Source of the DNA: a virus
Taxonomy: Duplodnaviria; Heunggongvirae; Uroviricota; Caudoviricetes
DNA: 23,417 bases
IMG/VR virus record: IMGVR_UViG_3300040801_002879
Span: 1 to 23,417 of that record
Direction: 5' to 3' (one strand)
The translations under genes and the position numbers were made by a program. Below the pieces are notes generated by a model. The model saw only the letters and a list, made by a program, of their open reading frames with translations. It had not been told where the DNA came from and searched no databases. Positions 1 to 23,417 of this stretch are shown one piece after another (the stretch's first letter is position 1; the number at the start of each line of letters is the position of its first letter).

Positions 1-1557
1 CATAGCTTCTTTGAAAGGTACTTTGACTAAGGGTTGTCCTGAGCGAGCACCGTCTGGATAAACAGTTACACCACGTAACTTAGGCAAATATTTATATAAC
101 GTTTCCCCAAAAGCAGTTTCATCATTGTTTCCTTCTTCACCATAAGGCGGTAAGTTAATTGTTGATGAAATAGCATTGTCTACGTATTGTTGTACAAAAG
201 CCTGAAAAGCAATTCGTCTTTCGACATCGTGACTAAGTGAATAAGCATCATCTACGCTTTCAATATCTACACCACGTTTGTAAAGCCTTTCTGCTACACT
301 ATCTACTACGTATTGTGCTTTCCAGCCTTCCTCTGATAGATAGCGTCTCTGATAAGCCTTTGCAAAGATAGGTTCAATCCCGCCTGTTGTTTGTCCACCT
401 GCAATTGAGGTACTACCATTTGGCGCAATTGCTCTAACTGCAACTGGTGTGCTCAGTCCAAGTTTAGACGACCAGTAATCAGCCGCACCATCTGAGGAAC
501 GAGCCCACGCAATCAACCACTGCTCAAAAGTCTCGTCTGGTCCATAAGGAATATCCCTAGTAGCAAACCATTCAGCAATTCCCATCATCCCCAAACCAAG
601 TCTACGATAGTCCTCACGAACCTGTCTTACCTGATTGTAAGGCACATCGGAATACTCCGTACCTGCCAGCAAGAAGATAACGCCTAGCTCAGAAACTCTT
701 TCTAGCTCTTCTACACTTTCAATTTTGGAAAGGTTTAGAGAGGCTAAACAACAAACATCTGAGTCTCTGTCTGACACAATCTCACAACAAGCATTTCTAA
801 GAGATTCGTGTTTATTCTCATAGTTTACTGCAAACCCAGGCTCCCCTGTTTTCATCATACGATGAATGGTGTCCCAATAAACTTTTCTAGCTAGTAGGTG
901 CTCTGGATGGCTCTCACTCTCATAAGCAATAAAAAACTCCCTGTCTAAAATAACACTAACATTTGTCATATCACAAGGAGCAGGAAAATCAAAGTCCTTT
1001 TCTTTCATCGCTCTGACTTCTGGCAACCAATTCTTAATTTTAATAAACTCTTCAATATCTCCATGATTCCAAGTAAGCCCTGCCCAAATCGCACTTCTAC
1101 GATTGCCACCAGCCATAACGCCACGACCAATTTCATTGATAGCTTTTATCAACGGGATTGGACCCGACCCAAAGCCACCCGTTCTTTTCAAAGGCGCACC
1201 ATGAGGTCTAATACGAGAATAATCTACACCGATTCCCCCGCCTGTCATTAGAGCTAAGGTTGCTTTCTTCGCTAACTCAGCCCAACCTTCTCGTGAGTCT
1301 TCTACTCTTAAAGTAAAACAGTTGTTTGTCTGGTGAAAAGGTCTTCCTGCTTGAGCTAAGAATCTCCCGCCTGGAATTAATTTTCTTTCTTTGATTGCTT
1401 TATTTATTTCAGCTTTTACAAAATCAGGAATGTCCAAAACTTGCAAGACATTCTCTGTTACTCTGTCGGCTATCTCCGACCATGTTTCCTTCTCTCCGTT
1501 CTCTTTCTGCCATGAGTAACGAAGTTCCATTATTTGTTTTGAAAAATTATCTGTCAT
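1..1557 (-). CDS. nrdJ: Class II (adenosylcobalamin-dependent) ribonucleotide reductase, 3'-truncated by window edge
   Basis: Hand translation from ATG at 1557 (RBS AGGAG upstream): MTDNFSKQIMELRYSW...LIPGGRFL...TNNCFTL...GGGIGVDYSRIRP...GEPGF...LRNACCEI...DVCCLASLNL...LGLGMMG...AIAPNGSTS...GGIEP...SISSTINLP...LRGVTVYPDGARSGQPL. Frame is open to position 1. Not in the ORF track because there is no stop in the window. Confidence 0.93.
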   Translation of the reverse strand, partial: MTDNFSKQIMELRYSWQKENGEKETWSEIADRVTENVLQVLDIPDFVKAEINKAIKERKLIPGGRFLAQAGRPFHQTNNCFTLRVEDSREGWAELAKKATLALMTGGGIGVDYSRIRPHGAPLKRTGGFGSGPIPLIKAINEIGRGVMAGGNRRSAIWAGLTWNHGDIEEFIKIKNWLPEVRAMKEKDFDFPAPCDMTNVSVILDREFFIAYESESHPEHLLARKVYWDTIHRMMKTGEPGFAVNYENKHESLRNACCEIVSDRDSDVCCLASLNLSKIESVEELERVSELGVIFLLAGTEYSDVPYNQVRQVREDYRRLGLGMMGIAEWFATRDIPYGPDETFEQWLIAWARSSDGAADYWSSKLGLSTPVAVRAIAPNGSTSIAGGQTTGGIEPIFAKAYQRRYLSEEGWKAQYVVDSVAERLYKRGVDIESVDDAYSLSHDVERRIAFQAFVQQYVDNAISSTINLPPYGEEGNNDETAFGETLYKYLPKLRGVTVYPDGARSGQPLVKVPFKEAM

Positions 1558-1600
1558 TTATTTCTCCTATATTGAATTGTTTATATTTAAAAGTCTACTA

Positions 1601-2092
1601 CTATTCATTTTTTCTATCCTTTGGTCTTAACAAAAAGTTAGGCATAGACCAGTCCATCGGGAGTTGATATAATCTAAAATGTAATCTAGGAGCAGTCTTA
1701 GAAATTCCCGCCCAATAGAACTTTTGGCGTACCCAACGGTCATTTTTAATTGTACCATTATCCTGTAATAAGTCAAGGATGAGGTCAATGCTAGGGTCAC
1801 TACGATAGCTCTCATAATAGATTGCTACGTAAATTGCTAACTGTTGTGACTTACTTCCGACCTCTATTTTCCACTCTGGCTTGTTCTTTGCCTGTTCCCG
1901 AAATTGTTTTTTATATTCATAAACTTCGGGAGAGTGGATTATAATTGGGTTGCCATCTTGCCAAGTGATACGATTTCTATTTTTCATGCTTGGTTGTTGC
2001 CCATAGACAACACCTTCTAACAGAAATTTGTAATCATCTGGTATAATAAAAAGTTCTTCCATTGGTGTTAGGGAAAGTTTGTTACTACTCAT
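1601..2092 (-). CDS. RusA-like Holliday junction resolvase (phage variant)
   Basis: N-terminal GQQPSMKN motif and C-terminal DPSIDLILDLLQ...IKNDRWV...APR resemble RusA-family acidic motifs; DNA-metabolism context. Confidence 0.62.
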   Translation of the reverse strand: MSSNKLSLTPMEELFIIPDDYKFLLEGVVYGQQPSMKNRNRITWQDGNPIIIHSPEVYEYKKQFREQAKNKPEWKIEVGSKSQQLAIYVAIYYESYRSDPSIDLILDLLQDNGTIKNDRWVRQKFYWAGISKTAPRLHFRLYQLPMDWSMPNFLLRPKDRKNE

Positions 2093-2463
2093 AAATTAAA
2101 TTCCTTATTTATTGGAGTGGTATTCGCCTTCTCTAATACATCTTCTACCCACGAATATTTGCCCGACCCTGCTCTACGTATAATTCCTATTTGATTATGA
2201 TGCTCTCTACATAAACATAATAAACTCGAAAAATGCTCCTTTTTATCTGTAGGAACATTTTTTGTAATTGCTCTACCATATACATGATGTACGTCTTGTG
2301 CTTTTTGACGCCTACCATCCAGAAAGTAACAGGCAGTACAAAATCCATCGTCTCTAAAAATTGCCAGCGTTCTTTGCTCCTGCCTATACTCTTTAGCGGT
2401 CTCTTTTATTTTCTTTTCTTGCTTCCTTCTTCTCGCTTTTGACGGTTTTTCTAAATAACTCAA
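2089..2463 (-). CDS. HNH endonuclease
   Basis: RDDGFCTAC...DVHHVYGR...LLCLCREHH: CxxC plus HH plus CxxHH pattern. TTG start; overlaps the RNase H 3' end. Confidence 0.85.
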   Translation of the reverse strand: MSYLEKPSKARRRKQEKKIKETAKEYRQEQRTLAIFRDDGFCTACYFLDGRRQKAQDVHHVYGRAITKNVPTDKKEHFSSLLCLCREHHNQIGIIRRAGSGKYSWVEDVLEKANTTPINKEFNL

Positions 2464-2908
2464 AGTTTTCCTTTGCTATAAATTCATCTACAAATCGCTC
2501 ACTGCACGCTGCTAGATAAGCCAAACAATCAGCAACTTCGTTTCCTTCAACGCCAGAATGTCCTTCAACTAGAATAGGAGTTATTATAAGTGTTCCGCTT
2601 ATAAGCGTTTCTTCTATTTGCTCCCACAAATCTGTATGTGTTGAAAGGGGAGCATTTCTTTTCATTAATCTTCTTAGTCCAAAAAAGGCGTATTGGCTAT
2701 CGGTAAAGACTTCAATCTCTTTGATACCATTATTCTTTGAAAATTCCAATAGTTTTAAGATTGCAAGAGTTTCAATTCTATTATTAGTAACTCGCTCAGC
2801 CACATGCCAACTTTTAACGTAATTACTCTTATTGCCATAAGCAACAAAAGCCCCACCGCCTAAGCCTGGGTTTTTTGGAAAAGTTGACCCGTCTGTGTAA
2901 GCTTTCAT
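2393..2908 (-). CDS. rnhA: Ribonuclease HI
   Basis: YTDGS, NPGLGG, TNNRIE, TDSQY, DLWEQ, VEGHSG..GNEVAD motifs; catalytic D/E/D/D residues all present. Confidence 0.93.
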   Translation of the reverse strand: MKAYTDGSTFPKNPGLGGGAFVAYGNKSNYVKSWHVAERVTNNRIETLAILKLLEFSKNNGIKEIEVFTDSQYAFFGLRRLMKRNAPLSTHTDLWEQIEETLISGTLIITPILVEGHSGVEGNEVADCLAYLAACSERFVDEFIAKENFELFRKTVKSEKKEARKENKRDR

Positions 2909-2910
2909 AA

Positions 2911-3105
2911 TTATTCGTTTTCTTCAAACTCTTCTTCTACAAATTTCCAAATATCGTAAAGAACGTTTTCAACCAGTTCCCCTAGATATTCTTCTTGTAT
3001 AATGTCTTGCTCCACGTTTCTTTTTAGAAATTCCGTTGTTGGTCTTACGTCTATCTTTACTTTCATCGGAACGTCTACTACGCTTATTATTAATGTTTTC
3101 TTCAT
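2911..3105 (-). CDS. Hypothetical acidic protein (64 aa)
   Basis: ORF fills the gap to rnhA; GGAG about 12 nt upstream; overlaps the upstream ORF by 137 nt. Confidence 0.5.
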   Translation of the reverse strand: MKKTLIISVVDVPMKVKIDVRPTTEFLKRNVEQDIIQEEYLGELVENVLYDIWKFVEEEFEENE

Positions 3106-3400
3106 TTTCAGAAATTACTCCCATTCTTGAAATATTTACTGGACTATCTTGTGGTACTTCAAGTAAGTTGGGTGGGAGAGAAGCTCTAACATATAAAGCC
3201 TCTCTCCATGCCTTTTCTATAGCGTCTATCATTAGTTGCCTATCTCGCAAATATGTACTATTTTCCTGCGCCTCTTCTAAATCTAGTACAAGTTTGTACG
3301 CCTTTGCAAGATGAAGCAAAATCTCAGAGGACATAGTTTCAGCCTTTACATCTTCTAGGTGCTTTGCTATATCCTCTGGATGTGAACCATAATTAGCCAT
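2969..3400 (-). CDS. Hypothetical protein (143 aa)
   Basis: Start coupled to the ssb stop (TAATG overlap); helical N-terminus; basic C-terminal tail overlaps the next ORF. Confidence 0.65.
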   Translation of the reverse strand: MANYGSHPEDIAKHLEDVKAETMSSEILLHLAKAYKLVLDLEEAQENSTYLRDRQLMIDAIEKAWREALYVRASLPPNLLEVPQDSPVNISRMGVISENEENINNKRSRRSDESKDRRKTNNGISKKKRGARHYTRRISRGTG

Positions 3401-3777
3401 TAGAAGGGAATTTCAGTGTCCTCTTCTGGCTCGCTTGAACCACCACCACTACCATCGTTTGATGCTAGGCGGGACCAGTTTTGCACAACGAAGCTGTGAG
3501 AGTAGCGATTTTCACCAGCATCGTTTTGATATTTTTGTTTTTGGTATTTGGTAATAACAGAAATCAAATCGCCCTTGTCCAATACATTTGCAACATTTTC
3601 TGCTTTATTGCCGAAGAAAACAATATCTACCCAAGTTGTTTCAGTTTGCCACTGACCCTCAACTTTTCGACTTTCATTAACAGCAAGACCAGCCTTAGCA
3701 TAGGCAGTTCCTGATGCAGCATACTTCAACTCAGGTTTTGCTCCCAATCGACCTTCAAAAATACAGTTATTAATCAT
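3400..3777 (-). CDS. ssb: Single-stranded DNA-binding protein
   Basis: MINNCIFEGRLGAKPELKY, TTWVDIVFFG, KGDLI OB-fold motifs; Gly-rich linker and acidic C-terminus EEDTEIPF. Confidence 0.95.
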   Translation of the reverse strand: MINNCIFEGRLGAKPELKYAASGTAYAKAGLAVNESRKVEGQWQTETTWVDIVFFGNKAENVANVLDKGDLISVITKYQKQKYQNDAGENRYSHSFVVQNWSRLASNDGSGGGSSEPEEDTEIPF

Positions 3778-3850
3778 ATTACTTTTATCCTTTTCTCTAA
3801 ATATTGACCTTATCCCTCAATTTTGATTGTAGAAGACAAGGAGATTAAAA

Positions 3851-4318
3851 ATGAACGCTTTACACTTAATTCTTAGACCTACACCGCCCCAAGCTTCTGC
3901 ACTTGTTGATACCATGTCGGCTTTTAATAGTGCCAGAAACCTAGTTTTACGAGAGGCACGTAGCTCAGATTGTTACAACAAACACAAACTTAGTAAACAA
4001 TTCTATCACCAAATTCGAAATGACTTCCTCCTTCCGTCTCAATTAGCGGTTTCAGCAATTACTACAGTTGTTGAAGACCACAAGAATAATCGACTCCCTT
4101 ATGAGTACTCAGAATTTGCCGACACTTACTACGACAAACGAGTAATCTCATTCAAGGGACTTACGATTGCCAGTATATCTACTACAATCGGAAGACTACC
4201 TGTAAACTTTAGCATTGATAAATATATTCTATGGCATAACCAACCTTCTCAAATCGGGTCTGCTATTCTAAAGTATCAAATAGGTAGACAGCTTTCTCTT
4301 GTGACCATCATACGTTAA
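3851..4318 (+). CDS. TnpB-derived protein: N-terminal WED/REC lobe only, no RuvC or zinc finger
   Basis: LRPTPPQASALVDTMSAFNSARN, YNKHKL..FYHQIRNDFLLPSQLAVSAI, YDKRVISFKGLTIASISTTIGR and GSAILKYQIGRQLSLVTI match successive conserved blocks of IS200/IS605 TnpB N-termini. Stops before the RuvC-I (GxDxG) motif. RBS AAGGAG; uninterrupted frame. Confidence 0.8.
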   Translation: MNALHLILRPTPPQASALVDTMSAFNSARNLVLREARSSDCYNKHKLSKQFYHQIRNDFLLPSQLAVSAITTVVEDHKNNRLPYEYSEFADTYYDKRVISFKGLTIASISTTIGRLPVNFSIDKYILWHNQPSQIGSAILKYQIGRQLSLVTIIR

Positions 4319-4346
4319 TTATAGCATAAAGGTTATCATTTGTCAA
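4318..4346 (-). promoter_or_regulatory. Leftward sigma70-type promoter with extended -10
   Basis: Minus strand reads TTGACA (4346-4341), 17 nt, TATAAT (4323-4318), with TGn before the -10. Confidence 0.85.
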
Positions 4347-4359
4347 GAGGCAATTTTGG

Positions 4360-4388
4360 TTGACAAATATACTATTATGTGGTATAAT
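4360..4388 (+). promoter_or_regulatory. Rightward sigma70-type promoter with extended -10
   Basis: TTGACA (4360-4365), 17 nt, TATAAT (4383-4388), with TGG before the -10. Confidence 0.88.
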
Positions 4389-4407
4389 ATATGAGAAGGA
4401 GACTAAT

Positions 4408-4653
4408 ATGTATAAAGTTTATGAAGAATTAATGATTGAAGACTTTGAGGATGCGATTTTAGACGAGATAATGATAAAGCAACTCGTTCATAACTTGCCC
4501 CCCGACAAAATAGCGGTAATTGCACTAAAACTTTCTGATGGGTTTACAACTGAGGAAATGTCGGATATTTTAGGAATTTCTACTGGTACAATTTGGAGCA
4601 GGTTCAAAACAGCATTGAAGATACTGAAACAAAAAGTGAGGAAAAATATATGA
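4408..4653 (+). CDS. Sigma70 region-4-only HTH protein (possible late transcription activator)
   Basis: LPPDKIAVIALKLSDGFTTEEMSDILGISTGTIWSRFKTALKILK matches the sigma region 4 pattern; no region 2. Start moved from 4360 to ATG 4408 because AAGGAG lies at 4396-4401 and 4360 is inside the promoter. Confidence 0.82.
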   Translation: MYKVYEELMIEDFEDAILDEIMIKQLVHNLPPDKIAVIALKLSDGFTTEEMSDILGISTGTIWSRFKTALKILKQKVRKNI

Positions 4654-4892
4654 GACCCTCTTATCACAAATGTTTAGGATGCCAGAAGAACTGGATTACT
4701 TGGCAATTTGCTATTTGTACAGAGTGTGAAGAGAAGTATGGTAGCAGTTCGCTAGAGTGGGAAGAAAACGGTGCTGGCTGGCTACGAGAACTTTGGAATA
4801 TGGAGCAACGAGAAAGACGAAGAATAAAGAAACAAAAATTTTACGAAGTACCCCTAATAGAGTATGACTTTGAGCACCAAGAAGATGAATGA
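4650..4892 (+). CDS. Small zinc-finger protein (CxxC...CxxC)
   Basis: Start at 4650 overlaps the upstream stop (ATGA); HKCLGC-x11-CTEC; Trp-rich. Confidence 0.65.
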   Translation: MRPSYHKCLGCQKNWITWQFAICTECEEKYGSSSLEWEENGAGWLRELWNMEQRERRRIKKQKFYEVPLIEYDFEHQEDE

Positions 4893-5706
4893 TAAAGAGA
4901 TTACACCTTATACAGCAGATAAAGACATAAGTTGGCAAGAGATAATAAACGACTTAGTAGACCAAGTAGCAGGGGAAGATGTTAATGACATCCCTGAGAA
5001 AGTAATTAGTGCTACTGAATTGTTGCTTACTGGTATGCCCTACTATAAAGTCGCACAAAAGCTAGGTGTGACAACTGCTACAGTTAAAAATTGGATAAAG
5101 AAATATCCACCTATGGCTTTAGTATTACAAAGAGGCAGACCTCTCTTGGCAAAGTGGCGTATAGCTAAGCTAGAACAACAATATCTTATGGCTATAGAAA
5201 AATCTCAAGAAATTCTTGACATGGACTTATATTCACAAGATGGTGAAGAGGGTGTTCGAGCCCCTAACGCCAAACTTACAGGCGTGGTTGCCCAACAAGC
5301 AAGATTTATTATCCAACAATTTACACAAGTAAATAACGAAATCTCAATTAAGAGCGATGGCGAGAGTGTGACGATGGCTGCTTCTGGCGAAGCTTTAGAC
5401 TATATTGCTCAAAAAATAGCAGAACATCGAGATAAAGAAGAGCCTGTAGAAGCTACTTACAGAGTTATTGATGATAAAAACACTTCTGAAAAATATATTC
5501 CTATGTTGGATGAACATGGCGAGCCTTTCTATGGCGAAATGGGAATATTAGATATAAATGAAGATAATAAAATTCAATGTCATATTTGTGGAAATTATTA
5601 TAAAAGCTTGACAACACACCTGTACGGTAAGCACGAAGTACCGCCTGATGTATACGAACTAACATTTATGCTTGAGGAAGGAGCAATAGAGGATGCCGAA
5701 AATTAA
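4864..5706 (+). CDS. Putative terminase small subunit: N-terminal HTH, C-terminal MucR/Ros-like zinc finger
   Basis: HTH LLLTGMPYYKVAQKLGVTTATVKNWIKK; C-terminal IQCHICGNYYKSLTTHLYGKHEVPPDVY; directly upstream of and overlapping terL. Alternative start at 4885. Confidence 0.6.
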   Translation: MTLSTKKMNDKEITPYTADKDISWQEIINDLVDQVAGEDVNDIPEKVISATELLLTGMPYYKVAQKLGVTTATVKNWIKKYPPMALVLQRGRPLLAKWRIAKLEQQYLMAIEKSQEILDMDLYSQDGEEGVRAPNAKLTGVVAQQARFIIQQFTQVNNEISIKSDGESVTMAASGEALDYIAQKIAEHRDKEEPVEATYRVIDDKNTSEKYIPMLDEHGEPFYGEMGILDINEDNKIQCHICGNYYKSLTTHLYGKHEVPPDVYELTFMLEEGAIEDAEN

Positions 5707-7456
5707 TCCTGCTGAATTAGAATCTGCAGCATTGAAAAATCCTCTAATCTATGGTATTTCTTACGTAGACCTTCTCCAAAACAGAAAATGGGAAGTAGAC
5801 ACAAGACTTTGGCAAGAGGAAATTTATCAAGCTGTAAATCCTTATTATATTGAGAAAAATCCTGTAGGGCAAGCAAGACGCTTTACGGTTATGAAGTCTA
5901 CTCAGTGTGGACTTTCTACTGCTGGCTTGGTAAAAATGTTTCACTTTGCTGACTTGTGGAATGTTCGTTTGATTTATACACTTCCCCGCAGGCAAGACGT
6001 AACAGACTTTGTAGGTACTCGTATTGACCCTATGATAAATGCAAGTAAACGTCTTACGTCTAAACTTGGACAACCAGACTCAACTCGTGCTAAGAAAATT
6101 GGAAACTCTTATATTTTCTTCATGGAACTGTCGGTAGAACCTCGTATGATGCCCGCAGACGCTCTCTACGTGGATGAGGTTGACCTGAGTGACCCAAAGT
6201 ATATGGCAACTGCTCAAAACCGCTTAGATGCCTCTAAATGGAAATTGAACTATTTCTTTTCCACCCCATCACTGCCTAACTATGGAATCCACGGTTTATA
6301 CTTGAAAAGCGACCAACGTGAGTGGATGGTAAAATGTCCTCACTGTGGACACGACCAAGTATTAGATTGGGACCAAAACTTGCGGTATACAGGACTGGAG
6401 TCCAACCCTACAAAAGTATTTTATGGTTGTCAAGCTTGTGATGAAGAGCTATCAATGCAGGATATTCAAATGCAGGGTAGATGGGTGGCGGCTAAGCCTG
6501 CCTTGAGTGAAGAGAGTATTGGCTTTCATGTCTCTCAGCTAATGACCCACAGCGCAGCTTCCTTATGGGCATCCTACCATGACCCCCAAACAAACAGAAT
6601 TGAGTTTTACCGTAAGCGTTTGGGTAAACCGCTTGAGATTGGCGGGGGTGTTTTGGAAAGACAGGATATTTTACAGAACTGTTTTCACCAATACCATCCT
6701 ACAGAAGAAAAATATGATGGCAAGAGTTCTTACTATATGGGCATAGACCAAGGAAACGAGCTACAGCTTGTCGTTGGAAAGATTAGCCCCAATAGTAATA
6801 AGATGAAAATTGTTCATATTGAGGTTGTGCCTTTTGAAGAAGGCTTTGACAAAGTTGGTAAGCTTATGAACCAATACAATGTCAAGCTTGGCGTTATAGA
6901 CGCTGACCCTAACAGGCACTCGGCTATGAAGGTTGTAGAAAACTTTCCTGCCAAACTTCTCGCTGCGGATTATTCGAGTAATGCTAAAACAAGAATTACC
7001 GTTAAAAAGAATAAGCGGGGCATTAGAAGTAGAGTAAATTTAGGTCGTACCTTTAGTTTTGACCATTTATATGATACAATATTTAAAGGCTTTTTCTCGC
7101 TTCCTGGGCACGCAGATAGTATGTTGCCCGAAGTTGATAAACTAATTCAACAAGTTGTTTCTATTCGTAGAGACGTTGTTGAAAAGAACAGGCAAGAGGG
7201 AAGCTTAGACGTTGGTGTTTGGCGTGCTCTCGGTCCAGACCACTTTGCTCATGCTTTGGTTTATCTAAAAACTGCCTACGATATAGACAACACTGGTGCG
7301 AGATTTAGATTCCATATTATAGGGGAAGAGGGCGAAGAGGAAGAAGAGATTGACGCTGAGACTGCCGAAGACGAAGAGGTTTATAGCTTCAATCCCGATG
7401 GCGACTCTGATGAAGACGAGCCACCAAAGAAAACAACACGAATACGTATTATTTAG
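5693..7456 (+). CDS. terL: Terminase large subunit, lambda GpA-like
   Basis: MKSTQCGLST (Walker A-like), LYVDEVD (Walker B), FSTP, CPHCGHDQ...CQAC zinc ribbon, MGIDQG nuclease motif, DHFAHALVY. Confidence 0.92.
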   Translation: MPKINPAELESAALKNPLIYGISYVDLLQNRKWEVDTRLWQEEIYQAVNPYYIEKNPVGQARRFTVMKSTQCGLSTAGLVKMFHFADLWNVRLIYTLPRRQDVTDFVGTRIDPMINASKRLTSKLGQPDSTRAKKIGNSYIFFMELSVEPRMMPADALYVDEVDLSDPKYMATAQNRLDASKWKLNYFFSTPSLPNYGIHGLYLKSDQREWMVKCPHCGHDQVLDWDQNLRYTGLESNPTKVFYGCQACDEELSMQDIQMQGRWVAAKPALSEESIGFHVSQLMTHSAASLWASYHDPQTNRIEFYRKRLGKPLEIGGGVLERQDILQNCFHQYHPTEEKYDGKSSYYMGIDQGNELQLVVGKISPNSNKMKIVHIEVVPFEEGFDKVGKLMNQYNVKLGVIDADPNRHSAMKVVENFPAKLLAADYSSNAKTRITVKKNKRGIRSRVNLGRTFSFDHLYDTIFKGFFSLPGHADSMLPEVDKLIQQVVSIRRDVVEKNRQEGSLDVGVWRALGPDHFAHALVYLKTAYDIDNTGARFRFHIIGEEGEEEEEIDAETAEDEEVYSFNPDGDSDEDEPPKKTTRIRII

Positions 7457-7459
7457 TAC

Positions 7460-7488
7460 TTGACAAATCAAGTCAAGTATGGTATACT
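7460..7488 (+). promoter_or_regulatory. sigma70-type promoter for the tRNA
   Basis: TTGACA (7460-7465), 17 nt, TATACT (7483-7488), with extended TGn. Confidence 0.8.
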
Positions 7489-7495
7489 GTATAGT

Positions 7496-7567
7496 GCGGG
7501 TATGGTGTAATTGGTAGCATACTATCCTTCCAAGTTAGTTGTATGGGTTCAAATCCCATTATCCGCT
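7496..7567 (+). tRNA. tRNA-Gly (anticodon TCC), CCA not encoded
   Basis: Acceptor stem GCGGGTA/TATCCGC, anticodon loop CTTCCAA, T arm ATGGG-TTCAAAT-CCCAT, discriminator U; one U-U mismatch in the anticodon stem. Confidence 0.93.
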
Positions 7568-7595
7568 TGACAAGACCACAACTTTGTGGTATGAT
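7567..7595 (+). promoter_or_regulatory. sigma70-type promoter immediately after the tRNA
   Basis: TTGACA (7567-7572), 17 nt, TATGAT (7590-7595), with extended TGn; the spacer contains the palindrome ACCACAA-CT-TTGTGGT. Confidence 0.78.
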
Positions 7596-7601
7596 TGTCG
7601 T

Positions 7602-7848
7602 ACAACTGAAACTATCAGCAAGAGTAGTGGATGCAAATAGACTATAAATCTTGTGTAAAAGGTATATCATCCAGAGGGCTCAAAAGATATACCTTGTGAG
7701 AGCCCAAATGAGCTTAGCTCACTCCCGTCTGCGTTGGAGATACGGAAAAAATGCTGGTAAAGCGCAACCTGGACAGCACCGAAAGGATATTCCGTATGTG
7801 TAACTTCTCTCTTATTCCTAGGGAGAAGTGTATCTGCCAAGAGAAGAT
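7602..7848 (+). ncRNA. Candidate structured non-coding RNA or leader of unknown class
   Basis: Own promoter and no substantial plus-strand ORF. Stems: 7659-7668/7686-7695 (10 bp perfect), 7676-7681/7700-7705, 7709-7721 hairpin, 7740-7747/7790-7797 (8 bp perfect) enclosing 7752-7756/7774-7778 and CC-GAAA-GG, and 7803-7811/7821-7829. Confidence 0.55.
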
Positions 7849-7918
7849 AAATAAAAGAATTAATAAACTTTATATAGAATAATACTAAATAGAGTAATTA
7901 ACTTAATAGAATTAATAA
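7847..7918. repeat. AT-rich tract with short direct repeats
   Basis: 8 G+C in 72 nt by hand count; AGAATTAATAA at 7856-7866 and 7908-7918, with degenerate copies at 7876 and 7891. Confidence 0.55.
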
Positions 7919-7935
7919 GTGTAAAGGATGATTAT

Positions 7936-8466
7936 ATGACAATAAAGCCCGAAGAATTAAATTCACTGATAACTGCTTTTGACGATAGCACTTATCTTTG
8001 TTTTACCAGAGGTGCTTTTGATAGTTGGAGAGTAACGTTTCTAAACTCAGAAGGTAAACAAACCTACTCTCCGAAAGATACAGCCTTTTTTGATTATTTC
8101 TTATCTCTCACAGAATACGGTAACACAAGGCGAGAGATTTTCAATATCATAAAAAGAATGTCCAAGAAAATTTCTAAAGGTATGGAAGTAGATTTTGACC
8201 ACCTAAAAAAAGATATTTACAAGTATGCAGAAGAATTACATATCCCCGAAGAAGAACAACTCAAATTTGAAAAAGCCATGATGTCAGTTTTAGCAGCGAT
8301 GCTTTCAGAGGAACAAAAAGCATTTACGAAACTAGGCAAGAAACTAAAACTATTAGGATTGCATCAGGTTCTCATTGGCAAAATGGAGCCAAAAGTTGCA
8401 GCTAATTGGAGTAGAGGTAAGCCTTGGCAAGAGATTCTAAAGGAGTATGACCAATTAAATGTATAG
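7936..8466 (+). CDS. Conserved hypothetical protein, DUF7004-like
   Basis: GAFDSW near the N-terminus and AAMLSEEQK..TKLGKKLKLLGLHQVL..M.PKVAANWSRGKPW resemble my recollection of the DUF7004 family; RBS AAGGA. Confidence 0.55.
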   Translation: MTIKPEELNSLITAFDDSTYLCFTRGAFDSWRVTFLNSEGKQTYSPKDTAFFDYFLSLTEYGNTRREIFNIIKRMSKKISKGMEVDFDHLKKDIYKYAEELHIPEEEQLKFEKAMMSVLAAMLSEEQKAFTKLGKKLKLLGLHQVLIGKMEPKVAANWSRGKPWQEILKEYDQLNV

Positions 8467-8516
8467 ACGATTGTAGAAGATGACAATTACAACTAAATAA
8501 AATGTAGGGGCATAGC

Positions 8517-8762
8517 ATGGAAAAAATATGTGCACTAAAAGTAAAAATTATAGCGTTTTTCTGGAGATTATTTCATTTGAAGCTTTGGCGTTCTCCACGA
8601 AAAGAGAGGGTGATTCCTAAGAATAGTCCGTTTTGTTTTAAAGTTACGGAAAGAGGAATCTATGCGTGTCCTTATTTGATTTCTACATCGGAAGGTGATT
8701 GTTGTATGTATAAAGCAGAACGTTTGAAGAGACGTGCAGAAAAAATTTGTGACCATAAATAA
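8517..8762 (+). CDS. Small Cys-rich hypothetical protein
   Basis: IPKNSPFC...ACPY...DCC...KIC; co-directional in the cassette. Confidence 0.55.
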   Translation: MEKICALKVKIIAFFWRLFHLKLWRSPRKERVIPKNSPFCFKVTERGIYACPYLISTSEGDCCMYKAERLKRRAEKICDHK

Positions 8763-8776
8763 GTAGAGAGGATTTA

Positions 8777-8989
8777 ATGTTTAGAAAACTCCGTAAAAAT
8801 CTATTTGATTTTAATTTATTGGAACTGAAAAAAGGACATTATTACTTGGTTGTGTTGAAAAGCCAAGAAGATGTCAAAGACTTTGGTGAGGCTCTCAATG
8901 ATTTTCTAGGGGAAGAATCGGACAGACCGAGAGTGCTTGTGATGTCATCCGAAGAACTAGATGGAATGAGGGTTATTGAAATTGGATAA
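8777..8989 (+). CDS. Hypothetical protein (70 aa)
   Basis: RBS GAGG; overlaps the start of the next gene. Confidence 0.65.
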   Translation: MFRKLRKNLFDFNLLELKKGHYYLVVLKSQEDVKDFGEALNDFLGEESDRPRVLVMSSEELDGMRVIEIG

Positions 8990-9803
8990 AAATAAAAAGA
9001 TTATGTGTATGGCTTCTGGCGAAGATAATAAAGGTGTTATAACGCAAGAAGCTTGTTTAGAATGTGCTTTAGCAAATGGAACACCCCCATGCGGGTTTGA
9101 CTACACCCTACTAAAATATATTTACTCAAAAGACCGCTACATGGCTGAAAAAGTTCACGTAAGCGATATTTTAGGGTGTCCACGACAGGCTTATTTTTCA
9201 AAGAAATTTACACTTCCTGTCGAACCACATAAACAACTTATAGTAACATTTGGGACATTACAACACCAGATGCTAGAGGAAATGGAAGATGAATATTATC
9301 ATGCTGAAAAAATTCTGGCTAATAGTGGCATTGTTGGTACGACTGATGTTTATTATAAAGACGGTAGGATTGTGGATTACAAGACTACTCGGAACTTAGA
9401 TAGGCGTTATTTGCCCCGCAAGAAACATAAGATGCAGGTAAATATTTATGCTCATTTGCTTCGAGAAGAAGGCTATCCTGTAACTTCGGCTGCGATTCAG
9501 TATATTGATTTCATGGGACCTTCCAAATGCCCTAAGCACAAGGCTTTCGTAGTCCCAGGAAACACAGGTCCGAAGTGCCCCATTTGCGAAATGGAGCAAC
9601 CAGACTTTCATCTTGGTGCTATGATGTTGGAAGTAGAACTGCTTCCACCAGAAGAAGTTGCAGAAATAGTAAAAGAAAAAACAGAATACTTGCAAAATGC
9701 TTTAGATAATGAAATAATTCCAGAGCCGACCCCCGACTTTTTGTGTCGTTATTGTCCTTTTGTGGACTGGTGTCAAGAAGGAAAAGATTCTATCTACGTC
9801 TAA
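8976..9803 (+). CDS. Cas4-like PD-(D/E)XK exonuclease (solo, not CRISPR-associated here)
   Basis: HVSDILGCPR, GTLQH, GTTD...IVDYKT, QVNIY and C-terminal CRYCPFVDWC (Fe-S ligand pattern). Confidence 0.85.
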   Translation: MKLDKNKKIMCMASGEDNKGVITQEACLECALANGTPPCGFDYTLLKYIYSKDRYMAEKVHVSDILGCPRQAYFSKKFTLPVEPHKQLIVTFGTLQHQMLEEMEDEYYHAEKILANSGIVGTTDVYYKDGRIVDYKTTRNLDRRYLPRKKHKMQVNIYAHLLREEGYPVTSAAIQYIDFMGPSKCPKHKAFVVPGNTGPKCPICEMEQPDFHLGAMMLEVELLPPEEVAEIVKEKTEYLQNALDNEIIPEPTPDFLCRYCPFVDWCQEGKDSIYV

Positions 9804-9893
9804 ATTTTGTATAATCTATGTATAAGTGATTGTAGATAAAAGACAGACCTATTGATATTTTGCAGTTAAAGGGACAAAAACGGAGAAGGCTAT

Positions 9894-11525
9894 ATGGAAA
9901 TATATGTTGCAGGTGCTAAAAAAGAGAGCCCTAAGCAATCAAGAGTTGTTTCCACAAAAGCACTTAGTAGAGACCTTGTTCAAACTTATTTAGGTAAAGA
10001 CGTTCCTCAGCTAACCAAAAAGTATAACCAATTTTGGGATTTGATGGATGTAATTGAACAACATGGCTATTTAAAATCATCTATTAGTGCGGTTGGAAGG
10101 GGAGCTCTTGGTGCGTGGTGGACAATTGCCGAACACCCTCTTTACATGGGTAAAGGCGATGAAAGTACGAAAGAAAAGCTATACGAGTTTTATAGCTCAA
10201 ACAGACGAAATTGGGATAACATAAAAGATTTTCAAAGCATGGCATACAAAATTGTGGCTGCCGCAATGTATTTAAAATATTTCGGGCAAGCCGCATTTTA
10301 TATTGTGAGAAACAAGAGAGGAACGCCTATTAGTTTAGACTTTCTCCATGGTCTTATTGTACCCAATGTAGATTCAGAAGGTTACTTCAAATCCCCCGCA
10401 TTTTACCAATTTAAGGATAGACAGGCTCTTGAAAGAATTGATTTCAGTGCTGATGAAGTCGTATTTATTTCTAATCCTGACATGAGGGGTAATCCCATGG
10501 GCGGTAGTGATGCAGAGTCACTTACCACTTTCAGTTTACCAACGGATATTTACCTGATGGCTGCTGCCCGTAACTATCTTCAAAATGCAGATAATCCCGA
10601 AGCAATTTGGGAACTTCCAGAAGATGTTACTGATGAGGCGTTTAATGAGTTTGCCGAAGTAATTTCAAAAAGATATAGAGGTGCTACCAATGCTGGCAAG
10701 AATCCTATTGTTGTAGCAGGCGAATTGAACTACAAAGAGCTAAGACGGATGCCAGAAGACCTGCCTTATGCAGACAGTCGTGATATTGCAAGAAATGAGG
10801 TTATAGCTACCAGTGGCTCTAGTGCAGTAAAACTAGGTTTGGCAGATGGTCAAAGCCAAGCAAACGCAAGAGAATTTAGACAAGAATTTTTGGAAAGTAC
10901 TCTTGTTCCTGTATTCAAAATGATAGAGGTTGCTTTCTATGAGCAAATTCACCGCAGACAGTTTGGCATAAAAGAGTGGATGTTTAAATTCGAACATCCT
11001 GACTTCCTGACAGCAGTTGAAAGAGCTACTGTTCATATGCGCTATATTCAAACAGGTGTTAAAAATCCTAATGAAGTACGTGCAGAAGAAGGACTTGCGC
11101 CAAGAGAAGGTGGGGAAGAATACGTTGACGTTACTGCTCAAAGCAAAGCAGGCAACGAACAGGGCTCACCACCAGAAGGCAGGGAAGACAGACCTGACAA
11201 GCCTTCAAACACAGGCGAGCCTACCCTAGACGACCAAGACCCCCCTAGGGGAGACCAGCATGATGAGCCTAACCGCCCACGAAGTCTCAGTCCAAATATA
11301 GACAAAGATGCTCTTATAGATGAGCTTTATACTATGAGAGATTTTACGGTGGGTAGAGTTAAGAAAGAAATGAGTTTACGAGAGTTTAAATCTGACATAC
11401 TTCCAGAAGATGTAAGACAACTGGCTAACGATTTTATACTTAGCAGGGATTGGAGTGTAGAGGATATAGATGAGATAAAAGAGTATTTTAATAGTGCAAT
11501 AGATTTAGTGAAGGAGAGTGAGTAA
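9894..11525 (+). CDS. Portal protein (HK97/lambda-like superfamily)
   Basis: YFGQAAFYIVRN..GTP..L..L, NYLQNADNPEAI, AGKNPIV, KNPNEVRAEEGLAPREGGEEY; position between terL and prohead protease. Confidence 0.9.
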   Translation: MEIYVAGAKKESPKQSRVVSTKALSRDLVQTYLGKDVPQLTKKYNQFWDLMDVIEQHGYLKSSISAVGRGALGAWWTIAEHPLYMGKGDESTKEKLYEFYSSNRRNWDNIKDFQSMAYKIVAAAMYLKYFGQAAFYIVRNKRGTPISLDFLHGLIVPNVDSEGYFKSPAFYQFKDRQALERIDFSADEVVFISNPDMRGNPMGGSDAESLTTFSLPTDIYLMAAARNYLQNADNPEAIWELPEDVTDEAFNEFAEVISKRYRGATNAGKNPIVVAGELNYKELRRMPEDLPYADSRDIARNEVIATSGSSAVKLGLADGQSQANAREFRQEFLESTLVPVFKMIEVAFYEQIHRRQFGIKEWMFKFEHPDFLTAVERATVHMRYIQTGVKNPNEVRAEEGLAPREGGEEYVDVTAQSKAGNEQGSPPEGREDRPDKPSNTGEPTLDDQDPPRGDQHDEPNRPRSLSPNIDKDALIDELYTMRDFTVGRVKKEMSLREFKSDILPEDVRQLANDFILSRDWSVEDIDEIKEYFNSAIDLVKESE

Positions 11526-11800
11526 TGTCCTATCAAACACCTTGGTTGTGTGTAAATAATGAATGTAATCACGTATTGGGATTTGTCAATGGTGGAGAGT
11601 TTACTCCTGCTGATGACCTTATCCCTTCGGAGATTTCAACAAGGGGTGCAAATTTAATTGTAAAATGTCCGAAATGTGGGACAGTCAAGACTTGGTATAC
11701 AAGTGACCCGCTAGTTCGTACTTTGAACCAGTTAATTGAAGTTATGTCTGAGCAAATGGCAAAAAGAGCCATTCATTCAATACATATTCAGACAAAATAA
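11525..11800 (+). CDS. Com-like zinc-ribbon protein
   Basis: CVNNECNHVLG...IVKCPKCG; coupled to the portal stop (TAATG). Confidence 0.55.
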   Translation: MSYQTPWLCVNNECNHVLGFVNGGEFTPADDLIPSEISTRGANLIVKCPKCGTVKTWYTSDPLVRTLNQLIEVMSEQMAKRAIHSIHIQTK

Positions 11801-11860
11801 TAGATTTTTATACGAAACTACTAGACAATAATTGAAGATTAGTGATGATGGAGATAAATT

Positions 11861-12136
11861 ATGGCATACGGTAACGATGGAGTTTACCATACTAGAGCAG
11901 GTGGCAGTTATGCAGTTGGTACACTTATAGACCAGTATTTAGACGATGAAGATGTAAAAATTCTGTATGAGCGTTGGAGAGACAAATGGGCTTTGCCCTT
12001 GGAATACCCAGGCTCACAATTCGCAATCACTTGCGATATGATTGCAGAAGCACCACTTGATGAGTTGGTGTCAGTTTACGGAAAGAAACGTTCACTTAGA
12101 TATATTGAGGCTGCACAAAACGCACCTACATTATAA
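11861..12136 (+). CDS. Hypothetical protein (91 aa)
   Basis: RBS GGAG; lies in the head module. Confidence 0.7.
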   Translation: MAYGNDGVYHTRAGGSYAVGTLIDQYLDDEDVKILYERWRDKWALPLEYPGSQFAITCDMIAEAPLDELVSVYGKKRSLRYIEAAQNAPTL

Positions 12137-12146
12137 GGAGCTCTTT

Positions 12147-13364
12147 ATGGGTAATAAACAAAAGATACAAAAAAGTATGTACGGAATCCTCAAGGATTCG
12201 GCATTTAAAAAGAATGAAAAAGGAAATTTAGTTGTTAAAGGCTATTTTACGTCTGATAACCTAGATATGGCAGGAGACGTAATTACCAGAGACGCTACGG
12301 AGCGAGCATTACCTATGTATAAACAATGGGGAAATGTTCGTTATTTACATACACCTAAGCCAGTAGGCAAAGTCCGTAGAATTGGTATACAAGACGGTTT
12401 AGAGTGGAATGAAGCAGAAATTGAGGTTATTGACCCCGATGCAATTTTCCAAGTTGAAAATGAACTGCTCACGGCTCTTTCTGTTGGAATTTTAGTTGAC
12501 TTCAAAGATATTGACATTGATGAAGAAACAGGCGGGTTTATTATTAATAATTATACACTGGCTGAAATTTCATTGGTAGACCACCCCGCAAATTATGACG
12601 CAAGATTAAAAGACATCGTGCTTGATGACGAAGCACGCCATCTGGCTCTTCAATATGGGTTGGATGGATTAGCTAACCATATTGGAGGAAAAAACATGAC
12701 TGAAAAAGAGAAAGATGTTCTCGTGGAAGAGGAAGAAATTATTGAATCTCCCGAAGCAGAAGAAGAACTTGACTTGAGTGATGAATCCCAAGAAGTTTCA
12801 CCCGAAGAGGTTGTTGAAGATGCTCCCGAAGAAGAAGAGGAAGAAGAAGTAGAAATTTCCTTAGAAGCTGAGGAAGAAATTGAAGACGAATCCGAAGAAG
12901 ATATTGAAGATTCTGAAGAGGAAGCTCAAGAAGAGATTGAAGATGTTGTAACGGTTGAAGACTCTGCTGATGCTGAAATTGAAAAAGATATTTCAGAAGA
13001 AGAAGAGATTGAACAGGAAGATGAACCTTCTCAAGAAGATTTGTCGAAAGCAGTTCAAGAAATTCGAGAATCCTTGAAAGCTATTGCAGACGCTTTAGAA
13101 TCAGGTAAAGGCTCTGAGGAAGAGCAAGAGACCGATGATGAAGATGCTCTACAAAAAGAACTAAAGGCAATCAAAGAACAAAATGAACAGCTTGAAGCTC
13201 GTCTGAAAGAGTTAGAAGAATCGACTCCTGCTGAGCGCAAAGGGCTAGTGGAAGAGACCAACCTTGACGACCTTGAGGAAGAAGAAGAGGAAGAAGAGGT
13301 TCAGGAAATTCCTTCACTAAAGAAAGCTTTGAGAGCTCACTTTGAACGTAAACTTGGAAAATAA
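12147..13364 (+). CDS. HK97-family prohead protease fused to an acidic scaffolding domain
   Basis: VKGYFTSDNLDMAGDVI, VRYLH..KPVG, ALSVG, EISLVDHPAN. Start reassigned from 12042 to ATG 12147 (TAAGGAG directly upstream; avoids overlap with the previous gene). Confidence 0.88.
   Translation: MGNKQKIQKSMYGILKDSAFKKNEKGNLVVKGYFTSDNLDMAGDVITRDATERALPMYKQWGNVRYLHTPKPVGKVRRIGIQDGLEWNEAEIEVIDPDAIFQVENELLTALSVGILVDFKDIDIDEETGGFIINNYTLAEISLVDHPANYDARLKDIVLDDEARHLALQYGLDGLANHIGGKNMTEKEKDVLVEEEEIIESPEAEEELDLSDESQEVSPEEVVEDAPEEEEEEEVEISLEAEEEIEDESEEDIEDSEEEAQEEIEDVVTVEDSADAEIEKDISEEEEIEQEDEPSQEDLSKAVQEIRESLKAIADALESGKGSEEEQETDDEDALQKELKAIKEQNEQLEARLKELEESTPAERKGLVEETNLDDLEEEEEEEEVQEIPSLKKALRAHFERKLGK
12696..13364 (+). 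CDS. Nested in-frame scaffolding protein (internal start)
   Basis: GGAGG at 12684-12688, 7 nt before the in-frame ATG 12696 (MTEKEK), exactly where the protease domain ends; Glu-rich with C-terminal coiled coil. Confidence 0.65.
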   Translation: MTEKEKDVLVEEEEIIESPEAEEELDLSDESQEVSPEEVVEDAPEEEEEEEVEISLEAEEEIEDESEEDIEDSEEEAQEEIEDVVTVEDSADAEIEKDISEEEEIEQEDEPSQEDLSKAVQEIRESLKAIADALESGKGSEEEQETDDEDALQKELKAIKEQNEQLEARLKELEESTPAERKGLVEETNLDDLEEEEEEEEVQEIPSLKKALRAHFERKLGK

Positions 13365-13399
13365 TACTCTAATTAATTGTATATAAGAGAGGTATAAAA

Positions 13400-14713
13400 A
13401 TGTTAACTGAACTACGAAAGGCACTTGTTACGACAGGAGACGGTGCGGAACTTCTGCCTTACGATTTAGACCCTGTGCTCCACGAAGAGTTGCTGAAAAT
13501 TCAGCCTCTTGCACAGCTTTTGACCACAATCGAAGCTGGTGGAAAAACACACGAATATCGTAAGAGAGTGTCTCACCCAACCGCATGGTTTGAAGGCGAA
13601 CTAACGCCTCAAAACCCAAAGAACTCAACTTACGAAAGCAAGACACTCCAAATGAAGATTCAACGTATTTGGGGCTCAGTGTCTGGCTTCCAGCAAGCTA
13701 TGAGTGAGGAATTTATTGACGCTCTGGAAACAGAGTTAATGGGTAGTGTCGAAGGTATGGCAAACACCCTGGAATTTGGTCAAATGTACGGTGTTGCAGA
13801 CGACATCGGTTTCTCAGGAGACCCATTCCAATACACTGGTTTCATCCCACGTATCTATGCGTATGCTCCACAAAACGTTATTGATGCTGGTGGCGACAAA
13901 ATCACATTAACCGACTTGGATAACGTTATTTCCAAAGCTTTCGGTTTCCGTGGTGCAAATCGTGACCCACGCATGTGGATGATGTCCAAAGCTATGAAGC
14001 TTGTTGTTGATGGTCTTCAATCACGTGTTCAAATCCCTCTGCGGAGCTTGGAACTGTTTGATGGTAAAATCACAATGGCATCATACGCTGATATTCCGAT
14101 TTTGGAAACGGACTATCTGAAACCTCTGGCAGAATCTACTTCACCTTCCGATGTTGCTCTAACAGGCGCAGAATCAGGTGGTACTCTATCAGAAAGTTAT
14201 GATTACCGTATCGCTTCTGTCACACTGACAGGCGAACAGGAAGCAAGTGCAGCAGTCGGTACTCCCGAAGCTATCACTGGCTCAACAGGTACAGTAACTC
14301 TTGACTTCACCGCAGACCCAAATGCAGTTCAATACTACATTTTCCGTCAAGACGGTGGCTCAGGTGACTTTGCTCTGATTGACATTATTCCTGCAAAGAC
14401 ATATGATGCAAGTGGTACTGTAAATGGTACTGTAAGCCAATATGTTGATGATGGCTCAAAGAGCCCAATTGCCCAAATTAAACCTCTGGAAGCTGGCGAG
14501 CAATCAATTGTTCTGCTCAACCGCAATCCTAGACGTGGTTTGGCAATCGTAGGTAAAGTAGACGACATGGGTCGCCCATTGGACACCCTGTTCCGCTACG
14601 TAGACTTGGCTCGTACCAAGGACACCTATGACTACATGATTAAGGGTTACTTATCATCACGTGTGATTTATCCCGAACTCATGGGTATGGTAAGACACGC
14701 TAAATTAGCGTAA
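13400..14713 (+). CDS. Major capsid protein (HK97 fold) with inserted Ig/FN3-like domain
   Basis: Follows protease/scaffold; GKTHEY, AWFEGE, KIQRIWGSVSGF, YADIPILETD; beta-rich insert at about 14138-14466; followed by a terminator. Confidence 0.88.
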   Translation: MLTELRKALVTTGDGAELLPYDLDPVLHEELLKIQPLAQLLTTIEAGGKTHEYRKRVSHPTAWFEGELTPQNPKNSTYESKTLQMKIQRIWGSVSGFQQAMSEEFIDALETELMGSVEGMANTLEFGQMYGVADDIGFSGDPFQYTGFIPRIYAYAPQNVIDAGGDKITLTDLDNVISKAFGFRGANRDPRMWMMSKAMKLVVDGLQSRVQIPLRSLELFDGKITMASYADIPILETDYLKPLAESTSPSDVALTGAESGGTLSESYDYRIASVTLTGEQEASAAVGTPEAITGSTGTVTLDFTADPNAVQYYIFRQDGGSGDFALIDIIPAKTYDASGTVNGTVSQYVDDGSKSPIAQIKPLEAGEQSIVLLNRNPRRGLAIVGKVDDMGRPLDTLFRYVDLARTKDTYDYMIKGYLSSRVIYPELMGMVRHAKLA

Positions 14714-14732
14714 GACTAGTTAGTTAGTCTTA
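14711..14732 (+). other. Stem-loop overlapping the capsid stop codon
   Basis: TAAGACTA-GTTAGT-TAGTCTTA, 8-bp perfect stem. Confidence 0.5.
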
Positions 14733-14748
14733 AAAATAGTTGAAAATA

Positions 14749-14784
14749 AAGGGCGAGGCGATTAACGTTGCCCCGCCCTTCTTA
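14749..14784 (+). terminator. Probable intrinsic terminator after the capsid gene
   Basis: AAGGGCGAGGCGA-TTAACG-TTGCCCCGCCCTT followed by CTT; one mismatch; short U tract. Confidence 0.65.
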
Positions 14785-14809
14785 GAAGATGTAAAGAGAG
14801 AGGACTATC

Positions 14810-15181
14810 GTGCAAGGAATAGACCCTACTGTTTGGGAAATCGGTTTAGAAGTTGTAAAAGCTATTATAGGGGTAGTTATCCCTGCTATAACAGTAGCTT
14901 TGACTTTCTCCTTAAGGCGATTGAATCAGAAACTACAGAAGAAATCCCTCAAAGATGAAATTTATAGACAAATATCCATGGCTAATGAAGTAAAAACTTT
15001 TAAGGCTATGAATATGGGGAAGAAAACAGAAACCTTGCTTGAGAGTATGCAAGCTTTTGTTGTAAGTAACGAGATAGCAGTTTCTGAGATTGAACTAAAA
15101 TTAATGGTAGAAAGAGCATTACAGTCTGAAAATAATTTACAAATGAGATTTAGTATGTTAGATACAAGGAGTGAAGAATAA
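14810..15181 (+). CDS. Holin-like single-TM protein (LL-H-like)
   Basis: GTG start with GAGG; one N-terminal hydrophobic helix (AIIGVVIPAITVALTF), then a helical domain ending LMVERAL. Confidence 0.5.
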   Translation: MQGIDPTVWEIGLEVVKAIIGVVIPAITVALTFSLRRLNQKLQKKSLKDEIYRQISMANEVKTFKAMNMGKKTETLLESMQAFVVSNEIAVSEIELKLMVERALQSENNLQMRFSMLDTRSEE

Positions 15182-15411
15182 TGGGTACAATTAATGACCT
15201 TTTGACTAGTCGAGCAGTTTGGACAGCAGTAATTGGTTTAGCAACCACTCTGGTTTTGCGCTATGCACAAATTCCAGCAGAAGTTTGGCAATCCGTAGTT
15301 GCTTTATTTACCGTTATTGTAGCAAAGTTCACGGTGGATGACTTAGGTTTGACCATCGGTAGAACAATCGCTTTGACAATGAGAGAAGAACGCCAAAAAG
15401 AACAGGAGTAA
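15181..15411 (+). CDS. Holin-like two-TM membrane protein
   Basis: Two hydrophobic segments and a charged C-terminus (REERQKEQE); coupled to the upstream gene. Confidence 0.55.
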   Translation: MGTINDLLTSRAVWTAVIGLATTLVLRYAQIPAEVWQSVVALFTVIVAKFTVDDLGLTIGRTIALTMREERQKEQE

Positions 15412-15412
15412 T

Positions 15413-16150
15413 ATGTCCGAAAAAGTAGAACGTAGATTTGGGCGTATACCCTCACCGCCAGACCCAAGGGACTTTCACCTTACCAGTTTTGTTCCTATTA
15501 CCCTAGAGCCTTCTCCAAAAGAACGTGTGTGGGATTATCCCGCAGAGAAGACGCTGGACCAAAAGAACTCAACTCACTGCGTTGGTTTCTCTATGGCAAA
15601 CTTTGGTATTAACTTACCAACCTATACACCATACACCAACGAAGATGCACATGATTTTTATTACAAGTGCAAAATTATTGACGGTAATCCTGGGAGCGAA
15701 GAAGGCTCAACCCTGAGAAGTGCTTCCAAAGTCCTGAGAAATGTAGGAGCTATTGATGGCTACGCATTTGCCTATGATTTAGATACTATCAAATGGTGGC
15801 TTTTAAACCGTGGTCCAGTTATTGCAGGTACAATCTGGACAAACGAAATGAACTATCCTGATGAAGACGGTATCATTGGCATTGGCGGGCAACCTCTAGG
15901 TGGACATGCTTACCTACTTACAGAGTGGACAGAAGATGGTTACATCGGTATTAGAAACTCTTGGGGGGATGATTGGGGTAAGAAGGGTATGGCTTATATT
16001 AAAGCCGAAGACTTTGCTGAGATTTTCAAAAACTATGGCGAAGCTGTTACCGCAGTTGAGCTACAAGAATATGCTCAAACACAAGAACCAAAGTGGCTTA
16101 GAGCAATCAAAGAATTTATCAAGAAAATTCTTATTCACTTTACGACTTAA
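15413..16150 (+). CDS. Papain-like C1-family cysteine peptidase
   Basis: LDQKNSTHCVGFS (Q...C), GPVIAG, GGHAY (H) and IRNSWGDDWGKKG (N): full catalytic set. Confidence 0.88.
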   Translation: MSEKVERRFGRIPSPPDPRDFHLTSFVPITLEPSPKERVWDYPAEKTLDQKNSTHCVGFSMANFGINLPTYTPYTNEDAHDFYYKCKIIDGNPGSEEGSTLRSASKVLRNVGAIDGYAFAYDLDTIKWWLLNRGPVIAGTIWTNEMNYPDEDGIIGIGGQPLGGHAYLLTEWTEDGYIGIRNSWGDDWGKKGMAYIKAEDFAEIFKNYGEAVTAVELQEYAQTQEPKWLRAIKEFIKKILIHFTT

Positions 16151-16159
16151 GAGGTATAA

Positions 16160-16726
16160 ATGGCTTGGACTCTCTGTTCAAAAGAGCAAGTAACATCAAT
16201 ATATAAAATAAACGAGTCTATGCTAGATGATTTCTGGTCTGAAACCGTAGAATCCATGATAAGGAGTTATATTCGAGCTCCTTATCTTGGACTCTCGGAA
16301 GTTACGATTACAGAAAAGCATAGTGGTGATAGGTCGCCTATTATCTCTCTTAACAATCCCCCTGTAACAGGCGTAAGCTCTGTAAAGGTTGCTGGTGCTG
16401 AGATTGACCCTAGCAGGTACGATTTTGTTGGTACTGCTGTAGCCCTAACGGATGGTAAGGTTTTTCCTCAAGGCATCCTAAACCTTGAAGTTACCTACAC
16501 TACTGGCGGGGGAGAAGTACCTTCGAAAGTTCAACTAGCCGCCGCAACTATGGTTGCTTCAATTGCTATATTTGAAGGTAGAGCAGGGTCTGATGGCTCT
16601 ATAAAATATGGAGACTTGCCAGAATTTTTAGGTGGAGATACCAGCGTAAAAGACGTAGGTTTAGTAACGTATTTGAAGTATATTATGACTTCCATGTTAG
16701 ACAAGTATCAAATAAGGGTTAGATAA
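16160..16726 (+). CDS. Head-tail adaptor/connector protein
   Basis: EKHSGD..PIISLNNPPVTGVSSV...FPQGILNLEVTYTTG..EVPSKVQLAAATMV pattern typical of gp6/gp15-like adaptors with a beta insertion. Confidence 0.72.
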   Translation: MAWTLCSKEQVTSIYKINESMLDDFWSETVESMIRSYIRAPYLGLSEVTITEKHSGDRSPIISLNNPPVTGVSSVKVAGAEIDPSRYDFVGTAVALTDGKVFPQGILNLEVTYTTGGGEVPSKVQLAAATMVASIAIFEGRAGSDGSIKYGDLPEFLGGDTSVKDVGLVTYLKYIMTSMLDKYQIRVR

Positions 16727-17157
16727 TGATTGGATATTCAGCTTCTGAGCAAGCTATAGTAGATGCTATAATCGAGCATTTTCCGCAATTGAATGAATAC
16801 AATTGTAAAGCGGGAGAGCTTGACTCTATTATAGATTATATGTTTAGAGCACCCGATAAATATGGAGCACTGGTTGACTTTATGGGTGGACAACGCAGAA
16901 AACCAGAAAACTTCAATGCCTATATCTGGCAGTGGAACATTCTTATAACATTTTTTGTTCAAATAGATTTAGATACGATTGAAGATGATGTACGGGATAT
17001 TATAGATAAATCAGCAGTTTTTGCTGAGAAAAATCGTACTCTTGGCGGTAAGGTAGTAAAGTTTGACCTGTCCTATATTGGAAAGGTTGAGCAGGGAACG
17101 ACAGGAGATAAGCCTATAAGTTGGATTCCGATTACTACTTACGTTTGGGATAAATAA
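16726..17157 (+). CDS. Putative tail completion/terminator-type neck protein
   Basis: Size, position between adaptor and tail tube, alpha/beta pattern; coupled start (TAATG). Confidence 0.5.
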   Translation: MIGYSASEQAIVDAIIEHFPQLNEYNCKAGELDSIIDYMFRAPDKYGALVDFMGGQRRKPENFNAYIWQWNILITFFVQIDLDTIEDDVRDIIDKSAVFAEKNRTLGGKVVKFDLSYIGKVEQGTTGDKPISWIPITTYVWDK

Positions 17158-17168
17158 GGAGATTATAG

Positions 17169-17714
17169 ATGGCTGATAAAGCAGAATTTAAACTAGAAGA
17201 TATTGAAGGACTAGGCGAAAAGAAAGCCAGTCAACTTCGAGAAGAATTAGATATTGACAATGCTCAAGAGTTAGAAGAGGCTTTAGAGGATGGTCGAGTG
17301 GATGCCCTTGATGGGTTTGGTCCAAAGACTATCGAAAATCTTAAAGAAGCTGTAGCTAAGCTTGAAGCAGGGGAAGAAGAGCTAGAAGCTGTCGCTGAGG
17401 AATCAGTAGCAGAAGTGGAAGAGCCTGTTGTTGTAGAAGAGGAAACTTCAAATATTAGACGAAAGAAAGTTACAAATAGAGACGTTGATGTGCTCTTTGC
17501 TGATGTTTCAGCACGTGTACGAAATAAGTATGATGAAATTATCGTTACTGCTGATAAACATTATGTAAGAGATAGACGTATCAATTTCTTATTTGCCTTA
17601 GTTAGCAATATGGCTAAAGAAGGCGCAATTATTAAGTTTCCAGAAGAATTTTTCAACAATATGCCTAATGCAAAAGTTGAAGATGGCTACTGGATAATCG
17701 AAAAAGGAGAATAA
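17169..17714 (+). CDS. Tandem helix-hairpin-helix protein (PolX-like HhH) with acidic linker and unknown C-terminal domain
   Basis: LEDIEGLGEKKASQLREELDI...ELEEAL.DGRVDALDGFGPKTIENL resembles the HhH pair of family X polymerases; no polymerase domain. Confidence 0.7.
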   Translation: MADKAEFKLEDIEGLGEKKASQLREELDIDNAQELEEALEDGRVDALDGFGPKTIENLKEAVAKLEAGEEELEAVAEESVAEVEEPVVVEEETSNIRRKKVTNRDVDVLFADVSARVRNKYDEIIVTADKHYVRDRRINFLFALVSNMAKEGAIIKFPEEFFNNMPNAKVEDGYWIIEKGE

Positions 17715-17715
17715 T

Positions 17716-18270
17716 ATGAGTGCAATTGTTGGAATTGACGCTTCTGTTCTTATAGCAGAAGTAGGCGCATCTCAATTCGCAGGTGGTACAGGCGGTAATC
17801 CAGAAGCAGATGAATTACCAACATGGAATCCTACAACTAAGTTGTGGAGTTGGTCAAACCCTGATACTCTGACTGACCCTGACGATGTAACCCCTTGGAT
17901 GGAGTTGCCAGAAAGAAATGAAATCTCTCTTAGCATTTCAGTAGACGTAGCAGAACATAGACCTTTTGTTGCCTCACTTGAGGATGCTTGGGTAGGTAAG
18001 GCTCGTACTTGGATGGATTGGAGTGGTTCATTTAGCGGATTTTATGATGATGCTGATGACTCAATTTTTAATACCATGAAGTCGGGACTAGCAGTTTGGA
18101 TGATTATGTTCGACAGTCGCTTTGTTGAGGCTCTCGGAACACCTGCTGACTATTGGTTTGGAAAGATTTTGTTGACCTCAGTAGACCACACTACAGGCTC
18201 GGAAGACTTCTCTACGTTAGACGTAGACTTTGAAGGTGCGGGCAAACTATATCGTAGTGCGGTAGCATAA
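17716..18270 (+). CDS. Putative major tail tube protein, paralogue 1
   Basis: MSAIVGID start, DWSGSFSGFYD, TLDVDFEGAGKL: beta-rich tail-tube pattern, upstream of chaperone and tape measure genes. Confidence 0.75.
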   Translation: MSAIVGIDASVLIAEVGASQFAGGTGGNPEADELPTWNPTTKLWSWSNPDTLTDPDDVTPWMELPERNEISLSISVDVAEHRPFVASLEDAWVGKARTWMDWSGSFSGFYDDADDSIFNTMKSGLAVWMIMFDSRFVEALGTPADYWFGKILLTSVDHTTGSEDFSTLDVDFEGAGKLYRSAVA

Positions 18271-18283
18271 AGGAGATTATAAT

Positions 18284-18757
18284 ATGGCTGCAATTGTTGG
18301 TATTGATGCTGCAATTCTTACTGCTCCCGAAGACACCCTGACTCTTCCTTCTTGGGATGGTTCGGCTTGGACTTTAGGCGCATGGACTCTGCTACCAGAG
18401 CGTAATGAATTGTCAATTAGTATTTCGGTAGATGTTGCTGAACACCGCCCATTCGTAGACAGTCTTGAAGACGCTTGGGTTGGAAAAGCACGTACATGGA
18501 TGGACTGGTCGGGAAGCTTTAGTGGTTTCTATGATGATGAAGATGATAGCATTTTCAACAACATGAAAGCAGGTCTAAGATTACAAACTGTAATTTTTGA
18601 CTCTCGCTTGACTGCTGTTGCTGCTGGTCAAACTGATTATTGGTTTGGTAAAATTCTTCTAACTTCGGTAGACCATACGACAGGTAGTGAGGATTTCTCA
18701 ACTCTTGACGTGGACTTTGAAGGTGCTGGTGCACTTTTACGCTCAGCTACATCATAA
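18284..18757 (+). CDS. Putative major tail tube protein, paralogue 2
   Basis: Near-identical core to 17716-18270 (52 of 57 residues identical in the ERNE...MK block, hand count). Confidence 0.75.
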   Translation: MAAIVGIDAAILTAPEDTLTLPSWDGSAWTLGAWTLLPERNELSISISVDVAEHRPFVDSLEDAWVGKARTWMDWSGSFSGFYDDEDDSIFNNMKAGLRLQTVIFDSRLTAVAAGQTDYWFGKILLTSVDHTTGSEDFSTLDVDFEGAGALLRSATS

Positions 18758-18776
18758 TAAGTAATAGGAGAATAAT

Positions 18777-19187
18777 ATGGCACTTCAATTTTCAGTAAGT
18801 GTTAGAAATGCTCGTTTGGATGCAATTGAAACCGTTGTAGGTGCTTCGCCAGTTCTAAAGATTCGTTCTGGCTCTGCGCCTGCTAGTACTGGTGACGCAG
18901 ATACTGGTGATGTGTTGGCAACTATCAACCTGCCTTCTGACTGGATGGATGCTGCTTCTGGTGGTTCAAAATCCAAATCAGCTACTGCGTGGGAAGACGC
19001 AAGTGCCGATTTATCAGGTACTGCTGGACACTTTAGAATTTATGATAACGGTGAGACGACTGTTCTGATGCAAGGTACAGTTTCTATGGCGGGTGGTGGT
19101 GGCGATATGATTGTAGACAATACAAGCATAGCTGCTGGACAAACCGTAACTGTTCAAACATTCACACTTACAGATGGTAATGCTTAG
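18777..19187 (+). CDS. Conserved Gly/Ala/Ser-rich virion structural protein
   Basis: MALQFS..VRNARLDAIE...LKIRSG..P...VLAT..LP.DWM.AASGG...GTAGHFRI...GGGDM..DNTSIAAGQ.VT: a pattern I recognise from many phage structural modules; function not established. Confidence 0.65.
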   Translation: MALQFSVSVRNARLDAIETVVGASPVLKIRSGSAPASTGDADTGDVLATINLPSDWMDAASGGSKSKSATAWEDASADLSGTAGHFRIYDNGETTVLMQGTVSMAGGGGDMIVDNTSIAAGQTVTVQTFTLTDGNA

Positions 19188-19217
19188 TAAGTGAGCTTAG
19201 AAAATAATAATATAATT

Positions 19218-19251
19218 AGCGGGAGTCCCTAGCTTAGGTATTCCCGCTTTT
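19218..19251 (+). terminator. Intrinsic terminator
   Basis: AGCGGGAGT...ATTCCCGCT stem followed by TTTT. Confidence 0.75.
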
Positions 19252-19268
19252 ACTATAAGGAGGAAAAT

Positions 19269-20282
19269 ATGCCCGAAATGTCACAAGTTCTAATTAACAG
19301 GATGACTCCTAGACTGGATGAATCCGAAATAAAGTTGCAGTTTACGCAACAACCGCCTAGTGGGTGGACACTTGGTACGGATGTTTCTCACTGGCAAGGT
19401 GTTATTGATTGGGAACAGATGGCTAGCAAGGAGGTGGATTTCTCTATCACAAAGGCAACAGACTTTTATTCTTCATATGCAAAGGGTTTTGTGGATAAAA
19501 AGGCTTTTGTGAATTTAGCAGGAATGGAAGAAAATGGGATTATAACTGGCGGTTATTGCTGGTTACAACCAAAACAAGACCCTAAACTTCAAGCTGAGTT
19601 TTATCTGAACGAGTTCTACTCTAAAGCAGATGTAAACTTCCCACCTGTTTTAGACTTTGAGGATAACAATGTAAATACTTGGAACGATATGCTCTGGCGT
19701 GCTCAGGTTTGGTTGGAAATTGTCGAAGAAGAGACAGGACAACTCCCAATTGTATACACGAGCCCAGGATATATGATGAATTTTGATAGAACAAAATCAG
19801 GATTCCTAAGTCGTTATCCACTATGGGTTGCTCATTATATTCAAAGAAGTTATCCTACCGTTCCTTACCAATGGGATGATTGGATGATTTGGCAATATTC
19901 AGACAGAGGACACTATCCATATTATATTTATCAAGACCCAAATGGCGGGTATGGCAAAGATTATGGTGCTGGTTCTTATGGCTTGGATATGAATTGGTAT
20001 AAAGGAACATTGGAAGATTTGAAAGACTATGTAGGCATTGAGGAAGAGCCTGCTCCCATTCCACAAGAAGAGCCAATTGGCTATATTAGAGCAACACGCT
20101 CTCTTATAAAAGTACATGCTGGAAAAGGTGTTTTATTCCCAACTGTTAGACGCTTAGAGCGTGGGGAAATTGTACCTCTTTATGAGATTGGTTATGGCTG
20201 GTATCGTATTGGCAAGAATGAATGGGTACAGAATAAGTATATGCTAAAAGTGCCCTTACCAGACTACCCAAAAATGCGGTAG
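19269..20282 (+). CDS. GH25 muramidase (endolysin-like) with C-terminal SH3b-like domain
   Basis: GTDVSHWQGVIDW, ITKAT, PPVLDFE (DxE), IVYTS, YPLWVAHY, W.IWQYS, LDMNWY; C-terminal VRRLERGEIVPLYEIGYGWYRIGKNEWV; RBS AAGGAGG. Confidence 0.92.
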   Translation: MPEMSQVLINRMTPRLDESEIKLQFTQQPPSGWTLGTDVSHWQGVIDWEQMASKEVDFSITKATDFYSSYAKGFVDKKAFVNLAGMEENGIITGGYCWLQPKQDPKLQAEFYLNEFYSKADVNFPPVLDFEDNNVNTWNDMLWRAQVWLEIVEEETGQLPIVYTSPGYMMNFDRTKSGFLSRYPLWVAHYIQRSYPTVPYQWDDWMIWQYSDRGHYPYYIYQDPNGGYGKDYGAGSYGLDMNWYKGTLEDLKDYVGIEEEPAPIPQEEPIGYIRATRSLIKVHAGKGVLFPTVRRLERGEIVPLYEIGYGWYRIGKNEWVQNKYMLKVPLPDYPKMR

Positions 20283-20407
20283 AAAGCATTGAAAATAATT
20301 GAAGATGGTAGTAGTGAATCTATTGAGAAAGCTGTGGCGAGGACAGCGAATTGAATAAACCTAGTGGATTAGAGTGATGAGTTAGTCCAAATTTATACTG
20401 ACACATA

Positions 20408-20440
20408 TAGCCCTAGTCCAAAAAGCTAGGGCTAATTTTA
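20408..20440 (+). terminator. Probable intrinsic terminator
   Basis: TAGCCCTAG-TCCAAAAAG-CTAGGGCTA perfect 9-bp stem followed by ATTTTA. Confidence 0.7.
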
Positions 20441-20460
20441 TATAAGATTGGAGAAGAAAA

Positions 20461-20892
20461 ATGGAAAAAATCATAGTTGGAAGTAGTGAGTACCCCTTAG
20501 TAAAGAAGGGTAGAGCGCAAGCAGAGCAAGTCGAAGAGTTGTTACAATGGCTAGGTCGTTATGGTGGCAAATTCTTTGATGCAATGACAAATGAAGAAGG
20601 CGAAGTTGAAATCAGTACTTCTCTCCCCGTTCTTATTGGCGATATTGCTAATATTGTTACCGCAGACGCTCTTATTGAGCTTTATGTAGTGGTAACTGGT
20701 TGCACCGAAGAGGAAGCAGAAGAGCACTTTGACGTAGCACAATTGATTGATGTTACCGTTGTAGTATTTGAAAAACAAAAATCGTTCAAGAAGGTAGTTA
20801 ACCGTTTTTTCTCGAAGAGAAGCTCTACAAATCCTATGGAAGAGCTCTCCACGAAATCCGAAAAGCCTATGGATGGACAGACCGAGAAATAA
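20461..20892 (+). CDS. Tail assembly chaperone (short form)
   Basis: Position upstream of the tape measure gene; contains slippery T-TTT-TTC. Confidence 0.8.
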   Translation: MEKIIVGSSEYPLVKKGRAQAEQVEELLQWLGRYGGKFFDAMTNEEGEVEISTSLPVLIGDIANIVTADALIELYVVVTGCTEEEAEEHFDVAQLIDVTVVVFEKQKSFKKVVNRFFSKRSSTNPMEELSTKSEKPMDGQTEK

Positions 20893-21221
20893 TTGATACG
20901 GTTGAAACACGAGGCTTTGACTGGCTCGTAGACAACATGAAATACATACAAGAGGATAAGGCATCACACTACCTTACCCTTTTGCAGTTAGCACCCCTTG
21001 GTCGTACTCCGATGGATAAGAAGTCGGGTAGGGCTATGGAGAAATATTATAAAGGCGTGGTAAAGAATTTAGAGAGTTATGCTCCATGGGTAACACGCTC
21101 TAAGAGAGCTTTAATCAGTGCTAAGGAGAGAGGAAAGCTCAAATCAGGTCAACTGATGGTGAAATTTGATGCGAATGATGACCCTAATTCACCTTTATAC
21201 AAGAACGCTAAAACGCTATAA
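20461..21221 (+). CDS. Extended tail assembly chaperone (frameshift product, about 253 aa); includes track ORF 20937-21221
   Basis: -1 frame reads FLEEKLYKSYGRALHEIRKAYGWTDREIID...MKYIQEDK; the YGWT..EI pattern is typical of chaperone extensions. Confidence 0.75.
20805..20811 (+). other. Programmed -1 ribosomal frameshift site (T TTT TTC)
   Basis: X XXY YYZ heptamer in the zero frame. The -1 frame has TAA at 20799-20801, then is open from 20802 to 21221. Confidence 0.82.
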
Positions 21222-21235
21222 TATAAGGAATTTAG

Positions 21236-23417
21236 ATGGCATCTCGTGAAAAAGTAACTTTTAAAATAGACTTAGACTCTTCGGCATTTGTAAACGGTCT
21301 CAAGAAAGCGCAAGGAGTACTAAACAATGTTGCCCAAGAGTCTAAAAAAGCGTCTACTGCCAGTGGCAAATTACAAGTTGCGCTGGTAGAATTGGTTGCT
21401 GGTTTTAGTGATTTATACACATCTGCCAATAAATCTGGAAAATCTTTTGATGACCAAGTTAAGAGACTAAAAACTCTTATTAAAGATTATAGCAGATATG
21501 AAGAACTTCTTCAAAGTCTTAATCAAGAAGAAAAGAAAAATAGTGGTTTAGACGATAGGCTTGTTAAGCTAGCCCAAATTAGTGATAAATATAAAGAATT
21601 AATAAAGCTAGCGGGTCAAAAAACATCTTCTGAAAGAGGCGAAGAAGCAATCTTTCAATATGAAAAAGATGACGACAAAAAAATAATGAGAGCAAGAATT
21701 GAGCTTGAAAGGCTTAATGATGCTCTTATAAAGATACGCCCTTTTGCAGACTTTTTTAAAAAGTTAACAACGAATATAGGTACAGGATTATCAAATGCTC
21801 TTAAAAGAGCTCAACAGGGAACACAGGAGCTAAAACGAGCTTTCTCTCTTATGAGAAACGTTATGTCTCAAACTATTGATAGTGTGAGACAAATTACTCA
21901 AGGTTTCTTGAGCATGGGTCGTGCTTTGACGTTCTTCGTTGCTATTCCTTTTACTGCATGGCTGAAAGAATCTATACAATCGGCAACTGAATTTGAGTCT
22001 GCTATGGCTCGTGTAACTAAGGTTGCTGGCTTTGACCAAGATGAATTTGGTGTACCCGATATTGGCGGTCCACAATCCCAAGAATTAAATCAATTTATTA
22101 GAGATATATCCGAAGTGGCAGGGTCTTCTCAAAATCAATTTGCACAATGGGCTGAGGATTTGGCTCAGTTTGGCGTGGATTCTGTAGATGCTCTGAAAGA
22201 CTATCTACCTATGATGGAAATGATGGCATCTGGTACGGATGTAGCTGCTACTGATGTTGCTAAGAGACTAGGTAATGTTGCTAACGCTTTTGGTTTTGCT
22301 ATGTCCGATATGGAGGGGGATGCAAGAAATTACGTATGGCGTATGATTAACGTTATCAATGACCTTGAAAACAACGTAGGTGCTTCTGCTGACCAAATCC
22401 TGACTGCTGTAGAAGCTTCTGGTCCTACGCTATCACAATTAGGGGTGCCTGGGTATGTCGTAGCCTCATGGTCTGCTCTTGGCATTGAAGCAGGTCTTAG
22501 TGCCGATGAGGTAGGTACAGGTCTTCGTAACTTAGGCTCGTTTATGAGTCGTAACTTTGTAAAAGCATTTGATGACGGTCAAACAGCTCTGAAAGATTTG
22601 TTTGGTACAGCCGAAGAAATGCACAAACAAATGCGAGAAGATTTTGCAGGTACGTTTACAACAATTCTTGATTACTACTCAAAAGAAGAAGATAACGTTA
22701 AGGTTATCGCTGAATTGTATGACTTCTTAGGCAATCGTGCTGGTAAGTTGGCAGCAGCTCTTGTTCAAGCAGCACTTGAGGGTAGTGATGGTGCTACAAG
22801 ATTGCTAGACGTGATGGAGCAGGCAGAAAAGCAATTTAAAAATCCTATCTCTCTTGCGCAAGAATATCAAGCAGTACAGAAAACGCTTGCCCATCAAACA
22901 CAGCAGCTTAAAAACACTTTTACTAACCTCTCGTTGGCGGTTGGTGATAGCTTAATTCCCGAATTAAAGAAATTAGTTCAAGCCGCAATACCTGTAGTCA
23001 AAACTATGGCTAACTTATTTGCTGGATTAGATGATGGAACAAAAAGACTAATATTCTTTGGTTCTGCTATTGTAGCTATAAGTGGTCCTATTCTGTTCTT
23101 CGTTTCTCAGATGGCTTTTGGTGCATCACTTATTATGAGTGGTTTGATAAAGCTTGGTGGGGTATTAGGAACAATAACTAAGGTATTTGGTGTGTTTGGT
23201 ATGCAACTTCTAAAGCTAAATCCTGTAGCTTGGTTATTTGCAGGCTCGGTTTCAAGGGCTTTTGGAATGGTAAGAGACGCAGGACTAAATACAGTTGATA
23301 CTTTAGGTAATATCTTTGGTGGATTAGCCAAAATGATGCCACGTTGGGGTCAAGGAATTTTCGATGGCTTAGCTGATGGTATAGAAGGCTCAGCAGCTCG
23401 TATTGCTAAAGCAGTCA
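21236..23417 (+). CDS. Tail tape measure protein, truncated by window edge
   Basis: ATG 21236 after AAGGA; MASREKVTFKIDLDSSAFVNGLKKA...ATEFESAMARVTKV (TP901-like core), Ala/Gly/Leu-rich amphipathic sequence. Not in the ORF track because there is no stop in the window. Confidence 0.92.
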   Translation, partial: MASREKVTFKIDLDSSAFVNGLKKAQGVLNNVAQESKKASTASGKLQVALVELVAGFSDLYTSANKSGKSFDDQVKRLKTLIKDYSRYEELLQSLNQEEKKNSGLDDRLVKLAQISDKYKELIKLAGQKTSSERGEEAIFQYEKDDDKKIMRARIELERLNDALIKIRPFADFFKKLTTNIGTGLSNALKRAQQGTQELKRAFSLMRNVMSQTIDSVRQITQGFLSMGRALTFFVAIPFTAWLKESIQSATEFESAMARVTKVAGFDQDEFGVPDIGGPQSQELNQFIRDISEVAGSSQNQFAQWAEDLAQFGVDSVDALKDYLPMMEMMASGTDVAATDVAKRLGNVANAFGFAMSDMEGDARNYVWRMINVINDLENNVGASADQILTAVEASGPTLSQLGVPGYVVASWSALGIEAGLSADEVGTGLRNLGSFMSRNFVKAFDDGQTALKDLFGTAEEMHKQMREDFAGTFTTILDYYSKEEDNVKVIAELYDFLGNRAGKLAAALVQAALEGSDGATRLLDVMEQAEKQFKNPISLAQEYQAVQKTLAHQTQQLKNTFTNLSLAVGDSLIPELKKLVQAAIPVVKTMANLFAGLDDGTKRLIFFGSAIVAISGPILFFVSQMAFGASLIMSGLIKLGGVLGTITKVFGVFGMQLLKLNPVAWLFAGSVSRAFGMVRDAGLNTVDTLGNIFGGLAKMMPRWGQGIFDGLADGIEGSAARIAKAV

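Follow-up and report, generated by a model that had tools for sequence, protein, structure and literature searches.

A structured RNA gene behind terL in a group of tailed phages is a divergent variant of the EGFOA motif with an added third pseudoknot

The interval between terL and the portal gene

The window, by which we mean the whole stretch of 23,417 nucleotides analysed here, comes from the start of an IMG/VR phage record of 87 kb (G000), of which it covers the first 23.4 kb; BLASTN against cultured phages returned no match. The packaging genes of this phage encode terS, a gpA-type terL and a PF04860 portal. Between terL and the portal gene (9894-11525) lie a tRNA-Gly gene, the RNA gene studied here, and a cassette made up of a DUF7004 gene, two small ORFs and a gene for a Cas4-like nuclease, for which coordinates and details are collected in Table 1. 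In the close relative L014, the Cas4-like gene contains an intein (1163-2392). Further along the window, 17716-18270 and 18284-18757 are tandem paralogues with about 69% DNA identity that probably encode tail-tube proteins.

Table 1. Positions of the RNA gene, its parts and its neighbours in the window
Feature	Position	Strand	Details
terL, gpA-type terminase ATPase	5693-7456	+	Followed by the RNA gene clade-wide
Sigma-70-type promoter of tRNA-Gly	7460-7488	+	11/12 consensus, TG extension; neighbour, outside the RNA gene
tRNA-Gly(TCC)	7496-7567	+	Optional neighbour of the RNA; missing in L006 and L017, both with the RNA
Predicted sigma-70-type promoter of the RNA	7567-7595	+	-35 at 7567, 17-nt spacer, extended -10 ending at 7595; 11/12 match
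Variable 5' domain	7602-7654	+	Stem 7618-7623/7649-7654; whole-stem replacement in relatives (by eye, no statistics)
Added H-type pseudoknot PK0	7659-7705	+	10-bp stem 7659-7668/7686-7695; loop pair 7676-7681/7700-7705
EGFOA PK1, 5' strand	7670-7674	+	Partner 7769-7773; three compensatory types
Small optional hairpin	7709-7721	+	Missing in L008
CC(C)GU hairpin with EGFOA PK2 5' strand (7727-7728, 7730-7733)	7722-7739	+	Partner 7763-7768
EGFOA P2 junction	7740-7797	+	8-bp P2 7740-7747/7790-7797 closes P4 and the GAAA hairpin; P3 missing
P4 arm	7752-7756/7774-7778	+	17-nt loop with PK2' and PK1'
3' hairpin	7803-7833	+	Stem 7803-7812/7820-7829, 10 bp with one G-U; purine-rich 3' strand, no U tract
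DUF7004 gene	7936-8466	+	Downstream of the RNA in the close subclade only

The predicted promoter of the RNA ranks in the top two among 27 such sites found over 7 kb and sets the predicted +1 at about 7602. A dedicated promoter had been proposed in an earlier note on this DNA, and the proposal holds up on comparison: 17 of the 19 orthologues have an equivalent housekeeping-type promoter immediately before the RNA. Early genes and tRNAs of this genome use promoters of the same type, which makes early and plentiful production of the RNA probable.

Several further features were observed around this promoter. Its -35 box overlaps the last base of the tRNA-Gly gene, whose own promoter places +1 at about the first tRNA base, without a leader, and CCA is not encoded. 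Operator-like inverted repeats lie across both promoters (7458-7478 and 7573-7588), the second being kept in L004, partly kept in L015 and L017, and lost in L006. The record holds three tRNAs in total, namely Ile(TAT), Gly(TCC) and Arg(TCT); the first is located outside the window, at 52596-52672 on the minus strand, and its anticodon TAT is unusual in bacteria. The octamer GATTGTAG occurs at 3825, 8469 and 9828, just before a gene for a TnpB-like lobe (see below), ORF 8517 and the portal gene, respectively; it also precedes the portal gene in 8 of 13 relatives, is found within the 5' end of the L008 RNA, and is a candidate late-promoter element of these phages.

Every helix named in the earlier note was located where the note had placed it. 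The 10-bp stem whose loop pairs with a downstream strand is PK0, and the loop presents the 5' strand of PK1. The 8-bp stem closing a three-way junction is P2, with P4 as its arm beside a GAAA hairpin (7779-7786) whose stem has just 2 bp; P2 and P4 are in register with P2 and P4 of the Rfam model, and the same junction is present in L047 and L052. A stretch of 15 nt in the P2/P4 junction (7744-7758) matches G000 83730-83744 exactly, probably by chance. The last hairpin stood as described in its position and its lack of a U tract, although its stem has 10 bp and not 9. It is present in the 14 orthologues that were folded, visual inspection showed a similar hairpin after EGFOAs that pass the Rfam cut-off in bacterial genomes, and it is probably the 3' end of the RNA gene, which would then span 7602 to about 7833.

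Covariation of the fold and its relation to EGFOA

Folding energy against shuffles, covariation among homologues and an Rfam scan had been named in the earlier note as checks on the fold. The first gave a z of -1.84, with 8 of 200 shuffles as good, in a calculation that does not score pseudoknots and is weak evidence alone. Since a knotted RNA is expected to give borderline folding energy, homologues were collected. In six close sequences, consisting of the window copy and those of L004, L006, L015, L017 and L008, which were reached via the portal, terL and DUF7004 proteins, a nine-helix model has 95% of cells paired, and 18 of 50 pairs are changed on both sides (0/500 shuffles; shuffles 7, slid controls 0-4), a result inflated by kinship. 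A test on 20 homologues was run with helices anchored by sequence motifs, not by complementarity. PK1 is paired in 99 of 100 cells, P4 in 98 of 100, and the PK2 4-mer in 76 of 80, with 13 distinct combinations; among distinct PK2 4-mers, 48 of 52 are paired, against a mean of 22.8 with shuffled partners (0/20000 shuffles). PK1 and PK2 correspond to the two long-range pairs that the note had offered as guesses. As far as aligned sequences can tell, this covariation is decisive, and the RNA structure is real.

The window copy displays each of the conserved elements of the core. For PK1, 5' YCCAG (7670-7674) pairs with CUGGR (7769-7773) in the P4 loop; for PK2, the pattern CCGU-N-N4 with N4-AC in the same loop is present at 7727-7733/7763-7768 (76/80 and 39/40 in the homologues), the long-range pair 7730-7735/7761-7766 being lengthened by 7727-7728/7767-7768 past a bulged C. 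The P4 loop of 17 nt starts with GUAA and stands on the junction closed by P2.

The assignment of this core to a known family depended on the sequence submitted. Rfam searches with the whole window, with 7570-7940 and with L051 gave tRNA or noise only, and RF02955, searched across the whole genomes of the window phage and L004, missed the RNA copy. A scan of the 106 nt at 7700-7805 gave EGFOA (RF02955) as the top Rfam match and the single one of full length, at 16.9 bits (E 0.24 across all families) and below the gathering cut-off of 37.7 bits; in this alignment P2 and P4 are in register, and P1 and P3 are deleted. EGFOA emerged only via the homologues and the 106-nt scan, and a plain Rfam scan therefore misses this RNA. 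A pattern search independent of proteins found the core in further phages, where Rfam gives EGFOA, and the EGFOA consensus is the conserved core. Among pattern matches in genome contigs, L098, L108, L127 and L134 are true EGFOAs and most others are chance; early matches discarded as chance include L012 and, with another early pattern, 24 of 25.

The RF02955 cut-off is reached by 5 of the 13 distant syntenic orthologues in the post-terL slot, namely L044 (49 bits), L055 (42.9), L059 (40.8), L060 (38.5) and L050 (37.8), and 8 of the 13 fall below it, including L049 (36.9 bits), L069, L047, L052 and L043. Two models with roughly calibrated E-values connect the window copy with these sequences. 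Model R2, built from 12 distant orthologues only, matches 7717-7799 of the window over its full length, as the sole match in the 87-kb record (E 8e-4), while model R1, built from the window subclade only, gives full-length matches in L052 (E 1e-12), L069 (1e-9), L047 and L051. These matches and the shared post-terL slot indicate homology between the window copy and EGFOA members that pass the cut-off. The earlier note had recognised no RNA class and proposed a novel ncRNA; the RNA is instead a divergent EGFOA variant, filed as such because it lies below the gathering cut-off and short of Rfam-threshold membership, and it is no new RNA class. Its descent from the EGFOA family can be regarded as very probable.

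The element order, PK1-PK2-P2-P4-PK2'-PK1'-P4'-P2', equals the layout in Fig. S24 of an EGFOA cryo-EM preprint (bioRxiv 10.64898/2026.07.01.735769), an alignment used here for element order only, and the conserved motifs and the 17-nt P4 loop are shared as well, as is the gene-free context. The same preprint presents the published EGFOA structures (PDB 23NN and 23ND). EGFOA is among the motifs of Weinberg et al. 2017, the main text of which does not name it (PMC5737381). The window copy lacks P3, a helix that both published EGFOA subfamilies have between P2 and P4; P3 is probably not a defining element, because L108 passes at 49.2 bits with a one-pair P3. A missing P3 together with a hairpin after P4' is found in the window copy, L008, L047 and L052, and this hairpin resembles the four-way EGFOA subfamily.

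Other identities were considered for the RNA. RF02956 (DUF2693) and RF02957 (EFASI) gave no match. A likeness to group I intron P3-P4-P6 was dropped, there being no P7 and no Rfam match. ARAGORN at default settings called no tmRNA, and L004 has a tag-like frame that is not conserved in L006, L015, L017 or L008.

In 16 of 18 copies linked to terL, the linker between PK1 and PK2 measures 40-77 nt, in contrast to about 10 in the Rfam model, and forms an H-type pseudoknot. In all 16 of these long-linker copies the loop pair reaches at least 5 Watson-Crick bp, versus 11% of cross-pairings, and the stem has at least 7 bp in 14/16 versus 14%. While the Rfam model and both cryo-EM subfamilies have PK1 and PK2 only, these copies carry a third pseudoknot, PK0, which is the one first noticed by the earlier reader. 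New with respect to the family are this third pseudoknot, the fixed post-terL slot and the common 3' hairpin.

Distribution of the RNA and its changing neighbours

Orthologues of the RNA are located just after terL in 19 phages whose terL proteins are 47-85% identical. The distant phages were gathered from a terL alignment, and the RNA-bearing ones are L043, L044, L045, L047-L052, L055, L059, L060 and L069 (n=13). Four clade members (L011, L054, L056 and L057) gave no copy detected by the R1 and R2 models in their available sequence, and the RNA is therefore probably dispensable. At 11908-12330, L057 has a post-terL promoter and a structured RNA with a similar 3' hairpin and no model match, which may be either a very diverged EGFOA or a different RNA in the slot.

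The neighbouring tRNA is not a constant companion. In L006 and L017 the RNA is kept and the tRNA is missing, while in L008 the RNA stands at the end of an array of at least 26 tRNAs. The own promoter and the occurrence without a tRNA show that the RNA is not a tRNA-trailer ribozyme. The L008 array, at 13383-20090 between terL and the RNA, also includes HNH genes, and one of its tRNA-Tyr genes was called with anticodon ATA.

Members of the family are also encoded at a distance from terminase genes, both in jumbo phages and in bacterial genomes. In L067 (about 5500-6300), L079, L087 and L082, which look like jumbo myophages, the P4/PK1 core is embedded in gene-free structured regions of much greater size; the core is preceded by a conserved gene (about 220 aa), and a baseplate-hub-like gene is convergent.

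On the downstream side, DUF7004 follows the RNA in 6/6 close relatives and is missing beside the 13 distant orthologues; elsewhere the RNA is followed by a small ORF, by other genes or by a convergent gene, the last in L067, L079, L082, L087 and L074, with jumbo-phage copies among them. This variation bears on the riboswitch-like leader for the downstream cassette suggested in the earlier note, and on any leader, riboswitch or put-like antiterminator, acting in cis on the cassette or the head operon. The order of promoter, RNA and same-strand genes, the purine-rich strand sequestered in the 3' hairpin and the constant DUF7004 of the close relatives would fit a leader. The downstream genes vary across the clade and are convergent in these five copies, however, so that the homologues as a whole have neither a consistent class of same-strand downstream gene nor an expression platform; neither a U tract nor an alternative fold was found, the nearest start codon downstream lies at a distance of about 100 nt, and in 9 of 14 phages the portal gene is preceded by a motif of its own. 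We consider such a leader very unlikely.

The same distribution speaks to an antitoxin RNA of the type III kind acting on DUF7004, for which the position of a pseudoknotted RNA just upstream of a small uncharacterised gene might argue. Self-BLAST, however, showed a single copy with no repeat array, in place of the roughly 36-nt tandem repeats that precede the endoribonuclease toxin in ToxI/AbiQ-like systems. DUF7004 had no match in a PDB fold search or in PADLOC, and none to a toxin or defence protein. An antitoxin role, raised in the earlier note, has found no support, and this form of it is hardly credible.

Between the RNA and DUF7004 lies an AT-rich block of short repeats (7870-7930), which in close relatives is better conserved than the 5' domain of the RNA and is duplicated in L014; the distant phages have different AT-rich repeats at the equivalent position. 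A promoter, a folded RNA and a G-rich 3' strand followed by this conserved block, in a phage encoding RNase H and SSB, would be compatible with a primer RNA for an R-loop origin at the block, resembling ColE1 RNA II. The cumulative GC skew, in which an origin signal may be masked by transcription bias, has its turning points near 4.2 kb and 45.4 kb, at the switches in transcription, and no inflection at the RNA, and we give the primer only a slight chance.

A trans-encoded partner RNA of a TnpB lobe had also been proposed in the earlier note. The 155-aa ORF at 3851-4318 (+) is predicted to fold like the REC-WED lobe of Cas12f/TnpB without RuvC (best Foldseek E 5.6e-5, TM 0.6-0.7), leaves no space for an omega-RNA at its 3' end, and is present in, and confined to, the close subclade bearing the RNA. 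Known TnpB omega-RNAs and Cas12f guide RNAs serve as the comparison (bioRxiv 10.1101/2023.11.30.569447; PMC13472631). The lobe gene is 3.3 kb upstream of the window RNA, which is neither adjacent to nor overlapping it, contrary to an omega-RNA at the tnpB 3' end, and no guide-like 3' segment matching the genome was found. The lobe itself is real, but it was not found in the loci of the 13 distant RNA-bearing phages, nor in five whole records of these, where a distant homologue could escape; L047 and L052 have the exact junction of the window RNA and no lobe. The conserved gene upstream of the jumbo-phage copies compares with the lobe at an hhalign probability of 0.4%, from shallow profiles. 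The lobe is thus missing from most RNA-bearing phages, and a trans-encoded partnership with the RNA appears highly improbable.

Other observations concern the lobe gene alone. It is antisense to a leftward early promoter at 4346 and preceded by the putative late octamer, and its neighbour at 4408-4653 (+) encodes a protein consisting solely of sigma-70 region 4, a pairing that recalls dCas12f-sigma systems. Many clusters of 140-190 aa in the Atlas resemble the lobe.

In the upstream direction the setting is more constant, and the post-terL slot is retained where the portal module has moved and is inverted (L048 and L051). Together with the oligomerisation of EGFOAs in vitro, this constancy across the 19 phages would favour a packaging RNA that docks on the prohead or terminase as a loop-loop oligomer. 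The phage ncRNA of this kind, phi29 pRNA, has loop-loop pairing and works with the gp16 motor; the window RNA has loop-loop pairing potential and adjoins a packaging gene. The motor of the window phage is nevertheless of the terS/gpA-type terL kind with a PF04860 portal, not of the phi29 family, and no pRNA model of Rfam matched; to our knowledge, gpA-type terS/terL motors need no RNA in known systems. The RNA has a housekeeping-type promoter, and the putative late motif is found before the portal gene and not before the RNA, except in L008. The occurrence of EGFOAs distant from terminases and the four relatives without a detectable copy likewise weigh against packaging, and the idea, already present in the earlier note, has gained no support and seems distinctly unlikely.

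Proposed mode of action

The own promoter, the conserved fold, the variable neighbours and the separate motif of the portal gene indicate action in trans, which we regard as likely. As the comparison of sequences shows, the core folds into the EGFOA double pseudoknot, in which PK1 and PK2 dock in the 17-nt P4 loop on the P2 junction, with PK0 holding the PK1 strand in place. The PK2 sequence varies freely when paired, as a scaffold would, while the nucleotides of PK1, GUAA and CCGU are nearly fixed, which suggests a tertiary core or a binding surface.

The near-invariance of PK1 and of unpaired nucleotides within a compact double pseudoknot may also denote an unrecognised ribozyme or ligand-binding RNA with the double pseudoknot as its active site, cutting, for example, 5' of the core. 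HDV-like ribozymes have such a compact nested double pseudoknot with near-invariant nucleotides. There was no Rfam ribozyme match. In the structural work on EGFOA, whole transcripts that had been purified and then folded at 50 C with 10 mM Mg2+ gave structures of intact RNA, an outcome that speaks against a cut within the core. The main text of Weinberg et al. holds that such features often signal sophisticated RNAs (PMC5737381). We judge this reading unlikely.

Two EGFOA RNAs studied by cryo-EM in vitro form a trimer (up to a hexamer) and a strand-swapped dimer, according to the preprint cited above (bioRxiv 10.64898/2026.07.01.735769); these oligomers belong to two other members of the family. 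ROOL and GOLLD are abundant phage RNAs, often beside tRNAs, that have multiple pseudoknots, are homo-oligomeric and have no assigned function (PMC12286853). The window RNA resembles them in its phage-borne context near tRNAs and its several pseudoknots, and differs in its length (230 nt versus about 580 and 800 nt), in its fold and in the lack of an Rfam match to either. The in-vitro oligomers and the context of ROOL and GOLLD favour a decoy or scaffold for a host factor. In the mechanism we propose, host RNA polymerase would transcribe the RNA from its strong housekeeping-type promoter, the end hairpins and the knotted core would make it stable and abundant, and the rigid, probably homo-oligomeric RNA might bind a conserved host factor during infection. 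This last step, drawn by analogy, is tentative. Taken overall, we lean towards a stand-alone, trans-acting, EGFOA-derived phage ncRNA of about 230 nt that serves as an oligomeric decoy or scaffold.

It is improbable that the terL-linked subfamily supplies an RNA subunit of a conventional terminase machine or a partner of the TnpB lobe; were either true, it would be the first function for EGFOA, and would extend RNA-assisted packaging beyond phi29-like phages in the former case. EGFOA is a family with published structures and no assigned function. The natural variants, in which the tRNA is lost, the portal module inverted, or the lobe or DUF7004 absent, remove several candidate functions, and the window copy, being among the smallest, is well suited to cryo-EM and pull-down work. 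The locus adds to EGFOA a subfamily mostly missed by Rfam, whose cut-off excludes the window copy as well as 8 of the 13 distant orthologues, and gives the family probable transcript ends and, on present sequences, a genomic slot kept at about 50% terminase identity.
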